Below are positions 1-64,000 of a DNA stretch of 64,000 bases, piece after piece (positions within the stretch are counted from its first letter, which is position 1; each line of letters starts with the position of its first letter). The stretch is taken from NCBI GenBank assembly GCA_049515895.1, contig JBEKTQ010000004.1, positions 32,001 through 96,000 of the forward strand, written 5' to 3'. This DNA comes from Candidatus Bathyarchaeia archaeon. GTDB taxonomy: Archaea; Thermoproteota; Bathyarchaeia; Bathyarchaeales; Bathycorpusculaceae. The notes under the pieces were generated by a model. That model made no database searches, had not been told where the DNA came from, and saw only the letters and a list, made by a program, of their open reading frames with translations. A program made the translations under genes and the position numbers.

Positions 1-60
1 TAAATCTACAAGCGCGTTAAGGTCTTGACTTGACAGTTCTTTGAAATTGATCAAATGCAT
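1..60 (-). CDS. argF: N-terminus of probable ornithine carbamoyltransferase (runs off the window edge)
   Basis: Minus-strand ATG at 60 reads MHLINFKELSSQDLNALVDL, like the N-terminus of OTCase/ATCase proteins; only 20 codons are visible. Confidence 0.5.
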   Translation of the reverse strand, partial: MHLINFKELSSQDLNALVDL

Positions 61-267
61 TTTTCACGTTACCCAGTAGGCTGAACAAAGCCAGTAATAA
101 TAAGCTTTATGTAAATTTAATTTGCCGGATCCAAATTGTTTCAGTAAAACTCTTTCTTACTTTCTTTTAACTTATGTATCAGCTGAAGGGGGGTCTTTAT
201 TGCCGCTAGCTCGCTTTCTTTTGCAGGACTCTGACAACGTTTTTAGAGAGAACTAGCTAAGAGATAC

Positions 268-1107
268 ATGGAAGTGCAAGTGATGATCCTGCTCGTTCAC
301 TCTAGCCGCGATATTGCAGGTGTAAACATAGCTAAAAGCATACTTCATCACTATCCATTTACAAAGACGACCCACACGTACCAAGAAAGCCCGATCCACG
401 TCGCTGATTTCAGTGGAAAACAAGTCAGCTTCCTAACGCTTAAGGAAGAAGCGATCAAGTCTCAATGTCTTGGAGTAGACTTTCCAAACGCGGAGTTAGT
501 TGTCTTCATTTCGCGCCACAGCAGCCAAAGCGGCATGCCTACCCTTTCTGTTCATACAACGGGAAACTTCAGTGAAGCCCAACTTGGCGGTTTAGCACGT
601 GCGCTGTCGATCGCACCCGCCTTTGCGATGCAAACCTCACTTAGAGCATTATGCAGCTTAAAGCAGGAATTGAACCTCAACTACGAGGTCTCGTACGAAT
701 GCACCCACCACGGTCCAAGCCTAAACGTGCCCGTCATGTTTGTTGAATTAGGCAGTTCAGAGCCCCAATGGAACGATTTGGCCGCTGCACAAGCCGTTGG
801 CGATGCTGCAATGACTGCGATCACTAATTTCTCGGAGCCAGCAGAGGAAGCAGTTCTCGGGATAGGAGGACCCCACTACAACCAAAAATTCTCTCGCATG
901 GCTCTATCAGGCGAAGCAGCGTTTGGGCACATGATACCCAAATATGCCGTTTCCACAGTTGATTCCGAAATAATATCGCAGTGCGTGGAGAAAACTTTGG
1001 AAAAGGTTTCACTTGCTGTTCTTGACTGGAAGGGAATCGCAAGCCAAGACAAACCCAAGCTGCTGTCTGCTCTGCAATGTGCAGGCTTGACTTTCAAGAA
1101 AGTCTAA
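268..1107 (+). CDS. dtdA: D-aminoacyl-tRNA deacylase (archaeal DTD2/GEK1 family)
   Basis: Motifs FISRHSS, LSVHTTGNF, YECTHHGPS, FVELGS, GIGGPHY, FGHMIPKY; sits upstream of secE-spt5. Confidence 0.92.
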   Translation: MEVQVMILLVHSSRDIAGVNIAKSILHHYPFTKTTHTYQESPIHVADFSGKQVSFLTLKEEAIKSQCLGVDFPNAELVVFISRHSSQSGMPTLSVHTTGNFSEAQLGGLARALSIAPAFAMQTSLRALCSLKQELNLNYEVSYECTHHGPSLNVPVMFVELGSSEPQWNDLAAAQAVGDAAMTAITNFSEPAEEAVLGIGGPHYNQKFSRMALSGEAAFGHMIPKYAVSTVDSEIISQCVEKTLEKVSLAVLDWKGIASQDKPKLLSALQCAGLTFKKV

Positions 1108-1216
1108 AAAGTTGATCGCTTTAGCAAACATTAAAAGTCTTATGGAACTTGTTTTTAAACTCTAAATCACAGTAACATTTATTATTGAATAATGAAATGT
1201 TGAGTGTGCGATAGAT

Positions 1217-1411
1217 ATGGGTATAAAATCTTGGTTAACGCAAGCTGGACGAACCTTAAAGCTTGCTAACAAGCCTGGACGGGAAGAGCTCTGGCTTTCG
1301 ATAAAAATCAGTCTTCTCGGCATAGGCCTCGTTGGCGTAATCGGCTTCGTAATCAAACTCTTATCATACGCTCTAGGCGGCGCAGCGCATAGTGCGTCAT
1401 CGACAACCTAG
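1217..1411 (+). CDS. secE: Protein translocase subunit SecE/Sec61-gamma
   Basis: 64 aa, LKLANKPGREE followed by one TM helix (GIGLVGVIGFVI); directly upstream of spt5. Confidence 0.92.
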   Translation: MGIKSWLTQAGRTLKLANKPGREELWLSIKISLLGIGLVGVIGFVIKLLSYALGGAAHSASSTT

Positions 1412-1424
1412 AGGGAACTGAATT

Positions 1425-1898
1425 ATGGATAAGAAAGAAGAAGAGCAAATGCAAACCAAAATTTTCGTGGTTAAAACAACCACTGGGCAGGAAAGAAACG
1501 TAGCCCGGTTAATCGCTTCAAAGGTTGAGATGAATCACATTCCCATAAAAGCTCTTCTTGTGCCAGATACATTGAAAGGATACGTGTTTGTCGAGGCAGA
1601 TGGGCCACATTTGGTGGAAGAAGCCATTTCAGGTTTAAGGCATGTTCGCTCCCGGATCCCTGGGCTTGTCAGCTTCGCCGAAATAGAACGGTATATTGTT
1701 CGCAAACCAGTCATGGAAGACCTCAACGAAGATGACGTCGTTGAAATTACAGGTGGGCCGTTCAAAGGTATGCGAGCTAAAATCACAAGGCTTGACAAGT
1801 CAAAAGGCGAAGTTACCCTTGAACTGCTTGAGGCGACATTCACTTTGCCAATCACAGTACACTCAGATTACGTAAAACTGGTGGAAAAAGCAAAATAA
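1425..1898 (+). CDS. spt5: Transcription elongation factor Spt5/NusG
   Basis: NGN domain (VKTTTGQE, LKGYVFVEA) plus KOW motif (VEITGGPFKG). Confidence 0.96.
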   Translation: MDKKEEEQMQTKIFVVKTTTGQERNVARLIASKVEMNHIPIKALLVPDTLKGYVFVEADGPHLVEEAISGLRHVRSRIPGLVSFAEIERYIVRKPVMEDLNEDDVVEITGGPFKGMRAKITRLDKSKGEVTLELLEATFTLPITVHSDYVKLVEKAK

Positions 1899-1917
1899 AA
1901 CAAAACTGGTGAAAAAA

Positions 1918-2406
1918 ATGAGCGAAAAAAAATCTGTTGAATTACTCGTAAACGGCGGACAAGCCAATGCAGGTCCACCTCTGGGTCCTGCTCTTGGACC
2001 GTTAGGCGTCAACATCATGGCTATTGTCAACAAGATTAACGAGCTAACAAAGGACTATGCCGGAATGAAGGTTCCGGTGAAAATCAGTGTTGATACCGAG
2101 GACAAGACTTTCGAGGTTACCGTAGGTACCCCGACCGCTTCAGCCTTGATTGTTGCTGAGTTAAAGGTGGAAAAGGGCTCCGGAACACCTAACACCGTTA
2201 AAGTGGGCAACTTGTCCATGGAACAGATGGTGCGCATCGCTAAAATTAAGCGTCCTGAACTTTTAGCTCCAACATTGAAGAAGGCGACAAAGGAGATGCT
2301 TGGCACATGCGTCAGTTTAGGCGTCACTGTTGAAGGCAAAGACCCGCGGGAAGTCCAAAAAGACATAGACGACGGAAACTACGAACAACTGTTTGGTAAC
2401 GAGTAA
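1918..2406 (+). CDS. rpl11: 50S ribosomal protein uL11
   Basis: GGQANAGPPLGPALGPLG and GTCVSLGVTVEG motifs; ATG at 1918 preferred over GTG at 1909. Confidence 0.97.
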   Translation: MSEKKSVELLVNGGQANAGPPLGPALGPLGVNIMAIVNKINELTKDYAGMKVPVKISVDTEDKTFEVTVGTPTASALIVAELKVEKGSGTPNTVKVGNLSMEQMVRIAKIKRPELLAPTLKKATKEMLGTCVSLGVTVEGKDPREVQKDIDDGNYEQLFGNE

Positions 2407-2464
2407 TGACAAGCGAATATTTTTATAATGGGTTTCCAATCCCTCATTGGCACGAGGCTTAAAA

Positions 2465-3115
2465 ATGCCCCTAGACAACAAGACAATTTCCGAGGCAATT
2501 AAACAAGCAAAAACGAAGTCTGGCGACAAAAAATTCAATCAGACAGTAGATTTGATCTTAGACATTACTGAGATCGACATGAAGTCGCCCGAAGGCAAAA
2601 TCCAAGAGATCGTTGAGCTTCCGCACGAGACGGGTAAACCAAACAAGGTCTGCGTTATTGCTTCTGGAGAATTTGCGTATAAAGCCAAGAACGCTAATGC
2701 TGACTACGTTGTTGAACGTGCTGACTTAGACGCGTTGAACGGAAAAAAGAAGGAACTACGTAAACTTGCTGAAGATTATGACGTTTTCATTTCTGAAGCG
2801 CCTTTGATGCCGCTTGTAGGCAGGATTCTTGGTCCGGTATTGGGTCCGAGGGGTAAAATGCCTATTCCGGTTGCGCCTAACGCAGATATTGCAGCCCTGA
2901 TAAATAAGCATCGTAAAACGGTGGTTGTAAGAATGCGTAACCAACCGATTATTCAAGTTTCAGTTGGCTCTCAGCAGATGAAAGATGAAGACCTAGTAGA
3001 TAACACTATGACTGTTCTTCGTGTTTTAGATGGAAAACTTAAGCGTGGCCTCAAGAACGTGAAGTATGCCTTCATTAAGACATCCATGGGTGAGCCAGTT
3101 AAGATTAAACCGTGA
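2465..3115 (+). CDS. rpl1: 50S ribosomal protein uL1
   Basis: KFNQTVDL, GRILGPVLGPRGKMP, IKTSMG motifs; operon position. Confidence 0.97.
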   Translation: MPLDNKTISEAIKQAKTKSGDKKFNQTVDLILDITEIDMKSPEGKIQEIVELPHETGKPNKVCVIASGEFAYKAKNANADYVVERADLDALNGKKKELRKLAEDYDVFISEAPLMPLVGRILGPVLGPRGKMPIPVAPNADIAALINKHRKTVVVRMRNQPIIQVSVGSQQMKDEDLVDNTMTVLRVLDGKLKRGLKNVKYAFIKTSMGEPVKIKP

Positions 3116-3130
3116 TAGAGTAGAGAAATT

Positions 3131-3997
3131 ATGCCGTCCCAACAAGTGTTAGAGGAAAAATCAGGCGAAGTAGATGCGATAAAGGACATACTCAAAGAGT
3201 ACAAGTCCATCGGCATCGCTAGTCTGAAGAAGGTTCGCGCTTCCCAGCTTCAAGAGTTGAAGAAAAGTATGGCTGGCAAAGTTTACCTCCGAGTTTTGAA
3301 GAACACGCTTATGAAGCTGGCTATTGAAGAAATGGAGCAGGAAGACCTTAAGAAGATTGAGGAATACTTGGAAGGGTCAAACATTTACATGTTTACAGAC
3401 CTAAACCCCTTCAAACTTGCGTTGCTTTTGGAACGGGGGAAAGTCAAAACAACTGCGAAATCAGGCGACATAGCCGCCATGGACGTGATTGTTCCAACCG
3501 GCAATACGGGGCAACCTCCGGGACCCATCATTAGCCAACTTAACTCCGTCGGTTTGCCGACACGCATTGAGTCTGGCAGCGTCTGGGTCAGCAAGGACAC
3601 GTTGGTTGTTCGCAAAGGAGAGGAGATCAACGAACGTCTTGCAGGTGTTCTTTCGAAACTGAACATTAAAGCCGTTGAACTCGGCATTTCAATGCGAGCA
3701 GTCTTTGACAACGGGTTAATCATCGTTGGCGACCAACTCAAAATCGACCTTGACGCTACAAGGAAAAGCCTTGTGCAAAGTAATCAAGAAGCATTCGCCT
3801 TGGCAATGGGCATTAGCTACCCAACCAAAGACACAATCAAACCGTTACTGCAGCTAGCTCACCAGAAGGCCGTTGCTTTAGCCGTCGCCGCAGTAGTGCC
3901 GACCAAAGACACAATCGGCGATCTGATGCGAAAAGCCAACGCGGAAATGACAAGCCTAAGCAGCGCAGTCGATAAAGCGAAGCCGAAAGCCGCATAA
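3131..3997 (+). CDS. rpl10: 50S ribosomal protein uL10/P0 (short form, no acidic C-terminal tail)
   Basis: VLKNTL and GNTGQPPGP motifs; follows rpl11-rpl1. Confidence 0.95.
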   Translation: MPSQQVLEEKSGEVDAIKDILKEYKSIGIASLKKVRASQLQELKKSMAGKVYLRVLKNTLMKLAIEEMEQEDLKKIEEYLEGSNIYMFTDLNPFKLALLLERGKVKTTAKSGDIAAMDVIVPTGNTGQPPGPIISQLNSVGLPTRIESGSVWVSKDTLVVRKGEEINERLAGVLSKLNIKAVELGISMRAVFDNGLIIVGDQLKIDLDATRKSLVQSNQEAFALAMGISYPTKDTIKPLLQLAHQKAVALAVAAVVPTKDTIGDLMRKANAEMTSLSSAVDKAKPKAA

Positions 3998-4004
3998 AAC
4001 TGCC

Positions 4005-4060
4005 CTTTCATATTTTATTTTTCTCTCGTTTAGTTTTTCTCAATGCGTCTGTTTTTGTTA
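4005..4060 (+). terminator. Oligo-T tracts after rpl10, probable archaeal intrinsic terminator
   Basis: TTTTATTTTTCTCT, TTTTTCT and TTTTTG tracts immediately after the stop codon. Confidence 0.5.
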
Positions 4061-4232
4061 TTTGCATTATGGCTTCGTTCCAAGGTGGGAAGAAGGGGTG
4101 TTTGCCTATTATGCGCTTTTTGATGGTTTCTAGTCAAAAAATGGGTCCAATGGAATAGGTCAAGATTTGTCTTGAGAATTTAAGAAAAGCTTTTCTGGCT
4201 TCAAGTTCATGCTTAATTGAGTATGTCGGGTT

Positions 4233-4853
4233 ATGAGTGGAAAGAGTAAAGTCTGTCTTGTCTCCTGCAGTGTCTTAAAAGATGAGTTGCAGCGTCTGGT
4301 TAAGGACGGGCGGTTGGATGCAGAATTAGTTTTCGTTAGCAAATACTTCCGCGTTGACTATGAGACGCTCGAGAAAAACCTCCGCAAAGTCCTAGAAGCA
4401 ACACTGAAGCGTTTCAGCGGCAAAGTGGTGCTAATTTACGGCGACCTCTGCCTTGGACCAGATGGTGAAATGAAAAAACTAGCAGACGGATACGGCATCG
4501 TTAAGGTTGATGCGGCGAACTGCGTCGACTGCCAAATAGGTGGCGGAGGAAAATTCTTTGAGGCTGACCCCGAGCATAACTTGATGTTCATGGGTCCAGG
4601 AATGATCGCGTTTTTTAAGTATATGAAGCAGAAAATGCTTCAAGATGGAGTTGATGAGGCATCTTTTGCAGGTATGTTCAGCGGAATCAAGGGCATCGTG
4701 CTTCTAGATACCTGCGACAACGCAAAGGAATGCCGTGAAGAGCTTGAAAAGTCGGGCTTGGGACTGCCGATTCTTGAAGCAAGGGAAGTTGGGCTTGAAA
4801 ACGTGAGGCAAGTGGTTTTTGATGCAATTCAACGTGCAACAAGTAATAAGTGA
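4233..4853 (+). CDS. DUF1638-like protein
   Basis: SCSVLKDEL, VLIYGDLC and AANCVDCQIGG pattern typical of DUF1638. Confidence 0.7.
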   Translation: MSGKSKVCLVSCSVLKDELQRLVKDGRLDAELVFVSKYFRVDYETLEKNLRKVLEATLKRFSGKVVLIYGDLCLGPDGEMKKLADGYGIVKVDAANCVDCQIGGGGKFFEADPEHNLMFMGPGMIAFFKYMKQKMLQDGVDEASFAGMFSGIKGIVLLDTCDNAKECREELEKSGLGLPILEAREVGLENVRQVVFDAIQRATSNK

Positions 4854-4938
4854 CTCTATTAGCACACGAAAATTGAGTAATTGATTGCTTGAGGCGTCAT
4901 GGAGTTACCGCAAATATTAAAGAAGCATCAGCGTAATA

Positions 4939-7900
4939 GTGCAGCCTGTGGGTGTGGTTGTTGTTATGACACAAACTGTTTCTTCCCAGCCTATGAAGAG
5001 AGTGGAAGACTGGAAGTCAAGATTAATTGACCTTTCAAGAAGAAACAGCCTCCTATATTTTCATAGAAACAAACGGGGAAGCTTATCTATCTCACAGCCT
5101 GACACGCAGACGGCTTTTAATCTGCTGGTTTTGAAAAAGAAAAAATTGGAATTCTGGCTACCTCCTCCAGAAAAAGCCCAAGATACTGAAACGCAGGAAA
5201 AACCCCAAGAGCAAGAGAACCCGAAAGGCAAGGGGAAGACCAAAACTGCCAAAACAGCGAAAGGCAACACCCAAGCCTCCTTTAATGAAACCTTAGCATT
5301 GGCTGATGAAACCCAGCGTCCCAAAGCAAACCAGTTAGTAAGCGAAAGAATGTCTCGAGCAGAACTTGAAAGAAGCCTCAAAGGGCTGCAGTGGCGCTCA
5401 CTTCTGGATTACCGCGAACGTGGTGTTCGCATTTTACATGCGGCTTTTGGTACGCTTGACTGGGTTGATTTTGAAACAAAAGAGCAAGTCCAGTCACCCT
5501 TGATTCTTGTGCCACTAGAGTTGACACGGGATTCTATACGTCAACCCTACAGTATCGGCCTGCCGCCCGTTGAAGACGAAGAGGTCTTAAACCCTGCTTT
5601 ACAGGTCAAACTGAAAAACGATTACAAAATTGATTTGCCGCCTTTGCCTGAAGAATGGGAAAACCTGGCCCTGCAAAACTACTTTGACATGGTTAATCAG
5701 GCTGTTGCTGAGTTAGGCTGGAAGGTTGAGACGTCCTTTGATTTGGGGCTTTTTTCATTTCAGAAATTGGTCATATACAAAGATTTAGAGGCGAATGCTC
5801 CTTTAGTTACGCAGCACCCCATCGTTCGAGCAATCGCAGGCATAAAAGAAGGCAACCTCATTATGGACGGGTTGCCTGACGAGAAAGACGTTGACAAAAT
5901 CGAGCCGCCAGACAAAACTCATCAGGTTCTTGATGCCGACAGCAGCCAACGGGTCTCTATTGAATACGCCTTGAGAGGACAAAGCTTCGTTATGCAAGGT
6001 CCCCCAGGCACCGGAAAAAGCCAAACCATCGCGAACATAATCGCAGAGTGCATCGCTAACGGGAAATCTGTGCTCTTTGTCAGTGACAAGATGGCAGCCC
6101 TCGAAGTTGTTTACAAGCGGCTTAGCGAGGTTGGGCTGGCGCATTTTTGTCTTGAACTTCACAGCAGCAAAGCCAACAAGCAGCAAGTTGTCGCCGAGCT
6201 TAAACGTAGTCTTGACGAGAACCTTATCCCGCGCAAATTGCCGTCCCCCCATGAGTTTGAAAAAATGGTTGACTATCGGGAAGCACTGAATGGTTATGTT
6301 GCAGCCTTGCATGAGAAACGACAATACCTTCAGAGAAGTGCTTATGAAGTTTTGAGTTTAATCTCCGGCCTTGAGCGGGTTCCTTTCGTGTCTGTCGGCT
6401 TAACTGAATTGGGAACGCTGACCCCTCAGAAAATGCATGAGTTGGAAGCGCTTGTTTCTCAACTGAGCAAAGTTTGGCAAGTGATAGAAGAGCCCGATTT
6501 TCCATGGGTAGGTTATCGAGCCGATGTCTACAACCTGGAACTCCGCTCTGAAGTGCTGTCGGCGCTTGAAAACATTAGTGAAACTCTGTTGGAACTGCAA
6601 AATGAAGCGGAAGACTTCTCCGCTAAGCTGGGTGTTTTTCCGCCTGAAACATTTGTCCGCGTAAAATGGCTTTTAGAAGTAACCAAGTTCCTAATTGAAA
6701 GCCCCAAGCCCGAAGTTTACTGGCTGACGGACCTAAACATCGATAAACTCCACGCTGAAGCCAAAACCTACCTCGAAACCAGCATCTGGATAAAAAACAC
6801 CCGCGTCAGCCTCATGGAGCGCTACCAGCCCTCCCTGTTCGATTTGGTTCTTAATCAGTCAGCAGATATCGAGAAGCAGCTTGAGGCTCTAAGCAGGATT
6901 CTCCCAGGAGTCGGCTTGGAAGAAAGCGAATTTTTGCCCGAACGCGAAAAGTTCTTGGCTTTCATGAGAGGCACTGCGGTTTTCGCTAGGAAATGGCGTG
7001 AAACCTCTCAAGCACTTGCTCCGCGATTGGGATTGGACGGCGAAGGTTTGACTATTAATCAAATAAAAGAATTGTCCCGCATGGCGCTGCTGTGCTTCGC
7101 TGAAGATAAACCTGAGCCGCAGTGGTTTGACACTAAATATTTCGAACAAGTTGCTGACACAGTGAGGAAGCAAAAACAACTCTATCAAGACCACGGCCTC
7201 CTGAAAAGCCGCTTAGACGAAACTTACACTGATGGAATCTTCCAACTTGACTTGGACGGGCTAATCGCAAGATATAACCGATACAGCCAAAACCCCCTTA
7301 AACTGTTCAATTCAAGTTACCGCAACGACCAAAAACAAATCGCACGAGTGACCAATAACGGGAAAGTTCCTAAAACCGTTCTGCCTGACCTGGTTGACGC
7401 CCGAAAAGTCAAAAAGTTGCAGGCGCAGATTGAAGAGTCAGCTGAAACGGTTCGAGCCTTGCTGGGTCACTTCTACGACAAGTCAAAAACAGACTTCCAA
7501 GGCGCCGAAAAAGCCTTAGAACTAACAGCGGAAATCCGCAAACTCAATTGGGCGACAACAATTCCGGAGAACCTGCTGAAACTGATCACCAACACTTCCA
7601 GCCCCTCGCCTATGATTAAGAATTTAGGGTTGGAACTTCAGGAATCCATTAACAAGTGGGAGCAACAGCTCAAAGATTATTCAATGTTCATACCAGCGAA
7701 CATTCCCAAATCAAATAATGCAATCTCTCAAACGCCCCTGCCGCTGCTCGAGGAATGGGTCACCGAAACAGAAAAACAACTGACTCCGCTTCGTGAGTCA
7801 ACAAATGTAGCACTCGCAACTTCCAAGCAGGAACCCCAAACCTACAAGCAACTTATGGTAGATCTTAAGAACGCCGAAGACATACGCAAAAAAGAAGCGG

Positions 7901-10659
7901 CCATCTTAGGGGAAAAGGCGCAGCTTCTGGAGAAATTCGGCTCACGCTTCAGCGGTCTTGAAACAAACTGGCAAGATATCGTCGAGGTTATAGAATGGGT
8001 GAAAAAAGTCCAGGCAGCTTTCCTTGATATTCCAGTTTCGCAGGCTTTCGCGCAATTAGCTGCTCAGGGACCAAGCGCAACTCCATCGAGCATGGAGCTA
8101 ACTAGAAAATATGATGCTTCTTTAAGAGTTCTCGAAGATTTTGGGACTCGTTTCGAAGCGCCGATGAAGTATAAAAACCAGTTTTTGAGGGATTTGGAAA
8201 TAAAAGTTATCAACGAACGAATTCACACGCTCCGGGACCGTGTTGACGAAATTCAAGTTTGGGTTGACTTCAAAGACATCAAGAACCGTTTTGCCCTCCG
8301 TGGCTTAGACCAGTTCTTCAACCATCTGGTTGAACAGAAACTCCCAGCGGCAGATCTGGTAGATGTTTTCCGCAGAGGCGTTTACCAAGAATGGATCAAC
8401 AACCTTTACAATGAAGATCCCAAGCTTGGCAAGTTCAGGTGGGAAAATCATGAGCAGTTAATCGCTGATTTTAAGAAACTGGATCAAGACCTCATTAAGC
8501 TGAGTTCCAGCATGGTTATCGAAGAGGCAAACAGCCGTAAACCCCAAGACATTCTTATTCAAGCCGCAGACTCCGAGGCAGCAATTCTTCAAAAAGAGGC
8601 GGCAAAGAAGAGGCAGCTGATGCCGATTCGAGTCCTATTCCAGAAGATTCCTAACTTGCTTGTCAAACTAAAACCATGCCTACTCATGAGCCCAATAAGC
8701 GTAAGCCAATTTCTACCACCTGAAAGCAAGTTTGACTTGGTCCTTTTCGATGAGGCTTCCCAAATTGTTCCCGAAGACGCAATTGGCTCAATTTACCGCG
8801 GAAAAACAGTGGTGGTGGCAGGCGATAACAAGCAGTTACCGCCCACGTCTTTCTTCCAAAAAAGCTTGTTCGACAATGTGGATTGGGATGAACTCAGCGA
8901 TGAGGACGTTGAAATCTTCGACAGCATACTCGACGAGTGCCTAGGCATTGGGTTACCAGTCAAAACCTTACGATGGCACTATCGAAGCAAGCATGAAGAC
9001 TTAATAGCGTTCTCGAACCACCGCTTCTACGAAGACACGCTCGTAACTTTCCCATCTGCACAGGCGCAAAATGACACTTTAGGCGTAAAACTAGTTTATG
9101 TCCAAAATGGCATCTATGACCGAGGCGGCCAAAGAAACAACATAAAAGAAGCAGAAAAAGTAGCAGACCTTGTCTTTGAACATTTCCGCCTCTACCCAAA
9201 GAAAACCCTCGGCGTCGTAACCTTTAGCGTAGCCCAGATGGAAACCGTTGAAGACGCCATAGACCGCCAATTAAAAGAACAACCCGATTTCGAACAGTTC
9301 TTTAAAGAAGACCGTTTGGAAGGCTTCTTCGTTAAAAATTTGGAGAACGTTCAAGGCGACGAACGGGACGTAATTTTCTTTAGCGTCGGCTATGGTTATG
9401 CCCTGCAAAAGCAAATGGCGATGAACTTTGGTCCACTCAACAAGCCCGGTGGAGAACGGCGCTTAAACGTTGCAGTCACAAGAGCCCGGGAAAAAGTGGT
9501 TCTGGTGACCTCGATTAAAGCTACTGACATTGACCCTGAAATAAAAGCAGTCGGCGTGCAAACGCTACGGTACTATCTTGATTACGCTGAGCACGGACCC
9601 GAAGCGTTAGAGTCCGTTAAGGCGATGGAAGGCGAGTTTGAATCAGCTCTGGATGAAGATGTGGCCGCAGAAATTAAGAAGATGGGCTATGAGGTTGTTC
9701 CACAAGTAGGATGCAGCGGCTACAGAATAGACATCGGCGTTGTCGACCCAGTTAATCCAGGAAACTTTTTGCTCGGCGTAGAATGCGACGGAGCCTCATA
9801 CAAATCGAGCAATAGCGCGCGGGACAGAGATCGCCTCCGTGAACAAGTGCTAAGACAGCTTGGCTGGCGCATTCACCGAGTTTGGTCTCCAGCTTGGGTC
9901 GCAAGACGCGACTCTGAAATTCGACGCCTAAAAGAAGACTTAGAACAAGCCAGTAAGCAGCAGATAGATAGGGAGACGCAAGAACCGATGATTGAAATTA
10001 AGGGGGGGATGACTCCGAAGACTGATGTCCAGAAAATCGAGTTTGCAGGCATCGAAAAAATCGGTGAACCCTACAAGACCTACCCGCTTAAGGCGTCATT
10101 TAACCCATACATCAGGGTTGCCTCAGCTAACGGCTCTGTCAATTCTAAGCAGAAGAACGAATTTCACTTTCCTGAGAACAGGGAAAACCAAACTAAACTG
10201 CTTGCTGAGCTTGTGCAGAATGAAGGGCCCGTAAACTTTGATTATGCCGTGGAGCGTTTAGCATCCGCGTGGGGAATCAAACAAGTGACGCCACAAGTAA
10301 CTCACGCTGTGAAAGAAGCCCTCAACAACCTGTTAAGAGAGCAAAAAGTCGTGCTCAAAGGCAGCTTCCTTTGGTCCCCCACGCAAAGAGAAACTCTAAT
10401 AAGGGTTCCAGTGCAAGGCATCCCCGAAACCAAACGCAAAGCCAGTTACATTGCCCCAGAAGAAATAGAATCCGCTATGTTGCTTGTTACACGTTACGCA
10501 TTGGGCATCAGCCAAGAGTCTCTGATTTGGGAAACTGCTAGGGTGTTTGGGCTTAACCGTTCAGCTGAAGGAGCGTTTGAGGTGTTCTCAGAAATCTTAC
10601 AGCGGCTAGTAAGGGACAGAAAACTCGTCTGCAAAGACGATGTTGTTACCGTTGCTTAA
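4939..10659 (+). CDS. DUF4011 + SF1 (Upf1-like) helicase + Vsr/MTES_1575-like nuclease + DUF3320 protein (Hhe-type); start may be ATG 4966
   Basis: WKSRLIDLSRRNSLL (DUF4011), QGPPGTGKSQT, FDEASQ, GDNKQLPPT, WHYRS, ENVQGDERD, RRLNVAVTRAR, YRIDIGV..VECDG..RDRDRLR..LGW. Confidence 0.88.
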   Translation: MQPVGVVVVMTQTVSSQPMKRVEDWKSRLIDLSRRNSLLYFHRNKRGSLSISQPDTQTAFNLLVLKKKKLEFWLPPPEKAQDTETQEKPQEQENPKGKGKTKTAKTAKGNTQASFNETLALADETQRPKANQLVSERMSRAELERSLKGLQWRSLLDYRERGVRILHAAFGTLDWVDFETKEQVQSPLILVPLELTRDSIRQPYSIGLPPVEDEEVLNPALQVKLKNDYKIDLPPLPEEWENLALQNYFDMVNQAVAELGWKVETSFDLGLFSFQKLVIYKDLEANAPLVTQHPIVRAIAGIKEGNLIMDGLPDEKDVDKIEPPDKTHQVLDADSSQRVSIEYALRGQSFVMQGPPGTGKSQTIANIIAECIANGKSVLFVSDKMAALEVVYKRLSEVGLAHFCLELHSSKANKQQVVAELKRSLDENLIPRKLPSPHEFEKMVDYREALNGYVAALHEKRQYLQRSAYEVLSLISGLERVPFVSVGLTELGTLTPQKMHELEALVSQLSKVWQVIEEPDFPWVGYRADVYNLELRSEVLSALENISETLLELQNEAEDFSAKLGVFPPETFVRVKWLLEVTKFLIESPKPEVYWLTDLNIDKLHAEAKTYLETSIWIKNTRVSLMERYQPSLFDLVLNQSADIEKQLEALSRILPGVGLEESEFLPEREKFLAFMRGTAVFARKWRETSQALAPRLGLDGEGLTINQIKELSRMALLCFAEDKPEPQWFDTKYFEQVADTVRKQKQLYQDHGLLKSRLDETYTDGIFQLDLDGLIARYNRYSQNPLKLFNSSYRNDQKQIARVTNNGKVPKTVLPDLVDARKVKKLQAQIEESAETVRALLGHFYDKSKTDFQGAEKALELTAEIRKLNWATTIPENLLKLITNTSSPSPMIKNLGLELQESINKWEQQLKDYSMFIPANIPKSNNAISQTPLPLLEEWVTETEKQLTPLRESTNVALATSKQEPQTYKQLMVDLKNAEDIRKKEAAILGEKAQLLEKFGSRFSGLETNWQDIVEVIEWVKKVQAAFLDIPVSQAFAQLAAQGPSATPSSMELTRKYDASLRVLEDFGTRFEAPMKYKNQFLRDLEIKVINERIHTLRDRVDEIQVWVDFKDIKNRFALRGLDQFFNHLVEQKLPAADLVDVFRRGVYQEWINNLYNEDPKLGKFRWENHEQLIADFKKLDQDLIKLSSSMVIEEANSRKPQDILIQAADSEAAILQKEAAKKRQLMPIRVLFQKIPNLLVKLKPCLLMSPISVSQFLPPESKFDLVLFDEASQIVPEDAIGSIYRGKTVVVAGDNKQLPPTSFFQKSLFDNVDWDELSDEDVEIFDSILDECLGIGLPVKTLRWHYRSKHEDLIAFSNHRFYEDTLVTFPSAQAQNDTLGVKLVYVQNGIYDRGGQRNNIKEAEKVADLVFEHFRLYPKKTLGVVTFSVAQMETVEDAIDRQLKEQPDFEQFFKEDRLEGFFVKNLENVQGDERDVIFFSVGYGYALQKQMAMNFGPLNKPGGERRLNVAVTRAREKVVLVTSIKATDIDPEIKAVGVQTLRYYLDYAEHGPEALESVKAMEGEFESALDEDVAAEIKKMGYEVVPQVGCSGYRIDIGVVDPVNPGNFLLGVECDGASYKSSNSARDRDRLREQVLRQLGWRIHRVWSPAWVARRDSEIRRLKEDLEQASKQQIDRETQEPMIEIKGGMTPKTDVQKIEFAGIEKIGEPYKTYPLKASFNPYIRVASANGSVNSKQKNEFHFPENRENQTKLLAELVQNEGPVNFDYAVERLASAWGIKQVTPQVTHAVKEALNNLLREQKVVLKGSFLWSPTQRETLIRVPVQGIPETKRKASYIAPEEIESAMLLVTRYALGISQESLIWETARVFGLNRSAEGAFEVFSEILQRLVRDRKLVCKDDVVTVA

Positions 10660-11378
10660 GGCTTATTTATTTCTCTGATGAGGGATGGCAGGTCACTGAG
10701 CGAAGTTATGATAAAGTTTGCAGAATTATGCTTAAGCTGCTCCAGAGTAGCCATGCCTGTCGGGATTCCCACAGCGATTGCCTTAAGCTCTTTGGCGCTT
10801 TGCATGTCAACAATGCTGTCTCCGACAATAACGGTTCCTTGAGCCCGTGCGTCTAACGCCTCAAGCGCCACCTCAAACTGTTCCGTGTGCGGCTTAACGT
10901 ATTTGACTTTGTCTCGAGGGACAACCGTTTTGAAGAAGTCCTCAATCTTGAAACGCTGGAGAATGTACTTCGCCGCTTTCTCGCTGTTAGTGGTGCACAA
11001 ACCCATCTTCAGCTTCATCCCATTAAGCTCCTTCAACATCTCGACGGCTCCTGTCTGCAAGCTTGTCGTTAAAGCAGCCTCCATCTCGTATTTCTCAGCT
11101 ATAGCCAAAGCTTGCGTGCGAATCTCTTCAAAAATGCGCGCAGAATTTGATTTATCACCATTTTTAAAGAAAATTTCCGATTTAGCCAGCATTTCAAATA
11201 TGCTTTCGTTAACTATCAGAACTGATGCGGGAACGCCAGCTCTTATAAGGTAGCCCCTAACTTCGGCGCGCATGGCTTTGAAATCCAAGTTGAAGTGGGC
11301 AAGTGTCCCGTCTAAATCAAATATTACTGCTTCTATAGTCACAGATGTTGGCTCCTTAATCCGAAACTGGGTTAACAC
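10656..11378 (-). CDS. HAD-superfamily hydrolase (phosphoglycolate phosphatase-like)
   Basis: FDLDGTL motif I, KP motif III, VGDSIVD motif IV. Confidence 0.88.
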   Translation of the reverse strand: MLTQFRIKEPTSVTIEAVIFDLDGTLAHFNLDFKAMRAEVRGYLIRAGVPASVLIVNESIFEMLAKSEIFFKNGDKSNSARIFEEIRTQALAIAEKYEMEAALTTSLQTGAVEMLKELNGMKLKMGLCTTNSEKAAKYILQRFKIEDFFKTVVPRDKVKYVKPHTEQFEVALEALDARAQGTVIVGDSIVDMQSAKELKAIAVGIPTGMATLEQLKHNSANFIITSLSDLPSLIREINKP

Positions 11379-11542
11379 TTACTCTTACAGAAATATACTT
11401 TGTGGTAAAATTCATCGCCAATGGCACAAGCTGAATTGCGAAAAAACAAGATTTCAATTGCTTTTTGTTTTGAGTAAAACCCCTAATTTCGCTTTTGTTC
11501 ATTGAGATTGATGCTTAGCTGGGTAGAAATTCGAATTCAACA

Positions 11543-12535
11543 TTACGAAGTTATTATTACCTTCAAAGCTTTCTCTACGGGATTATCGACTGTTTGCAGG
11601 GCTCTCTCAAAATCGTCAATCTTGAATCTGTGCGTAATTAGACCTTTCACATCAACCAGTTTCCTATCTATTAACTCCAGAGCCGCTGGGTACTCAATAG
11701 GCGAAAGGTAAATGGTGAAAAATGACGCTTCATCAGCATCCTCCAAGTTCAAGTACCCCTTCGACTCGCCGACCAAAGCCACTTTACCAGCCTTCCTAAC
11801 CAAAAACGGCGTCTGCTCAACGGTTTGTCTAGTTCCAGCAGCTTCAATAACCAAATCTGACCCGTGCTTTGTCAGTTTCCTAACCGTTTTAGCTGCGTCT
11901 TGTTTTTTGGCATTGATGACTGCGTCTGCGCCGTATTTCTCGCTTAATTCAAGCCTATAATCCTCTACATCAACTGCGATAACGCGGCAACCCTTCAGCT
12001 GAGCCACCTGCGTCATTAACAAGCCTATAGGTCCCTGCCCAATTACTGTCACCCAATCACCAAGATTAGGCTTCATATAATCGAGCACTCGAAGCGCCAA
12101 AGCAACAGGCTCCACTATCGCCGCCTCATCATCGCTTACACTTGCAGGAACGGGAATTAAGCTTCTAGGCAACATTGCTTTTGATTCAGCGAAGAACCCA
12201 TCACGTGTTAACCCGTAAAACCTGCCTCTGACGCAGTAGGTTGGCAATCCCCTAAGGCAATAATAACAGTGTCCGCAGTTAACCACAGGAACCATAACAA
12301 CCCGTTCGCCAGTGTCCTCGCGAACCCCCCAAGCATCATGCCCCAATATCCTGCCCTTTTTCATCCATTTCCAGTCTCCTCTATACAGGTGCATGTCGGT
12401 GCCGCAGATGCTTCCAGCTCTAAAGTGCACAGGAACCCATATGCCTTTCACTTTGGGTTCAGGAACGTTTTCAACATTGATCTTATGGGGTCCACGATAA
12501 ACAACCGCCTTCAAAAAAACATCAACCTCTAACAT
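11543..12535 (-). CDS. Zn-dependent medium-chain dehydrogenase (threonine/sorbitol dehydrogenase-like)
   Basis: ICGTDMH, GHD, structural Zn CGHCYYC..C, EP, GQGPIG Rossmann motif. Confidence 0.88.
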   Translation of the reverse strand: MLEVDVFLKAVVYRGPHKINVENVPEPKVKGIWVPVHFRAGSICGTDMHLYRGDWKWMKKGRILGHDAWGVREDTGERVVMVPVVNCGHCYYCLRGLPTYCVRGRFYGLTRDGFFAESKAMLPRSLIPVPASVSDDEAAIVEPVALALRVLDYMKPNLGDWVTVIGQGPIGLLMTQVAQLKGCRVIAVDVEDYRLELSEKYGADAVINAKKQDAAKTVRKLTKHGSDLVIEAAGTRQTVEQTPFLVRKAGKVALVGESKGYLNLEDADEASFFTIYLSPIEYPAALELIDRKLVDVKGLITHRFKIDDFERALQTVDNPVEKALKVIITS

Positions 12536-12626
12536 TTCATCGGCGACTGAAAGGTATTAAGTTTATTGTACGTGCCGTGTGGCTTTTGCGTTAGGTTAAT
12601 AACTCTAATAGCACATGCATGTTTGA

Positions 12627-12857
12627 ATGCCTATGGACTTGGAAGAGTACTCAAAAGAGAAGCTTTGGCAGCTACTTGTTGAAACAGTGCATGCTTCAGT
12701 TATGTACCCGACCCATAAGGCTTACACGCGCGGGAGCATTTTGCCGCTGAAAGCTGATGTAACCGCTTCTGAGCTTGCCGAAAGGCTTGGCATGCCGCTC
12801 GGTGAAGCATTGGTGATTCTGAGCGAGCTGCTGGAAGAGAGAAAATTGCCCGCTTAG
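12627..12857 (+). CDS. Small hypothetical protein with possible C-terminal HTH
   Basis: 76 aa ORF filling the intergenic space; ASELAERLGMPLGEALVIL resembles an HTH. Confidence 0.6.
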   Translation: MPMDLEEYSKEKLWQLLVETVHASVMYPTHKAYTRGSILPLKADVTASELAERLGMPLGEALVILSELLEERKLPA

Positions 12858-12925
12858 ATGCCTGTTATTTGTGTAGGACTCATGAGTTTTTTAAGCGAGG
12901 TACAATATTTAAAGCGCTGAGTTGC

Positions 12926-12949
12926 CGTTATGTTTATATAAGCATAACG
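12926..12949. promoter_or_regulatory. Palindromic operator, putative ModE box upstream of tupA
   Basis: CGTTATGTTTATATAAGCATAACG, a near-perfect palindrome just downstream of TATA-like ATATTTAAAG; same arms recur at 53646. Confidence 0.75.
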
Positions 12950-12973
12950 TTATCCCTAAAAACAGTGAAAAAA

Positions 12974-14332
12974 ATGAAAGTTCTAACAAAGGTACTCGCA
13001 GTAGTCTTGATTGTCATAATTATAGCTGGAATAGGCACTTACGCAGCATACACTTACCTTAAGAACACGCAAAGTACACCTTCACCGACTCCATCCCCCA
13101 CGTTCACCCCAACACCAACGCCTAGTCCAACCACATCTCCAACAGCAACTCCAACATCCTCTTCGAGCCCAACAACCATTCCTACCCCAACTCCTACTAT
13201 CAATACCTCACCCAACCCTCCCCGCACAACATTGACAGTAGCAACGACCACAAGCCTCCATGACACAGGATTAGAAGACAACGGAGCAGGCAACATCAAA
13301 GATGCCTTCCAATCAGAATATCCATGGATAACAATTAACTTCAATGCGTTAGGAACTGGCGCTGCAATAGCAAATGCAGAGGCAGGCGACTCGGACATGA
13401 TCCTTGTTCATTCGCCATCTCAGGAACTTAACTTTTTAAAAAGCGGGTCAGGAGTAGACCGCAAAATAGTGGCATACAACTTCTTCGTTATTGTCGGCCC
13501 TGCAAACGATCCTGCAGGTATCAGCAGCATGACTAATGTGAGTCTAGCTCTGCAAACACTTTACAACGCTACCCAACCTGGCAATCCGAAATACAACCCC
13601 AATGTTCAGTGGTTCTCAAGAAATGATGGTTCAGGAACAGCCACCGCAGAGCAGAATCTTTGGAAAGCCGCGGGATTCAATTACAATACATTAACAACAC
13701 AGACATCCTGGTTTCATACCACTCAGCAAGGGATGGGATTAACCTTGCTTGCAGCCAACAACGGCGTAGGCTCTAGTCCTTCGGGGTACACATTATCAGA
13801 CACCGGCACATACCTTTCCTATTACGATCAAAACCTAATACAATTGAAGATCCAAATTCAAGCTCAACAAGCCTTGCTCAATGTCTACAGCGCAATAATT
13901 GACAACCCGCAAAATTCTACTCTAGCGGGCACAAACTTTAACGCTGCCTTACTTTTCGTCAACTGGCTAGTTTCACCTCAAGGACAGCAAGTGATAGGCA
14001 GCTATGGGATTTCAACCTATGGGCAATCGTTGTTCACTCCCTTTGTTCCTCTGGTTAGCGGCGCTTCATCTAACACTACATTACTCGGTTGGATTCAAAG
14101 TTACGCTTACATGAATGCAAACCCTGCCATCAGCGCTAGCGGAACAGAGTGTCCGTCGCAGTACCGATATAACGCCGGTGACCTTTACTCGCCGTCTTAT
14201 GACGCAGTAGCGAACATGAACGCTAATGTTCCCATAGACTTTGTGAACTATACCGTAGCAGACAGCCAAAAGCCAATAATTGCACTGCCAGCAAAAAGCA
14301 GTCCGAGCACGGCTAAAATAATTTGGGAGTAA
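12974..14332 (+). CDS. tupA: Tungstate ABC transporter substrate-binding protein TupA
   Basis: N-terminal TM anchor, Pro/Thr linker, TTTSLHDTGL signature, GTGAA, YNFFVIVGP, SRNDGSGT, YTLSDTGT. Confidence 0.88.
   Translation: MKVLTKVLAVVLIVIIIAGIGTYAAYTYLKNTQSTPSPTPSPTFTPTPTPSPTTSPTATPTSSSSPTTIPTPTPTINTSPNPPRTTLTVATTTSLHDTGLEDNGAGNIKDAFQSEYPWITINFNALGTGAAIANAEAGDSDMILVHSPSQELNFLKSGSGVDRKIVAYNFFVIVGPANDPAGISSMTNVSLALQTLYNATQPGNPKYNPNVQWFSRNDGSGTATAEQNLWKAAGFNYNTLTTQTSWFHTTQQGMGLTLLAANNGVGSSPSGYTLSDTGTYLSYYDQNLIQLKIQIQAQQALLNVYSAIIDNPQNSTLAGTNFNAALLFVNWLVSPQGQQVIGSYGISTYGQSLFTPFVPLVSGASSNTTLLGWIQSYAYMNANPAISASGTECPSQYRYNAGDLYSPSYDAVANMNANVPIDFVNYTVADSQKPIIALPAKSSPSTAKIIWE
13075..13225 (+). repeat. 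Low-complexity Pro/Thr/Ser linker (TPSPTPSPT...) in TupA
   Basis: Translation STPSPTPSPTFTPTPTPSPTTSPTATPTSSSSPTTIPTPTPT. Confidence 0.8.
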
Positions 14333-14381
14333 GGTTAAGAAAAGCTCAAATAAACTTCCTCTTATTTCTTTTGTGATATGC

Positions 14382-15128
14382 ATGGCTGATATTATCGGTC
14401 CCGCATTCGAACAAGCAATCAAACTAATCTTAGGCGGCAATCACGACGTTTACGCGACAGTTTACCGATCCATCTACATTGCAGGTTTGGGAACGTTTTT
14501 GGCTTGTTTATGGAGCATTCCAATAGCTGTAGTTTTAGGTTTGTATAGTTTCAAAGGAAAATGGGTTATCAAAGGCATCTTTAACGCTTTGATCGGTGTA
14601 CCAACTGTAGCCTTAGGGCTGCTATTGTATTTGCTCCTGTCAAGGCAAGGCGAATTCGGAAGCTTTCATCTTCTTTACACTCTTAACGGTATCGCAATTG
14701 GCGAATCAATTCTCGTAACCCCAATAATTGTTAGTTTTGCATCAAACGCGTTGGCGACAGCTGACACACAGCTCAGGGACTTAGCCAGAACACTCGGCGC
14801 TTCAGGGCTGAGAACCAATTCAACTTTGATTCGGGAAACAATCTGGTCAATAATGCTTTCGATTACGGCTTCTTTTAACAGAGGATTTGGCGAGCTTGGC
14901 ATAGCGATGATTGTGGGCGGAAATTTCGTGGGCGTTACCCAAGTTTTAACTACTGCCATCAGCGTTCAGATAAACTTTGGAAATTTCAGTTTTGCTGTGG
15001 CTTACGCAATAATTCTTATGGCAATAGTGATTGCGTTAGCTTTAACGATCAGTCTAATTGAGCGGCTCAGGCAAGAAGATGCATCAATATATCGGCTCCA
15101 TTTCTGGAGAGGTCTAGGCGGAAGCTAA
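14382..15128 (+). CDS. tupB: Tungstate ABC transporter permease TupB
   Basis: Hydrophobic; GVPTVALGL, ARTLGA, GELGIAMIVGGN; follows tupA. Confidence 0.88.
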   Translation: MADIIGPAFEQAIKLILGGNHDVYATVYRSIYIAGLGTFLACLWSIPIAVVLGLYSFKGKWVIKGIFNALIGVPTVALGLLLYLLLSRQGEFGSFHLLYTLNGIAIGESILVTPIIVSFASNALATADTQLRDLARTLGASGLRTNSTLIRETIWSIMLSITASFNRGFGELGIAMIVGGNFVGVTQVLTTAISVQINFGNFSFAVAYAIILMAIVIALALTISLIERLRQEDASIYRLHFWRGLGGS

Positions 15129-15131
15129 AAA

Positions 15132-15848
15132 ATGAGTGTCCGTCTTCAGCTGGCAGATATTAAAAGAAGCTATCGAGCCGTAAAAGCTCTGCAATCAGTG
15201 TCGCTTGACCTACAGGGTGGAAAAATAATAGTTCTTTTAGGTGTTAACGGTGCAGGCAAAACAACGCTTATGCGGATTATGGCTGGCTTAGAAAACGCCG
15301 ACTCTGGAAAACTTATGCTTAACAATCAAACAATCGAATGTAAGGCTTTACGTCAGATTTCAACATTGGTTTTTCAAAGGAGTGCAATGTTTAGCCTAAA
15401 CGTTTACGACAATCTGGCGTATGGCCTTCGAATCAGAGGAGTCCGAAAAGAGGAAATACAAAAAAAAGTCGCTGAAGCCCTCCAAGAAGTGCGGCTCTCC
15501 GGATTTGAGAAACGAAAAGCAAAAAAGGCTTCAGGCGGAGAACAACAAAGAATTGCACTTGCCCGAGCATTCCTGCTAAATTCACACGTGCTGCTTTTAG
15601 ATGAGCCTACTGCGAATTTAGATCCGAACAGCGCAACCATCATTGAAAAGGCAATAGTGGCCCGAAAGCGCTCTGACCGCATTATAGTTATTTCAACCCA
15701 CAACCTAAGCCAAGCGAAAAGAATTGCTAACGAGATAATTCACATCTACAACGGCGAAATACTTGAGGTAGCAACGCCTGAGGATTTCTTTGACAACCCA
15801 AAAAGTGAAATCTCACGCAAATTCGTCAACGGGGAATTGGAATTCTAA
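15132..15848 (+). CDS. tupC: Tungstate ABC transporter ATPase TupC
   Basis: GVNGAGKT, SGGEQQR, LLLDEPT. Confidence 0.85.
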   Translation: MSVRLQLADIKRSYRAVKALQSVSLDLQGGKIIVLLGVNGAGKTTLMRIMAGLENADSGKLMLNNQTIECKALRQISTLVFQRSAMFSLNVYDNLAYGLRIRGVRKEEIQKKVAEALQEVRLSGFEKRKAKKASGGEQQRIALARAFLLNSHVLLLDEPTANLDPNSATIIEKAIVARKRSDRIIVISTHNLSQAKRIANEIIHIYNGEILEVATPEDFFDNPKSEISRKFVNGELEF

Positions 15849-16036
15849 TTGCAACCTTCGACTTCAGGCAAATTTCAGTCTCGCTGGGTTCATTTTCCCA
15901 TAGGTCCTCTATTGTCGGAGGCGGAGCAACATACCTCGTTTGGGCAGTGCTTAAGTCAACTAAAAAAACCTAGCAAAACCGCTTCTATCATTATCGACTA
16001 TCTTTATATGGACTTTGCAACATAACCATTTATAGA

Positions 16037-16594
16037 ATGCTTGCCAACAAAAAACGTAAGCTCTCATGCAAAGTCTGGTTAGAATACAAAGATAAACCGA
16101 TAATAGGCAAAGGTGGAGCCGAAATACTCGAAGCTGTCGACAAAGAAAAGTCCATTTCTAAAGCTGCGGAAACCTTAGACATGTCTTATCGTTACGTGTG
16201 GAATTACCTGCAGGATATTCAAAATGCCCTTGTGCAGCCGATAGTTGAAACCCACAAGGGAGGCAAGGCTGGAGGCGGAGGCGCGAAGCTGACGGATTTA
16301 GGGAAGAACTTGCTGGTTGAGTATAAGCAGGCTGAGAGCTACTTGGGGAACGTTTTGTCTAACTCGGGAAGTTTGGAGGTGAAAGCTTTGAAGTTGAGTG
16401 CAAGGAACCGATTTAAAGGGAAAGTTGTAGCAGTGGAAAAAGGCGTTATTACAGCTAAAGTGAAGGTTGAAGTGAAGGTGCCCGTAACAGTTACCGCCGT
16501 CATAACTAAGGACGCAGTTGAAGACTTAGACATTAAGGTAGGCGACGAAGTAGAAGCAATCATAAAGTCAACAGAAGTAATGATCGCCAAATAA
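16037..16594 (+). CDS. modE: ModE-family molybdate/tungstate-responsive regulator (wHTH + single TOBE/Mop domain)
   Basis: SISKAAETLDMSYRYVW, GGKAGGGAKLT, C-terminal LSARNRFKG..AIIKSTEV Mop domain. Confidence 0.9.
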   Translation: MLANKKRKLSCKVWLEYKDKPIIGKGGAEILEAVDKEKSISKAAETLDMSYRYVWNYLQDIQNALVQPIVETHKGGKAGGGGAKLTDLGKNLLVEYKQAESYLGNVLSNSGSLEVKALKLSARNRFKGKVVAVEKGVITAKVKVEVKVPVTVTAVITKDAVEDLDIKVGDEVEAIIKSTEVMIAK

Positions 16595-16722
16595 TCCTTC
16601 TAAATTTTTAATTCTTTTTCTTAACCGAAAAATGCCTAAGCACTATTTTTGCATGCACAAAATGGTATGGGTACAATTTTTCATATGAACTAAAGAAATG
16701 CCGGGGGGGTGGAGTCTTTTTT

Positions 16723-17280
16723 TTACTCTACCACGTATCTGTATGTTATGTGTTCACCTGCTGTGGTGCTTTTTCTCGTGATTTTAAGAACATCTCCAGG
16801 CTTTGCGCCTATCGCTTTTACTGCGGGGTCACCTGACTTTATCTGCGGTATCTGGTAGGGTTTAACCTTGTATTGCGTGAGAAGCTGGGTTTTTTCTTTT
16901 TCGGTTAGGATTTCATGCAGTGGGACTAGTGCGTGTTCGAAAATGTCAAAGACTGGGAAAGACTTTGGTAGCAGTTCAACCTGCTTCTTTTTTGCGCCAA
17001 GTTTCACTGCATGGGTGTAACGTCCTTCGGTGACGACTATTGCGCGGTCGATTTCTTTTTCTTTCATCACTTTGTACAGGGTGTTCATTGCGGCTATGCC
17101 TACGGTTGCTTCACCCAAAATGCACCAAATTAACGCTTTTTCTTTGTCTTGCGGAATATCAATTATGTAGGCTATTGCGCCTTCATACTTACCTGTTTCT
17201 TTTTCGAGAAGCTTGTATTTTCGAAGTTTAATCAGGACTTCTGCCTTTCGTTCTTCAATCGATTCAAGTTTAGTTGACAA
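16723..17280 (-). CDS. rpoH: RNA polymerase subunit Rpo5/RpoH with RPB5-like N-terminal domain
   Basis: C-terminal ~75 aa: [50 protein letters not shown]; about 110 extra N-terminal residues. Confidence 0.9.
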
Positions 17281-17447
17281 ACTATAAACCTCAAAGATCG
17301 GGAATACGCGAAACCATAACTTACTTTAACCCTTAAACTTTTCCCTCAAAACGGAAAATCCCAAGCACTTTCTTGTCATATTCATCTGCGAATCTGTTAA
17401 TTGCTGAAAATAACCGGCCTTAAAATCTTTGAGGGATTGCAAGTGGC

Positions 17448-17963
17448 TTAACCTGGCAGCACAGTTACGAATCCGCCCATGAAACCTATTTGATCGGGTT
17501 GGCCATCGCTGCCTGTAGTCATCGCCCAGCCTCCTGCACCGGAGTCGCATGGGTAACTGCAGTACCAGCGGTAGACGCCAGCGTTGGCTTCCGTAAACTG
17601 GAAATTGGACACCGTTGGGGTCCCTGTGGTGTTGCTTGGTGGGATTGCGAAATTCACATTTAATGTGGGGCTTGTGAATGAATGCTCGCTGCCGTCGTAG
17701 TTCACAACGGTGAGATAAACAACTTGATTTGTATAGACTGTGAAGTTGCAAGGAACAAAGGCGTCGTGAAGCTTGCCGTCGGGACCAAGAGCCAAGTTGC
17801 CTTGAACCACCAACGTAATGTCTGCAGTTTCGCTGGAAGCTTTGCCGTTAACAGTTGTTGAAGGTTTCAGGTTGTACCCAATAATCGCTCCAAGCACGGC
17901 AACGGCCAGTAAAACAACGATGATTGCGGCAACTGCGAAACCTTTCGGAAAATCACCGCTCGT
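17448..17963 (-). CDS. Membrane-anchored cupredoxin-fold protein (start uncertain)
   Basis: VYLTVVNYD..HSFT, FQFTEANAGVYRWYC..PC, MGGFVTV; the open frame extends upstream of GTG 17897 through a hydrophobic helix to ACG at 17963. Confidence 0.7.
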   Translation of the reverse strand, partial: TSGDFPKGFAVAAIIVVLLAVAVLGAIIGYNLKPSTTVNGKASSETADITLVVQGNLALGPDGKLHDAFVPCNFTVYTNQVVYLTVVNYDGSEHSFTSPTLNVNFAIPPSNTTGTPTVSNFQFTEANAGVYRWYCSYPCDSGAGGWAMTTGSDGQPDQIGFMGGFVTVLPG

Positions 17964-18061
17964 ACTTTATCGCCACAGACAGAATTGACATTGATTCTTT
18001 AATATTTCAACAGGTTTAAATAGATAATTGATTAAGAGATGGATTTTAAAAAAGTGAAAAC

Positions 18062-18640
18062 TTAACCTCTGACTAGTTTGTAGCCTATTTTTACTCCCAT
18101 ATTGTAGCTGTAGGCTAGATTGATTATCATTACTCCCATTGCCTCTAGGTACCGCGCAGCCTTAAGTGGGCCGCAGTCCACGGAGTCAAACCCGATGTCA
18201 CGTGTTAACCGAGCGACTGTCTGTTTAGCTTTTAAGTCGTCGCCAGCCATAAAAGCCGTCAACTGTTCGTTGCCTATCTTGCCTGTGCTTTGGTTGCTGG
18301 CAAAAACGGTGTTGAATGCTTTGACTACCCGTGCTTTGGGTAGCTTCTTTTGGGTTTCTTCTGCTGTGGAGGTTGTGCAGATTATTCCTAAATCACCGTG
18401 GGGTCCTACGGCGTTCATGACATCGATGACAATTTTCCCTTCCGTGAAAGGCGCGATTTCATTAATCGCTTCATCTGCGTTACCGTGGGGTACTGCTAAT
18501 ATGATTATTTCTCCCCATTTCGCCGCTTCAGCAACTGGCTCTGTGGGGCTTCTGTGACCAAACTTCACTTTATGCTTTCCACTTAGGCCCTTGCCAAGTG
18601 AAGTGCCAACGTTGCCTTTTCCGATGATTGCAATTTTCAA
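18062..18640 (-). CDS. F420-dependent NADP oxidoreductase family protein
   Basis: IIGKGNVG, IILAVP, IDVMN, VVKAFNT, AGDD, GPLKAARYLE. Confidence 0.82.
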   Translation of the reverse strand: MKIAIIGKGNVGTSLGKGLSGKHKVKFGHRSPTEPVAEAAKWGEIIILAVPHGNADEAINEIAPFTEGKIVIDVMNAVGPHGDLGIICTTSTAEETQKKLPKARVVKAFNTVFASNQSTGKIGNEQLTAFMAGDDLKAKQTVARLTRDIGFDSVDCGPLKAARYLEAMGVMIINLAYSYNMGVKIGYKLVRG

Positions 18641-18773
18641 AGTTTTACCTCAACCTATGTGGTTTGGTTGTGGCTCTTTAGAAGTTGTGACTGTGTGATG
18701 CCTACAACAACCGCTTCTAAAGGAAGCTAAGGGGTTAAAAGTTATGGATTTTGGCTCTTTTTAAAAAATATGC

Positions 18774-20513
18774 TTATCCAGTGGCGTATGGTTTGCCGCC
18801 CACTATGTTTGAGCTGTCGATGCTGTTTGGCTCAGAGTTTTGAAGGATCAGGTTATTGGTGTTTCCGTTGATTTCGTTGCTTCTGAACACATTGTAAGTT
18901 GAATTGACAAGAAGGACTCCCACGTAGTTGTCGGTTACAATATTGTTGTTTACTGTGCAGTTTTGGGCGTTTTCAAGCAGAATCCCAGTGCCTATCGCGG
19001 CTGAAGGGGAACCGGTGTTCTTGATTGTGAACCCAGTCACGGCCACGTTGTCGGCATCAATCGAAAGCACTGTTCCGTTATCCGCGCCGTCTATTATGGT
19101 GGTCTGGTTGTTTTGGCTGGTAAATGTTAAGGGTTTGTTGACTGCGACGTTTTCTTGGTACGTCCCAGACTTAACGAGAAGCAAGTGGCCTTCGTAGGTT
19201 GCGAAGGATGACACCGCGTCTTGGATGGTGTTGTATCCTAAACTGTCGTTTAAGTCTACGATTTGGTAGTTCGCACCGTTTTCAAAGTTTTGCGGCCAAT
19301 AGAGGCTTTTGCTGTATTCGCTTTGAATCAAGCTTCGGAATTGGGGGTCGCTGTAGACGATGTCTAAGCGCCCCTTGTATTTGGCGACAAGGTTTGTGAT
19401 GTCGGTGTAGAGTTGCCGGCTCCAATGAGTGGCTGTGTGATTTTGCCATATTGAATCATCTATGTTGCGGAAGCCGATCCCGTAGTCTTGCGGGAGCACA
19501 ACGGCGGCGTCTGCTTTGAGGCTGCCATAATTGTTAGGGTTTTGATGCATGTAGCTCCAGAATTCCTGAAGCTTAGTGCGGTATTGTGGGTTTAAAGTCG
19601 TATTCAGGTAGTTCTGCGTCGAGTCATAAATGGCTACGTATGATGCGCCTGAATCATAAGCCAAGACGATGTCGCTGTACATTTGATCGGGAGGCTCCAA
19701 GTAGATTCCACCATTAGTTGTTCCATTGTATGTCCAGGTCACGATGGCGCCCCAAGTCTGGTTCTGGGCCGCCGCAGCGCCTCTGACTAGGCTAATCTGC
19801 ATCGGTCTGCTGTCATTCCAGCCGAACTGCGCCAAAACTGTGTTGTACCCGAGTTCATAGTCAAACCAATACAAGCCGTAATCAGAAGTAAATAGCGAGG
19901 AATTTCTGCTCTTGAAGAAGCTGGAAGTTGCAGTTAGGCCGCCGCCGCTGCCATGTGTCCAAAGCCAAAAGAAGTAGTTGGTATAGTCCAAGTAGCTTTT
20001 CGCTGGAGAAGTTGGGGTTATGATAGTTTGGTTTTCTATGATTTGGGTTGTGTCCAGTTGGCTTCCCGCAGGTTCATCATAATAGTAGACGCCGAGCAAA
20101 TGGTCTCCATACCGCTCTTGAGCCGCATTGAACCATTCGTAGGGTGTGTAGCCGTTTTGATTTAAGAAGAACTGTTGGTAGAACTCGGGCATAAAGTACA
20201 TTCCTGCTGTGTAGGCGTAGTCACATACTTGGTTAAGCTCCGTCTCATTCTTGATGACTTGCGGCGACGCGATAATGTACATGTTAGTGTAATTTTTGAC
20301 TTGGTCAATTATGGCTTCACATTGGGCAACCGTGGCGCTCCATCCTGTTTCAATTCCCACGTAGAAAGGCTTGGATGGCCCCTCGGTTTGTTTTGCGGGC
20401 GAAAGAAGGTTGGAAGCTACAAAGAAAGACACAATTATTATTGCTATGAGCACCGTGGCAATCAGGATTTTTCTATGCTTCACCGAGTTTGTGTCACCTG
20501 AATTAATAAGCAA
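18774..20513 (-). CDS. Secreted/membrane-anchored protein: catalytic-type N-terminal domain plus C-terminal parallel beta-helix (NosD/PbH1)
   Basis: N-terminal TM; YYYDEP motif; C-terminal YNTIQDAV..GTYQENVAVNKPL..IIDG..TGFTIKN..GILL beta-helix repeats. Confidence 0.72.
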   Translation of the reverse strand: MLINSGDTNSVKHRKILIATVLIAIIIVSFFVASNLLSPAKQTEGPSKPFYVGIETGWSATVAQCEAIIDQVKNYTNMYIIASPQVIKNETELNQVCDYAYTAGMYFMPEFYQQFFLNQNGYTPYEWFNAAQERYGDHLLGVYYYDEPAGSQLDTTQIIENQTIITPTSPAKSYLDYTNYFFWLWTHGSGGGLTATSSFFKSRNSSLFTSDYGLYWFDYELGYNTVLAQFGWNDSRPMQISLVRGAAAAQNQTWGAIVTWTYNGTTNGGIYLEPPDQMYSDIVLAYDSGASYVAIYDSTQNYLNTTLNPQYRTKLQEFWSYMHQNPNNYGSLKADAAVVLPQDYGIGFRNIDDSIWQNHTATHWSRQLYTDITNLVAKYKGRLDIVYSDPQFRSLIQSEYSKSLYWPQNFENGANYQIVDLNDSLGYNTIQDAVSSFATYEGHLLLVKSGTYQENVAVNKPLTFTSQNNQTTIIDGADNGTVLSIDADNVAVTGFTIKNTGSPSAAIGTGILLENAQNCTVNNNIVTDNYVGVLLVNSTYNVFRSNEINGNTNNLILQNSEPNSIDSSNIVGGKPYATG

Positions 20514-20630
20514 TTTTCATTCACTTATTTACTTCTGTTCTAGATCTACGAAATCAGGGCACAACTTGCGCTCTCCATGCTAAAGGCTTTAAGCAATCCG
20601 TAATATAACAAACGGCTGAGGTGTGAAACT

Positions 20631-21527
20631 TTGGACAAGACAGACGTTATACTAAGCCAGCTGCTGCTCTCAGACTCCCGACTTTCTTACCGCGAACTAG
20701 GCGAGAAACTGAACCTTTCTGTGACGGCAGTTCACAACCGCATTCAATCCCTAATCCAGCTTGGCATCATAAGGAAGTTCACCGCTAAACTCAGCCTAAT
20801 AGCCAAAAACGGCATTCCTATCTTAATCTTCGGGACCTCAAAACTCAATTCGACCCGGGACTTAAACCCCAAACTGGAAAGGAACCGGTCTATTTACTGG
20901 CTGGCACTTAGTGGCGGAAACATCCTGTACATTGGCGCTTACCTCAAGAACATTGCTGAATTGGAAGGGCTGGTTCGCTTCGTCAAAGAAGCGGCTCAGA
21001 TCCCTGAGCCCACAGTCGGAATAACCGTTTCTTCTGTACCTGCCTCCATGCAATTCAACTTTAATCCTGAAACAAAACTTTGTGAGCTTGACTATAGAAT
21101 TGTCCGTTCACTAAAAGATGATTCGCGCAAAGCTACCTCAAAGGTTGCTGAGGAGATAGGTGTTTCCGCTAAAACGGTTCGCCGTAGACTAACTCGAATG
21201 ACAAAGAACTATCTCATCACGCTGTCTATAGACTGGTACCCTGATGCTTCAAACGACATAATCTCCGCTTTCCACGTTCAGCTCAAACCTGAAGCTGACC
21301 CAAACGCCGTTAACGCAATCTGGCAGAAACATTACCCGAACGCGCTTTTCTATTGGGGTTTCAGCAACATACCGAACACCTACCTTTTTCTGGTTTGGAC
21401 ACCTACCGCAAAGGAACTACGTGAAATTCGAGAAAGCCTGGAAAACGAATCAGCAGTGCAGGCGGTGTCACCGAACATCTTGTACACAGGTTACATTTTC
21501 CCGACGTGGATCGATGACATTCCATAA
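20631..21527 (+). CDS. Lrp/AsnC-family regulator with duplicated wHTH
   Basis: DSRLSYRELGEKLNLSVTAVHNRI and DSRKATSKVAEEIGVSAKTVRRRL. Confidence 0.85.
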   Translation: MDKTDVILSQLLLSDSRLSYRELGEKLNLSVTAVHNRIQSLIQLGIIRKFTAKLSLIAKNGIPILIFGTSKLNSTRDLNPKLERNRSIYWLALSGGNILYIGAYLKNIAELEGLVRFVKEAAQIPEPTVGITVSSVPASMQFNFNPETKLCELDYRIVRSLKDDSRKATSKVAEEIGVSAKTVRRRLTRMTKNYLITLSIDWYPDASNDIISAFHVQLKPEADPNAVNAIWQKHYPNALFYWGFSNIPNTYLFLVWTPTAKELREIRESLENESAVQAVSPNILYTGYIFPTWIDDIP

Positions 21528-21655
21528 AACTGGGCAAGTCCCGTTCTTTCACCCATTTTAGTTGAAAGCAGACTTTCTAGGCTCTGCCAAGTGCATTTCT
21601 TTCTGCAACTCCTAAACATGAAACTAAATTGCGCCGCGCCTATTGGGAACTTGAG

Positions 21656-22411
21656 ATGACCAAAATGTCGGAATCAGCAATAGAAATCAGAAACCTCACC
21701 AAAAAATTCGAAGACAAGGCGGCGCTGAACAGCCTCAACCTTAAAGTCGGTAAAGGCGAACTATTCGGGCTTCTGGGGCCAAATGGCGCAGGCAAAACAA
21801 CCACCATCAACATCCTATGCGGAATCATGAAACCCACAGGTGGTACAGCCAAAATCTGCGGCTACGACGTTCAGACCGAAACTCAGAAAGTCAAGGAGCT
21901 AATCGGGGTTTGCCCTCAAGAAACAGCCATCTACCCCTACTTATCTGGCGTAGAAAACCTGCAGCTTTTCGGGAACCTACATTGCATGAGCAAGAAGATG
22001 CTTAGAGAAAGGATCAGATTGCTGCTTTCTACATTGGGGCTTGAGGACGACGCGAAAAGAGTGGCGGCAAAATACAGCGGCGGAATGAAACGGCGCCTTA
22101 GTTTGGCTTTGGCTTTAATTCATAACCCACAAGTAGTGTTTCTGGATGAGCCCACAGTAGCTATGGATCCGCAGTCTCGCCACGCAGTCTGGGGCTTCAT
22201 AAAAAACCAAAAAACCAACGGCAAAACCGTTGTTTTAACCACTCATTACATGGAGGAAGCCGAGGAAATATGCGACCGAGTAGGCATAATTGACCACGGG
22301 AAACTCATCGCGCAAGGCATCCCAAAAGAGCTCATTGCCAAAAGCCAAGTCAAGAATCTGGAGGAACTTTTCATTAAACTTACAGGAAGAACCATCCGGG
22401 AGGAAGCCTAA
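21656..22411 (+). CDS. ABC-2 type exporter ATP-binding subunit
   Basis: GPNGAGKTT, YSGGMKRR, FLDEPT, TTHYMEEA. Confidence 0.9.
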   Translation: MTKMSESAIEIRNLTKKFEDKAALNSLNLKVGKGELFGLLGPNGAGKTTTINILCGIMKPTGGTAKICGYDVQTETQKVKELIGVCPQETAIYPYLSGVENLQLFGNLHCMSKKMLRERIRLLLSTLGLEDDAKRVAAKYSGGMKRRLSLALALIHNPQVVFLDEPTVAMDPQSRHAVWGFIKNQKTNGKTVVLTTHYMEEAEEICDRVGIIDHGKLIAQGIPKELIAKSQVKNLEELFIKLTGRTIREEA

Positions 22412-23566
22412 ATGAAACTGCAACGAATAACTGCATTAGCCAAGAAGGAACTCAAAAGAACAATACGCGAACCATCCGTGCTCTTCATGATTTTCCTTTT
22501 CCCCATAATCTTTGTATTCGCCTTCGGGGCATCGTTCGGCGGAGTAGGCGGCCAAACAGTAACATACAACGTCGGTGTCGTCAACATGGACCATTCAAAC
22601 AGCGTTAACGCCTCACAAATACTTGTCACAACGTTAGTTGACACCAAGATAATCGATTTGCACTTTTACACCAGCAATGAAACTGCGCAAACAGACCTTT
22701 CTCAAGGCACAGTGCAGGCAGTAATGGTTATTCCGTCGGATTTCAGCGAAGGCCTATCTGCTTACCAAGCATCACCGAATAACCCTTCCCAATGGACAAA
22801 CACCACGGTTCAACTGTACCTTGACGAAGGCTCCTTAGTTGCAACCCAAGCAATCCCGCCAATCATTCAACAAGCCGTTGCATCCATGGCGGGGCAGAAC
22901 CAGCATGTTCAGAGTCCCTTCCAGATCCAAACCGCTTCACTGGTTGCAGCAAAAGCAACCCCAGCTCTTGACTTCATCGCACCAGGCATGTTTACCTTTG
23001 CGTCTATTTTCCTGATAATGATGGTTGCCCAATCGTTCACCCAGGACAGGGAAAACGGCATGATGAAACGCATCCGCATCTCGCCTACAACGCCCACCGA
23101 GTTCATGGCAAGCCAAGTCGTTTCTTACACGGGCATCGCGCTAATCCAAGCGGCCTTAGTCTTCGCAATGACCTATGCCTTAGGCTTCAGACCACCTGTC
23201 GGGGCATCCACATACGGGTTTGCCTTCATGATCGTGCTTGTGTTTTCGCTTTCCAACATTGGGTTCGGCTTAATTACCGCAACAATTTCAAAATCCGCGA
23301 GTGCAGCAACAGGCTTAAGCTTCCTGTTCGTGCTTCCGCAACTTTTCCTAGGCACATTCGTTGGTGCATCGCTTTCTTCAGGCGCTCAAGTCGCAGGCAA
23401 ATTCGTTCCCAGCTACTACGTCACAAACGCGTTAACGTCGCTTTTCCTCAGAGGCGCCGCAGTCACAAGCCCAACGGTTCTTGTTGATTTGGCGGTGGTT
23501 TCAGTGTCTTGTGTAGCTATCTTGGCGATAGGGATAGCGCTGTATGCAAGGTACTACAAAATTTAA
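22412..23566 (+). CDS. ABC-2 type exporter permease
   Basis: N-terminal TM, large extracellular loop, five C-terminal TMs, DRENGMMKRIRISP; abuts the ATPase gene. Confidence 0.88.
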   Translation: MKLQRITALAKKELKRTIREPSVLFMIFLFPIIFVFAFGASFGGVGGQTVTYNVGVVNMDHSNSVNASQILVTTLVDTKIIDLHFYTSNETAQTDLSQGTVQAVMVIPSDFSEGLSAYQASPNNPSQWTNTTVQLYLDEGSLVATQAIPPIIQQAVASMAGQNQHVQSPFQIQTASLVAAKATPALDFIAPGMFTFASIFLIMMVAQSFTQDRENGMMKRIRISPTTPTEFMASQVVSYTGIALIQAALVFAMTYALGFRPPVGASTYGFAFMIVLVFSLSNIGFGLITATISKSASAATGLSFLFVLPQLFLGTFVGASLSSGAQVAGKFVPSYYVTNALTSLFLRGAAVTSPTVLVDLAVVSVSCVAILAIGIALYARYYKI

Positions 23567-23627
23567 CTCTCTTTCTTTATGTAATCTTTTTTATCTAAGC
23601 GCTCTCTTGAATACTTGAGGTTTCTTT

Positions 23628-24581
23628 TTGAAATTAAGAGAAGCATTTTCCGATGAGTTCGAACCAGTTCCACCTTACAGCTTCGACCTTACTTTGCGCA
23701 AGCCGGCTGGCTGGTGGTGGTCCACACCTGACGAAGTCTTCGAGGCGGGAACTTGCTGGACCCTCACACGGTTTGGCGGCGAACTTTTAGGTATGAAACT
23801 GTGGTCAACTGGAACTGTGCAGAAACCCAAAATAAACTGCACCATTTACTCCAAAACCGCCTTTGACGCCTCCGACACACAAGGTGTAAAGCAGATGCTG
23901 AAAATGGCGCTGAAGATAGATGAAGACCTCAAAGAATTCTATAAACTCAGCGGCAAAGACGACATTTTGTGTGACGTGGTCAAGGATTTGTTCGGCATGC
24001 ACACCGTGGGTTGGCCTGAGTTGTTTCCCGCCTTGATTTTAGCCGTAACGCTACAGATGGCGCCCATGAAAAGAAGCAACCAAATGATTGACTCACTGAT
24101 TACAATGTTCGGCGACAAAGCCAGTTTTGACGGAAAAACCATGAGTTACTGGCCCTCTTCCGAAACAATTGCCAAGTCTGCTGTTGAAGATCTTATGGCT
24201 AAGGCTAAACTTGGGTACAGAGCCAAAAACCTCAGGGCGATAGCAGAGGCGTTGGACCAAGGTTTTCCCAGCATGGATGACTTGTGGATCATGGCTCCTG
24301 AAGAGGCGAAGAAAAAGCTACGTACCTTAAGAGGAATCGGCGACTACTCAGCGGAACTTGTGATGCCGAGGATGGGGTTTCCGCTTGACGTTTGGAGCGC
24401 CAAAATTTTCAGTGTCCTATTTCACGGCAAGAGACCTGGCAATCCACGGGAAGCCATACCTACTCTCAAGAAGGCTGCGGAGGAGCGATGGGGTGACTGG
24501 AGGGGTTACGCTTTTGTCTACATCCTAAATGATCTGCCTCAACTATCAGAGAGATTAGGTGTTGACTTCACCAAATTCTAA
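23628..24581 (+). CDS. HhH-GPD DNA glycosylase (AlkA/Ogg-like)
   Basis: KLGYRAK, LRGIGDYSA helix-hairpin-helix, FPLDVW catalytic Asp, WRGYA. Confidence 0.85.
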   Translation: MKLREAFSDEFEPVPPYSFDLTLRKPAGWWWSTPDEVFEAGTCWTLTRFGGELLGMKLWSTGTVQKPKINCTIYSKTAFDASDTQGVKQMLKMALKIDEDLKEFYKLSGKDDILCDVVKDLFGMHTVGWPELFPALILAVTLQMAPMKRSNQMIDSLITMFGDKASFDGKTMSYWPSSETIAKSAVEDLMAKAKLGYRAKNLRAIAEALDQGFPSMDDLWIMAPEEAKKKLRTLRGIGDYSAELVMPRMGFPLDVWSAKIFSVLFHGKRPGNPREAIPTLKKAAEERWGDWRGYAFVYILNDLPQLSERLGVDFTKF

Positions 24582-24697
24582 GTTATGGGGGAACTAAATC
24601 TTTAATTCCGTGACAGCCTCGTTGTTTGAAAATCCCTAACCCATTCGGGACAATGGCTATTTGGGGAGCAGCCCAATGTATCAACTAGGTATTAGAA

Positions 24698-26332
24698 ATG
24701 AGTCAAAACCAAATGTTCTGTTATCAATGCGAACAAACTGCCAAAGGGCAAGGTTGCACCGTAGCAGGCGTCTGCGGAAAAACCGCGGATGTCTCTGCAC
24801 TTCAAGACTTGCTTGTCTACATGCTCCGCGGACTTGGGCAGCTGTCAAATGAAGCCCGAGAAGCAGGGGTAAGGGATGAAGACATTGATCTGTTTGCTTG
24901 CGAAGCCCTCTTTTCTACTTTGACAAACGTGAACTTTGACCCTGAAGCAATAACTGCTTACATAAGAAAAACAGCGCATTACCAGGAGCAGGTACGTAGC
25001 AGACTTTTCGCAATAAAAGGTACAGTCAACTCGACATTTAATCTGAAGTTGGAAAAAACCACGGCCGCCCTTGTTCAACAGGGAAAACTATACGGCATAA
25101 ACTCTGGCGTCACGGTTGACCCTGACCTGCATTCGCTCCAGTGGCTGCTGACTTACGGGTTAAAAGGAGTAGCCGCCTACACGTATCATGCTGCTATGCT
25201 CGGCAAGAAAGATGATAAGGTTTTCGATTTCATAAATCAGGGACTCGCGGCTCCGATTGACAAATCGCTTGGCTCCAACGAGTTTGTAGGTTTAGTTTTC
25301 AAATGCGGAGAAATCAACGTTCGCGCAATGGAGCTTTTGGACGCTGGAAACACTGAGAAGTACGGTCATCCAACTCCTACGCGGGTGCCTTTGGGACACA
25401 AGAAGGGCAAAGCGATACTTGTTTCGGGTCATGACCTCATCGATTTGGAAGCTATTCTAAAGCAAACTGAAGGAAAAGACATTAATGTTTACACTCACGG
25501 CGAAATGCTGCCTACCCACGGCTACCCCGCTCTCAAGAAATACCCGCATTTTTACGGTCATTACGGAACCGCGTGGCAGAATCAGCAGAAAGAGTTTGCT
25601 CAATTTCCGGGCGCCATTTTGATGACGACCAACTGCATCCAAAGACCCGTAGAAAGCTATAAAGACAACATTTTCACTTCAGGACCCGTCGGGTACCCAG
25701 GCGTCCCACACATTAGCGGCAGAGACTTCTCGCCTGTGATCCAGAAAGCACTTGAAATGCCGGGTTTCCAAGAGGACGTTGTGGGCAAGACCGTTCTGGT
25801 CGGCTTTGGAAGAAACGCCGTGCTTGGCGTGGCGGACAAAGTCATAGCCTCAGTCAAGAGTGGGCACATCAAACGGTTCATACTGGTCGGTGGGTGCGAC
25901 GGAGCAAAACCTGGTAGAAACTACTTCACGGAATTTGTTGAAAAAGCACCCAAAAACACCATCATTCTAACGTTGGCATGCGGAAAATTCCGTTTCTTCG
26001 ACAAAGATCTCGGCGCAATCGATGAAATCCCACGGTTACTGGACATTGGGCAATGCAATGACGCTTACTCAGCTGTTAAGATAGCGCAGGCTTTAGGGGA
26101 AGCATTCGGCGTGTCAATCAACGAGTTGCCGCTGTCGCTAGTGCTGTCATGGTATGAACAGAAAGCCGTTGCCATTTTGCTGTCACTGCTGTACCTTGGC
26201 ATTAAAGACATTCGCATTGGACCAAGTCTGCCCGCTTTCATAACACCAGGCATACTCAACGTGCTTGTGGAAAAATTCAATATTATGCCCATAAAGACGC
26301 CTGACGAAGACTTGAAAGAAATCATGAAATAA
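24698..26332 (+). CDS. hcp: Hybrid cluster protein (hydroxylamine reductase)
   Basis: MFCYQCEQT..GCT..GVCGK, SGHDL, YTHGEMLP, TTNC, GGCDG, LACGK, GQCNDAY, WYEQKA. Confidence 0.96.
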   Translation: MSQNQMFCYQCEQTAKGQGCTVAGVCGKTADVSALQDLLVYMLRGLGQLSNEAREAGVRDEDIDLFACEALFSTLTNVNFDPEAITAYIRKTAHYQEQVRSRLFAIKGTVNSTFNLKLEKTTAALVQQGKLYGINSGVTVDPDLHSLQWLLTYGLKGVAAYTYHAAMLGKKDDKVFDFINQGLAAPIDKSLGSNEFVGLVFKCGEINVRAMELLDAGNTEKYGHPTPTRVPLGHKKGKAILVSGHDLIDLEAILKQTEGKDINVYTHGEMLPTHGYPALKKYPHFYGHYGTAWQNQQKEFAQFPGAILMTTNCIQRPVESYKDNIFTSGPVGYPGVPHISGRDFSPVIQKALEMPGFQEDVVGKTVLVGFGRNAVLGVADKVIASVKSGHIKRFILVGGCDGAKPGRNYFTEFVEKAPKNTIILTLACGKFRFFDKDLGAIDEIPRLLDIGQCNDAYSAVKIAQALGEAFGVSINELPLSLVLSWYEQKAVAILLSLLYLGIKDIRIGPSLPAFITPGILNVLVEKFNIMPIKTPDEDLKEIMK

Positions 26333-26591
26333 ACTCCCCCTTTCTTCTTTTTTAGTCTCATTTTTCTAAAGCACAATCCTGAAGAATTCTAACTCAAAAT
26401 TGAACAAAAGACATATTGATAGAACTCTTTTGCTAAAGAAAATCTACGCTAACGGACGCTCAGTTACCAGCCGAGTAACAATTAAGAATCAGACTCAGAC
26501 CGCTAAGAAAATGTTGTGAACACCACAATCTAAAAAAGGGAGTACGCATGAAACATCGACACCATGAGTCTTCCATAGGAGAAATTAGTTC

Positions 26592-27260
26592 TTGACCGTT
26601 TACTTATCCAGCATAGTCGGAAGCGCAAGCATAGGCGTATACGCACTAGCAACTGAGAATATAGTGATGATTCCAAGAATGGTGCCGCAGGAAAAAGCTC
26701 AAGAAATCGCTGATTGGCTGAAGGCTAAGCTGGTTTACACATCAATAGGCGGATCGGTTCTCGCAGGTGCCTTAGCTTGTGCAAACTCCAACGGTATGCT
26801 ACTGCCACACTACATACGTGAAGAGGAACTTACGCAGATAAAATCCGCTTTCGAAGGAAACATCACCATTATGGAAACAAAAAAGACGGCTTACGGCAAT
26901 CTGATCCTTGTTAACGACAAGGGCGCAGTGGCTGACCCGCGTTTGAAAAAACCTGAGACAAAACTAATTAGCGACACCCTCGGAGTTGAAGTTGTGCCGA
27001 CGGAAATAGCGGGATTACCGTATGTGGGGTCGCTAGCCGTGGCAACTAACAGCGGATTACTTGCGCACCCGCTTCTGAAGGATGAAGAAAGAAAAGTTTT
27101 GGAAAACGTTTTCAAGGTTCCAGTTGATGTGGGCACGGTTAACTGCGGTGTCCCCTACGTTGGAACAGGCCTTATTGCTAACTCACACGCTTCGGTGGCT
27201 GGCTCTATGACAACTGGACCAGAGATGTTCATAATTGAGCACGCCTTAGGAACTTTATAA
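26592..27260 (+). CDS. eif6: Translation initiation factor aIF-6
   Basis: IGVY, GNLILVNDKGA, VGSLAVATNSG..HP, GTVNCG, TTGPE. Confidence 0.94.
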   Translation: MTVYLSSIVGSASIGVYALATENIVMIPRMVPQEKAQEIADWLKAKLVYTSIGGSVLAGALACANSNGMLLPHYIREEELTQIKSAFEGNITIMETKKTAYGNLILVNDKGAVADPRLKKPETKLISDTLGVEVVPTEIAGLPYVGSLAVATNSGLLAHPLLKDEERKVLENVFKVPVDVGTVNCGVPYVGTGLIANSHASVAGSMTTGPEMFIIEHALGTL

Positions 27261-27387
27261 TGGCCAAGAGACTTAGTTCACATTAATCTTTACACAGAGT
27301 TGAAAGATGCGGAGCTTAGACCTCTATTTTTCGGTGAATATGTTTATTATTGGGAACGCTGTGGTTGTTGTGCGGAAAGATTGAAAA

Positions 27388-27615
27388 ATGAAAGCTTTCA
27401 AAGTAACCGGCCAAATCAACAAGCCGAATTTAAAGACTCCATTCGTCAGAGAACTGTTAGCGGACAAGAGTGAGCATGCGGTGGAGAAGGTTTTCGCCGA
27501 AATAGGTAGTAGGCACCGTGTGAAAAGATGTCACATTAAAATCACCGATGTCCAGGAAATTTCTGCTGACCAAATTGAGAATGCCATTCTTAAGAAAATA
27601 GTCATGGAGCAATAA
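27388..27615 (+). CDS. rpl18a: 50S ribosomal protein eL20 (L18Ae/LX)
   Basis: MKAFKVTG, AVEKVFAEIGSRHRVKR; lies between aIF6 and pfdA. Confidence 0.92.
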   Translation: MKAFKVTGQINKPNLKTPFVRELLADKSEHAVEKVFAEIGSRHRVKRCHIKITDVQEISADQIENAILKKIVMEQ

Positions 27616-27628
27616 GGAGAATAAACTT

Positions 27629-28069
27629 TTGGCGCAACCAGATAAATCCGAAGAAGAGCTTCGAAAGCTCAGCGTGGAGTTGCGGTATCTTGAGCAAACA
27701 GCAGATACCCTGCAGCAACGTATCAGCATGGTGAACGCAGCCATTTCAGACTTAACTTACGCAAACATGACTTTGGATGGAATTGAAAAGGAAAAAGAAA
27801 ACTCTGAGCTTCTAGTTCCTATTGGCGGAAGCGCATACGTTAAAGCTAGGCTTGCGGAAACAAACACGGTTATAGTCGGAATGGGCGCAGGCGTTTCCAT
27901 AGAAAAAACGTTAGCTGAAGCAAGAGTAACCCTCAAAGAACGGTTAGACGAATTGGAGAAAACCATGAATTCAGCCCAACAACAGTTTAGTCAGGTGGCT
28001 GAAAGGATGAACACGGGCAGAGGAAGGCTTGAAACTCTGCTTTCATCTGGCAGAGAAGGGAAACCTTGA
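27629..28069 (+). CDS. pfdA: Prefoldin alpha subunit
   Basis: Coiled coils flanking ELLVPIGGSAYV..VIVGMGAGVSIEK. Confidence 0.93.
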   Translation: MAQPDKSEEELRKLSVELRYLEQTADTLQQRISMVNAAISDLTYANMTLDGIEKEKENSELLVPIGGSAYVKARLAETNTVIVGMGAGVSIEKTLAEARVTLKERLDELEKTMNSAQQQFSQVAERMNTGRGRLETLLSSGREGKP

Positions 28070-28073
28070 ACCG

Positions 28074-28979
28074 ATGTTTGAGAAGCTCAAGTCAGGTTTT
28101 AAAGGCTTAATAAGTAAAGTTACTACAGCCGAGTTTAAACCTGAAAATCTTGCTCCTATATTGTCAGATTTCAAAATGAGCCTTGTCCAGAATGATGTTG
28201 CTTTTCCAGTCGCGGACAAAATCAGCGATGACCTGGAAAAGCGCCTTGTAGGAGTCCAGGTTAAGCGGTTGGATGACAAGAAAAAAATCGTTGAGGAAAA
28301 TCTCAGACAGGTTCTTTTGGAAGTTATGTTAACCGACGTTAGAGTTGATTTGCTCAAGTTGGCTGATGAGAAGCGAAAGGAGAAAGAGCCGTTTGTCTTA
28401 ATGTTTGTCGGCATCAACGGCACGGGAAAAACCACGACAGTGGCCAAGGTCGCTCAGTTTTTCAGTGACAAACGCTTTTCAGTTGTGCTCGCTGGCGCAG
28501 ATACTTACCGAGCTGGCTCAATCGAGCAATTGGAAGAGCACGCCAAACGTTTAGGCATGCGCATCATCAAAAGCAATTACGGCGGTGACCCCGCGGCAGT
28601 TGCCTACGACGCCGTTAATCATGCTAAGGCACACGGAATCAATGTTGTTTTGATTGACACAGCAGGTAGAATGCAGACTAACCAGAACCTGATGAATGAG
28701 CTTATCAAAGTGAAGCGTGTTGTAGGTCCAGACTTAACCGTTTTAACGGTGGATTCGCTGATTGGCAACGACGCGGTTATGCAAGCGGAAGAATTCAACA
28801 AGGCTGTCGGCGTAGACGCTACGATTTTGACGAAGGTTGACGCTGACGTGAAGGGTGGCTCTGCGCTCAGTGTAACTTACGTGACTCAGAAGCCAATCCT
28901 CTTTATAGGGGTCGGCCAAAGGTACAAGGATTTGGAACTGTTTAACCCTGAAAAATTCGTCAACATGGTGCTACGTTAA
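28074..28979 (+). CDS. ftsY: SRP receptor FtsY
   Basis: GINGTGKTTT, DTYRAG, DTAGR, TKVDADVKGG; ATG 28074 follows the pfdA stop. Confidence 0.95.
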   Translation: MFEKLKSGFKGLISKVTTAEFKPENLAPILSDFKMSLVQNDVAFPVADKISDDLEKRLVGVQVKRLDDKKKIVEENLRQVLLEVMLTDVRVDLLKLADEKRKEKEPFVLMFVGINGTGKTTTVAKVAQFFSDKRFSVVLAGADTYRAGSIEQLEEHAKRLGMRIIKSNYGGDPAAVAYDAVNHAKAHGINVVLIDTAGRMQTNQNLMNELIKVKRVVGPDLTVLTVDSLIGNDAVMQAEEFNKAVGVDATILTKVDADVKGGSALSVTYVTQKPILFIGVGQRYKDLELFNPEKFVNMVLR

Positions 28980-28981
28980 GT

Positions 28982-29341
28982 TTAGGTCTCTTCTAAGTCG
29001 ATCAGTTCAAAACGGATTTTGCTCGGGTAAACCCAGTAGGCTTTGATGAAGTCTTCAATGTTCTGATCGATATCTACCGCTTCAAAGAAATTAACGAATT
29101 CCTCGTCAACGCCTTCAACGTTTTTCGAGGTGTACACTCTCAAGTTAGCCAAGTACTCCTTTTCGAGGCTGAGTTCACCCATTGAAACCATTTCTGGCAC
29201 CTCAACCCCAAACATTAAGTTGGTCAAAACGTCCAAAACAGCAGCTTTGCGTACTTTTTCGCTCTTAGTTTTTACAACAATCAACCGTTTGTCAAAAACT
29301 CTGAAATTCCAGTCACTTTCAACATCCAAAGAAGCCGACAT
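28982..29341 (-). CDS. Hypothetical protein
   Basis: About 119-aa ORF convergent with ftsY; no motif recognised. Confidence 0.55.
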   Translation of the reverse strand: MSASLDVESDWNFRVFDKRLIVVKTKSEKVRKAAVLDVLTNLMFGVEVPEMVSMGELSLEKEYLANLRVYTSKNVEGVDEEFVNFFEAVDIDQNIEDFIKAYWVYPSKIRFELIDLEET

Positions 29342-29621
29342 AAAAATCACAGTAAAACTAGACACTTCCACCTTAAAAAACTTAAAGACACCCTCCTATG
29401 GATTTTCTATAGATTATTTGTGAAACTATTAAGAGCCTAAAAAAAGATTGTTTCTTCTGCCAAGAATAGCGCAGAGCTGAATAGGAAATAAAGCTTCAGC
29501 GAATCAACGTTTAACAAGTCTCCATATTTCATCCACAGAGATGGATCCCCTAATCTTGCCCACCACTTGTTGAACGTGATTCGCTGAGCATTCGTTCTTC
29601 TTGGCTAGATAATTTTTTTGC

Positions 29622-29840
29622 TTATTTCTTGTTTTCTGTCTTTTTCCATTTAGCTTGGTCACGTAAGTTTTGTACAGGCGAATCATCCGTGTAGCCTAAG
29701 GTGGCTTGAGTTTTCAGTTTATAGTTTTTCTCAGCTTCTTTGGCTTTGCTCTCTTTATCGCTAAGCTCCAAGCTTCCCTCCAGCTTCCGTATTGTCTTGC
29801 CTATTCTACGTTGACCCTTCGTTACCGTGCATCTACCCAT
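29622..29840 (-). CDS. Small basic hypothetical protein
   Basis: ATG 29840 gives a 72-aa Lys/Arg-rich ORF (MGRCTVTKGQRRIGK...) divergent from the SRPBCC gene. Confidence 0.45.
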   Translation of the reverse strand: MGRCTVTKGQRRIGKTIRKLEGSLELSDKESKAKEAEKNYKLKTQATLGYTDDSPVQNLRDQAKWKKTENKK

Positions 29841-29913
29841 TTCTGGTCCCAACTGTAACTGAGCACTAAAGTTAAAAAACCCTTTCACAATAGTTTTGAT
29901 GGTGACGTTATTT

Positions 29914-30327
29914 ATGAAAACAAAAGTCAGAACCATAAAACAAAAAGTTGTAATTCCAGCTTCTCCCAAAGAAGTTTACGACGCCTACGTTGACCCGAAA
30001 AAACACAGCAAATTTACGGGAAGCAAGGCAACAGGCAAAGCAGTGGTCGGCGGCAAATTTACAGCTTGGGATCGATACATTTTTGGGAAATTTCTTGAAC
30101 TTGATGATGGGAAACATGTGGTCCAAGAGTGGACATCGACTGATTTTCCGGAAGGCTATGGTCCTTCAAAGTTAGAGTTATGTTTCAACAAGGTGCCTGA
30201 GGGAACAGAGCTCGTTATGGTGCAGTCAGATGTTCCAGAGGAGATAGCAGACGACGCTGCCGAGGGCTGGACAGAGTGGTATTGGAATCCCCTAAAGGAA
30301 TATTTTAGCGGCAAATCCAAAGCTTAG
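29914..30327 (+). CDS. SRPBCC/AHSA1 (activator of Hsp90 ATPase homolog) domain protein
   Basis: ASPKEVYDAYVD, GGKFTAWD, VVQEW, GWTEWYWNPLKEY. Confidence 0.85.
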   Translation: MKTKVRTIKQKVVIPASPKEVYDAYVDPKKHSKFTGSKATGKAVVGGKFTAWDRYIFGKFLELDDGKHVVQEWTSTDFPEGYGPSKLELCFNKVPEGTELVMVQSDVPEEIADDAAEGWTEWYWNPLKEYFSGKSKA

Positions 30328-30350
30328 TTGAAAAACGCTTGTTTAATGCA

Positions 30351-31610
30351 TTATTGCAGCTCATTCTTTGCTTCATCTCTTTTTTTGGCAACGCCTGACA
30401 GGAAAAAGACTGCAGCCGAAGCCGCAAGTAGCAGCGTTAGGGATGAAAAGAGCCCGCTGTAGCTGAGAATTGACGCTAAGATTACGCCGCTTATTATGGG
30501 TCCAACGGCTTGCCCTATATCCATCATCGTGCTCAAAAAACCCATTGAAGTGCCTACAAGGTTAGCCGGGTTAACCTCAACCATGATTGGTGAGGTTGAC
30601 GAAATTACCATGGCAAAGCCTAAGCCGTAGCCTACGGAGACCAGAATGAATACCCAGTATTGAGTGGTAAATGGAATTATGAATAAAAGCCCTCCGCTCA
30701 AGAGGCAGCCTATGACCACGGGTACGCGTCGGCTGGTTCTATCTGAGAAGCGCCCCATTACCGGTCTAGACACTATCAGAGAGACGATTTGCACAGTCAT
30801 GACGATGCCTATCTCAAACGAGTTAAAACCTGCTACGTGCTGCATATACAGCACTAAATAGAATTCCACGACGCCGTAAACGTAATACTGCACTGACTGA
30901 ACAAACGTAACAATTAACGTGCCCTTATTAGTTGCAACCTCAAGCCAACCCCTTAACAGCTTCCTGGTTGAAAACGGCGCCTTCAGTGTCTCGGCGGGCA
31001 CGGTTTTTGTTTCTCGAAGCAAAAGAAGCGCTATTACAAACGCGATGGCGCCTGAGACGCCAACAGCTATGTATAATATTGCAAAGTTGCTCGGAGTTGT
31101 TAAGCCTTGATTCGTCAAGAGTAAAATGTAGCCGCCCAAAGCTGGTGCAAGTCCTCTTCCCACATAAGTCGCAGCGTTGAAATCGGAAATGCGTTCGCCT
31201 TTTTTTGCGGGAAACTGCTCTGCAATAGTAGCTTCAGCAACAGGGACAAAAATCGCGGTTGCAAAGCCATGGTAAAACCTCACGAGCGCAAGCTGCCACC
31301 AGACCGTAACCAGCAAGTAAAGGAAAGGTGCCGACGCGAAGATGAAGGTTGCAAGTAGGACAAATTTTCTTCTTCCGAAATGATCTGATAATGAAGCTGC
31401 TGGCAGACTAACCAAGATTCCTGGAATGGTGGAGGCGGCTGCAACAAACCCAGTGAGATCAGCAGGTGTGTTGAGTTTTGAGACAAAAAATGGTAGAACT
31501 GGGTCTTTTGACATGGTGGAGCTTAAGATGGCGAAGGCTCCCATGAAGCATAAAATCAAAAAGTATGGGTCTGTGAGGGTTTTTCTAGCCTTCGTCAGCT
31601 GCATGAGCAA
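30351..31610 (-). CDS. MFS transporter
   Basis: About 12 TM segments; motif A SLSDHFGRRK and GRFSDRTSRR. Confidence 0.9.
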   Translation of the reverse strand: MLMQLTKARKTLTDPYFLILCFMGAFAILSSTMSKDPVLPFFVSKLNTPADLTGFVAAASTIPGILVSLPAASLSDHFGRRKFVLLATFIFASAPFLYLLVTVWWQLALVRFYHGFATAIFVPVAEATIAEQFPAKKGERISDFNAATYVGRGLAPALGGYILLLTNQGLTTPSNFAILYIAVGVSGAIAFVIALLLLRETKTVPAETLKAPFSTRKLLRGWLEVATNKGTLIVTFVQSVQYYVYGVVEFYLVLYMQHVAGFNSFEIGIVMTVQIVSLIVSRPVMGRFSDRTSRRVPVVIGCLLSGGLLFIIPFTTQYWVFILVSVGYGLGFAMVISSTSPIMVEVNPANLVGTSMGFLSTMMDIGQAVGPIISGVILASILSYSGLFSSLTLLLAASAAVFFLSGVAKKRDEAKNELQ

Positions 31611-31712
31611 TCAACAGATTACAGTTTGAGTAACTGGTATTTTGATTTTTCTTTCAAATGCGCAAAGTTGATATACGTTTTTTAGCGCATAGACGCTTAA
31701 CGGAGACGAGGC

Positions 31713-32420
31713 ATGACTTTAGCATTATTCTTGGTTAATAGTTACCTCAAAGAATCCGATGCCCAAGTAGTTGCAGTTAACGAGGGAAAATTCGTTGTTT
31801 TGGACCAAACAATCTTTTACGCTAAAGGCGGAGGACAACCAAACGATACAGGCAAAATAATCAAAGGCTCCGAAGTCTATGACGTGGTTTATGTGGGCAA
31901 GTTTTCGGGTGAAATTTCCCATGAAGTTGACCGCGTCGGGCTTCAAGTGGGCGATAAGGTTCATTTAGTACTGGATTGGGAGCGGAGGTACAAGCTTATG
32001 CGCAGTCACACAGCCGCCCACGTTGTTGCTTCACTGCTTAATCAAGGTACGGGGGCTCTTATCACGGGCAACCAACTTGACGTAGACCACACCCGATTTG
32101 ACTTCAACCTAGAAACTTTCGATCGACAAATCTTAGAAGCGCACATAGCTAAGGCTAACAGGCTTTTCGGCACCGATGTGCCCGTGAAATGGTATGACCT
32201 CCCCAGAGAAGAAGCCATGAAGATTCCCGGCGTAGTCAAGATGGCCGGCGCCTTCCCGCCAGACCTGCCTTCGCTGAGAATCGTAGAAATCGTCGGAGTT
32301 GACAAACAAGCGGACGGGGGAACTCACGTGAAGAACCTGCAAGAAGTTGGCCAAGTTCAGCTTTTGAAAACAGAAAACAAGGGAAAAAACAATAGGCGAA
32401 TCTATTTTAAACTATATTGA
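31713..32420 (+). CDS. alaXM: Alanyl-tRNA editing protein AlaX-M
   Basis: FYAKGGGQPNDTG, MRSHTAAH, ADGGTHV. Confidence 0.92.
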   Translation: MTLALFLVNSYLKESDAQVVAVNEGKFVVLDQTIFYAKGGGQPNDTGKIIKGSEVYDVVYVGKFSGEISHEVDRVGLQVGDKVHLVLDWERRYKLMRSHTAAHVVASLLNQGTGALITGNQLDVDHTRFDFNLETFDRQILEAHIAKANRLFGTDVPVKWYDLPREEAMKIPGVVKMAGAFPPDLPSLRIVEIVGVDKQADGGTHVKNLQEVGQVQLLKTENKGKNNRRIYFKLY

Positions 32421-32581
32421 AAAAGTTGCGTAAGACGAAAAGAGGAAAGCTCGGAGCTGAATTCTGACGCAGTCCTCGTTCAAATTCCGTCCTGTGGTTC
32501 GTGATCTACAAATGGCTGTTTTTGAGTTAGTTTTATTAGCAGTTGCAATTGATATTGCTTGGAAAAAAGAGAGGAGAAAAT

Positions 32582-33955
32582 TTGAACAAGAAAATACTGG
32601 CATTAATTGTAGCCATAATCATAATCGTTTCGACCATTGCAGCAGTAGAGCTAATTCAACCAGCAGCATCACCTAACGCACGGTCAATAAATATAGGCTT
32701 AGTTGCTCCGATATCGAAATCACCTGTTGGAACTGACATGCAGAGGGCAGCAGAACTTGCTGTAAACGAAATTAACCAAAATGGCGGCGTCTACGTATCA
32801 AGTTGGCATACTCACGTAAATATCACTCTAACGCCCGTTGACACAATCGATGACTCTCCAGGCAACGCAGTAACTCCGGTAACGCAAGCAGTAACATCGG
32901 AAAAAGTTGATATGCTCATAGGAGGATATGGAAGCGCAGGAACTCTTGCTGACGAAGTCGTAGCAATCAACAACAAGGTCCCATTCATAATTACAGGCGC
33001 CTCAAACCGACTTGTAACCACAAGAGGACCACAAGGCAACTACGGCGGCCTTGGCGCAACCGCAGCCAACAGCATAACTGACGCGGACGGAATGAGTTAC
33101 GTATTCCACTATTGTACTACCACTTACGACTATACCAAAACAATAGTTGACTTCTTTGCCACGCAAATGAAGCCGATGGTAGCAGCTAACCGCAACTTCA
33201 ACCTTGCAATATTCTACCGAAACGACGCCTTCGGGCAGGGCGTTGACCAAGCAGCTAAATACTGGATACAAAATGAAAGCCTACCCATTAACATCGTAGC
33301 AGAAAGGAATTACGACCCCAACACCGTTAACTATCAAACCGACCTTACAGTAGTTCAAGCAGCAAAGCCAGATGCAGTCATTGTCGCGGATAACCCAGAT
33401 AAAACGCCATTAATAATTCAGCAAGGCTGGAACGATGTTGGACTGAAAACAGTTTACATGGCAATCGAAAACAATCAGGACCCAACATTCTACTCGCTTT
33501 TGGAAAGCAGCGGCAGCGGAAATGGGCAACTCTTGGAATCAAAAATGGATCCCTTCATGATACCCTCATACTCAACGGCGGTGCAGACGTACTCTAAAGA
33601 GTTCTACGCTAAATATGGTGTTTACCCTGGAATGATGGGTGCTGACACATACGACGCGTTTTACATTGCTAAAGCCGCAATCGAAAGTGCAGGAACGGTG
33701 GACAAAGCTTCAGTACGAACAGCTATAGAAGGCACCAACATGAACCAAAGGCTCGTTATGACACAAAACTGCAAAATACAATTCAGTTCGGGCGTTGACT
33801 GGCACCAGATAAAACCAGTGACTTTCATTGAACAACTTGTTTTGAACTCAACCTCGAACAAGCTAGAGTCGCAAATAGTTTGGTCACCGACTCCCATAAC
33901 AAACTTTACGCCTTCGACCTTCACTCTGCCAGCAGGCTACAAATCCGGAAGCTAA
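32582..33955 (+). CDS. Branched-chain amino acid (HAAT) ABC substrate-binding protein
   Basis: Signal/TM after TTG 32582 (SD GAGGAG); IGLVAP, ELAVNEINQNGG, IGGYGS, NDAFG, YDA. Confidence 0.85.
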   Translation: MNKKILALIVAIIIIVSTIAAVELIQPAASPNARSINIGLVAPISKSPVGTDMQRAAELAVNEINQNGGVYVSSWHTHVNITLTPVDTIDDSPGNAVTPVTQAVTSEKVDMLIGGYGSAGTLADEVVAINNKVPFIITGASNRLVTTRGPQGNYGGLGATAANSITDADGMSYVFHYCTTTYDYTKTIVDFFATQMKPMVAANRNFNLAIFYRNDAFGQGVDQAAKYWIQNESLPINIVAERNYDPNTVNYQTDLTVVQAAKPDAVIVADNPDKTPLIIQQGWNDVGLKTVYMAIENNQDPTFYSLLESSGSGNGQLLESKMDPFMIPSYSTAVQTYSKEFYAKYGVYPGMMGADTYDAFYIAKAAIESAGTVDKASVRTAIEGTNMNQRLVMTQNCKIQFSSGVDWHQIKPVTFIEQLVLNSTSNKLESQIVWSPTPITNFTPSTFTLPAGYKSGS

Positions 33956-34075
33956 ACGAGCTTCCTCCAAACTTTTCTTTTTATTTTTCCCTCAGTCAGA
34001 TATATTTTAAATAGTCAAGTACCGTTATTTCTCCAAGTGCCAACCGTTTGAGGGGAATTACATAAAGGGGTTCAC

Positions 34076-34954
34076 ATGGACATAACCGCAGGAACAATTC
34101 TTTTGACCTTGGTTTGGGGAATAGCGGTTGGCTGCATCTACATGCTGCTTGCAAGTGGACTAAACATCATTTTCGGAGTAATGAAGCTCGTGAACTTTGC
34201 GCATGGACAACTTCTAATGATTGGAGCCTACGCCACATGGGCTATCTCAGTTGCTTCAGGTTTGAACGCCTACGAAGCTATCTTTATTTCAATGGCCTTA
34301 GTTGCTGCTCTCGGCGTTGTTGTTGAAAGGCTAACTTTCCGCAAAGTTCTCGGGACCGAGAAACTAAACGAGATTTTTGTCAGCCTTGGATTGATTTACA
34401 TTTTTGAGAACGCTGCCTTGCTTTTATGGGGCGATCAATCACAACGCATTGTCAGTCCTTTTGCTGGACTAAGTTTTGATTTAACGGCTTTCTCCATCAC
34501 GTACGACCGAGTTGTTGCTATGATTGTTGTGGTCGCGATTTTGGTTGCTTTCGGATGGTTAATCTACAGAACAAAGATTGGATTAGCAATGCGAGCGACA
34601 AGCCAACGAAATGTCACGGCTTCGCTTATGGGCATTAACATAGAGAGAATCTACATGATTACTTTTGCCTTAGGCTCAGCTATGGCAGCTGCAGCAGGAG
34701 GATTATACGGCATTATCTTCACCTTCAATTCCCAAAGCGGAGCGATGCCAACAATCATTGCTTTTGCAATAATTATTCTTGGGGGTTTGGGAAGCATTAG
34801 AGGAGCAATTGTAGGAGGTTTGCTTTACGGTATCGCGGAACAAATGGCGACCTTGTTTCTAGGGGGAATATGGGCAAGTGCTGTCGCTTTTGCCCTTCTG
34901 ATCGCTGTCCTTATTATCAAACCTAACGGATTATTCGGCGAGAAAGGAGAATGA
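34076..34954 (+). CDS. livH: HAAT ABC permease LivH-like
   Basis: GLNIIFGVMKLVNFAHG, GLAMRA, IILGGLGSIRG, KPNGLFG. Confidence 0.9.
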   Translation: MDITAGTILLTLVWGIAVGCIYMLLASGLNIIFGVMKLVNFAHGQLLMIGAYATWAISVASGLNAYEAIFISMALVAALGVVVERLTFRKVLGTEKLNEIFVSLGLIYIFENAALLLWGDQSQRIVSPFAGLSFDLTAFSITYDRVVAMIVVVAILVAFGWLIYRTKIGLAMRATSQRNVTASLMGINIERIYMITFALGSAMAAAAGGLYGIIFTFNSQSGAMPTIIAFAIIILGGLGSIRGAIVGGLLYGIAEQMATLFLGGIWASAVAFALLIAVLIIKPNGLFGEKGE

Positions 34955-34955
34955 C

Positions 34956-36020
34956 ATGCCAAGCAAACAGAAAGTTGCCACGTTCCTGCGTTCAAAAGGC
35001 TTCCAGATTTTGCTTATTTCATTCGCTATCTTAGCGCTAATTCCAGTCTTGATACGGGATAGTTTCTTCTTGTTTGTTTTTACTCTAATTTTTATCTTCG
35101 CGATTTACGCAGCAAGCTGGAATTTTCTGTCCAATTCGGGGCAAGGTTCCCTGGGTCATGCTGCTTTCCTAGGGATAGGCGGCTTCGCCTCCGCCATCAT
35201 TGGATCGAGACTTTCCGTTGCAATAATCATAACCCTGAAAGTGGATACAATGCCAATTGGAGCCTTGTCGGTGCTTCTCCAGATCATGGTGCTTCTTTTA
35301 GGCGGTTTACTTTCAGCGGGAATCGGTTTACTAATCGGTTTGGCTTGCGTCCGGTTGAAAGCTTGGTATCTGGCAATGGTCACGTTCGGTTTTTCAGTCA
35401 TAATTAACACCCTTTCAAGCCAATTCGATTCTTTCACCAACGGGATATATGGATTTGCCCCTGCGATATTTGTTCCAAGTGGCTTTCCGTTTTACATTTT
35501 GGTCATTTCTTTCGCCGTGCTTTCCATCGGGATCATGCACGCTGTAATGAAGTCTCGAATGGGATTGGCGTTCCGAGCCATACACGGTAACGAGGCTGAG
35601 GCAAAAATGATCGGCATTAACACCCCAAAGTACAAGCTCATAGCCTTTACCATCAGCACATTTTTCGCTGGCATTGCTGGTGGATTATATGTTTACTTTA
35701 TTCGGTTTGTGGATAACTCTATTTTTTCGCCTGCTAACTCATTTTTACCGCTAATAATGTCTGTTATCGGCGGTCTGGGAACTGTAAGCGGACCAGTAAT
35801 CGGCTCAATTTTCTTGACATCCGTAGGGCAGATTCTTACAACGCAGCCCGTTACTCAAGGGCTAAGTAATACGCTGGGACCGTTCTTCCCTAAGGTCGGC
35901 TATGTTGGACCGCCGCTGACCTACCTTTTCATAGGTGTCATTCTAATAGCGATTGTTGTTTTCAGTCCGAAAGGGCTAGAATCGCTGTTCCGTAAATTTT
36001 ACAAATACCTCGTTTCCTAA
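34956..36020 (+). CDS. livM: HAAT ABC permease LivM-like
   Basis: SWNFL..GQGSLGHAAF, YLAMVT, GLAFRAI, IGGLGT..GP, PKGL. Confidence 0.9.
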   Translation: MPSKQKVATFLRSKGFQILLISFAILALIPVLIRDSFFLFVFTLIFIFAIYAASWNFLSNSGQGSLGHAAFLGIGGFASAIIGSRLSVAIIITLKVDTMPIGALSVLLQIMVLLLGGLLSAGIGLLIGLACVRLKAWYLAMVTFGFSVIINTLSSQFDSFTNGIYGFAPAIFVPSGFPFYILVISFAVLSIGIMHAVMKSRMGLAFRAIHGNEAEAKMIGINTPKYKLIAFTISTFFAGIAGGLYVYFIRFVDNSIFSPANSFLPLIMSVIGGLGTVSGPVIGSIFLTSVGQILTTQPVTQGLSNTLGPFFPKVGYVGPPLTYLFIGVILIAIVVFSPKGLESLFRKFYKYLVS

Positions 36021-36078
36021 AAAAATCGCGCGAATAACTTGTTACATCTGCCATTCTTTTACTTGAAATTAGAAGTTT

Positions 36079-36525
36079 TCATTGAAAATACTTTTTGATT
36101 TCTTCAAGCGACAGAACGGCAACGTCATTTGCGGCTAACACTTGCTCTGTTTTTTCAACATTGCTGGTGCGCATGATCAACGCGATTTTGCCGTCGACAT
36201 GTACAGCTGAAGAATAAGCGTATTCGATGTTGATGCTCCCGTCGCCCAGAATCTTTGTTATTTTCGATAGAGTATCTTTCTCAGACATGAAGACAGCTGT
36301 TACTTCCGTGTTCTTCTTGGATTTAGCAAGGTTGAAATCTGCGTCTTCCAAGAACTTTGCCGCTTTGGCCGGGTCTTCAGTCACCAATCTCACTAGACCA
36401 AACTCGCCTGCGTCCGCAATTGATAGGGCGAAAACTTTCAGTTTGTTGCGGTCAAGCTGCGACATAACGTCAAAAAGGGACCCTGGATGATTGTCCAGGA
36501 AAACGCTTACTTGAGTTATTGGCAA
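36079..36525 (-). CDS. Tandem ACT-domain protein (type often linked to paaK/ior)
   Basis: QVSVFLDNHPGSL, ALSIADAGEFGLVRL, INIEYAY. Confidence 0.88.
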   Translation of the reverse strand: MPITQVSVFLDNHPGSLFDVMSQLDRNKLKVFALSIADAGEFGLVRLVTEDPAKAAKFLEDADFNLAKSKKNTEVTAVFMSEKDTLSKITKILGDGSINIEYAYSSAVHVDGKIALIMRTSNVEKTEQVLAANDVAVLSLEEIKKYFQ

Positions 36526-36683
36526 TCTCTACACCGATACCAAATAGTAGCAAATAATATTTAACTTTAACCAAGCTTCAACCATTCAACGACCACAAAT
36601 GAGACGAAATAAAAATAGTCTCTGTTTTTACCAAACCTTATATTTCGAATTTGATTATTTCTTGCTAATCGGAGACAGCAATT

Positions 36684-37421
36684 TTGCTAAGGTGTACCGA
36701 AGTCTCAAAACGTTTTGGGGGACTTCAAGCATTAAAAAATATAGATTTGACAGTTAACAGCAACGAAATCGCTGGACTAGTCGGACCTAACGGCTCCGGC
36801 AAATCAACGCTTCTAAACCTTATCAGCGGCGTATACAAGCCTGACGCGGGAAAAATATTTTTCTTAAACGAAGACATTTCAAAGCTTCCTCCGTACAAGA
36901 TTTGCGCTAGGGGCATCACCAAAACCGCTCAAACCGTTCAATCATTTCCAGAAATGACCGCGGTTGAAAACGTGTTAACAAGCTTACTTTTCAATGAGAA
37001 AAAAACTGAGAAAAAAATTGATGTGAATTCAAAAGCAAAGGCGCTCTTGGAATTTGTTGACTTAAGTAAAGAGAAATTTGATGTTAAAGCAAAAAACCTC
37101 AATGTAGTCGAGTTAAGGCGCATTCAACTTGCCAAAGCTTTGGCAACCGCCCCTAAACTGCTTCTTTTGGATGAGCTACTTACTGGTTTAACTCCTGCAG
37201 AATGCGATGAAGCGACTGCACTGATTAAGCAGATCAACAAGCAAGGCGTGACAGTTCTTATCGTTGAACATGTTATGCGGGTAGTAATGGGGCTGTGTGA
37301 CCGCGTAGTTGTCTTGCATCATGGCGAGAAAATCTGCGAGGGAACGCCCGAACATGTGTGCAGCGATGAAAAAGTGGTGAAGGTTTACTTAGGCAAGAAG
37401 TTCCAGATAAGCGAGGAGTAA
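36684..37421 (+). CDS. livG: HAAT ABC ATPase LivG-like
   Basis: KRFGGLQA, GPNGSGKST, LLLLDE, IVEHVM, VYLG. Confidence 0.9.
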   Translation: MLRCTEVSKRFGGLQALKNIDLTVNSNEIAGLVGPNGSGKSTLLNLISGVYKPDAGKIFFLNEDISKLPPYKICARGITKTAQTVQSFPEMTAVENVLTSLLFNEKKTEKKIDVNSKAKALLEFVDLSKEKFDVKAKNLNVVELRRIQLAKALATAPKLLLLDELLTGLTPAECDEATALIKQINKQGVTVLIVEHVMRVVMGLCDRVVVLHHGEKICEGTPEHVCSDEKVVKVYLGKKFQISEE

Positions 37422-37423
37422 AA

Positions 37424-38128
37424 GTGTTAGAAACACAGAATTTGTCATCAGCATATGGAATGGTGCAAATACTGCACGACGTATCTTTCAAAGTTGAAGA
37501 AAAAGAGATTGTCAGCATCATTGGTCCTAACGGCGCCGGAAAAACAACTCTTGTAAAAACAATAATGGGTTTCATCCCTTCAAAGAATGGGACAATCAAG
37601 TTCAAAGGCGAAAACATTGGTAAATTACATCCATACGAGATAGTTAAGAAGGGAATCACAATGATTCCTGAGGGTAGAGAAATTTTTCCACGTATGACTG
37701 TTGAAGAAAACATGCGGTTGGGCGCTTATACAATGAAGGACAAAGATAAGATTAAGGAAACCATGGAGAAAGTCTTTCAGATTTTTCCTGTGCTGAAAAA
37801 GAAGGAAAAATCGTTGGCTCAAACGCTTAGTGGAGGGGAGCAGCAAATGCTTGTCATTTGTCGAAGTCTAATGTGTAATCCTCAAATGCTGATTTTGGAT
37901 GAACCTTCATTGGGATTGGCGCCAATCATCGTGGAGAAGGTGTTGGACACTATTCGAACTATCAACGATGAAGGCGTGACCATTTTGCTTGTTGAACAAA
38001 ACATTCAAGATTCATTGGACATTGCGGATAGAGGCTATGTTCTCGAGGAAGGAAGAATTGTTTTGGAAGGAAAAAGCAGGGAACTCTTATCCAATAATTA
38101 TATAAAACAAGTGTACTTGGGCCTTTGA
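37424..38128 (+). CDS. livF: HAAT ABC ATPase LivF-like
   Basis: GPNGAGKTT, PEGREIFP, LSGGEQQM, DEPSLGLAP, LLVEQN. Confidence 0.92.
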   Translation: MLETQNLSSAYGMVQILHDVSFKVEEKEIVSIIGPNGAGKTTLVKTIMGFIPSKNGTIKFKGENIGKLHPYEIVKKGITMIPEGREIFPRMTVEENMRLGAYTMKDKDKIKETMEKVFQIFPVLKKKEKSLAQTLSGGEQQMLVICRSLMCNPQMLILDEPSLGLAPIIVEKVLDTIRTINDEGVTILLVEQNIQDSLDIADRGYVLEEGRIVLEGKSRELLSNNYIKQVYLGL

Positions 38129-38176
38129 AAAAAGAGAATATAATTGACCAGCAGTTTCTTAAATGGAAAAAATCGT

Positions 38177-39184
38177 TTAGATCCAGCCTTTTCTTCGGAA
38201 AGCACCAATTAGGCTCAGCGCCAAACTGATCATTATCACAATCATTATGTAAAACCCATAACTGTAAGAGCTACCCGGCATTGAGAATCCGCTTCCAAAG
38301 TTTGTTCCGTATATGCCAGCTAACAGCGTGAGCGGGAGGAAAATGGCTGAGATGATTGTGAGCACCCTGACTATGTTGTTTGTTGTTAATGTTTGAGCGT
38401 TAATAAGGATGTTACCAATGTCTTGGATTTCTTCTCGGTGTGTATCTACAACTTCGCTTAGCGAGATTGTCCTATCGTAAAGATCTTCGAAACGCGGCAA
38501 CGTCGCACTTGAAACAATGGCGAATTCGCCTCTGGCTGTTTTCCCGACAAGTTCGCGAAGGGGTCCCATCGCTTTCCTAAGAGCTAAGACTTGCTCCCTT
38601 GACTTAGAAATTTCCAACCCCAGATTTCTGTTTGACTCCTTTGGTCTCTGGTTGAAACGACTTGCGGCTTCTTGGGTTAAACCCTGAAGTATTTCATGAA
38701 CCAAATCGGAAACCAGGAAAACCTCGTTTAAAATTAGATCCAAGGAAATGTACAACAGGATATCGGTGGATGGTGAGAGAGAAAGGGCAAAGTAGCCGTG
38801 AGTGCTGATTTTCTTGTAGATTTCGCTTGTGATGTTTGAATGACCCTTATGGACGGAAACCATCCATTTGTTACTTATGGCTAAGGCAATCCATTTTGCT
38901 TTTGCATTCGGGATAAACTGGTCGCTGCTAGGATAACTCACAAAACAGTAAACTCGGTCGACGACCTCTTCTATTTTTGACCGTCGTCCCGGCTCTTCAA
39001 ATTCCTTCATGTTAAAATTATCTAACCCGAAATGGCTTCTCAACTGCTCCATTTCAGCTTCAGAAGGGTCTTCAGCGTCAACCCAGATAATAGAATCCTC
39101 GCCGATTTTGAGGGGCACAGCCTCTAAATTGGTGGAGTGCCACTGACCGCCTTCGTTTTTCATAAGTTGTTTGATAGTTAACAT
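38177..39184 (-). CDS. corA: CorA-family divalent cation transporter
   Basis: WVDAEDP N-terminus, long helical stalk, VLTIISAIFLPLTLLAGIYGTNF, C-terminal TM ending RRKGWI. Confidence 0.85.
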   Translation of the reverse strand: MLTIKQLMKNEGGQWHSTNLEAVPLKIGEDSIIWVDAEDPSEAEMEQLRSHFGLDNFNMKEFEEPGRRSKIEEVVDRVYCFVSYPSSDQFIPNAKAKWIALAISNKWMVSVHKGHSNITSEIYKKISTHGYFALSLSPSTDILLYISLDLILNEVFLVSDLVHEILQGLTQEAASRFNQRPKESNRNLGLEISKSREQVLALRKAMGPLRELVGKTARGEFAIVSSATLPRFEDLYDRTISLSEVVDTHREEIQDIGNILINAQTLTTNNIVRVLTIISAIFLPLTLLAGIYGTNFGSGFSMPGSSYSYGFYIMIVIMISLALSLIGAFRRKGWI

Positions 39185-39310
39185 TTTGCCCTTCCGCTTT
39201 ATCTTTCATGTAACTTGTTTCTTAACATATTCTGTAACTGCTCGCTTATTTTAAGAAATTGCCGTGCGCCAACTATGATTATGCACATCTGGACAAGCAG
39301 TGTCGCTCAA

Positions 39311-39985
39311 TTAGCTTGGATGAGCGCTGTAAGTAGATGTTACATCTTCGTATCTGTTGTCTTCAAATGCATAGACCTTAACTGTTGATCCGATATACGC
39401 ACCCCAATCCCAGCTTAGATATCTATGTGGCGAATTCCAAACTTTGTCAGAGGGATCCACGTGAACCCATGTGCCGTTGTAGTAGTCTTCAGCCCAGACA
39501 TGTATGTAGGTCCAACCTTGAGTATCAACAGCCACGACAAGCCTGCTCTGGTATCCAAGCGCTAGGCAAGCTGAAACGTAAACGATGCTCCATTGCACGC
39601 AAATGCCTTCGCGGCTGTCCAGAATCTGGAATGGGTCTTCATAAAATCCTGTTGGGTTCGAAGCAAACGTTAGCTTGCTCCCTTCCCAACTGAAAAGTTC
39701 AGTTTGGTTATCGCCTGGATTAAGCAGAGTCAACATTTTGGCTTTAGTCTGGCTTGAGTTCAAACTCTTCATTACATCAAGGTAATGATTTGTGAAAGCC
39801 GTAAAAGCTGGGTCGGCGTTTGGCGGGTTTGCCTTGTTGTTTATTGAAGCCTTGTTATTTGCCGTGGACCAAAAATGCACAGACGCGAGCACAGTTCCAA
39901 CAATAAGCGCAACAGAAACGATGACTATCCAAGCTCTGGTTTGCCTGCGCTTTCTTGCCGGAGGAGCTTTCCTAACAGGAGTCAT
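39311..39985 (-). CDS. Membrane-anchored transglutaminase-fold protein (Cys-His-Asp triad), Png1/PNGase-like
   Basis: N-terminal basic stretch plus TM; GICVQWS, HVWAE, WVHVDPS; SD GGGGTGA before ATG 39985. Confidence 0.8.
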   Translation of the reverse strand: MTPVRKAPPARKRRQTRAWIVIVSVALIVGTVLASVHFWSTANNKASINNKANPPNADPAFTAFTNHYLDVMKSLNSSQTKAKMLTLLNPGDNQTELFSWEGSKLTFASNPTGFYEDPFQILDSREGICVQWSIVYVSACLALGYQSRLVVAVDTQGWTYIHVWAEDYYNGTWVHVDPSDKVWNSPHRYLSWDWGAYIGSTVKVYAFEDNRYEDVTSTYSAHPS

Positions 39986-40238
39986 AACGCTATAATTCAC
40001 CCCCTTCAAAGTAAAAAACTTGCCGTATTGAGCTTTAATTACTTCAAAATAGGCAAAGACACGAAGTCGAGGCTGGAAAGCATAAAGTGGTACATTGAGA
40101 ATCAGCGACCACTGAAAAGAATAATTAAATACCTGTGGAAAAGAAAAAATAATTTCTTGATAGAAGCGTCGGAATTAACTTGATGCGTTCTCTTTCTTAT
40201 TTTCTATCTCGAGAATTGGCAATAAGAATCTTGAGTTG

Positions 40239-40601
40239 TCACTTCTTAAAAGCTAATCCTGTGAAGAAAGCCACCATCTTCTCTCCGCTCTTAACTCTCA
40301 CTTGATACAAACCAGTGGTTTTTCCATCAGAAACCCGATCTGCCTCAGCCGTTAACACGTCTCCCTCAACCGACGGCTTCAAAAAGTTGATGCTTACCTG
40401 AACCGCGACTGCAACGTTTTCGCCGTAATTGCATGCATGTGCGAAGGCGTAGTCTGCCAGCGAGAAGATTGCACCGCCGTGCGTAAAGCCCAACGCGTTG
40501 GTGTGGTTTTTCTCAACTTTCATCGTTACTTTAGCATAGCCATCTTTGGCTTCAACCAGCTGAATTCCCAGTGCATCTGCAAAATGGTCTCTTCCTCTCA
40601 T
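40239..40601 (-). CDS. paaI: PaaI-family hotdog thioesterase
   Basis: HTNALGFTHGGAIFSLADYAF, INFLKP. Confidence 0.88.
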   Translation of the reverse strand: MRGRDHFADALGIQLVEAKDGYAKVTMKVEKNHTNALGFTHGGAIFSLADYAFAHACNYGENVAVAVQVSINFLKPSVEGDVLTAEADRVSDGKTTGLYQVRVKSGEKMVAFFTGLAFKK

Positions 40602-40791
40602 GATTGTTACCTTTAAACCGTGTTAGTATCGAATCACCATAAATAAGATTAACTGTGATAGAGCCGCTGTGTTATTTTTGGCGCACCCAGCTGATAGGCA
40701 ATAAGCCAACTGTAACATTGTGTCCTTGCATTAGATGGGAGCTAGTAATTTTAAATAAGGGCGGTACTAAACCGTTTGTTGATGATTACGT

Positions 40792-42492
40792 TTGCCTGAA
40801 AAAGTTTTGGTTACCTCCGCTTGGCCATACATCAATGTTACGCCTCACTTAGGCAACCTTGTAGGTTCAGTCCTTTCCGCCGACGTCACAGCACGCTACT
40901 ACAGACTAAAAGGCGACGACGTTATGATGGTCAGCGGTTCAGACACGCATGGCACACCCATAGAGGTGGAAGCCATAAAGCAAGGAATTAAACCGAAAGA
41001 GTTAACCGACCGCAACCACGCCCGAGTCGCTGAACTCTTCGGTCGATGGGAAGCCTCATTTGACAATTACACAAGCACAGAAAGCCCAATTCACAAGCAG
41101 TTCGTCCAGAAAACCCTGCTTGAAATCCAAAAAAACGGTTACATCTTCGAACAGGAAACCCAAATGCTTTACTGCGAACATGACCAGCGCTTCCTACCTG
41201 ACCGCTTCGTAGAAGGCAAATGCCCATACTGCGGCTGCGAAAAAGCACGCGGAGACCAATGCGACATGTGCGGCAGGCTGCTGGAACCAACCTTGCTGGT
41301 AGAGCCCTACTGCGTAATCTGCAAGAACAAGCCAACGGTTAAAACCACTCGTCACTGGTACATTGACCTTTCGAAACTTACTGAACCTCTAACAGATTAC
41401 CTGAAGGGCAACCGGCAACTTCCAAGTAACGTCAAAACATTCAGTTTAAACTGGATAAAAGAAGGCTTGAAACCCCGAGCCGTCACCCGCGATGTAGAAT
41501 GGGGGATACCGGCGCCGTTCCCTGGAGCGGAAGGCAAAACTATCTACGTTTGGGTTGATGCAGTGTTAGGCTACATTTCAGCAACAATCGAAGAGTGCCA
41601 ACGGCTAGGGCAGCCGGAGAAGTGGAGGGACTTCTGGTTGAACAAACAAGCCAAGACCCTATACTTCGTCGGAAAAGACAACATTCCCTTCCATACAATA
41701 ATCCTTCCCGCCCTCCTCTTGGCTTCAGGCGAAGATTACAATCTGCCATGGAACGTCTCCGCCACAGAATTCCTCCAGTTCAAAGGGCAAAAAGCCTCAA
41801 AAAGTCAACGTGTCGGCATTTGGATAGATGAAGCCTTGGACATGTTTCCTGCGGATTACTGGCGCTTTTTCCTCATCGCGACGAGACCCGAAAGCAAAGA
41901 CACAAACTTCACTTGGAGCGCCTTTATCGACAAAATCAACGCAGACTTAAACGATACTTTTGGCAACTTCATCCACCGAACCTTAAGCTTCATTGCCTCG
42001 AAATTCGATTCCGTAATTCCAGCACCAACAAAACTTGACAGAGACGACCAAGCTATACTGCAGGTAATCAAGGAAAAAGTAATAACTGCCGCTCAAGAAT
42101 TCGAAGCTTCGAAGCTTCAATCTGCAGCAAACACGCTAATCTCAATAAGTCGAATCGGAAACCAGTACCTCAATGACAAGGAGCCATGGAATCTGATGAA
42201 AACAGACAAGGAAAAAGCCGGAACCATCTTTTACGTTGCCGCTCAAGTAGTCAAAGCCGCCACAGTGGTTTCGTCGCCTTTCATCCCAGCCACTGCCGAG
42301 CAGCTTTGGCAAACGCTAAACTTGCCGGAAAACATTAATAAGAGCAGCTGGAGTGAAGCCTTAAACCCCATTGATGCGGGGCACAAGATAGCCAAGCCAA
42401 AACCTCTATTTCACAAAATAGAGGCTGACGAGTCAAAACTGGAAGAACAATTGTCCGAGGTCAGGAAGAATCTGGCGAATCAGCCAAAATAA
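40792..42492 (+). CDS. metG: Methionyl-tRNA synthetase
   Basis: AWPYIN..HLGN, SGSDTHGTP, Zn knuckle, GKDNIPFH, KASKS. Confidence 0.97.
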   Translation: MPEKVLVTSAWPYINVTPHLGNLVGSVLSADVTARYYRLKGDDVMMVSGSDTHGTPIEVEAIKQGIKPKELTDRNHARVAELFGRWEASFDNYTSTESPIHKQFVQKTLLEIQKNGYIFEQETQMLYCEHDQRFLPDRFVEGKCPYCGCEKARGDQCDMCGRLLEPTLLVEPYCVICKNKPTVKTTRHWYIDLSKLTEPLTDYLKGNRQLPSNVKTFSLNWIKEGLKPRAVTRDVEWGIPAPFPGAEGKTIYVWVDAVLGYISATIEECQRLGQPEKWRDFWLNKQAKTLYFVGKDNIPFHTIILPALLLASGEDYNLPWNVSATEFLQFKGQKASKSQRVGIWIDEALDMFPADYWRFFLIATRPESKDTNFTWSAFIDKINADLNDTFGNFIHRTLSFIASKFDSVIPAPTKLDRDDQAILQVIKEKVITAAQEFEASKLQSAANTLISISRIGNQYLNDKEPWNLMKTDKEKAGTIFYVAAQVVKAATVVSSPFIPATAEQLWQTLNLPENINKSSWSEALNPIDAGHKIAKPKPLFHKIEADESKLEEQLSEVRKNLANQPK

Positions 42493-42507
42493 CGCGGGGC
42501 TAAACTT

Positions 42508-43170
42508 ATGCAAATTAACGCTGACCTTCACGTTCATAGTAACTATTCAAAGGATTCGCTGATTACCCCAAAAGACCTCGTATACTACGCAAAGAAGCGG
42601 GGTTTGACCGCTGTTGCTGTAACAGACCATAACCAGATTGAGGGCAGCTGGAAAATTGCTAAAGAAGCGGACTTTCTGGTTATTCCGGGTATGGAAGTCT
42701 CAAGCGCAGACGGCCATATAGTCGCATTAAACCTCAAAGAGTTAATTCCAAAAGGTTTCAGCGCTCAGGAAACGGTTGACCGAATCCACAGGGCAGGCGG
42801 AATTGCAGTTGCAGTTCATCCTTACGCTTGGTTTAAAGGCAGCTTAACAAGCCATGTAAAAGATGCAAAATTTGACGCTGTCGAGACTTTGAATGCTTCT
42901 GCTTTCCCTTTTAACCGTTGCAAACGCAAGGCAGCTGAAGTAGCTCAGAAACTTGCCCTACCATGTGTAGGCGGAACCGATGCGCATTACGGCCCAACGA
43001 TTGGTTACGGTTGCACTGCTATTGATTCTGAACCGACTGTTGACGCAATAGTTAAGGCGATTGTAAATGGGAATTGTAAGCCTTTTGGGCAGCCTGTTCC
43101 TTTAACTTTTACTTTACAACGGCAGTTTAAGCTCATAAAACGCAAGATTTCTCGTGCTGACCGCAGATAG
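42508..43170 (+). CDS. PHP-domain metallohydrolase
   Basis: DLHVHS, VTDHN, GMEVS..GH, AVHP, GGTDAH. Confidence 0.9.
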   Translation: MQINADLHVHSNYSKDSLITPKDLVYYAKKRGLTAVAVTDHNQIEGSWKIAKEADFLVIPGMEVSSADGHIVALNLKELIPKGFSAQETVDRIHRAGGIAVAVHPYAWFKGSLTSHVKDAKFDAVETLNASAFPFNRCKRKAAEVAQKLALPCVGGTDAHYGPTIGYGCTAIDSEPTVDAIVKAIVNGNCKPFGQPVPLTFTLQRQFKLIKRKISRADRR

Positions 43171-43328
43171 TAAAGCAGGCAACTCTTTTTTCGATTTTCT
43201 CTTCCAGCTGATAATCTTTGATTTTCAGTTGAGCGAAAGAATCATGTTATAAGGAAGAAGTGGGGAACTTTTATCTAATAGTCAAATAAAAGAATGTAAT
43301 CTGAGGACTCTAAAAAGAGGCGCATTAG

Positions 43329-44648
43329 ATGGCAGACGGAACATACTGGAACAAAAGAGTTGAAACCATGCCTGCTCAAGAATTAAAGAAACGTCAGCTT
43401 GAAGAGCTGAAAAGGCTGGCAAAGCATTGTTATGAGAATAGTTCTTTTTACAAGAAAAGACTTGACAGCGTAGGATTAAAACCTGAAAGCATACATTCAC
43501 TTGACGATCTCACAAAGATTCCCTTCACAGTCAAGAGCGATTTGAAAGACAATTATCCTTTTGGGATGGTCGCCGCTAAATCTGACGAGATAGTGGAGAT
43601 TCATGCTTCAAGTGGAACAACTGGAAACCCCATAGTCGGAGCATACACTCAACATGACATTGATGTTTGGCAAGAACTTATGGCTAGGTCAATCTACGTA
43701 GCAGGCGGAAGACGCCAAGATACAATACACATCGCCTATGGCTACGGTTTGTTCACCGGCGGCTTCGGTTTTCATTACGGCGCTCAAAAAATTGGGGCGA
43801 AAATTGTTCCTGCAAGCGGCGGGATGACTCAACGTCAAATAAAGCTCATGAAAGATTTGGGCGTCACGATTCTGGCTTGCACCCCAAGCTTCGCGGTTTA
43901 TCTGGCTGAAACTATGGCTCAAGAAGGCGTTGACCCGAAGAAAGACCTTAAACTTAAAATTGGGATGTTTGGGGCAGAGCCTTGGTCCGACAAGATAAGG
44001 GAAAGAATAGAGAACGAGTTAGGCATTAATGCTTTTGACGTTTACGGGTTAACCGAGCTTTGTGGTCCAGGCGTTGCCATTGAATGCGCTGAGCATAAGG
44101 GACTTCACATTTGGGAAGACCATTTTATCGTGGAAACCATTGATTCTGACACAGGCGAGGTTTTGCCTGCCGGCGAGGAAGGAGAATTGGTCTTTACTGG
44201 CTTGACGAAAATGGGGCTTCCGATGCTTAGGTACCGGACCCGAGACATATCGAAGGTAGAAACGGAAAAATGCGCCTGCGGACGGACCCATGCCAGGATG
44301 ATGCGTGTTCAAGGTAGGTCAGATGACATGCTGATTATTCGTGGAGTAAACGTGTTCCCATCGCAAATCGAATACGCGGTAATGTGTTTCTCGGAGCTTG
44401 CCGCTCAATACGTGATTATTGTCGACAGACCAGGCGCCTTAGATACGTTTGTTGTTAAGGTTGAATTATCTGAGAAAGCAGCTAAAGATCCCAAAGTAGA
44501 TACGAACGCGTTGAAAAACAGCATTCAAAAGCAAATTCATATAGTAACGGGTATCTCCGCTGACGTTGAAATTGTGAAGCCGGGTGAGCTTCCGAGGACT
44601 GAGGGAAAAGCAAAAAGGGTTCTGGACTTACGCAAAGGCAAAATGTAA
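43329..44648 (+). CDS. paaK: Phenylacetate-CoA ligase family protein
   Basis: HASSGTTGNP, YGYGLFTGGFG, GAEPW, YGLTE..GPG, RYRTRD, GRSDDM..RGVNVFP. Confidence 0.93.
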   Translation: MADGTYWNKRVETMPAQELKKRQLEELKRLAKHCYENSSFYKKRLDSVGLKPESIHSLDDLTKIPFTVKSDLKDNYPFGMVAAKSDEIVEIHASSGTTGNPIVGAYTQHDIDVWQELMARSIYVAGGRRQDTIHIAYGYGLFTGGFGFHYGAQKIGAKIVPASGGMTQRQIKLMKDLGVTILACTPSFAVYLAETMAQEGVDPKKDLKLKIGMFGAEPWSDKIRERIENELGINAFDVYGLTELCGPGVAIECAEHKGLHIWEDHFIVETIDSDTGEVLPAGEEGELVFTGLTKMGLPMLRYRTRDISKVETEKCACGRTHARMMRVQGRSDDMLIIRGVNVFPSQIEYAVMCFSELAAQYVIIVDRPGALDTFVVKVELSEKAAKDPKVDTNALKNSIQKQIHIVTGISADVEIVKPGELPRTEGKAKRVLDLRKGKM

Positions 44649-44660
44649 AGGACTAAACCT

Positions 44661-46850
44661 ATGACTTCCAAAATTGCTGTAGATAAGCCGGGCGATTTTG
44701 CCTTGCTTAACGGCGATGAAGCAGTTGCTAGAGGCGCTGTTGAAGCCTCCGTCAAAGTAGCCGCTTCTTACCCCGGAACACCCGCTACCGAAATTTTGGA
44801 AACCCTAGCTGAAGTATCAAAAGAATTTGACATCTACGCAGAATGGAGCATAAACGAGATTGTTGCCACCGAGGTAGCTGCCGGCGCTTCGATGGCAGGT
44901 GTTCGCTCTATTGTTTCAATGAAACATGTTGGCCTAAACGTTGCCTCGGATGCGGCCATGACATTGGCATACACTGGAGTTGAGGGTGGACTGTTAATCG
45001 CTGTCTGTGATGACCCAGCTTTGCATAGCAGCCAAAACGAGCAGGACACAAGATATTTTGCGGTTCATTCGAAGTTGCCTTTGCTGGATGCGGGAAATCC
45101 GCAGGAAGCCTTGGATATGGCTAGAGAAGCGTTTGAATTAAGCGAAAGGCTGCATTTGCCAGTTATCTTGCGTTTGACGACAAGGGTTGCTCATGGGAAG
45201 GCTCGAGTGAGACTTGGTCGGTTGCATAAGTTGAGTCGAAAAGCTGATTTTGATAAACAAGGTTCAAAATGGGTAATGGTTCCGGCTAACGCAATTCGGC
45301 AGCACAGAGTCTTAGAAGTAAAGATGGCAGAAACAAAAACACTTGTTAATCATTCAAAGTTTAATGTGATTGAAGATAATGCGAGCGACATAGGAATTAT
45401 AGGAAGTGGAGTAGGTTACTATTATGCCCGTTCAGTGCTCGACACGAAAAAGTTTTCTTGGTTAAAGCTAGGTTTCGTTCATCCTTTTCCTCAGGAGATT
45501 GTTGAAAGATTTGCGCTCAAAGTAAAAAAACTCATAATAATTGAGGAGCTAAGGCCGTACATTGAAGAAAATATCCAGCGGTTAGGTCTGCAAGCCCTTG
45601 GAAAAAATCAGTTAGGCTTGGAGGAAATTGGCGAGTTAACGCCCGATAATGTACGCCAAGCCTTCGCAAGTTTAGGGTTAACAGCTAAAGCAGAGCCGCA
45701 GGAATCATTGAACTTGCAGCCAAGACCACCCAATCTTTGCCCAGGCTGTCCTCACAGAGCTTTTTATTATGCCCTAAACATGGTAAATCAGCATGTTAAC
45801 TGTGACAACGACAAATGCGTCGGCTGTGACATTTGCGAGTACGTTTGCTCTTTTGAGAAGGAGGGAGTTTTTAACCCGCTTAAGTCGCGTATCCGCTCGG
45901 TGAGGCTTGGTCAAGTTTTCAACACCGCGATAACATGCAAAGCCTGCATTGACGCCCCATGCATTACCGCTTGCCCGGAAAAAGCTCTGGCGCGGTCAAA
46001 TAAAAGCGGAGCTATCATGGTCGACCAAGAAAAATGCAAGGGCTGCCCATGGTGCATCGAAGCATGTGAGTTCGGCGCAGTTACGGTCAACTCGCGCACA
46101 CGTAAAGCCATAATATGCGACACATGCAGCGGGGAACCCAAATGCATTCCTTTTTGCCCCGAGGGAGCTTTGAGCTTATCTGGAAAATCAAACGACAAAA
46201 TCGTTACAGGCGACATCGGCTGCTACACGCTTGGTGTTTTGCCGCCTGTCAACACGGTTCAAACGTGCTTGTGTATGGGGGCTGGGATTTCCCAGGCTGC
46301 AGGAATGTTTCATGCTGGTGTAAAGGATAAGGTGTTCTCGGTTATCGGTGACTCGACGTTTTTCCACGCGGGTATGCCTGGGTTGATGAATATAGTGTAT
46401 AACAGGGCTAACGTATGCGTGGTCATCATGGATAATAGCACGGTTGCGATGACGGGGCATCAGCCTACGCCTGGCTCGGGAAAAACAGCGATGGGAGCGG
46501 ACGCTAAAATCCTGAAGCTGGTAGACGTTGCTAAGGGGCTTGGAATAGACAAAGTGGCGGTTGTTGACCCGTATGATATTGAAGGCACAATTTCATCTCT
46601 AAGGAAAATTATTGATTACGATGGTCCATCTGTCATCATTTCACAGAGACCCTGCCCCCTTTTGATTGAAAGAGGCAAGCCTAGGGAAACCACGGATAAG
46701 TGTAATGACTGCGAGGTTTGCACGAAAGCTTTCGGCTGCCCCGCCATCTACAAAGTAAACGGACAAGTTGAGATAGATTCATCGCTCTGCTACGGATGCG
46801 GCGTCTGCGAAGTCGTCTGCCCCTTTGAAGCGATTAGGAGGAAAGAATGA
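44661..46850 (+). CDS. iorA: Indolepyruvate:ferredoxin oxidoreductase alpha subunit with inserted polyferredoxin
   Basis: YPGTPATE, MKHVGLNVA, SQNEQD, CPGCPHR, GDIGCY, IGDSTFFH, DNSTVAMTGHQP, C-terminal 2x[4Fe-4S]. Confidence 0.93.
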   Translation: MTSKIAVDKPGDFALLNGDEAVARGAVEASVKVAASYPGTPATEILETLAEVSKEFDIYAEWSINEIVATEVAAGASMAGVRSIVSMKHVGLNVASDAAMTLAYTGVEGGLLIAVCDDPALHSSQNEQDTRYFAVHSKLPLLDAGNPQEALDMAREAFELSERLHLPVILRLTTRVAHGKARVRLGRLHKLSRKADFDKQGSKWVMVPANAIRQHRVLEVKMAETKTLVNHSKFNVIEDNASDIGIIGSGVGYYYARSVLDTKKFSWLKLGFVHPFPQEIVERFALKVKKLIIIEELRPYIEENIQRLGLQALGKNQLGLEEIGELTPDNVRQAFASLGLTAKAEPQESLNLQPRPPNLCPGCPHRAFYYALNMVNQHVNCDNDKCVGCDICEYVCSFEKEGVFNPLKSRIRSVRLGQVFNTAITCKACIDAPCITACPEKALARSNKSGAIMVDQEKCKGCPWCIEACEFGAVTVNSRTRKAIICDTCSGEPKCIPFCPEGALSLSGKSNDKIVTGDIGCYTLGVLPPVNTVQTCLCMGAGISQAAGMFHAGVKDKVFSVIGDSTFFHAGMPGLMNIVYNRANVCVVIMDNSTVAMTGHQPTPGSGKTAMGADAKILKLVDVAKGLGIDKVAVVDPYDIEGTISSLRKIIDYDGPSVIISQRPCPLLIERGKPRETTDKCNDCEVCTKAFGCPAIYKVNGQVEIDSSLCYGCGVCEVVCPFEAIRRKE

Positions 46851-47440
46851 TGAATCGTCTCGACACAGTTTTCAGCGGCGTCGGTGGACAGGGAGTTGTA
46901 GTTTTAAGCGATATTTTCTGTGAAGCCGCAATACTGGAAGGATTTGATGTAGCGAAGGCTGAAATTCATGGGATGGCGCAGCGGGGCGGTTCAATAGTTG
47001 CTTACGCGAGAATAGGCAATAAAGTTGAGTCGCCAATGATTGAAACTGGGAAGGCTGATGTTCTAGTGGGTTTTGAGGTTCTCGAGGCTGCGAGGGCTTC
47101 GCCGATGCTTAAGCGGGGCGGCGATGTAATTGTTAATATGAAGTATATTCAGCCTTGTATCACTGGCTCAGACGTGAAGCCTAAGAAGGCGGATGAGCTG
47201 ATGCAGATTTTGAGGGAGAAAGCGCAGGTGCATGAAGTTGACGGGGCAGGCATCGCTGAGAAGCTTGGGAACTTGTTGGTTGTGAATACAATTCTGCTAG
47301 GGGCGCTCTCAGCACTTCCTGAAGTCCCGGTTAAGGCAGAGTCGTTCAAGCTTGCTATCGCAGGCAGGCTTAGAGAAAAATACATCAACGTGAACTTAAA
47401 GGCGTTTAAAATGGGCAGAGACAGCGTTCAACCTAGCTAA
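46847..47440 (+). CDS. iorB: Indolepyruvate:ferredoxin oxidoreductase beta subunit
   Basis: GVGGQG, EIHGMAQRGGS, NTILLG, NLKAF; overlaps the iorA stop codon. Confidence 0.93.
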   Translation: MMNRLDTVFSGVGGQGVVVLSDIFCEAAILEGFDVAKAEIHGMAQRGGSIVAYARIGNKVESPMIETGKADVLVGFEVLEAARASPMLKRGGDVIVNMKYIQPCITGSDVKPKKADELMQILREKAQVHEVDGAGIAEKLGNLLVVNTILLGALSALPEVPVKAESFKLAIAGRLREKYINVNLKAFKMGRDSVQPS

Positions 47441-47775
47441 TTTGACCTATCAGTTTTCAGTTTTATGACCGGTTTGTACTTTGCTCTTTTCTTTTTAGGT
47501 GTTTTTTTTGGTACCAGGAGACGCATCATACCAATGGCTAAAGCAACATTAGACTTTCAATGTGGCATGGGTTCCTTCACGCCAAGCTCAGTTATTCTGT
47601 ATGATACTAGATTCAAACGTGACTTAGAGTCAGTTGAAGAACTAAATAGAAACTCAATCTTGCAAAAAATCTTGATAGACGCCTTTTGTGGGCTAGCGAG
47701 TAAGCTTTAAATTGCTCGTGTACGCACACACAAAAAAGGAGAGGGCGACCAACGAATAGGCAAGAGGCAGTTTCG

Positions 47776-47976
47776 TTGTTGAAAGAAATAATGACTGAAT
47801 GCGAGTCATTCCTTACTGCTAACGCAGTATCAATAGAGCATAACAAAGCAAACCGTAGTTGGGAACTCCGAGTCAGCTGGACTCCTCACCCTTCAGAGAC
47901 TGAGTGTTTAGAAAAAATCGTTGCCAAGCATAGTTTAGAAATGATTACGACAAACGAACGAACAGTTTTCCGTTGA
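47776..47976 (+). CDS. Small hypothetical protein
   Basis: 66-aa ORF; the frame is open further upstream so the start is uncertain. Confidence 0.4.
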   Translation: MLKEIMTECESFLTANAVSIEHNKANRSWELRVSWTPHPSETECLEKIVAKHSLEMITTNERTVFR

Positions 47977-47987
47977 ACATAACGTGG

Positions 47988-48128
47988 CTATCTTGATTTC
48001 TTAAAATGATTTCCGCATTTTTTACAAGTATAAGCTTGAACCGAGAAAACCGTATTAACAAAAGATTTATCCGGTTTTGAAGTGTCTTCTCCACACGTAG
48101 GACATCTAGCCAACACAGTGCCATCCAT
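47988..48128 (-). CDS. Small Zn-ribbon protein (46 aa)
   Basis: MDGTVLARCPTCGEDTSKPDKSFVNTVFSVQAYTCKKCGNHFKKSR, with two CxxC motifs. Confidence 0.6.
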   Translation of the reverse strand: MDGTVLARCPTCGEDTSKPDKSFVNTVFSVQAYTCKKCGNHFKKSR

Positions 48129-48293
48129 GTTAACGCAACTTACAATGTAAGGAAGTAAATAGGTTATGAAGGTTTGTTGGCACAAAAAGATACAACAAAA
48201 CATTATTCAACAATAATCTTTTCTCCCGAAAGCCAAAAATGGGTTTAAATGGATGAAAACGGCACAGTTAATATATAAACACCTTAGATTTCT

Positions 48294-49346
48294 TCAAGTT
48301 GCATTGTTTCTTGCGAGATCGAGAATTTTGTTGTTTATCATTTCCCAAAGGTCAATTTCTGGGATGGGGCTAAAACCGGGGTGGAATTGTTCCTTGGCGA
48401 TCTCGTAAATTGCTTTGTTAATTGGCATTGGAATACCTACGTTGCGGGCTAATTCAAGCATGTATCCGCTTAATGATTCCAGTTCAGTGTTTGGTTTTCC
48501 GCTAAAGACGTCTTGTGTCATGCTGGTTGGTCCAACCCTGTTTACGATGAAGTCGTGGAGAGGATTTGCTGGTGATTCTGGGATGTTGACTGCTGTCTGG
48601 ATATCGTTCCAAGAGGGCATGCTGCCAAGCTTGTGCTCTTTAATGCCCGCTGCTTGCAGCACTTGGATTCCTTCTCCCAGAAGTCTTGTTGTCATATGAA
48701 CAAGGATCTTTTCAGACTCGACCGATCGTTTTCGGAATCCAACAAGCGCCATTAACGCGTTTATCAGGTTAATTGCTAACTTGCAATGAACTGCATCACG
48801 TAAACGATTGGTAACAAAGCATTCTAATCCGGGACATAAGATGTTTTTAACCTTTTCAAGTTCAGGTTGTAAATCATTGTTTGGGGTTCCAATAATTAGG
48901 TATCCTCGTTTTACATAAGTGGCTTTCCCGAAGCCGTCTCGCCACGCGTTGTAGCAAACGACGCCATAAATTGCTTTAGAAAAATACTTAGGTAGTATCT
49001 GCTGGTTTTCTAGGCCGTTCTGAAAGCTCGCGACGATTGGCTGACAATTTCCAAGTTGATACCGAAGCGTTTGCGATGTTTTGTCAAGGTCATAGTTTTT
49101 CACTGTTATGATCATGATTTCTGGAGGCTGAATCTCGTCTAGCGACTCAATTACTTTTACTGGCATTGAAGCAGTCTCGGCTTCTTCACCTATTTTGTGA
49201 AGCCGTAGGCCGTGTCTTTTAATCGCAGCTACGCTTTCGCCTCGTGCTAGAAGATACAAGCTTTCGTTGTGAGGAAATATCCAGCCTGCTATGCTTAAAC
49301 CGATTGCCCCTGCCCCGACGATTAGAACATTGGGTTTTTCTTTCAA
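48294..49346 (-). CDS. Ketopantoate reductase (PanE/ApbA) family oxidoreductase
   Basis: IVGAGAIG, ITVKNYD, FQNGL, KLAIN..NAL, TSMTQD..TELESLSG. Confidence 0.85.
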   Translation of the reverse strand: MKEKPNVLIVGAGAIGLSIAGWIFPHNESLYLLARGESVAAIKRHGLRLHKIGEEAETASMPVKVIESLDEIQPPEIMIITVKNYDLDKTSQTLRYQLGNCQPIVASFQNGLENQQILPKYFSKAIYGVVCYNAWRDGFGKATYVKRGYLIIGTPNNDLQPELEKVKNILCPGLECFVTNRLRDAVHCKLAINLINALMALVGFRKRSVESEKILVHMTTRLLGEGIQVLQAAGIKEHKLGSMPSWNDIQTAVNIPESPANPLHDFIVNRVGPTSMTQDVFSGKPNTELESLSGYMLELARNVGIPMPINKAIYEIAKEQFHPGFSPIPEIDLWEMINNKILDLARNNAT

Positions 49347-49682
49347 GGGATAACAACACCTTGTTCAGAGCGAGCGAGATAATTATAATTTGCTAAGAGG
49401 AAGTCGATAAGCTAAGGGTCCAGATGGGGCAATGACTCGCTTATGTTTTCCGCTATATCAGCAATCAAGGCTGTTAGGTTGTCTGATACGCCATTCTCAT
49501 GAAAATTGAAGAAGTAGAAAACAATGCCATACCAAACAAGGGCACGCTTGCATAGCGTCGACTGTAAACTAGACTAATTCAGGAACACATTAAAAAAATG
49601 AATCCGAAAAACCAGGTTGATTTCAAACCGTCCCCTAATAAAGAACAGATTCGTTTTTTCTTAAATGTATGTTTTTCCTTCT

Positions 49683-49859
49683 TTATTCTGCGCGTTTGAG
49701 ACTGAGGGGTTTTGATGCTTCTCGCTTTGATGCTTTCTTTACTTCAATTTCATCGTAATCCTGAGCGTACAGGTTTTTTTCAAGAGCCTGAAGGTCAAGA
49801 AAAACGTAGTGAGTATCTCCGTCTTCAGAATCAACCCTGACTACCTGTAAATGTTTCAT
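49683..49859 (-). CDS. Small hypothetical protein (58 aa, below ORF-track cutoff)
   Basis: MKHLQVVRVDSEDGDTHYVFLDLQALEKNLYAQDYDEIEVKKASKREASKPLSLKRAE, read manually; protein-like composition. Confidence 0.45.
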   Translation of the reverse strand: MKHLQVVRVDSEDGDTHYVFLDLQALEKNLYAQDYDEIEVKKASKREASKPLSLKRAE

Positions 49860-50312
49860 TGATTAGTCTTCTCAACTTGATAACTGCGGTAGTGAGAATT
49901 AAGCGTGTTCGATTTTTTCTTGGTCAATTTGATTCAGCAAATAGGAAGAATTACTACAATTTTGTCAAGTTATCTGAGTATTCTCTTTTTTTGGACTTAG
50001 TTTTAAAGCCCTATATTAAATCTATTATATATATGGGTACATACCAACGCCCATCTTCAGGTAAACTTGTCTTCTTTTCCTTGTGCTTGCAGTAATATGA
50101 TTGACTACCAATTCAACATCAGCAACAAGTCAAGACGCGATGCCGCCTCACTTAAAAATAACGCAATCAACACGTTCTCCAGCACCTTATTATAAAGAAG
50201 GCAAATACCCAAAAAAATACCCACGCAGTTTTTTCTTTGAAAGAAAACTATAACCCTCAAGCTTTCGAAATTAGTTTATGAAGTTGATATGAACCAACTG
50301 AAGTTGAAGCCG

Positions 50313-50663
50313 CTAAGGTACTTCGCCTTTAAAATTCCAAGATGCAACATGCTCCAACTCATGCTCTAAGGCGTTAACAAGAGGAACTGTTTGTTTAACA
50401 AAGATAACAAAATGTCCCTTGAATCTAAATGTATAGGCCTCAATGAACTTGTTGTCAACTTTTATTCCATACTCCTTAACCCTAGTATCAATAACTTTAT
50501 TTTGTTTCTGTAACAATCCAAGCGTCGACAAAAACTCGTTCTCTTCCAATGTAAATGCATAAACATCTGGAAAAGGTTTATCCGAAATTTTTCCCCAAAC
50601 GCTTCTAAGAATCTTGTTTGAAACGCTCTTAGCGGACTGAGTTTCGGGGTTTATTTTTCTCAC
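50313..50663 (-). CDS. Small protein with C-terminal HExxH zincin-like motif
   Basis: 116 aa; beta strands (EAYTFRF..VIFVK) followed by ALEHELEHV. Confidence 0.55.
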   Translation of the reverse strand: MRKINPETQSAKSVSNKILRSVWGKISDKPFPDVYAFTLEENEFLSTLGLLQKQNKVIDTRVKEYGIKVDNKFIEAYTFRFKGHFVIFVKQTVPLVNALEHELEHVASWNFKGEVP

Positions 50664-50790
50664 TCACATCAAGTCTTAACTGGGTACAAGAGACCTTTTT
50701 AGTTTTTCTCTTACAGGTTCTGTCAATTGCAGTTATCGCGTTGCTTTATCAGTTCCATAATTCTTATATTGCTCTGCGCGAAATCAGCAA

Positions 50791-51021
50791 TTGGTGTTTC
50801 TTTTGACTTGTTGGAAATGGTTTAATGGAGTTTTGAAAGAAGCAAATGTGGAAATTACCGACGAAAACCATGAAAAAATTGACAAATTCATCCATAAGTT
50901 CATAGGCGATCAATCGAGTTACGGGCGATGTTCAACAGATTGGAAAAAAGCAAGTAAAGAAATCAAAGCAAATCCAGAACTGAAGAAAGAGTTCATACTG
51001 AAACTCAAAACGCTACAGTAG
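50791..51021 (+). CDS. Small hypothetical protein
   Basis: VLKEANVEITDEN..IDKFIH..C..WK pattern; start may be TTG ~50806. Confidence 0.55.
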   Translation: MVFLLTCWKWFNGVLKEANVEITDENHEKIDKFIHKFIGDQSSYGRCSTDWKKASKEIKANPELKKEFILKLKTLQ

Positions 51022-51177
51022 TCTTGGCCTCAATTAATAAGCCCCATTTTTTGTTAACAAACTATTTCCTTGACGGGAATCTCAGGTTTGGTTTTTTGAG
51101 TTTGCTAAATCAATCCTTTTAGTTTTCCTATACGCCTTGGTTGTAAATGCGTTGAATTTGGGTTCTTTTTTCTGTCT

Positions 51178-51681
51178 TTAACTTGTTTTTTCTGTCGGTT
51201 TTTGGAGCAGCTTTCTAATGGCGCTGATTCTTGCTTTTTGAGCTAGTGTATCGCTAGTGACAAGGGTCAATGCTTCTTCAGGGCACCATTTGACGCATTG
51301 GGGTCCGTCGGGTTTGTCTTTGCAGAGGTCGCAGACGTAGACCACTTTGGTTTCGGGATGCAGCATTATGGCGCCGTAGTCGCATGCTTCGATGCACCAT
51401 CCGCAGCCGTTGCATTTGTCCTTGTCAAGGACAATGTTTCCGGTATCCTCTGACTGTGTGAGTGCATTTTTTGGACAAGCCGCTACGCACGCTGGGGCCT
51501 CGCAGAGCCTGCATGTAACTGACATGTTGGCGACTTGGTTAACGCGGACAACGCGTATGCGTGATTTAAGGGGGTTGAATGCTTTTTCTTTGGTGAATGA
51601 GCAGGCGTATTCGCAGATTTGGCAGCCTACACATTTTTCCGGGTCAACTGAAACGAATTTTCTTTCGCGAGTTTTGACCAT
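51178..51681 (-). CDS. 4x[4Fe-4S] electron-transfer subunit (DmsB/CooF-like) of aldehyde oxidoreductase
   Basis: 16 Cys in CxxCxxCxxxC/CP motifs; starts 2 nt after the aor stop. Confidence 0.9.
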   Translation of the reverse strand: MVKTRERKFVSVDPEKCVGCQICEYACSFTKEKAFNPLKSRIRVVRVNQVANMSVTCRLCEAPACVAACPKNALTQSEDTGNIVLDKDKCNGCGWCIEACDYGAIMLHPETKVVYVCDLCKDKPDGPQCVKWCPEEALTLVTSDTLAQKARISAIRKLLQKPTEKTS

Positions 51682-51683
51682 TT

Positions 51684-53540
51684 TTAATCCTCTTTTCCTT
51701 CAACTATGCCTGATAAATCTTCCAGTCCAAGCTTGGTGAGCACATCTTTTGTGGGTACTCCTTCAAGCGTCCAGTTGCGTGACAGGTAATAGTCATCGAG
51801 AAGCAAGTCAAGCTCCTCCTGAGTTACCACGGAGCCTTTTCCTGGGCCATCATCAGTTATTGGTTGGTTCATGACTTTCCACGGCAACGTGTCGTCTTTG
51901 CGACTTAATCCTTCCCGGATGTTAATTAGCCGCGCAAGATTGTTTATCCGTTCGCCTGCAAGGCTTAGCTCCTGCGGAGTCATCTCGTACCCCGTTACCA
52001 GAGTGTAAAGCTTAGCCATGTCAGGCAACTCCTTGTACAGGGTGCCTCTAGCGTTCTTGCAGATAATGAGTGAATCAATTAAAGCGTAAATATCTTCGGA
52101 ATCTTTGACCAGTTTGCCTCGGCCTTTTTCAGCTTTAAAACGGTCAACTTTACCCGATATATCAAACGCATACGCGCCGCTGCGGTTGTGGTCAGCTCCA
52201 CGGAAGGAAACTGCAAACCCTAAAGCAGCGGTTTTCAAGCATCTTAAATCGTAGCCTGTGACTTCCAACCCCTTGATGTTCTGAGCAAGCTTATCAGAGC
52301 CTTTGCCGATTTTCGCTGCTGCTGCTTTCGCCCCATCAGCCAAGACCTCGCCGATTCCCTCTCGTTTGCCTATTTTCTCAATTAGCTGCAAGAGGGCTTC
52401 TGCGTTTCCAAAATGAGCGTCAATTCCATCAAGCTCCTCATGTGATAAGATGCCTTTTTCATGACAATCCATTACGAAACTGACCGTCACACCCGTGCTT
52501 GTCGCATCTAAACCATAATAATTGCAGAGGTCACTGGCTTTGATTATTGCGTCAAGCTTATCGACACCGCAGTTCGGGCCGAGTGCCCAGATGTTATCGT
52601 ATTCCATGCGTGCCATGGTTCCTTTGTATGGCCCATCATGGATAACGGCTTCATGCTCGCACCGCATTGCGCATGAGTTGCAAGCGATTATTTTCGCGAC
52701 GTATCTTTCGTTTAGAGTTTCACCGCTTACTTTTTCAGCGTTATCAAAATATGAGTTATTGTAGTTGCGTGTGGGCAAGCAGTGTAGTGCGTTTAGAATC
52801 ATAACGTTTTCTGCTGACCCCAATGTTCGGTATTTTTGCGCTGCTGGTCCTTTCATTCTTTCATGAAACTCCTTGACCATCTCAATAAATTCTTCAGGCT
52901 TAGCGACAACAATGTCTTTGGTTCCCCGCACAGCGATGGCTTTTAGGTTCTTTGACCCCATGACTGCGCCAAGGCCTGTTCTTCCAGCTGCGCGGGTTTT
53001 CTCGTTTGTTATGTTGGCGATTTTGGACTGTTTTTCGCCTGCCAAACCAATGGAGGCAACGCGCACGTAGTAGTCCCCAAGTTCCTCTTTAACTGCGTCT
53101 TCGGTTTCGGAGGGCGATTTACCCCAAATTTTTTCTGCATCAAGTAACTGGACTGAATCATCATCTATCCAAAGGTAAACGGGTCTTTCGGCTTTCCCAG
53201 TTAGAATTATAGCGTCGTAGCCAGCTCTTTTTATTTCTGCTCCGAAGGTGCCGTGGCTTACTGCCTCACCGACACCGCCCGTTTCAGGTGATTTTGAAAT
53301 GAACGCGTGTCCATTCCCGCCCGTCGGGAACATAGTTCCTGAAACTGGACCCACTGCTAGAACCAGCGGGTTTTCAGGATTGAATGGGTCAACGCCTGCT
53401 TTTGAGTTGGCTAGCCAAAGTTTCATGCCTAAGCCTATGCCGCCAATGTATTTTTTGGCTGTTTCCTCGTCTAGTTTCTCCATAGTTATTTTGCCTATGG
53501 ATAAGTTAACGCGTAGAACCCTTCCTGCGTAACCGAGCAA
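51684..53540 (-). CDS. aor: Tungsten-dependent aldehyde:ferredoxin oxidoreductase family protein
   Basis: GYAGRVLRVNL, KSPETG, AGYDAII, RAAGRTGLGAVMGSKNLKAI, CNSCAMRC, EYD, IIC, GERI..L.R. Confidence 0.95.
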   Translation of the reverse strand: MLGYAGRVLRVNLSIGKITMEKLDEETAKKYIGGIGLGMKLWLANSKAGVDPFNPENPLVLAVGPVSGTMFPTGGNGHAFISKSPETGGVGEAVSHGTFGAEIKRAGYDAIILTGKAERPVYLWIDDDSVQLLDAEKIWGKSPSETEDAVKEELGDYYVRVASIGLAGEKQSKIANITNEKTRAAGRTGLGAVMGSKNLKAIAVRGTKDIVVAKPEEFIEMVKEFHERMKGPAAQKYRTLGSAENVMILNALHCLPTRNYNNSYFDNAEKVSGETLNERYVAKIIACNSCAMRCEHEAVIHDGPYKGTMARMEYDNIWALGPNCGVDKLDAIIKASDLCNYYGLDATSTGVTVSFVMDCHEKGILSHEELDGIDAHFGNAEALLQLIEKIGKREGIGEVLADGAKAAAAKIGKGSDKLAQNIKGLEVTGYDLRCLKTAALGFAVSFRGADHNRSGAYAFDISGKVDRFKAEKGRGKLVKDSEDIYALIDSLIICKNARGTLYKELPDMAKLYTLVTGYEMTPQELSLAGERINNLARLINIREGLSRKDDTLPWKVMNQPITDDGPGKGSVVTQEELDLLLDDYYLSRNWTLEGVPTKDVLTKLGLEDLSGIVEGKED

Positions 53541-53645
53541 CCTATGTTCCTCCGTTAAATTTAGAATTATTAGTCAGTTGAACAGTATATTAAGTTAATG
53601 GGTTTTATTTTTGAAATTCATGGCTGAGAGGGGTTTCAATTTTAG

Positions 53646-53669
53646 CGTTATGAACACTCTGTCATAACG
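53646..53669. promoter_or_regulatory. Palindromic operator, putative ModE box between divergent aor and moaD
   Basis: CGTTATGAACACTCTGTCATAACG, with the same 7-bp arms and 10-bp spacer as the tupA site. Confidence 0.75.
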
Positions 53670-53770
53670 CTTTTCTGTGTTATCCGCAAGTCAAAAGGCG
53701 TTTTGGTACGGATAAAAGATATGAGTCGCCTCATTCAATCCAATACATGGTTGTAGCAGAGGGTCAAAAA

Positions 53771-54058
53771 ATGAAAGTTAAAGTTCACTACTTAAGCCTG
53801 GTCAAGAGCTTCACTAAGACAGGCCAAGATGAATTCGATCTAAACCAAGATGTGGCGCTGTCGGATTTGCTATGCGACGTCGCTGAAAAATATGGGAAAC
53901 CCTTCACGCAAGAGGTTTACGACCCAACTAAAAAAGAGATGAAGTCAACATTCGTGACCATGGTTAACGGTGTCTTAATGGATCAACTGCAAGGTATCAA
54001 CACGCCACTTAAAGACGGTGACAACATAATTATAATGTCTCTTATGACAGGCGGCTAA
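53771..54058 (+). CDS. MoaD/ThiS/SAMP-family sulfur carrier
   Basis: Beta-grasp pattern MKVKVHY..MVNG..LKDGD..; C-terminal GG. Confidence 0.88.
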   Translation: MKVKVHYLSLVKSFTKTGQDEFDLNQDVALSDLLCDVAEKYGKPFTQEVYDPTKKEMKSTFVTMVNGVLMDQLQGINTPLKDGDNIIIMSLMTGG

Positions 54059-54087
54059 AAGCTAAATCTACTTCTCTCCGGACAAAC

Positions 54088-54726
54088 GTGAACGGCATGG
54101 TTAAAGTCGAAAAATCCAAATCTGTCTATTGGCTGGATAACAAACTTTACTTGAACATTACCAACCGCTGCTCTAACCGCTGCTTTTTCTGTCTCAAAAA
54201 TTTCAAGCAAGGTGTAGGCGGCTTCAGCCTAAAACTCGTTGCGGAACCGAGTTTCGAACAGATTATAGACGAACTTAAAGGGGTGCTGGGCACGCGAAAT
54301 TGGGCTGAAGCGGTTTTCTGCGGCTTCGGGGAGCCGACAGAGCGGCTTGATGTTTTGTTGATGGTTGCGCGTTGGATTAGGCAGCATTATGGCAAGCCGC
54401 TTAAGATACGACTAAACACGAATGGACATGGCTCAGTGATTAACAGAGGCAGGGATGTGTCTGCTGAGTTGAGGGCAGCAGGGGTTGACAAGGTGAGCGT
54501 TAGCTTGAACGCTGGGGATAAGGAAACGTATGAGCAGGTTTGTAAGCCAACCTTCGAGGGAGCTTACGAGGCAATTATAGAGTTTATACGGAAAGCTAAG
54601 CCCTTTTTACAGATAGAGGCTACTGCGGTCAGACTGCCTGAGGTTGACTTAGCTAAGGCAAAGGCGGTTGCGGACGAGTTGGGCGTCGGCTTTAGAGTTC
54701 GAGAGTATATTCCTTGCTTTTACTAG
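54088..54726 (+). CDS. Radical SAM protein (TatD-associated family)
   Basis: LYLNITNRCSNRCFFC, VFCGFGEPT, RLNTNG, SVSLNA. Confidence 0.85.
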   Translation: MNGMVKVEKSKSVYWLDNKLYLNITNRCSNRCFFCLKNFKQGVGGFSLKLVAEPSFEQIIDELKGVLGTRNWAEAVFCGFGEPTERLDVLLMVARWIRQHYGKPLKIRLNTNGHGSVINRGRDVSAELRAAGVDKVSVSLNAGDKETYEQVCKPTFEGAYEAIIEFIRKAKPFLQIEATAVRLPEVDLAKAKAVADELGVGFRVREYIPCFY

Positions 54727-54786
54727 TTTTCGAAAGGGTTTTGGGAGTTAGATAGCCGGATTAAGACCTACATTTTTCAGAGCACT

Positions 54787-55272
54787 TTAAAAAGCTTTTA
54801 ATGGTCCTTCAGAAGTCTTGAATTCAATCAAAATGATCCAAAAACCGCTTTGCCATGCTGTGAGCTTTCGCCAAAGAATCAAAGTTTCATACCAAAACAC
54901 AGCAACCATAGCAACGCAAACAACTATCAGCCAAAACGTAAAATCCGAACCGTAAAGTGCTTCTAAAGAAAAAAAGGCAACTACAATAGTGAAGAGCAAC
55001 GAGAAGAAGAACAGTTGGGGCACCACCGCTGGACCGACTTTGGAGTAACCCTCAAGAACTTTGGCTGATGCATCCTTGATAGCGAAGTACTTTCCCTGTT
55101 CGTCTTGCTTAACGTAGTTGGCTTCTACAAGTTTCCCCAAATGATAGGAGGCTAATGAGGCTGAAGACAACTCGAGACCTCGTTGAACCTCCCTAAGCTC
55201 AGATGGACCGTGTTTAAGAAGGTGCAAGTATGCCTTTAGCGTATTGCCTCTAATTTCTTGATTATTTGGCAT
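54787..55272 (-). CDS. wHTH regulator with C-terminal transmembrane helices
   Basis: REVQRGLELSSASLASYHLGKL wHTH followed by two hydrophobic helices. Confidence 0.75.
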   Translation of the reverse strand: MPNNQEIRGNTLKAYLHLLKHGPSELREVQRGLELSSASLASYHLGKLVEANYVKQDEQGKYFAIKDASAKVLEGYSKVGPAVVPQLFFFSLLFTIVVAFFSLEALYGSDFTFWLIVVCVAMVAVFWYETLILWRKLTAWQSGFWIILIEFKTSEGPLKAF

Positions 55273-55505
55273 TTGAAGGAAATATCTTAGAAGGCAGCAA
55301 TTTAATGATTGCGTCTGGATTCCTTTAAAGAAGGCTACGATACTGCGAATGGATTAAGCGGACAAGATCTTCCATATCTGAACCTAAATTGCAGAAATCT
55401 GGATCTTGGCATTTGGAACCTTTTGGAAAGAAAACGGGGTTAAGCAAAATATATATGGGTTGGTCATCAACGAGATAACTCAGAGTGCTGAATGAGGAGT
55501 AAACG

Positions 55506-56492
55506 ATGGTTTCTCTTAGAGCTTTAGCCCCATCCTTAACAAGAATAACAGTTGCGGGAGCAATAGGCGCCGCTTTGCATGTTGGTCAAGGCGACTGCGA
55601 CTTAATTGATGCAAAAGCCGTTGAATTTTCAAGAGCCGTCCTTGCTCAAACAGACGTTGAAGGCGAAGTAATCTGCTGCGAAGGACCCAAAGATCATGCA
55701 CCGTCGTTCGAACGTCGTGAAAAAGTCGGAACAGGAGGAGGGCCCAAGGTTGAATTTATCGTTGACCCAGTTGACGGAACCACTGCGGCCAGCAAAGGTA
55801 GAAAAGATGCGATTTCCGCATTGGCATGCGCACCGGCAGGCTGTTTCCAAGTTTTGCCCGATGACGGATACTACTTCAAAATCGCCGCGGACCATCATGC
55901 AATGGGAAAAATATCCATGGAAATGTCTGTCCAAGAACTAGTGCGCACGGTGGCCCATGAAAAAGGTTTATCCTTAGCAAACTTTACTGTCATAATGCTT
56001 GAACGTGACCGACATAACGAAATCCTTGCCCAACTGAGAAAACTCGGCGTACGAATTCTGCTTATTCCGGACGGAGACATCGCTGGCGCCGTGGTCTGTT
56101 GCTTACCGAACACCGGAGTAGATATGTTAATCGGCGCAGGCGCCGGACCTGAAGCCACCATTGCCGCGACAGCAGTGAAGATTCTTGGCGGAACCATGCT
56201 AGCCAAAGTCTGGGAGGACAAAAAAGATGATTCAGAACGCCTAGAACGCTTGCGGAAAAGCGGCGTTGACGTACACAAAACATACAATCAGGATGAACTT
56301 GCAAAAGGGAAAGAACTGGTTTTTGCAGCGTCAGGAGTCACAAAAGGCGAACTCTTAGACGGAGTGAGAATGGTTCCTAATGGCGCGATTGTTAATTCGA
56401 TTTGCATGCGGTTGCCTAGTGGAACAATAGAAAGATCTGAAACTACGTTGCGGTTTAAAGGTCACCCGGTTTACCAACAATTCCTCCCGTAA
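55506..56492 (+). CDS. glpX: Class II fructose-1,6-bisphosphatase (GlpX family)
   Basis: DAKAV, EG..D.AP, VDPVDGT, LERDRH, IPDGDIAG, GPEA.IAA, ASGVTKGELLDGV. Confidence 0.88.
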   Translation: MVSLRALAPSLTRITVAGAIGAALHVGQGDCDLIDAKAVEFSRAVLAQTDVEGEVICCEGPKDHAPSFERREKVGTGGGPKVEFIVDPVDGTTAASKGRKDAISALACAPAGCFQVLPDDGYYFKIAADHHAMGKISMEMSVQELVRTVAHEKGLSLANFTVIMLERDRHNEILAQLRKLGVRILLIPDGDIAGAVVCCLPNTGVDMLIGAGAGPEATIAATAVKILGGTMLAKVWEDKKDDSERLERLRKSGVDVHKTYNQDELAKGKELVFAASGVTKGELLDGVRMVPNGAIVNSICMRLPSGTIERSETTLRFKGHPVYQQFLP

Positions 56493-56574
56493 ACGCAGCT
56501 ATTTATTAAAAAGTACCATTTTTTTCACAAGCACCTTAATATTTACTTACCAATTTTTCTTTAACAGGTAAACA

Positions 56575-58533
56575 ATGACTTTTGAGGACAACACCTGTAT
56601 AGAAAAGCAGGAGCAAAAAGAAGAACAACACCAAAACGAACGTGTGTTTGTTACTTTTGCCGTTTTATTGGGCTTAACCATTACAATAGGCGGCTTACTT
56701 GACTACTTCTTCTCAGGTGTGCCCCTCAACTTCACAATCCCGCTCGTGAATGTAAAAGCAAGCCTAAGCATAATTCTATACTATGTTGTGGTCCTTTTCG
56801 CCTCAATATACATCGGTCTCGTCGGATTGAGAGAGCTCTTCGCAGAAAAAAGATTCTCAGTGGAATTCTTGATGGCGGTGGCAGCGCTAGGCGCCCTTTA
56901 CCTGCACGCTTTTTTTGAGGCAGCGACAGTATTGTTTCTTTACTCCATTGCCGAGTACCTTGAAGGTTACATTGAAGATAGGGCTCGGCGAACAGTTGAG
57001 AAGCTTTCAAAGTTCATGCCCGACCGCGCCAGAATCATTTTGGACGGAACGGAGAAAACTGTCAACGTCAACGAAGTCGAACCTAATCTGATTCTGGTTG
57101 TGAGACCCGGCGAGCGTATTCCCCTAGACGGCAACGTTACCGAAGGTTTTTCGCATGTTGACCAAGCACTTGTGACGGGTGAATCAGTACCAGTTACCAA
57201 GAAGGTTGATGACTGCGTGTATGCTGGCACGTTAAACATGAGCGGTGTATTAAAAATCGCGGTCACCAAAAAGGCAAGCGAGACACTTGTTTCAAAAATC
57301 ATGGTGCTTGTGTCTGAATCTGGCAAGCGGAAAGCGTCTGTAGAAAAACTTGTTGACCAATTTGCAAAAATTTACGTCCCAATCGTTATCAGCTTAGCTG
57401 TTGTAACGGCTGTGTTGCCAACATTAGTCTTTGGTGGGTCTTTTCACACTTGGCTCTACCGCTCTCTTATCCTCATAGTGGTATCTTGCCCCAGTGCCTT
57501 CATTATCTCAGTTCCAGCAACAGTGTTTGTAGCCATAACAATCGCTGCTAGAAGAGGCGTATTAATAAAGGGGGGAATTTACGTGGAAAAACTCGCCAAA
57601 GTCAAACGTGTAGTTTTCGACAAAACAGGCACGTTAACGCTGGGTAGACCTGCTGTCCACCAGGTAAGATTGACGCATAGAACCGAGCAGGAGGCATTGG
57701 CGCTTGCAGCCGCGCTTGACCAGTTCTCAAATCACCCTGTAGCACAAGCCATTGTCAGACGGGCAAGAGAAAACAGCATAGACCTAAGCAAGTTCAAAGT
57801 TACCGACCTCACCGAAGTTCCAGGCAAAGGCATAATCGGAAACGTTAACGGCAACTTCGTGGCAGTCGGAAACATGGAACTTATGAAAGAGTTTGATTGT
57901 AACTGCGAAGAAGCGATGGCGATTGATGAGGCGGACACGCACACCTCAGTCTGTGTTTCCGTCGGAAAGGAAGGGTTTGCAACAGTTTGCGTTGTAGACC
58001 AGGTGCGGGAAGACGCGTTAAAAGCAATAAGCGACTTGAAGAAAAACGGGATAAAAACGGCAATGCTCACTGGCGACAGGGCAGAAATTGCCAAAGAAAC
58101 GGCAGAAACTCTAAAAATCGATGAAGTCTACGCTGAGCTATTTCCTGAAGACAAACTCAAATGTATCGAGGAGATGAAAGGGAAAGATGGACTCGTGGCA
58201 ATGGTTGGAGACGGCGTCAACGATGCCCCCGCACTTGCCGTTTCAGACGTCGGCATAGCCATGGGCGCCGCAGGCGTTGACGTTGCCCTGGAATCCGCGG
58301 ATGTGGTGCTTGTGAAGGACGAGCTTGCCCAAATTCCTTACCTGATTAGGCTAAGCGATAAAACAATGGGGATAGCCAAACAAAACATCGCGGCATCACT
58401 CGTCATAAAACTCATTTTAGGAGCACTAGGGGTACTCGGGGTAACGGGGTTGCTCGCAACAGTTATCGCTGGAGATGACGGGGTCACTATGCTTCTTTTG
58501 CTTAATTCACTGCGGCTTGAACGCGTAAAATAG
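56575..58533 (+). CDS. Heavy-metal P1B-type ATPase (ZntA/CadA-like)
   Basis: TGES, SCPS, DKTGTLT, HP, TGD, GDGVNDAPAL; no N-terminal HMA domain. Confidence 0.92.
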   Translation: MTFEDNTCIEKQEQKEEQHQNERVFVTFAVLLGLTITIGGLLDYFFSGVPLNFTIPLVNVKASLSIILYYVVVLFASIYIGLVGLRELFAEKRFSVEFLMAVAALGALYLHAFFEAATVLFLYSIAEYLEGYIEDRARRTVEKLSKFMPDRARIILDGTEKTVNVNEVEPNLILVVRPGERIPLDGNVTEGFSHVDQALVTGESVPVTKKVDDCVYAGTLNMSGVLKIAVTKKASETLVSKIMVLVSESGKRKASVEKLVDQFAKIYVPIVISLAVVTAVLPTLVFGGSFHTWLYRSLILIVVSCPSAFIISVPATVFVAITIAARRGVLIKGGIYVEKLAKVKRVVFDKTGTLTLGRPAVHQVRLTHRTEQEALALAAALDQFSNHPVAQAIVRRARENSIDLSKFKVTDLTEVPGKGIIGNVNGNFVAVGNMELMKEFDCNCEEAMAIDEADTHTSVCVSVGKEGFATVCVVDQVREDALKAISDLKKNGIKTAMLTGDRAEIAKETAETLKIDEVYAELFPEDKLKCIEEMKGKDGLVAMVGDGVNDAPALAVSDVGIAMGAAGVDVALESADVVLVKDELAQIPYLIRLSDKTMGIAKQNIAASLVIKLILGALGVLGVTGLLATVIAGDDGVTMLLLLNSLRLERVK

Positions 58534-58636
58534 GTCATTGAGGAATATTGCTCAAGACAGTTTTGAAAATGTTTGCCCTAAAAAATAGGTTGCAATTTGA
58601 AAAATTAATAAGCGATCAAACAGTGACCTTACAGTC

Positions 58637-59137
58637 ATGCCTAAGCCCTATCCAAAAACCCAGCCTAAAAAGACCAAACCGAATACCAAAACCAACGGTC
58701 AACCCAAACCCGTAAGCATCACCTCAAGCAAAACCTACTGGATAACGCTAACGTTGCTAATGCTTGTTTTCGGGTCTTTTTACGGATACTTAATGAAAGT
58801 TGCCTTAGCCGCCATAGGTATTATGCTGGCAAGTGTCCTGTTTCTGATAGGTTTCGCATATTACCTCAAATTCAAACAGTCCCCCTTAACAAACTCCAGT
58901 AGGGCAACATTTCTTTTTGGCGGAGCCTGCGTTATCGGCTTTGCAATCTGGGTAGTAATCGTGCTTCTTTCAAGTCTAGTTGGCCTTTGGGCACCAATAG
59001 CACTATCGATAGGCGACAACTTTTTTGCCATAACAAGCCTAATAATCTGCTTAACTTCAGGAGCGTTCATAGGAGACTTAATCGGCAACAACAAAGAGAA
59101 AATAAGCGTTTTTCTCAAGAGCAAGTTTAGCAAATAA
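58637..59137 (+). CDS. Hypothetical membrane protein (4 TM)
   Basis: Basic N-terminus followed by four hydrophobic segments. Confidence 0.65.
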   Translation: MPKPYPKTQPKKTKPNTKTNGQPKPVSITSSKTYWITLTLLMLVFGSFYGYLMKVALAAIGIMLASVLFLIGFAYYLKFKQSPLTNSSRATFLFGGACVIGFAIWVVIVLLSSLVGLWAPIALSIGDNFFAITSLIICLTSGAFIGDLIGNNKEKISVFLKSKFSK

Positions 59138-59226
59138 CTTTGTCCTTCCATTTACGCTCGCAGAACCTTTAAGAGCCCAAGCAATTAAGCATCTTCAGGA
59201 AAGCTAAACAAGGAATAGACCATACG

Positions 59227-60105
59227 TTGAAATTTGGAATAATGACTCGGAATCCCGAAGCATGGAGCAGCACACAAGTTCGGGAAGCATTAACCAAACG
59301 AGGCATCCCATACGAATGCTTTACTTTTCCACGGATCGTCGCGAGGCTAGCATACAAACCCTACTTCAAAGTCAACAGCACCAGCCTCTTGGACGATTTA
59401 GACGCCCTTATCATTCGTCCCATTGGACGCGGCTCGTTGGAGGAGCTGGTTTTCCGAATGGACATGCTCTACAAGCTTGAGCGTCAAGGCTTCTACATGG
59501 TGAATCCTCCGGCGGCAATAGAGCATTGTGTTGATAAATACGACATCCTTGCTCTCCTTGAGGATATTGGCGTTCCCGTCCCACGCACCCTGGCAACTGA
59601 AAGCGTCAACGAAGCACTCAAAGCATTCAACGAGTTGGGTGGTGATATCGTTGTTAAACCTATTTTTGGCTCACGCGGGCAAGGCGCAACTCGGGTTAAC
59701 GACGTAGACATCGCCGATACCATTTTCAAAGCCATTACGTTCCACCATGGCGTCATTTACATGCAGGAATTCGTTCCTCATGGGCACTCGGATATTCGAG
59801 CCTTCGTAATCGGCGATCGGGTAGTCTCATCTATGCGGCGGGTTGCCGAAGGCTGGAAAACCAATTACAGCAGAGGGGCCAAACCTGCCGCAGCTGAAAT
59901 CAGCAAAGAATTTGAAGACTTAGCCATAAAATCAGCTAAGGCGGTGGGCTGTAAAATCGCGGGAGTGGATATCCTTGAAGGACCAGAAGGGCCGCGGATT
60001 GTAGATGTCAACAGCCAGCCAGGGTGGAAAGGACTGCAAGCGGTTGCCAAAGTTAATATCGCTGAAGAAATAGTTAGTTTTGTTTTGTCTGAACTGAAAA
60101 AATAA
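59227..60105 (+). CDS. RimK-family ATP-grasp alpha-L-glutamate ligase (MptN/CofF-like)
   Basis: DKY, PVPRT, VVKPIFGSRG, YMQEF, DIRAFV, WKTN, GVDIL, DVNSQPGW. Confidence 0.88.
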   Translation: MKFGIMTRNPEAWSSTQVREALTKRGIPYECFTFPRIVARLAYKPYFKVNSTSLLDDLDALIIRPIGRGSLEELVFRMDMLYKLERQGFYMVNPPAAIEHCVDKYDILALLEDIGVPVPRTLATESVNEALKAFNELGGDIVVKPIFGSRGQGATRVNDVDIADTIFKAITFHHGVIYMQEFVPHGHSDIRAFVIGDRVVSSMRRVAEGWKTNYSRGAKPAAAEISKEFEDLAIKSAKAVGCKIAGVDILEGPEGPRIVDVNSQPGWKGLQAVAKVNIAEEIVSFVLSELKK

Positions 60106-60107
60106 GA

Positions 60108-61103
60108 TTATTTCTCGGAAACTATCAAGTTGTAAGGGTCAATGGGAACTTCGGGGAAAGGCATTTCCTCTTTGTGCTTAACCATAACTCGCTCTTTTTC
60201 AGTGAATTCTCCTATAAAATAAGCCGTAAGCCCATTTTGCCTCAATGTTTCCATTACTTTTTTCGTCGCTTGAAAGTCCACCGCTACTAAAACAGTCCCT
60301 GTTGAAGACATAGATAGAACCTGCTCATCGCTAAGTCTGAAGTGGTTCTGTAAGGAAAGTACTTCGCGTGAAAACGCGAGTTTTTCCCAGTCCACTCTAA
60401 AACCAACTCCTGACGCTTCAGCAAGCTCGTTTAAAGCGGCTACAACCCCGCCTTCAGTGGCATCATGCATCGCATGGACCCCGCCGGTTTTAGCCAGCTG
60501 CAGCGCTTCGGAAACGCAGCTTTGCATGCGAACCATCCCTGAAAATTTTTCCTGCACTTCTGCTCCGAACAGGTCCCTCGCCAGCTCCTTTTGGATCAGA
60601 GCAAAGTTGATTACCGTTTCTAAACCGAGCGGCTTGGTGCACAAAATGAGGTCGCCTGGCTTAGCATTTGCCGGCGTAATCAGTTTCTCCAAGTTCACTG
60701 TCCCATAAACTGTAGCGACGCCGACCAAGCCTTGAAGGCTATCATACATACCGGTGTGTCCTCGAACAATCGCGATGTCAAGTTCAACTGCTGCTTGGCA
60801 GGTTTGCTTCATAATTTTTTGAAAAACTTCTGGTTTTGTTGAGCGTGGCCCAAGCAGGTTGATTGTACAAAATTGGGGTTTGGCACCTGACAGGGCAACG
60901 TCTGAGGCGGCGTAGTTGATCAGCAAGTAACCAAACCATTCTTCAGGAACGCCTGTGCACGGGTCAGACGCAACAACCATATATTTGCCGTCTACTTCGT
61001 GAACGCCTGAATCGTAGCCAATCATGGGTGGAATGACTACTCTGGAATCCTCCTTGATGCAGCTTAGAATTTTTTGTAGTTCTTGGTCTGGCAGTTTACC
61101 CAT
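60108..61103 (-). CDS. AIR synthase-related (PurM/ThiL/HypE fold) protein
   Basis: MGKLP, GYDSG, ASDP, SDVALSGAKP, GHT, AKPGDLI, AMHDATEGG. Confidence 0.85.
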   Translation of the reverse strand: MGKLPDQELQKILSCIKEDSRVVIPPMIGYDSGVHEVDGKYMVVASDPCTGVPEEWFGYLLINYAASDVALSGAKPQFCTINLLGPRSTKPEVFQKIMKQTCQAAVELDIAIVRGHTGMYDSLQGLVGVATVYGTVNLEKLITPANAKPGDLILCTKPLGLETVINFALIQKELARDLFGAEVQEKFSGMVRMQSCVSEALQLAKTGGVHAMHDATEGGVVAALNELAEASGVGFRVDWEKLAFSREVLSLQNHFRLSDEQVLSMSSTGTVLVAVDFQATKKVMETLRQNGLTAYFIGEFTEKERVMVKHKEEMPFPEVPIDPYNLIVSEK

Positions 61104-61113
61104 GTTTTATCCA

Positions 61114-61713
61114 TCATAAGCGGTAGTCAAGGGTTCCTCTTTTTATCAGAATTGTCATCACTACGGCGCTAATAATGTATTCTACTATGAGGAAGCTGCC
61201 ATTATAGATGGCTGGAAAAATCCATCTTCCGTATGCGGGAAACGCATAAACGTAATACCAAACGAATACGCCTGCGAAATAGTGAACGAGGAATCTTAGG
61301 AAAACAGCGATGCCAGCGCCGACAAGGGCAAGACGAACGGTTTTGTTGTGAAATAAGCTGGTTAACATGCCTGTTAGCCCAATTAACCCAAAAGCTACAG
61401 GGTACTCGAACACTGCTTGGACGGGAGTGGCAACTACCGCTGAAGCTCCAAGAGAAAGCACATCGATTAACAAAGCAATTGCGCCAAATATTGCTCCTGT
61501 TATCAATCCCACACGGATACCTCGCCTAATAGACAGCCACATTGTTGGAACCATGCTACCCAGAGTCACGGCGCCACCATAAGGCAATGAAAATGGTCTA
61601 AGAGCATACAACACGGCTGATAGAGCCGAAAAAACAGCAATTTCCGCAAGAATTTTTGTTTGGAATATAGTATTAGATTTTTCAGTTATGTTATCTGATT
61701 TAGGTTGGTTCAA
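61114..61713 (-). CDS. thiT: Thiamine ECF transporter S-component ThiT
   Basis: LAEIAVFSAL, PYGGAVT, RRG..G, HYFAGVFVW, YNGSF; TPP riboswitch upstream; true start probably TTG 61713. Confidence 0.85.
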   Translation of the reverse strand: MNQPKSDNITEKSNTIFQTKILAEIAVFSALSAVLYALRPFSLPYGGAVTLGSMVPTMWLSIRRGIRVGLITGAIFGAIALLIDVLSLGASAVVATPVQAVFEYPVAFGLIGLTGMLTSLFHNKTVRLALVGAGIAVFLRFLVHYFAGVFVWYYVYAFPAYGRWIFPAIYNGSFLIVEYIISAVVMTILIKRGTLDYRL

Positions 61714-61716
61714 TTT

Positions 61717-61810
61717 TTTTCCCTCCGCCAGCATTACCTGGTTCAGGTTCTAAGGGTCGACAGCGACTAGCCGTCCTCTCAGCCGGGTCTACTCCCAGCT
61801 CCCCGAGAAC
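61717..61810 (-). ncRNA. TPP (THI-box) riboswitch
   Basis: Minus strand GUUCUCGGGGAGCUGGG..CCCGGCUGAGAG..GACCCUUAGAACCUGAACCAGGUAAUGCUGGCGGAGGGAA; conserved UGAGA and ACCUGA..UAAUG..GGAGGGA; stems P1-P5 can pair. Confidence 0.93.
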
Positions 61811-61904
61811 ATCTTAATGGGATAATGTTTTTAGGATATATTTTAGTTTTCCTACCCGGAAACTTTAACCCGTTAGAAGCAAAGTGGAATCTGAGGCTTG
61901 AAGC

Positions 61905-62654
61905 ATGAGCAGCAAGGCAAAAAAGAGAGTTGGCTTGATTGGGTGCGGAGCAATCGGCACTGTCCTAGCTGAAGCTATCGAGCGGAAACTCGTTGTATGC
62001 GACGAACTGGTTGTCTACGACGTTGACGACTCAAGAGCACAAATGCTCAAGGGCGCCCTCAAGTTTCCAGTGGTAATAGCAAAAAGCGTGGATGAACTTC
62101 TCTCTTTAAAGCCGAAGGTTGTTGTGGAAGCTGCGTCGCAGCAGGCTGCTAAGGAATATGTGCCGAAAATCGTTTCCTCAGGAGCCGAGGTGATTGTGAT
62201 GAGCACGGGTGCCCTGCTCGGCCTGGCGGTTGACTTAAGACGGGTTCACGTTCCTTCTGGCGCCATCGGCGGTTTAGATGCTCTTTCCAGCGCCGCTTTA
62301 GCAGGCGTTGACGAGGTTATTTTGACTTCACGAAAAAACCCCAAAGCACTTGGCAAAGATAATGCAGTTGAGGCAGTTGTTTACGAGGGCTTTGCGGAGG
62401 AAGCGGCGAAGTTATTTCCAAGAGAAATGAATGTTGCTGCCACTTTAGCGTTGACTGTTAATCCAGCCAAGGTAAAAGTGCTAGTAGTATCAGACCCGGC
62501 TGTCAAACGGAACACACATGAAATTCAGGTTAAATGGCGATTCGGCAAGATGTTTCTGCGTTTTGCAAATGATCCGCATCCAGACAACCCGCATACCAGT
62601 GCATTAGCCGCCTGGTCAGCTATCAAACTCCTGCGGACTCTTCTGGAAACCTAA
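61905..62654 (+). CDS. nadX: L-aspartate dehydrogenase
   Basis: IGCGAIG, VVEAASQ, MSTGAL, PSGAIGGLD, FP..MNVAA, NTHEI, NPHTSALAA. Confidence 0.88.
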   Translation: MSSKAKKRVGLIGCGAIGTVLAEAIERKLVVCDELVVYDVDDSRAQMLKGALKFPVVIAKSVDELLSLKPKVVVEAASQQAAKEYVPKIVSSGAEVIVMSTGALLGLAVDLRRVHVPSGAIGGLDALSSAALAGVDEVILTSRKNPKALGKDNAVEAVVYEGFAEEAAKLFPREMNVAATLALTVNPAKVKVLVVSDPAVKRNTHEIQVKWRFGKMFLRFANDPHPDNPHTSALAAWSAIKLLRTLLET

Positions 62655-62750
62655 AAAGCTTTTCTTCAGTTTACTATTTTTGCTCTTTCAAACTAAGCCA
62701 CCCAAAATATCTATTTGTCTACTTTTTCGTTGCGGTATTTTTTGCTCGGA

Positions 62751-62852
62751 AAAGTCAACTCATGCTATTGACTTTTGTTGACGTTAATTGACGGTGGTTG
62801 ACGCCTGTTGACTTTCAATGACTTTTATTGACTTTTAATGACTTCTATTGAC
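62751..62852. repeat. Intergenic array of nine (T/A)TGAC units with exact 10-bp period, plus one inverted copy
   Basis: tgctaTTGAC ttttgTTGAC gttaaTTGAC ggtggTTGAC gcctgTTGAC tttcaATGAC ttttaTTGAC ttttaATGAC ttctaTTGAC; inverted GTCAA at 62754. Confidence 0.9.
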
Positions 62853-62986
62853 TTTTTATGGCGCAACCTGCAAGTGAATCAAGCTTCTCCACAAAAAAGC
62901 AACCCAAAAACACAAAGAAAAAAACCGAGAAATCCCTCGCAGCTAATCAATCTTATAAGGTGATTCTGACTATGCAGTATTAGGCT

Positions 62987-63391
62987 GTGGTTTGGATGCA
63001 TATTTCACTTGCGCTTGTCATCGGACTTCTGGTAGCCGTAGGAGCCTTCCTTGTTTATGTTGCGCTCGTGGGAGTAAGTTTCATTGGACTAGGGGTGTCG
63101 GGTGAAGTAGAGCTAGCTACAACACTGTTCGTCGCAGCAGCAATCATAATTCTAATATTCGCCGCGGGATTCAGAGCCCAGTTTAGACGAGTAAGAACAG
63201 GTAGGGAAGCCTTAATCGGCGCTACTGGCACAGTAACAACCACCCTTAATCCCAGAGGTGAGGTCCGTGTTATGAGTGAGTTCTGGGAAGCCGAGGCTAA
63301 AGAAGGAACTATCGCTGCTGGTCAAACGGTGGAAGTCATCGGCATGGATGGCCTGACTCTTGTGGTTAAACCTTGTGAGCAAAAAGCTTAA
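62987..63391 (+). CDS. NfeD-family protein (short form)
   Basis: N-terminal TMs then TGREALIG..G.V..L.P.G.V...EFWEA..GQTVEV..GLTLVV OB-fold; upstream of an SPFH gene. Confidence 0.88.
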   Translation: MVWMHISLALVIGLLVAVGAFLVYVALVGVSFIGLGVSGEVELATTLFVAAAIIILIFAAGFRAQFRRVRTGREALIGATGTVTTTLNPRGEVRVMSEFWEAEAKEGTIAAGQTVEVIGMDGLTLVVKPCEQKA

Positions 63392-63430
63392 CTGCATAGA
63401 CCACAGAATAGCTTAATTGAGGTTTGAAAG

Positions 63431-64000
63431 ATGGATCCACTTTTAATCGGCCTTATCGGCTTCATAGTTTTCATCATAGTAGTCTTCCTGCTAAGCGGAA
63501 TCAGAGTGCTAAGAGAATGGGAAAGAATGCCGGTTCTGCGTCTAGGACGCTACATCGGCATGAAAGGCCCAGGAATCATCTACCTTGTCCCAATAATCGA
63601 CAGAGCACCCCTAAAAATATCCACCAGGCTGGACACTATACAGTTCCGAACAGAATCAACCCTAACCAAAGACAACGTCCCAGTAAACGTAGACTCAGTG
63701 CTCTACATGAAACCAGTAGACCTGGAAAAAGCGGTGTTACAAGTAGAAAACTACTACCAAGCAACGCAGCTCGCCTCACAAACAACTCTGAGGGAAGTCA
63801 TCGGAAAACAAAGCCTTAACGAGCTACTCGCGGAACGAGAAAAAGTCGGCGCAACCCTTCGGGAAATCATAGATGAAAAAACGGAAAATTGGGGCATCAA
63901 AGTTACTGCGGTTGAAGTCCGTGACGTCATAATACCCGGTAACCTGCAAGATGCAATGTCACGTCAAGCACAAGCAGAACGGGAACGCATCGCACGCGTA
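63431..64000 (+). CDS. SPFH/stomatin (band 7) protein, truncated by the window end
   Basis: Manual translation MDPLLIG..IRVLREWER..LRLGR..GPG..TKDNVPVNVD..QTTLREVIG..WGIKVTAVEVRDV..AMSRQAQAERER. Confidence 0.93.
   Translation, partial: MDPLLIGLIGFIVFIIVVFLLSGIRVLREWERMPVLRLGRYIGMKGPGIIYLVPIIDRAPLKISTRLDTIQFRTESTLTKDNVPVNVDSVLYMKPVDLEKAVLQVENYYQATQLASQTTLREVIGKQSLNELLAEREKVGATLREIIDEKTENWGIKVTAVEVRDVIIPGNLQDAMSRQAQAERERIARV

Follow-up and report, generated by a model that had tools for sequence, protein, structure and literature searches.

A characterized IOR is that of Pyrococcus furiosus, reportedly described by Mai and Adams in 1994. The canonical IOR alpha subunit IorA (TIGR03336) combines POR_N, TPP_enzyme_C and C-terminal 2x[4Fe-4S] domains in one chain, contains four Cys residues of a TPP-proximal [4Fe-4S] cluster, and is accompanied by an adjacent IorB. 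The bathyarchaeal IorA described here has the same domains and Cys residues and an adjacent gene resembling iorB, but differs in carrying a 139-aa domain with four predicted clusters inside the proximal-cluster motif, after Cys2 and before Cys3. This domain is absent from all 150 of its nearest IorA cluster representatives.

The closest known analogue is PadI, the beta subunit of NADH-dependent phenylglyoxylate dehydrogenase, in which an OFOR TPP/proximal-cluster subunit is fused to a four-cluster ferredoxin of the same family as the IorA insert. This architecture was deduced from the NCBIfam profile NF045766, in which positions 6-140 match ferredoxins and positions 143-428 match the OFOR beta frame. 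The Pad enzyme also has a FAD/NAD subunit. In both PadI and IorA the ferredoxin is attached beside the N-terminal CxxC motif, but in PadI it is an N-terminal fusion preceding this motif, while in IorA it is inserted ~10 residues after it, within a fused alpha chain. IorA scores 77.6 bits against NF045766, with only the ferredoxin part matching, far under the cut-off of 700, and is therefore not a PadI.

The free-standing relatives of the insert are the AOR small subunits WorS (PDB 9mqx_E), WOR5-S (6x6u_B) and AorA (8c0z_C), which belong to the same four-motif, 16-Cys polyferredoxin family. In the literature on them, AorA and WorS are described as the wiring between catalytic subunits and FAD or bifurcating modules, with WorS connecting AOR to BfuABC. 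By contrast, the insert is internal to IorA and not a separate polypeptide, lacks a C-terminal tail, contains an additional invariant Cys residue (Cys381), and in 74 of the 80 loci considered (the best 80 of 169 matches) has no link to AOR. Extra poly-[4Fe-4S] capacity on an OFOR is also provided by PorE of the Methanococcus maripaludis PFOR, likened here by its description, which presents it as a separate, loosely bound protein, unlike the insert (PMC13768988). According to the same source, the usual description of an OFOR gives it one or three clusters (PMC13768988).

The window analyzed here is a 64,000-nucleotide stretch of DNA from a Bathyarchaeia archaeon. Its iorA gene (44661..46850, + strand) encodes a 729-aa protein that scores 693.8 bits against TIGR03336 (IOR_alpha), above the equivalog cut-off of 650.9, with the match falling into two stretches split by the insert. 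The protein comprises, in a single chain, a POR_N domain (residues 25-192, 44733..45236, +; PF01855, E 1.8e-18), a TPP-binding domain (TPP_enzyme_C, residues 518-659, 46212..46637, +; PF02775, E 1.7e-22) and the canonical C-terminal 2x[4Fe-4S] domain (residues 674-727, 46680..46841, +; Pfam Fer4 and Fer4_10). Retention of the last, as stated in the original prediction, is borne out by both the Pfam matches and Cys conservation, with seven of its eight Cys invariant and C684 present in at least 90% of 144 IorA sequences.

All four proximal-cluster Cys (C360, C363, C521 and C665) are present. Cys360 and Cys363 of the CPGC motif (45738..45749, +) are the putative ligands 1 and 2, and Cys521 of the GDIGC motif (46209..46223, +) the putative ligand 3; these residues are invariant in 144/144 aligned IorA sequences and in 150/150 nearest cluster representatives. 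The putative ligand 4, Cys665 (46653..46655, +), is invariant in the same 144 aligned sequences. In a weak alignment, Cys360 and Cys363 coincide with the N-terminal CxxC of OFOR beta chains. A phmmer search of the PDB with the insert-free TPP half of IorA gave weak OFOR beta matches (E 0.28-0.76), consistent with the assignment rather than proof of it, and the weak alignments to 5b46_B and 1b0p_A stop at Cys665. In an AF2 model, the IorA core has pLDDT >90 and its best structural matches are PFORs, while the insert has pLDDT of only 25-73 and the model is unreliable there. An ESM Atlas search with residues 345-668 returned only ordinary clusters with TPP_enzyme_C and Fer4, with scores of at most 0.88. 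By family profile, the protein is assigned as an IOR alpha subunit, with ferredoxin-dependent oxidative decarboxylation of aryl-pyruvates as its predicted activity.

The inserted polyferredoxin domain (~139 aa, residues 374-512, 45780..46196, +; Pfam Fer4_11 at residues 423-506) lies in frame between the residues taken as ligands 2 and 3, which would place it beside the proximal cluster. With it, the proximal-cluster motif has a spacing of 157 residues from Cys2 to Cys3, compared to 21-35 in 150/150 nearest representatives, so that the flanking motifs are normally further apart than the 'few residues' first supposed. Its four ferredoxin motifs (45816-45848, 45936-45974, 46035-46067 and 46116-46157, all +) account for the 16 ferredoxin-type Cys originally counted (386/389/392/396, 426/429/434/438, 459/462/465/469 and 486/489/495/499), to which Cys381 (45801-45803, +) is added as a seventeenth. 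All 17 are invariant in 81/81 inserts of the same length. The dN/dS of the insert is ~0.08, compared to 0.06-0.13 for the other IorA domains, and the insert is, by its sequence record, kept by selection. At 36 positions, the insert and the free archaeal AOR Fe-S subunits have residues in common (at least 90%). The retention of all 16 ligand Cys together with these 36 family-signature positions fits a functional chain of clusters and not a scaffold. The built-in wire of the original prediction stands as a predicted chain of four extra clusters, which together with one proximal and two C-terminal clusters would give seven [4Fe-4S] clusters per alpha subunit.

Read coverage across the junctions had been proposed as a check, and contig evidence supports the assembled sequence. 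In an independent peat metagenome from another study (run X2), one contig of 2706 nt spans 45639-46600 with 0 differences and no gaps or joints, bridging both junctions; runs X3 and X4 cover this stretch in pieces only and were left out of the junction evidence. The junction residues are identical in 9/9 aligned orthologues, and 76 of the 92 sequences examined have an intact, insert-containing ORF with a length of at least 650 aa. Together with the Pfam domains, the BLASTP match and the in-frame ORF, the independent contig identifies IorA as a true domain-insertion chimera, and its insert-bearing architecture is confirmed as not artefactual. The sequence strings quoted in the original prediction also occur exactly as given.

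The insert was initially likened to the Fe-S subunit of an AOR operon located 4.3 kb downstream in the window. This free-standing subunit (167 aa, 51178..51681, -; PDB 9mqx_E, E 1.2e-26) is used here as a paralogue for comparison rather than as a component of the IOR system, and the adjoining AOR catalytic subunit (51684..53540, -; Pfam AFOR_N and AFOR_C; 9mqx_D, E 1e-129; 1aor_A, E 6e-124) as context only. BLASTP aligned IorA 377-506 with residues 8-140 of the Fe-S subunit, with 67/133 identities (50%, E 2e-46). The likeness correctly points to the donor family, but is not special to this neighbor: four free paralogues in the same genome are 47-51% identical to the insert, others elsewhere up to 58%, and the neighboring subunit falls in a different subclade. 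The PDB relatives of the insert are 9mqx_E, 6x6u_B and 8c0z_C (E 3e-27 to 2e-23), and the 9mqx and 8c0z entries also contain AOR catalytic chains. All 20 fetched free relatives adjoin an AOR gene. In the phylogeny of the insert against the AOR Fe-S subunits, which had been suggested at the outset, the 40 insert rows form a single clade nested among free subunits (SH-aLRT 100), and in a tree of the IorA core with the insert removed, all insert-bearing proteins likewise fall in one clade (SH-aLRT 100). Of the proteins matched by the insert alone, the range P0275-P0312 was taken for the insert tree, with P0271-P0274 outside this range and P0303 and P0310 dropped. The short proteins P0271-P0274 and P0303 carry IorA flank motifs; P0310 (82 aa) does not, and was judged a fragment too. 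On this phylogenetic and similarity evidence, the insert is a domain captured once, with the AOR small-subunit family (WorS/AorA/WOR5-S) as donor, and is not a copy of the neighboring AOR Fe-S gene.

The insert-bearing IorA is a lineage-specific subfamily in Bathyarchaeia. Among 151 genomes belonging to the order, 34 carry it and 34 are counted as insert-free, and a ~730-aa form occurs in at least 80 species-level Bathyarchaeia genomes. In species genomes, the best 80 of 169 matches all belong to MAGs of Bathyarchaeia type, and 106 of the best 120 protein clusters are 726-733 aa long. The possibility that this architecture is already common among IorA proteins, raised initially as a ground for setting the idea aside, therefore holds within one archaeal clade and fails for the 150 nearest IorA cluster representatives. 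Record titles trace close relatives to assemblies from peat, bog and soil. No description of the form was found among characterized IORs, in agreement with the original prediction, or in the papers searched, and it seems to be undescribed. The close relative P0121 (607 aa), which shares 65% identity on both flanks, is without the insert and is nested inside the insert clade. It has probably lost the insert, fission being another possible origin; no genome encoding it was found among the 151 genomes of the family sample.

The gene context is conserved as paaK-iorA-iorB, generally accompanied by a liv-type ABC transporter, a thioesterase and an ADP-forming acyl-CoA synthetase. Directly 5' of iorA is a PaaK-like aryl-acid CoA ligase gene (43329..44648, +; Pfam AMP-binding and AMP-binding_C_2), whose product scores 560.4 bits against the PaaK model TIGR02155, under the cut-off of 646.3. 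iorB (46847..47440, +), which has a 4-nt overlap with the iorA stop, matches Pfam POR with 128.5 bits (cut-off 27.4), and its top NCBIfam matches are IOR beta models, all under cut-off (e.g. TIGR03334, 173.3 versus 205.8). Among the best 80 of 169 matches, a PaaK-like homolog lies upstream of iorA in 79 loci and an iorB homolog is present in 78. No conserved gene for a redox partner lies within 6 kb in these 80 loci.

The insert is probably an electron-transfer adaptor kept by selection, which would make this a seven-cluster IOR. According to this proposal, the polyferredoxin, captured once into the loop between Cys ligands 2 and 3 of the TPP-adjacent [4Fe-4S] cluster, would fold and bind four clusters there, and would lengthen the internal wire of the enzyme or add a branch to it, allowing the enzyme to trade electrons with a partner besides, or instead of, a small soluble ferredoxin. 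The proposal draws on analogy: free members of the family serve AOR in this way, and the equivalent PadI domain serves the NADH-dependent phenylglyoxylate dehydrogenase. Pointing against it are the lack of a conserved partner gene within 6 kb, the existence of P0121, which is without the insert and yet is a functional-looking IorA, so that the insert is dispensable there, and the retained canonical C-terminal ferredoxin domain, through which the normal exit path may suffice. A more specific version, which we regard as unlikely, is that the insert would provide a second exit for electrons next to the TPP-proximal cluster, in a branched seven-cluster IOR docked directly onto a bigger redox assembly, for instance an NAD(P)-linked flavoprotein, a bifurcating module or a membrane complex, much as WorS does for AOR with BfuABC and PadI for the NAD-linked Pad enzyme. 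The candidate physiological directions predicted for this IOR are aryl-pyruvate oxidation and reductive carboxylation of aryl-acetyl-CoA.

The observations that weigh against an adaptor would also suit an accessory role, in which the insert is not a conduit to a partner, acting instead as electron buffer, redox or oxygen sensor, protective cap or purely structural element: one lineage dropped the insert with IorA intact, no partner gene is conserved nearby in the 80 loci (best 80 of 169 matches), and the canonical exit domain is retained. Such a role is nonetheless distinctly unlikely, given the complete retention of the 16 ligand Cys and the 36 family-signature positions, and inter-subunit electron transfer by all characterized relatives, as they are described.

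A coupling of IOR to AOR, as put forward in the original prediction, would have the insert keep its AOR-docking surface, so that an AOR catalytic subunit sits on IorA and aldehyde oxidation is linked to reductive carboxylation of aryl-acetyl-CoA, in either direction. The insert is as close to 9mqx_E as the true neighboring subunit is (98.3 versus 96.7 bits), the free relatives are AOR-linked in 20 of 20 cases, AOR genes at C10 and C2 of the genome have no adjacent Fe-S subunit, and the window itself contains the downstream AOR operon. However, only 6 of the 80 insert-bearing loci (best 80 of 169 matches), all of them close kin of the window, have an AOR within 6 kb, so that synteny lends a conserved coupling no support and the idea is weakly supported overall. 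In addition, the AOR of the window already has its own Fe-S subunit, of which the insert, belonging to a different subclade, is not a recent copy, and the insert is joined to IorA at both of its chain ends, which means that part of its surface must face IorA. The coupling is accordingly considered decidedly improbable.

Highly improbable is a nanowire in which the insert self-associates as in AorA or HycB3/4 and IOR units polymerise into a conducting filament. The family does include filament formers, with 8c0z_C and 7qv7_A/B among the PDB matches of the insert, and AorA is described as forming a filament. The AorA and HDCR filaments, however, need a C-terminal helix whose deletion abolishes the filament, according to the same accounts, and the insert lacks the C-terminal tail of the free subunits (median 22 aa), because its chain returns to IorA. 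A mis-joined contig as the origin of the insert-bearing IorA counts as already refuted by the independent contig, the shared junction residues, the intact ORFs and the species-level genomes described above.

The seven-cluster IOR that the adaptor proposal predicts would be a natural example of electron-wire modules moving between unrelated enzymes, in this case out of a tungsten AOR and into a TPP-dependent OFOR, and the naturally insert-free P0121 offers a ready comparison for the insert-bearing enzyme. The branched exit, if real, would give the abundant Bathyarchaeia of peat and soil a way to metabolize aromatic 2-oxoacids that is independent of ferredoxin or uses two acceptors. Because many uncultured Bathyarchaeia carry an insert-bearing IorA, the finding could change models of electron flow in their metabolism of aromatic amino acids and aryl acids.

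IorA, the IOR alpha subunit, is a 729-aa protein encoded by an ORF on the + strand (44661-46850), preceded by a gene for a PaaK-like CoA ligase (43329-44648) and followed by one for an IorB-type POR subunit (46847-47440). IorA exceeds the cut-off of the NCBIfam IOR_alpha equivalog TIGR03336 (693.8 versus 650.9 bits), with a match that is split in two stretches by a break at residue 376. The adjoining genes, assigned with Pfam and NCBIfam, both score below the NCBIfam equivalog cut-offs, and '-like' is thus the accurate label for them. Pfam domains of IorA comprise POR_N (residues 25-192), Fer4_11 (423-506), TPP_enzyme_C (518-659) and C-terminal Fer4 domains (674-727). As originally predicted, a four-cluster ferredoxin domain is inserted in this protein (residues 374-512), containing four ferredoxin motifs with 16 Cys in addition to Cys381, and IorA 377-506 shares 67 of 133 positions (50%, E 2e-46) with the Fe-S subunit encoded in the AOR operon (167 aa, 51178-51681). 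The extra Cys381 (45801-45803) lies five residues ahead of the first cluster motif; it is invariant in 81/81 inserts and mostly Ala in free subunits.

The two junctions, on which the original prediction depended, are bridged by an independent 2706-nt contig that matches 45639-46600 throughout, free of differences, gaps and joints. This contig was assembled from X2, a peat metagenome run from a different study than X1, the possible source run. A search with residues 345-535 gave 4523 matches at E <=0.001 among 7999 candidates scored, of which the best 120 show 73-88% identity over 98-100% of the region, with a length of 726-733 aa in 106. Those that have a name appear at JGI as IOR alpha subunit, and at NCBI as a thiamine pyrophosphate-dependent enzyme from Bathyarchaeota or Bathyarchaeia, in one case from Binatia. 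The species-representative genome collection contains 169 matching stretches, the best 80 of which cross both junctions (67-88% identity) and come from MAGs titled Bathyarchaeota, Bathyarchaeia, Bathyarchaeales, Thermoproteota, Crenarchaeota or uncultured archaeon, several with a Bathy6 label. From 92 sequences examined, 85 inserts were extracted, seven loci not fitting the extraction pattern; 84 inserts contain 17 Cys and one contains 18, and among the 81 inserts that share one length none of the 17 positions varies. The dN/dS of the insert is ~0.08, compared with 0.056 for the N-terminal part, 0.062 for the TPP domain and 0.129 for the C-terminal ferredoxin domain, rough figures, with dS near saturation, from 400 pairs drawn at random among 76 intact genes. 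On several MAG contigs (loci L028, L039, L048, L055, L062 and L063), the IorA match is split into shorter pieces, which may reflect assembly frameshifts.

In this IorA, 157 residues separate the second CPGC Cys from the Cys of GDIGC. Among the 150 top-ranking representatives retrieved from 1.84 billion clusters (50% identity), this spacing is 21-35 without exception, and all three Cys of these motifs are conserved. C360, C363, C521 and C665 are invariant in a 144-sequence alignment, and so are all but one of the eight C-terminal Cys. In the AF2 model, pLDDT is >90 in the core and only 25-73 in the insert, and the predicted core resembles PFOR structures (e.g. 7plm_A, E 7e-23). The insert-free TPP half gives weak alignments with OFOR beta chains (E 0.4-0.8), spanning the first to the last Cys (5b46_B residues 12-198; 1b0p_A, ending at 1071). 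A recent PFOR review assigns the proximal cluster to domain VI, and the other two, medial and distal, to domain V (PMC13768988). From this scheme, together with the Cys conservation, the PFOR-like core and the weak OFOR beta alignments, we infer that the ligands of the TPP-proximal cluster are C360, C363, C521 and C665, and that the insert would break the loop joining the second of them to the third. Seven IorA relatives of 839-1384 aa (cluster representatives P0133, P0146, P0148, P0155, P0168, P0222 and P0268) probably represent fusions with IorB or bear other extensions, and none contains an insert between Cys2 and Cys3.

The best solved relatives of the insert are Fe-S subunits of AOR complexes (9mqx_E, E 3e-27; 6x6u_B, E 2e-26; 8c0z_C, E 2e-23), with AOR catalytic chains also present in 9mqx and 8c0z. 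Free-standing relatives directly adjoin an AOR gene in 20/20 cases fetched across the phylum, and in three of six cases in the window's own genome, as far as its short loci extend. A quick maximum-likelihood tree was built from 40 inserts (every second of the 79 unique ones) and 62 free proteins, 102 rows in all. It places the inserts in a single clade (SH-aLRT 100), nested within a group of subunits linked to AOR (support 89). The similarity to the neighbouring AOR Fe-S subunit that had been noticed in the window therefore holds at the level of the family, and not as a recent local duplication, since this neighbour belongs to another subclade, and identity to the insert is 41-51% for the genome's free paralogues and up to 58% for free subunits elsewhere. 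In a second quick tree, of 53 IorA cores with the insert residues removed, all 29 insert-bearing rows form one clade (SH-aLRT 100) together with P0121, a 607-aa relative that lacks the insert, has 65% identity on both flanks, and is known from two full-length sequences of separate provenance. P0121 pairs with an insert-bearing row (support 96), and flanking linker residues are still visible in its loop. These sequences fit one gain of the insert followed by at least one loss, in trees computed without bootstraps and with a root of our choosing.

The genome also contains two AOR-family genes, of five, with no adjacent Fe-S subunit (G000:C10:107411-109255 and G000:C2:96892-98691), and two free Fe-S subunits (on C29 and at C2:187518) whose loci, read over a short distance, show no AOR gene. 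A 149-aa four-cluster ferredoxin with 32-33% identity to the insert (locus L007, G000:C1:182348-182818) adjoins a 426-aa frame whose start resembles an FAD/NAD(P)-dependent oxidoreductase, possibly an AorC-like pairing.

In the 80 insert-bearing loci, read to at most 6 kb beyond either end, the PaaK-like gene is found upstream in 79 and IorB downstream in 78. Other neighbours are a 4HBT thioesterase (61), ABC ATPases (59), two permeases (57 each), a periplasmic binding protein (56), an ACT-domain protein (49) and an ADP-forming acyl-CoA synthetase-type gene (43). AOR and its Fe-S subunit occur in only six loci, all closest kin of the window, and the genes conserved within these flanks include no flavoprotein, hydrogenase or other redox partner. 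The PaaK-like ligase suggests an assimilatory direction, with activation of aryl acids, and the ADP-forming synthetase a fermentative one, with energy conserved from aryl-acetyl-CoA. In the window, the triad is preceded by methionyl-tRNA synthetase and a PHP protein, and followed by a ketopantoate-reductase-like gene and the AOR operon. Just past the AOR catalytic gene, and oriented opposite to it, lies the gene of a radical-SAM protein (54088-54726, +; Pfam Radical_SAM), which, by analogy with Pyrococcus, may be an AOR cofactor-related maturase.

The junction-spanning form is present in 18 of 401 genomes sampled across the phylum, all within families f1 and f5 of one order. In the order sample (151 genomes), it is present in 34, while 34 others contain only an insert-free IorA (40-48% identity) and 83 have no match at E 1e-60. 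In the family sample (151 genomes), it is present in 27, at least eight of which also contain an insert-free paralogue. This distribution makes the insert-bearing IorA a distinct subfamily, and more than a local orthologue.

No description of an internal ferredoxin domain in IorA was found in the open literature on IOR, polyferredoxins and Bathyarchaeota/Bathy-6, at the level of listings and abstracts. The accessible text of the PFOR review (PMC13768988) does not mention one, and that of a termite Bathy-6 paper names Ior only generically, with no such domain described. A sequence search found no IOR among solved structures. The insert-bearing sequences themselves are not new, since public automatic annotations already show the architecture; what appears to be new is that the insertion has been recognised, along with its donor family and single origin. 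Judged by its profile, a described OFOR already bears such a domain fused beside the proximal-cluster motif: the NCBIfam profile of PadI, the beta subunit of NADH-dependent phenylglyoxylate dehydrogenase, matches the insert and the genome's free ferredoxins at positions 6-140, and an OFOR beta-type frame (G000:C13:21221-22105) at positions 143-428. In PadI the ferredoxin domain precedes the CxxC motif, whereas in IorA it follows it.

Free members of the family, such as the AOR small subunits AorA and WorS, pass electrons from the catalytic subunit's own cluster to another module. In AorABC, FS1 and FS2 are the clusters on the AorB side, and FS4 is the one that reaches the FAD of AorC (PMC10413684). 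In WorABCSL, the WorS cluster strings run to a bifurcating WorABC core (PMC12318220). Filament formation of the AorA type requires a C-terminal helix (PMC10413684) and is unlikely for the insert, which lacks a C-terminal tail (median 22 residues in free subunits). At both of its ends, the insert joins the IorA chain within ~10 residues of the inferred proximal-cluster ligands, and from ferredoxin topology the half formed by motifs 1 and 4 would thus face the proximal cluster. The insert is an accessory and not a requirement, since it was lost in P0121 and the C-terminal ferredoxin domain is retained. By analogy with the AOR small subunits and PadI, it would most likely extend or branch the internal electron path of IOR towards a partner other than, or additional to, a small ferredoxin.

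Follow-up and report, generated by a model that had tools for sequence, protein, structure and literature searches.

A palindrome between aor and moaD matches the archaeal ModE box

In the 64,000-nt stretch of a Bathyarchaeia MAG analyzed here (hereafter, the window), the genes for an AOR-family enzyme (a tungsten-type aldehyde oxidoreductase) and a MoaD-like protein (a cofactor sulfur carrier) diverge from a spacer of 230 nt that contains a palindrome. The aor gene begins on the minus strand with a TTG at 53540, and the moaD-like gene with an ATG at 53771. This arrangement raises the questions (i) whether the palindrome is an operator of a ModE-type regulator—as had been proposed in a sequence-only reading of the window; (ii) whether related archaea have retained it; and (iii) whether a regulator bound at this position would turn the two divergent genes on or off.

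The palindrome, which we refer to as site 2, reads AGCGTTATGA-N8-TCATAACGCT (53644–53671). Its arms (53644–53653 and 53662–53671) are 10 nt each, 100% complementary, and 8 nt apart. The sequence-only reading had placed it at 53646–53669, where we find a 24-nt core, CGTTATG-N10-CATAACG, and the letters given there, GCGTTATG-AACACTCTGT-CATAACGC, are found at 53645–53670; the palindrome is therefore confirmed, with a perfect inverted repeat that exceeds the core by two bases per side and is longer than had been stated. Its placement about 50 nt upstream of a TATA-like box of aor likewise holds, as the minus-strand TTAATATA at 53586–53593 is separated from the palindrome by ~52 nt edge to edge and by 68 nt center to center. 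Another inverted repeat, TTATCCG-N22-CGGATAA (53680–53715), falls in weakly conserved alignment columns and is probably due to chance.

In gel shifts, the ModE protein of Methanosarcina acetivorans, which contains a single Mop domain, recognizes RTTATGT-N8-RCATAAY, and mutation or deletion of a half-site weakens or abolishes this binding (PMC12327845, cited here and below from excerpts of the paper). Site 2, written in the same frame as GTTATGA-ACACTCTG-TCATAAC, departs from this gel-shift-proven box only at its two innermost positions. What had been described as the same palindrome elsewhere in the window (site 1) indeed has an identical core, CGTTATG-TTTATATAAG-CATAACG, and agrees with the Methanosarcina box at every specified position (GTTATGT-TTATATAA-GCATAAC; Table 1). 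Site 2 is thus an inverted repeat of the ModE type in a genome that encodes a regulator of the ModE family (scoring below the cut-off of the ModE_repress model) behind tupABC in the same window, and boxes of this kind are found at molybdenum- or tungsten-related promoter regions: here, those of tupA, aor/moaD, and another AOR paralog; in other genomes, those of tupA/modE, AOR, MoaE, and Oxidored_molyb neighbors. Judging from these sequence features, site 2 is very probably a ModE-type operator.

Table 1. Positions within the window of the two ModE-type boxes, neighboring genes, and predicted promoter elements
Feature	Position	Strand	Basis
ModE-type box, site 1	12926–12949	.	Encloses tupA TATA box TTTATATAAG (12933–12942); 14/14 match to ModE box; PWM 35.8 bits
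tupA-like binding protein (12974–14332), tupB-like permease (14373–15128), ABC ATPase (15132–15848)	12974–15848	+	PBP_like_2, BPD_transp_1, ABC_tran
ModE-like regulator P0001, 185 aa	16037–16594	+	N-terminal ModE-type HTH and single Mop/TOBE domain
Poly-ferredoxin subunit (51178–51681), AOR-family large subunit (51684–53540)	51178–53540	-	AFOR_N 247.5 bits, AFOR_C 407.7 bits; Fer4 families
Predicted aor core promoter (BRE and TATA), CCATTAAC-TTAATATA	53586–53601	-	Near-invariant in alignment of 50 orthologous spacers
Conserved box AGCCATGAATTT between ModE box and BRE	53614–53625	-	Conserved in genus
ModE-type box, site 2	53646–53669	.	12/14 match to ModE box; 47/60 orthologous spacers; PWM 23.0 bits
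Conserved A/T-rich element, moaD side, consensus AGAAAAAANATATCAG	53711–53726	+	Alignment; orientation and role inferred
MoaD-like protein (53771–54058; C-terminal GG), 212-aa radical SAM protein (54088–54726)	53771–54726	+	ThiS family; TIGR04038

Site 1 precedes a tupABC-modE gene cluster

Site 1 lies 24 nt ahead of the tupA-like ATG and is followed by the genes for the TupA-like and TupB-like proteins, the ABC ATPase and, finally, the ModE-like regulator P0001. Since the TupA and TupB models score 133 and 150 bits, respectively, each under its NCBIfam equivalog cut-off, tungstate specificity of this transporter is only presumptive. P0001 scores 29.2 bits with the Pfam family HTH_1 and 52.7 bits with TOBE; of the NCBIfam models, Mop is above its cut-off (69.6 bits, cut-off 55) and ModE_repress is below (75.5 bits, cut-off 98.5). 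Its PDB matches are N domains of ModE (2ijl, 1o7l, 1b9m) and the molbindins 1h9j and 1gug (Mop). A SARN signature in the Mop domain, which presumably has a role in oxyanion binding, aligns with ModG.

A site 1 box with no more than three mismatches is present at 25 of the 31 loci that carry a small upstream ORF, and the spacer of each of these 25 orthologous boxes contains TTTAWATA. In the window, a conserved ORF of 74 aa (12633–12857) adjoins site 1. The genome also encodes a ModE paralog that consists of the HTH only (G000:C6:111401-111721, ~109 aa), as well as two TBP genes. Its closest public relatives are MAGs labeled Bathyarchaeota or Bathyarchaeia, many of which come from peat and soil.

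The two boxes are unique within the genome

Allowing up to three mismatches, the core pattern matches the window twice, compared with 0.22 expected matches, and none of 100 shuffled windows reached two. The exact core with N10 occurs in just two copies in the entire genome (3.18 Mb, 53 contigs), both inside the window; base composition predicts 0.0136 copies, corresponding to a Poisson probability of 9e-5 for two or more. A position weight matrix (PWM) trained on the orthologous sites and applied to the whole genome gave the same result: sites 1 and 2 are the only positions in the 3.18 Mb that reach at least 15 bits (scores in Table 1), the next position scoring 14.0 bits. The region of this 14.0-bit match, C1:43286, contains an AsnC-type ORF and a P-type ATPase.

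Site 2 and its geometry are conserved in orthologous spacers

On one side of site 2, a GGAGG precedes the TTG start codon of the aor large-subunit gene by 7 nt. This AOR, one of five AOR-family paralogs in the genome, has no FAD subunit adjoining it. On the other side, the MoaD-like protein scores 43 bits with moaD_arch, below the cut-off of 49.5, and the radical SAM protein scores 209.8 bits with TIGR04038, over its cut-off.

Of 101 genomes sampled from the genus, 59 yielded an orthologue of the MoaD-like gene, which makes 60 copies together with this genome; the 59 upstream regions from the other genomes were extracted, and 50 spacers of normal length were aligned. Of the 60 spacers, 47 (this genome included) have the core, with up to three mismatches, in a constant position, and 13 lack it; its center is 115.5–121.5 nt from the aor start codon wherever that codon could be placed. 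The box also recurs in another genus of the family, in the same arrangement, 69 nt from the TATA box and upstream of an AOR orthologue with 82% identity. Absence upstream of orthologous aor genes, which the sequence-only reading had named as evidence against its proposal, is therefore not what we observe. Four lineages (G092, G099, G108, and G113) have lost the palindrome and retain both ModE and the conserved box proximal to aor.

Conserved blocks in the alignment comprise the aor BRE/TATA, the AGCCATGAATTT box, the two arms of the palindrome, and, toward moaD, an A/T-rich element. There is little or no variation within the arms, and the 10-nt spacer and ~20 nt on each flank vary freely. Because the aor-side arm reads CGTCATG in 35 of 46 cases and the opposite arm CATAACG, the two arms are non-complementary in most species. 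None of the 47 sites shows a compensatory change, and in 38 of 46 distinct rows the two bases of pair 4 do not pair, which argues that selection acts on the sequence of the half-sites, as for a protein binding site, rather than on a hairpin; paired cells amount to 80.1%, as compared with 80.4% in shuffles.

The TATA columns hardly vary among the 50 aligned spacers, and the predicted aor core promoter looks, in our judgement, near consensus. The A/T-rich element on the opposite side is probably the BRE/TATA of moaD, judging from the alignment. The distance between the palindrome center and the aor TATA center is 68–71 nt in all 46 spacers compared, and that to the moaD-side element is 61–65 nt in 44 of 46. 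The moaD ATG is anywhere from 100 to 118 nt away from the palindrome, so that the spacer appears to accept insertions and deletions elsewhere, though not between the box and the two promoter elements.

A variant box at a second AOR promoter

The sequence-only reading had suggested a motif search at other aor loci, and this search gave a divided result: the AOR paralog on contig C27 has a variant box, and the paralogs on C2, C10, and C1 have none, their best PWM scores being -10.8 or lower. The C27 paralog shares 55% protein identity with the AOR of the window. Its promoter has the same 16-mer, CCATTAAC-TTAATATA, which is found nowhere else in the genome, and a AGCCRTGAATTT box at the same distance as that of the window's aor. 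In the promoters of both paralogs, 24–25 nt separate the AGCCATGAATTT box from the BRE downstream of it. The box is not a genome-wide motif, as only four exact copies exist, two of which are those in these promoters. It may be a third half-site for ModE: its sequence in another genus is GTCATG, but many orthologues have GCCGTG instead.

The variant box of the C27 promoter (G000:C27:38522-38545), CGTTATG-N10-CAGGTCG, scores 13.2 bits, which is the third-best intergenic PWM match in the genome. When the 40 best orthologues were compared together with this genome, the best PWM match was at the same place in all 41 promoters, 53–55 nt from the TATA center (54 nt in 38 of them), with the consensus CGTTRTG-N10-CARGTCG. 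It reached at least 10 bits in 28 of the 41 promoters and at least 15 bits in 10. The second AOR promoter thus appears to be served by a conserved variant of the box, in which one half-site is good and the outer CGs are retained.

Boxes accompany modE across archaeal genomes

We applied a threshold of at least 15 bits to 46 ModE loci (441 kb in total) that had been found with P0001 in public genomes, and determined that 34 of them contain a box, always at the tup/modE promoter. Within the genus, the tupABC-modE cluster has its box ahead of tupA. Other Bathyarchaeia families have it in a divergent tupABC/modE spacer, and in one of two MAGs labeled Nitrososphaerales or Thaumarchaeota it is directly upstream of modE.

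Exact matches to CGTYATG-N10-CATRACG were found in 11 of 151 genomes of the order, as compared with none of 151 for the reversed control. Of the 11 exact places outside this genome, four are tupA/modE spacers, one is upstream of tupA, and one is upstream of an AOR orthologue; two are between a Peripla_BP_2 binding protein and MoaE, one is upstream of another Peripla_BP_2 protein, one is beside a molybdopterin oxidoreductase (Oxidored_molyb), and one, probably due to chance, is inside an RFC-like ORF. Boxes with at most one mismatch number 84 in the genus, against 24 for the reversed control. Among genomes with a full-length ModE, 45 of 61 have such a box, compared with 12 of 40 among those lacking it; because the genomes are related, this comparison is descriptive. 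The MoaD-like gene and full-length ModE are found together in 55 genomes, MoaD alone in four, ModE alone in six, and neither in 36. One genome that is 95% complete (G020) has kept aor-moaD along with a two-mismatch box, and ModE was not found in it with the P0001 query.

A candidate circuit and the direction of its effect

P0001, which combines an HTH with one Mop/TOBE domain in the architecture termed ‘TudE/ModE-like’, would be the reader of the palindrome. A ModE dimer would be expected to occupy the two CGTYATG half-sites, the TTATG and CATAA cores of which are one 22-bp unit apart, as in the Methanosarcina ModE box. Bound at site 1, ModE would compete with TBP and shut off tupABC-modE, resulting in negative autoregulation of oxyanion uptake. 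We infer this exclusion of TBP from the position of the half-sites, which bracket the tupA TATA box, and from the known behavior of ModE at transporter promoters; the sequence-only reading had likewise proposed repression of tungsten uptake, for which a site of this kind would be expected.

Site 2 would be an operator midway between two divergent predicted promoters, 68 nt and ~62 nt away, overlapping neither, and ModE bound there would couple AOR and the MoaD-like/radical-SAM pair to tungstate or molybdate status, with an effect that is most likely positive. The boxes fall into two position classes: those of the transporter enclose the TATA box, whereas those of AOR, the AOR paralog, and moaD are upstream of it. 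Site 2 overlaps none of the core promoter elements predicted from conservation and, in agreement with the upstream position originally ascribed to it, is not on the conserved aor BRE/TATA. This split in position, the fixed geometry, and the E. coli precedent described below make activation the most economical interpretation. Known archaeal activator sites typically abut the BRE, a position from which TBP/TFB can be contacted. Site 2 does not share this proximity, being ~40 nt from the BRE with the separate conserved box at 53614–53625 in between. We regard activation by ModE at aor/moaD as evenly poised, and the best explanation as a whole, a ModE operator with uptake repressed and aor/moaD most likely activated, may hold or fail with about the same probability.

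The presence of a TupA-type transporter and an AOR-family enzyme points to tungsten as the metal, and whether the circuit would depend on tungstate is, on these sequence grounds, an even call. M. acetivorans ModE bound DNA in vitro regardless of molybdate, according to the excerpts (PMC12327845).

Alternatives to a ModE activator site

That the palindrome is a chance or structural feature, such as a DNA cruciform or an RNA hairpin terminator or attenuator, without any protein reader, is extremely improbable. By our own arithmetic, ~0.8 palindromes with 10-nt arms and loops of 0–12 nt are expected in 64 kb, so the inverted repeat as such would not be surprising; but this one, lying between two divergent gene starts, terminates nothing, the only other copy of its core in the genome is the one at the tupA TATA box, and the pattern of conservation is that of arm sequences maintained around a variable spacer, with pair 4 broken in most distinct rows and no compensatory change in the 47 orthologues. 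A protein other than P0001 might read it, and the HTH-only ModE paralog, the 74-aa ORF beside site 1, and a membrane-anchored HTH protein (54787–55272) are candidates for this role, which we consider improbable. HTH-only ModE paralogs are common in the genus, also in genomes without full-length ModE, and near-perfect boxes adjoin them in two genomes (L022 and L029); near-perfect boxes are also found upstream of an ECF S-component in five genomes without full-length ModE, and 12 of 40 genomes of this sort have a box with at most one mismatch. The HTH-only paralog might therefore be a second reader. However, the reader of the motif proven by gel shift is a full ModE with one Mop domain (PMC12327845, excerpts), and the box tracks full-length modE through varied gene orders and families. 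Moreover, the paralog on contig C6 has no box nearby in this genome (best PWM score -0.1); the 74-aa ORF has no tblastn match (E<=1e-5) in the distant loci L080, L082, L086, L087, L088, and L092, all of which keep the box; and the HTH protein is apparently absent in G019 and G085, where GlpX directly follows the radical SAM gene and the palindrome is kept.

A weightier alternative, which we would bet against and yet take to be a real possibility, is that site 2 is a ModE operator that acts negatively, with oxyanion-replete ModE lowering transcription of aor and of moaD and the radical SAM gene, possibly together with the half-site-like proximal AGCCATGAATTT box or by oligomerizing; the locus would then be a response to tungsten or molybdenum limitation, like tupABC. 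Repression is the sole ModE activity demonstrated in archaea, and the repressive sites of M. acetivorans include ones that are 160–633 bp upstream of start codons. The ModE of that species forms high-molecular-weight complexes on DNA; the fmd operon of that species, which encodes a molybdo- or tungsto-enzyme, carries ModE boxes with an effect whose sign was unclear to the authors, who did not rule out an activator role for archaeal ModE (PMC12327845, in the excerpts cited). The four lineages that lost the palindrome and kept ModE and the proximal box are as expected if loss only derepresses, so that the loss fits a dispensable repressor site as well as an activator site, and the presence of a box at only two of five AOR paralogs could reflect condition-specific isoenzymes. 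Against negative action, the box is clear of the core promoter elements on both sides, whereas site 1 illustrates what an occluding ModE site looks like; the geometry to both promoters is fixed across genera, which suggests stereospecific contact rather than a roadblock; and it would seem less economical to make less of the tungsten enzyme and its sulfur carrier when tungsten is plentiful.

Returning to activation, we tentatively propose, at somewhat less than an even chance, that a one-Mop, probably tungstate-sensing ModE is the first archaeal ModE activator, turning uptake off at the tupA TATA box and, from a single operator ~69 and ~63 nt away, two divergent promoters on. If so, the variant operator would do likewise at the second AOR paralog, and a large genus of soil and peat Bathyarchaeia, along with its neighbors, would have the circuit in conserved form.

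Relation to known systems

The closest parallel is the ModE regulon of M. acetivorans, which, as far as the excerpts describe it (PMC12327845), has a ModE consisting of an HTH and a single Mop domain, the same palindrome core and spacing, and a modE gene that adjoins a Wtp/Tup-like transporter. Its transporter boxes, which have an A/T-rich spacer, are 24–33 bp before the start codon (24 nt for site 1 here), and further boxes are upstream of a pterin-enzyme operon (fmd) and a radical SAM gene. The system described here differs in belonging to another phylum (Bathyarchaeia), in its TupA-type transporter, and in its target, an AOR-family enzyme with a divergent MoaD-like/radical-SAM pair and no nitrogenase. 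Furthermore, its half-sites extend to an invariant outer CG, its aor-proximal arm is mostly CGTCATG, and a single box is at a fixed distance upstream of two divergent predicted promoters.

The DNA-binding N-terminal domain of P0001 is homologous to that of E. coli ModE (1b9m, 1o7l), which represses uptake (modABC) and activates Moco biosynthesis (PMC12327845, excerpts). This dual logic is the one that the sequence-only reading proposed for sites 1 and 2, although E. coli ModE works at bacterial sigma-70 promoters, and the context here is one of TBP/TFB. The same physiological circuit has been described for TaoR of Desulfovibrio (Rajeev et al. 2019), a bacterial regulator of an unrelated family that is tungstate-responsive and controls a tungsten AOR as well as molybdate/tungstate transport (as cited in PMC11980592 and PMC12327845); its DNA binding in vitro is unaffected by tungstate, as cited in PMC12327845. 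P0001 also shares its architecture with the ‘TudE/ModE-like’ class (HTH and one TOBE), for which tungsten binding is predicted when the genome has TupA, and a TupA-like gene is also present in this genome; the class was defined in human gut bacteria by domain counting, and the passages available mention neither operator nor targets (PMC11980592). In Aromatoleum aromaticum, an AOR large subunit and a poly-ferredoxin subunit are likewise linked to MoaD-like genes, and the MoaD-like aorD and aorE of the AOR operon are thought to serve maturation of the tungsten cofactor (PMC6365974, excerpts). In this archaeon, in contrast, aor and the MoaD-like gene are divergently oriented and have a ModE box in common, and a small radical SAM gene comes after the MoaD-like gene.

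Among the papers listed on Bathyarchaeia ModE or tungsten and on AOR-ModE-tungstate sites, judged by titles and abstract openings, none describes the circuit, and the passages seen of PMC13328260 make no mention of regulation. The novelty lies in the lineage, in the target (AOR and the divergent MoaD-like/radical-SAM pair, together with the variant box of a paralog), and in the upstream geometry, which is conserved. The ModE-operator kind of switch is already known, and TaoR is a precedent in bacteria for tungsten-responsive control of both an AOR and transport. We therefore describe no new kind of system, but a solid, testable annotation.

To our knowledge, gene regulation in Bathyarchaeia, which are abundant and uncultured, is almost wholly uncharted. 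Here, a predicted regulator, its operator, and its targets are legible from sequence, backed by a motif established by gel shift in another phylum and by dozens of genomes. The analysis defines specific DNA fragments, as well as a protein of 185 aa, with which in vitro work could start, and offers a candidate case for the question, raised by the authors of the M. acetivorans study, of whether archaeal ModE can activate. For the organism itself, the proposed circuit would tie uptake of tungstate or molybdate to a specific AOR paralog and to cofactor genes.

Promoters of the two box-bearing AOR paralogs

The genome of the window encodes a second box-bearing AOR paralog on contig C27, the product of which is 55% identical to the window's AOR, and whose box is a variant of the palindrome (see the table). 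The promoters of the two genes have an identical 16-nt BRE/TATA element and a AGCCRTGAATTT box in common. At the second paralog, the distance from the variant box to the TATA centre was 53–55 nt in all 41 genomes examined. The conserved box that the two promoters share (AGCCATGAATTT) is positioned 24–25 nt upstream of the BRE in each; it does not correspond to a genome-wide motif, and its counterpart in another genus (L170) is AGTCATGT, a ModE-like half-site. The alignment columns covered by an inverted repeat that shares the aor–moaD spacer with site 2, the ModE-type box found there, are poorly conserved, and the repeat is probably due to chance.

While the two box-bearing paralogs of the window's genome are located on separate contigs, in many relatives (e.g., G086:C36, G097:C1, G071:C9, and G060:C12) they are about 3 kb apart in a single cluster with the order aor1, box, moaD, aor2.

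Coordinates of features discussed in this section
Feature	Coordinates	Strand	Remarks
74-aa ORF	window 12633–12857	+	between zinc alcohol dehydrogenase gene and site 1; no family match
Conserved box AGCCATGAATTT	window 53614–53625	minus	upstream of aor BRE
Inverted repeat	window 53680–53715		TTATCCG-N22-CGGATAA
TPP riboswitch (RF00059)	window 61703–61815	minus	63.1 bits, above gathering score; upstream of ORF 61114–61734
Variant box, second AOR paralog	G000:C27:38522–38545 (L156:2523–2546)		outside window; CGTTATG-N10-CAGGTCG
HTH-only ModE paralog	G000:C6:111401–111721 (L158:1005–1334)		109 aa; no Mop domain; downstream of AIR-synthase-like gene

Surroundings of site 1

The short ORF preceding site 1, the ModE-type box of tupABC-modE, is kept in relatives at 57–92% identity (69–92% inside the genus), and none was detected in the more distant loci that retain the ModE box. 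In some genomes of the genus (L056, L059, L071, L077, and L078), the place of tupABC upstream of modE is taken by another transporter, whose ATPase has about 350 residues and is 31–34% identical to TupC; a CGTTATGTTTGTGTGAACAGAACG-type box precedes this transporter.

ModE-type boxes in other contexts

A near-perfect box, CGTTATG-TAATTTTTTA-CATAGCG, was found directly upstream of an ECF-type S-component gene (PF07155) in three scanned loci (L025, L027, and L040). This box class, which also includes L026 and L028, is distributed over five genomes (G050, G065, G007, G103, and G091), in none of which was a full-length ModE found. An HTH-only ModE paralog may act on this box, or the ECF transporter may be Mo/W-related. 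Paralogs similar to the HTH-only protein encoded on contig C6 are common in the genus; in the window's genome, there is no ModE box near the C6 gene.

In other families of the order (L159, L160, and L162), exact boxes separate the gene for a Peripla_BP_2 binding protein from moaE, or stand next to an Oxidored_molyb gene. Fe-type ABC transporters are also under the control of ModE in M. acetivorans. Given the genes that adjoin these exact boxes, the regulon is therefore not alike across families.

Follow-up and report, generated by a model that had tools for sequence, protein, structure and literature searches.

How is thiamine uptake controlled in an archaeon whose thiT gene is preceded by what looks like a TPP riboswitch? 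The question is raised by a short leader in a stretch of 64,000 nucleotides of Bathyarchaeia DNA (the window, by which we mean the whole stretch that was analysed). Archaeal riboswitches are usually described as rare, and an earlier note, made from the letters of this DNA, had read the leader as a complete TPP aptamer that turns off translation by sequestering the Shine-Dalgarno (SD) sequence of thiT, and that was possibly acquired together with that gene.

Judged on its sequence, the element upstream of thiT is a genuine TPP riboswitch of the ordinary class. When the entire window was searched with cmscan, RF00059 (TPP) was the sole Rfam match; it covers model positions 1-105 of 105 with 63.1 bits (E 5e-10), the gathering threshold being 54.3, so that a covariance model now backs the complete aptamer that had been read by eye. 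The host genome (3.18 Mb) contains this one copy of RF00059. Its E-value, the single copy carried by each of 22 among 24 sampled genomes of the same genus and the compensatory changes described below place the element beyond chance. Its parts are as follows, the first two from the Rfam match and alignment and the others after a check of the letters:

61703..61815, minus strand: TPP riboswitch aptamer, full length.
61806..61810, minus strand: 5' strand of P1, GUUCU, with the 3' strand AAAAA at 61719-61715.
61753..61804, minus strand: pyrimidine-sensor arm, made up of P2, P3, J3/2 and P3a.
61804-61801 with 61756-61753, minus strand: P2, GGGG/CCCU.
61799-61794 with 61787-61782, minus strand: P3, GCUGGG/CCCGGC.
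61781-61777, minus strand: J3/2, UGAGA.
61775-61770 with 61764-61759, minus strand: P3a, GACGGC/GCUGUC.
61722..61747, minus strand: pyrophosphate-sensor arm, made up of P4, P5 and the loop GUAAUG.
61747-61745 with 61724-61722, minus strand: P4, CCU/AGG.
61741-61738 with 61731-61728, minus strand: P5, CCAG/CUGG, closed by the loop GUAAUG.

Letter by letter, P2, P3, UGAGA, P3a, P4, P5 and the GUAAUG loop are as the earlier note had drawn them. Its P1, UUCUC/GGGAA, has to be given up, as it reuses two G (61723-61722) that the same reader had already placed in P4. In the Rfam register (GUUCU/AAAAA), P1 of the window has three standard pairs out of five, all of them A-U, and two marked mismatches; the register shifted by one base, which adjoins UUCUC/GGGAA, was rejected, as it pairs no better in the relatives (51.2% versus 56.4% of cells in the Rfam register). 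The unpaired core of the class (CUGAGA, GAACCUGA and GCG-N-AGGGA) is present in the window, and is invariant or nearly so across 67 aligned aptamers. These conserved unpaired bases are the ones that contact TPP in the TPP riboswitch.

The alignment of 67 aptamers, 57 belonging to the order of the host and 10 to other orders within the class, was made up of the best-scoring loci listed and of nine more that were added to complete the set from a draw of relatives. With the Rfam structure laid over it, 87.6% of cells were paired, compared with 81.6% in shuffles and 35.8-55.5% in slid controls; changes on both sides were seen in 15 of the 29 pairs, and none of 500 shuffles reached any of the five measures. 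Pairing amounted to 91.4% in P2, 99.3% in P3, 97.8% in P3a and 88.8% in P4/P5. Most of the compensatory changes sit in P3 and P3a; in P4/P5, six of the eight pairs never vary and the single unpaired position is a G.G (columns 84/103). For P1, leaders matched the tail as well as their shuffles did (both means -2.9 kcal/mol), in a shuffle test that is blind to selection for U-rich versus A-rich strands. We regard both sensor arms as backed by covariation and the closing helix P1 as weak, and a TPP aptamer with a P1 this weak might bind poorly.

Two genes follow the aptamer, and they are probably co-transcribed:

61114..61713, minus strand: thiT, encoding a thiamine-specific ECF S-component of 199 aa.
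60108..61103, minus strand: gene of the PurM superfamily (AIRS/AIRS_C, hereafter the AIRS gene), encoding 331 aa and lying 10 nt after the thiT stop.

The first product is identified by homology as ThiT, and thiamine binding is predicted on the same basis. It matches Pfam PF09515 (Thia_YuaJ) with 114.5 bits against a cut-off of 25.8, aligns over its full length with ThiT of L. lactis (3rlb, E 5.3e-14) and falls just under the NCBIfam equivalog TIGR02357 (107.6 against a cut-off of 108.45). The Pfam match and the full-length homology agree with the name that the gene had been given from its letters. The ThiT of the window is nevertheless divergent, with 114 bits as compared with 140-175 for most Bathyarchaeia ThiT.

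We consider it very improbable that this stretch is misbinned bacterial DNA or a decayed relic without function. The genome (53 contigs, estimated to be 100% complete) does have an estimated contamination of 4.87%, the 4-kb contig of one relative is labelled as an Acidobacteriota bin (L025) and, among the control genomes, ThiT matches were found only in bacterial ones. However, the window sits on a contig of 147 kb, its promoter candidate is BRE/TATA-like with no bacterial terminator, and the element occurs in 93 of 151 genomes of the class, many of them of high quality; a relic is ruled out by the covariation. Relatives of the ThiT protein with 63-90% identity are found in records titled Candidatus Bathyarchaeia or Bathyarchaeota, and RF00059 lies directly upstream of thiT in five of the six records with relatives, the sixth being cut there. 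Two of the relatives (L022 and L024) repeat the order of riboswitch, thiT and AIRS gene with a RimK-like gene opposite, and L024 is titled as a complete Bathyarchaeia chromosome. These relatives, the gene order of L024 and the 16S rRNA of the genome mark the locus as native archaeal DNA, and the bacterial contig that the earlier note had named as a possible refutation does not apply.

Within the archaea, the element is far from exceptional. In counts that refer to samples, with kin not independent of one another, RF00059 was found in 29 of the 41 genomes of a draw of relatives (among them 22 of 24 from the same genus), in 93 of 151 genomes and 40 of 63 genera of an order sample (90 over the cut-off), in 48 of the 79 genera of the class sample, where a genome may hold up to four copies, and in 30 of 151 genomes of a phylum sample. 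The phylum sample was tallied by family and took 131 genomes from other classes, which contributed 20 of the 30 (families f42, f44, f49 and f56). Among the first ORFs after 56 aptamers were 44 ThiT, six RibU-like S-components, two NCS1 permeases, two ThiW and one ThiC. ThiT was present in 73 of the 151 class genomes (71 over the cut-off) and, when the class tables were compared, 64 of 74 ThiT places came directly after an RF00059 match. We take the pair of riboswitch and thiT to be old and common in the class; a recent acquisition of the element together with thiT finds no support in an element carried by 93 of 151 class genomes, mostly before ThiT.

Within the genus, the riboswitch stays similar, but ThiT falls into several deep clades and is 27-39% identical to that of the window, as compared with 50-75% for the neighbouring AIRS protein. 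In a tree of 49 ThiT, drawn without a named bacterial outgroup, the window type and L021-L026 form a clade with 100/100 support, which stands beside the ThiT of family f6 and apart from the other ThiT of the same genus. This suggests that ThiT was replaced among Bathyarchaeia at a fixed locus, or that old paralogs were sorted differently.

The TPP class is described as universally distributed in the part of Hoeppner et al. (2012, PMC3486863) that deals with it. The archaeal tally in McCown et al. (2017, PMC5473149) gives 79 riboswitches for Euryarchaeota, six for Crenarchaeota and one each for Korarchaeota and Thaumarchaeota, with TPP and fluoride as the commonest archaeal classes. A search of full texts (without supplements) for 'TPP riboswitch' with 'Bathyarchae' found no paper; those that contain 'riboswitch' and 'Bathyarchaeota' are unrelated by title, one of them naming riboswitches only in its reference list, and further literature searches, on how Bathyarchaeia take up thiamine or depend on it and on crenarchaeal TPP riboswitches, gave nothing specific. 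The earlier suggestion that the element might be unreported in this lineage is thus in keeping with the literature found, but the element is common there and not an exception. Automated annotation based on Rfam would flag it; what seems to be unwritten is its prevalence in the class and its design without a platform. One riboswitch class in about six of every ten sampled genomes of a large, uncultured and globally abundant archaeal class, almost always placed before vitamin transporters, sits uneasily with the rarity usually ascribed to archaeal riboswitches.

If TPP acts through this element, where is its binding read out? The 3' end of the aptamer and the start of thiT are arranged as follows:

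61722..61726, minus strand: SD sequence GGAGG (letters checked).
61714..61721, minus strand: 8-nt spacer GAAAAAAA (G + A7), which contains GA of the junction and, in the Rfam register, AAAAA as the 3' strand of P1.
61711..61713, minus strand: TTG start codon of thiT, with ATG, GTG or TTG at the homologous place in relatives.

The last three bases of GGAGG are the 3' strand of P4, and the first two belong to the conserved GCG/N segment next to P5. The letters GGAGGG, A7 and TTG at the 3' end are as had been claimed. An ATG at 61734-61732 is in frame with thiT and was considered as its start, but it lies inside the P5 loop, where the consensus of the relatives is ATA. The genome that carries the window is equipped to use such an SD: the 3' end of its own 16S rRNA reads ...GGATCACCTCCT, with CCUCCU at the terminus, and, of 2521 ORFs of at least 150 aa, 121 carry GGAGG among the 20 nt that precede their first start, versus 0.85% of random 20-mers. 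Genome-wide, the spacers between GGAGG and start peak at 6-10 nt, and that of the window is 8. This Bathyarchaeia genome uses SD initiation, and the SD that the earlier note had placed inside the aptamer is indeed there, in P4 and the adjoining junction, at a spacing used elsewhere in the genome.

The same arrangement recurs in relatives. GGAGGGA is present in 52 of the 57 aptamers from the order. We surveyed start codons in 85 aptamers (the 67 aligned ones, six from named records assumed to belong to the order and 12 from other classes), taking the first ORF of at least 80 aa after each. In 61 of the 85, a start codon comes 9-14 nt after the A of AGGGA, corresponding to a spacer of 6-11 nt after GGAGG. 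The base before AGGGA, which completes the SD when it is G, was G in 56, A in five and T in none of these 61; where the start was far away or no ORF was present (n = 24), it was G in nine, A in four and T in 11. Other classes of the phylum show the same contrast: G was found in five of the six aptamers whose start is adjacent, ThiW being the gene in each case, against one of the six whose start is distant (a solute-binding protein follows four of these, and two have no family assigned). Phylogeny confounds this association of G with an adjacent start, which is drawn from the best-scoring loci listed. As a separate observation, the f42 aptamers with a distant start, before the solute-binding protein, have a strong P1 followed by CUCCUUCUUCUACCGCC and then GGAGGUG before an ATG, which to the eye reads as a platform of the bacterial style.

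On the other side of the aptamer stands a promoter candidate of archaeal type:

61838..61852, minus strand: BRE-like GGAAAAC (61852-61846) followed by TATA-like TAAAAUAU (61845-61838).

The TATA-like sequence that had been noticed upstream of the aptamer is confirmed by the letters, and TAAAAUAU lies 27 nt upstream of the 5' strand of P1. In all 54 relatives from the order with enough upstream sequence, an A/T-only run of at least six ends 22-45 nt (median 31) before P2, and it is commonly preceded by a purine-rich stretch resembling GAAAAC. At the distance from TATA box to start that is usual in archaea, transcripts would begin 5-10 nt before P2, which would make the leader hardly longer than the aptamer. 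Transcription thus probably starts a few bases before P1, whose 5' strand would then stand at the extreme 5' end of the transcript. Many relatives also have stretches rich in pyrimidines, 6-15 nt ahead of P2 and complementary to GAGGGAA, which we considered as an upstream anti-SD; the TATA distances put them about at or before the presumed start, so they were not counted as RNA.

A 5' strand of P1 in that place would also suit an aptamer through which TPP binding acted not on initiation of translation but on elongation or termination of the transcript, or on decay that depends on the 5' end. No expression platform is visible, which allows for such a read-out, and control of thiT (yuaJ) by THI-box riboswitches in Firmicutes works by transcription termination. 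However, we judge an action at the RNA level improbable. The aptamer is followed by the A7 run and not by a run of T; in some relatives the first part of the coding region has T-runs, but these derive from Phe and Ile codons and are not kept in the window, and termination there was set aside because, with the sequences read by eye, these runs are not conserved. Moreover, GGAGG and the start codon are conserved at SD spacing, an arrangement of no use to a device that acts on transcription only.

Our preferred reading, which we consider likely, is a translational OFF switch in which the SD is built into the sensor itself, with no separate expression platform. The TPP riboswitch would make up essentially the whole 5' UTR of a thiT-AIRS operon, and the archaeal BRE/TATA promoter would start the transcript a few bases before P1. 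When TPP is high, the ligand would bridge both sensor arms and lock P4/P5 together with the weak A-U P1; the locked P4/P5 would keep the 30S subunit off GGAGG, and ThiT would not be made. When TPP is low, GUUCU of the leader would pair with AGAAC of J2/4-P4, P4 would open and the SD would be freed. The analysis shows what the aptamer is, its conservation and covariation, where SD and start lie, that this genome uses SD sequences, and its gene content; we infer that TPP binds, where transcription starts, that the switch turns translation OFF and that the leader forms a helix with J2/4.

Folding calculations bear on the low-TPP state. GUUCU, the 5' strand of P1, is also complementary to AGAAC (61751-61747), a stretch of J2/4 that runs into the first base of P4. 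When the leader of the window is folded by free energy, neither P1 nor P4 forms and GUUCU pairs with AGAAC, not with the A-run; the fold constrained to the aptamer lies 3.9 kcal/mol above this free fold, the mean over 57 relatives being 2.9. In the ligand-free ensemble, the probability of P4 is 0.07 for the window, the average being 0.38. The SD of the window has an unpaired probability of 0.28 in that ensemble and is thus largely paired, so the model alone does not show an accessible ON state. Leaders pair with J2/4-P4 with a mean of -4.8 kcal/mol against -2.6 when shuffled, and 15 of 57 are within the best 5%, many of the leaders that beat their shuffles being close kin. These numbers are weak evidence, consistent with a two-state switch in which TPP would pay for the closure of P4 over the SD.

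We also give some, lesser credence to occlusion only, in which there is no alternative structure and the ligand-free aptamer breathes enough to admit a ribosome. The complementarity between leader and J2/4 would then be incidental, arising where a leader rich in U lies opposite GAACC, which never varies. The A-rich partner of P1 resembles GAAC, so one leader fits both, and the invariance of GAACC means that the helix between leader and GAAC cannot covary, and hence that covariation can never back it. Furthermore, in SAM-II, SAM-III/SMK box and preQ1-II riboswitches the SD is part of the ligand-binding fold, and these work without a second structure. What speaks for the alternative helix is the better pairing of the leaders relative to their shuffles, the two leader motifs (GUUC and GGUU) that reach J2/4-P4 in two registers, and the dominance of the leader:AGAAC helix in the window's model ensemble.

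Whichever of these low-TPP states applies, the proposed translational OFF switch with its SD in the sensor differs from the known systems that it resembles. It shares with RF00059 members such as E. coli thiM, a translational OFF switch, the full architecture with the conserved segments CUGAGA, ACCUGA and GCG-N-AGGGA, a place in the 5' leader before a thiamine gene and a presumed repression of translation by TPP. Unlike E. coli thiM, it has no platform of anti-SD and anti-anti-SD, the 3' strand of P4 being the SD itself; it also differs in its P1 of three A-U pairs, its archaeal promoter and a leader that is probably no longer than the aptamer. With the TPP riboswitches of Thermoplasmata and scattered other archaea it has in common the class, the domain and a place upstream of genes for thiamine transport or synthesis, but it belongs to the Bathyarchaeia lineage where, at 93 of 151 sampled genomes, it is far from rare. 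As in Firmicute thiT, a TPP aptamer is followed by the ECF S-component ThiT, with a shared ecfAA'T module elsewhere in the genome; in contrast to the termination used there, control in the window would be exerted through the position of the SD, and ThiT is divergent. In SAM-II, SAM-III/SMK box and preQ1-II, ligand binding buries the SD directly and without a platform, as proposed for the window, but their folds and ligands are unrelated and the likeness is one of mechanism only. Finally, ThiR, a transcription factor with a ThiN domain, is said to control archaeal genes of thiamine transport and synthesis (reportedly by Rodionov et al. in 2017); the regulator in the window is an RNA, and the genome has no match to the ThiN domain and therefore no regulator of the ThiR type. 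The locus could offer a concrete and testable example of an RNA that controls translation in archaea with SD initiation.

What would such a switch govern in this organism? Searches of the genome for thiamine pathway proteins, in each of which the named control genomes gave matches, found no match to ThiC or TPK and nothing over the cut-off for ThiE; for Thi4 there were short matches to the nucleotide-binding N-terminus only, and no real Thi4. A canonical ThiL is encoded elsewhere in the genome (261 bits), as is an ecfA-ecfA'-ecfT operon (L074, with ABC_tran, ABC_tran and CbiQ/EcfT in a row), so that the ecfA and ecfT genes that the earlier note had proposed to locate elsewhere have been found. 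The lack of ThiC, Thi4, ThiE, ThiN and TPK, with ThiL and ecfAA'T present, points to a thiamine auxotroph; the host, a Bathyarchaeia archaeon of the peat type, is probably one in which a single riboswitch governs the uptake protein. This would mark these Bathyarchaeia as thiamine scavengers, which bears on the cross-feeding of vitamins in peat and sediment communities. The window also encodes a TPP-dependent indolepyruvate oxidoreductase.

The second gene of the operon is assigned to the PurM superfamily and to nothing narrower. Identity as SelD, HypE or ThiL was rejected, the scores being 92.1 versus 125, 86.4 versus 251.6 and 85.3 versus 184.15, respectively. The nearest solved relatives of the protein are HypE, SelD, ThiL and PurM, and its public names are only 'AIR synthase-related' or 'hydrogenase maturation factor'. 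Of the 67 aptamers, 36 have a homolog of the AIRS gene (at least 50% identity) no further than 1.5 kb downstream. Orthologs (at least 47% identity) are present in 30 of the 151 class genomes and, when the place tables were compared, 29 of these 30 came after ThiT on the same strand, at a distance of about 0.8 kb or less; paralogs of a further, distinct group (30-36% identity) are unlinked to ThiT. The absence of TPK as a complement to the AIRS gene was uninformative, since TPK is over the cut-off in one of 151 genomes, with or without AIRS. A role of the AIRS gene in thiamine salvage, for example in the phosphorylation of thiamine, is a reasonable hypothesis, and this conserved operon partner is a candidate for the missing salvage step.

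Taken together, the two halves of the locus allow a bolder and more tentative proposal, which we doubt in its joint form. Firstly, the TPP riboswitch of Bathyarchaeia, and of some other Thermoproteota, may have been reduced to a form without a platform and nearly without P1, in which the pyrophosphate-sensor helix doubles as the SD and the ON state arises from the pairing of the first bases of the mRNA with J2/4. Secondly, the thiT-linked gene of the PurM superfamily may be the missing thiamine-salvage kinase (from thiamine to TMP, or directly to TPP) in a class where ThiT and ThiL are present and TPK is all but absent.

In some lineages, a gene for a KaiC-like ATPase lies between thiT and the AIRS homolog. 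In the window, an aspartate dehydrogenase gene lies upstream of the locus in divergent orientation, and a gene for a RimK/MptN-like ligase lies downstream in convergent orientation.

The gene that follows thiT on the minus strand encodes an uncharacterised member of the PurM superfamily, and a TPP-dependent enzyme is encoded elsewhere in the window:

44661-46850, plus strand: alpha subunit of an indolepyruvate ferredoxin oxidoreductase, scoring 693.8 bits
60108-61103, minus strand: uncharacterised PurM-superfamily (AIRS/AIRS_C) gene, starting 10 nt past thiT

Among the 151 genomes of the Bathyarchaeia sample, ThiT precedes the AIRS ortholog in 29 of the 30 genomes that bear one. The AIRS gene product scores under the SelD, HypE and ThiL cut-offs, and TPK is nearly absent from the class. 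The AIRS gene is put forward as coding for a candidate thiamine-salvage enzyme. In several lineages, thiT and the AIRS gene are separated by a gene for a single-domain KaiC-like ATPase (L002, 2140-2850; L040, 2165-2887). No thiamine synthesis genes were found in the genome that encodes the indolepyruvate ferredoxin oxidoreductase.

The ThiT of the window shares only 27-39% identity with same-genus ThiT proteins at the same locus (L004-L035), whereas the neighbouring AIRS proteins of these loci are 50-75% identical to that of the window. In the ThiT tree, the type encoded in the window (61114-61713, minus strand) and in its relatives (L021-L026) forms a separate clade (100/100 support) beside the ThiT of another family. 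Together, the low identity and the separate clade, next to a conserved neighbour, point to either gene replacement or the sorting of paralogs. One of these relatives, L025, is a 4-kb contig from a bin labelled Acidobacteriota (Acidiferrales), and it bears a Bathyarchaeia-type riboswitch and a ThiT (69% identity) that falls inside the Bathyarchaeia ThiT clade; this contig is probably mis-binned.

The riboswitch is also found before genes other than thiT. In 6 of 56 first ORFs, a RibU-like S-component (PF07155) takes the place of ThiT; judging by identities of at most 21%, these six are probably those of L004, L020, L030, L033, L035 and L057. In L024, two riboswitch units stand in tandem, the first with a RibU-like gene and a methyltransferase, the second with thiT and the AIRS gene:

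L024, 1516-2175: riboswitch/RibU-like locus

In L047 and L059, an NCS1 permease gene with a GGAGG of its own begins approximately 80 nt downstream, and behind the GGAGG of the aptamer stands a short ORF, of 2 codons in L047 and of 15 in L059. Such an ORF may be vestigial, or it may serve for coupling.

Many relatives have, 6-15 nt 5' of P2 (a helix of the pyrimidine-sensor arm), stretches rich in pyrimidines that could pair with GAGGGAA; whether they are included in the RNA depends on the start site. The window provides an example:

61823-61818: AUCCCA

Finally, three loci from family f42 of another class (L083, L085 and L092) carry TPP aptamers with a strong P1, the closing helix, followed by CUCCUUCUUCUACCGCC, GGAGGUG and a solute-binding-protein gene. 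Judged from its sequence, this layout reads as a bacterial-style platform for Shine-Dalgarno sequestration in archaea.
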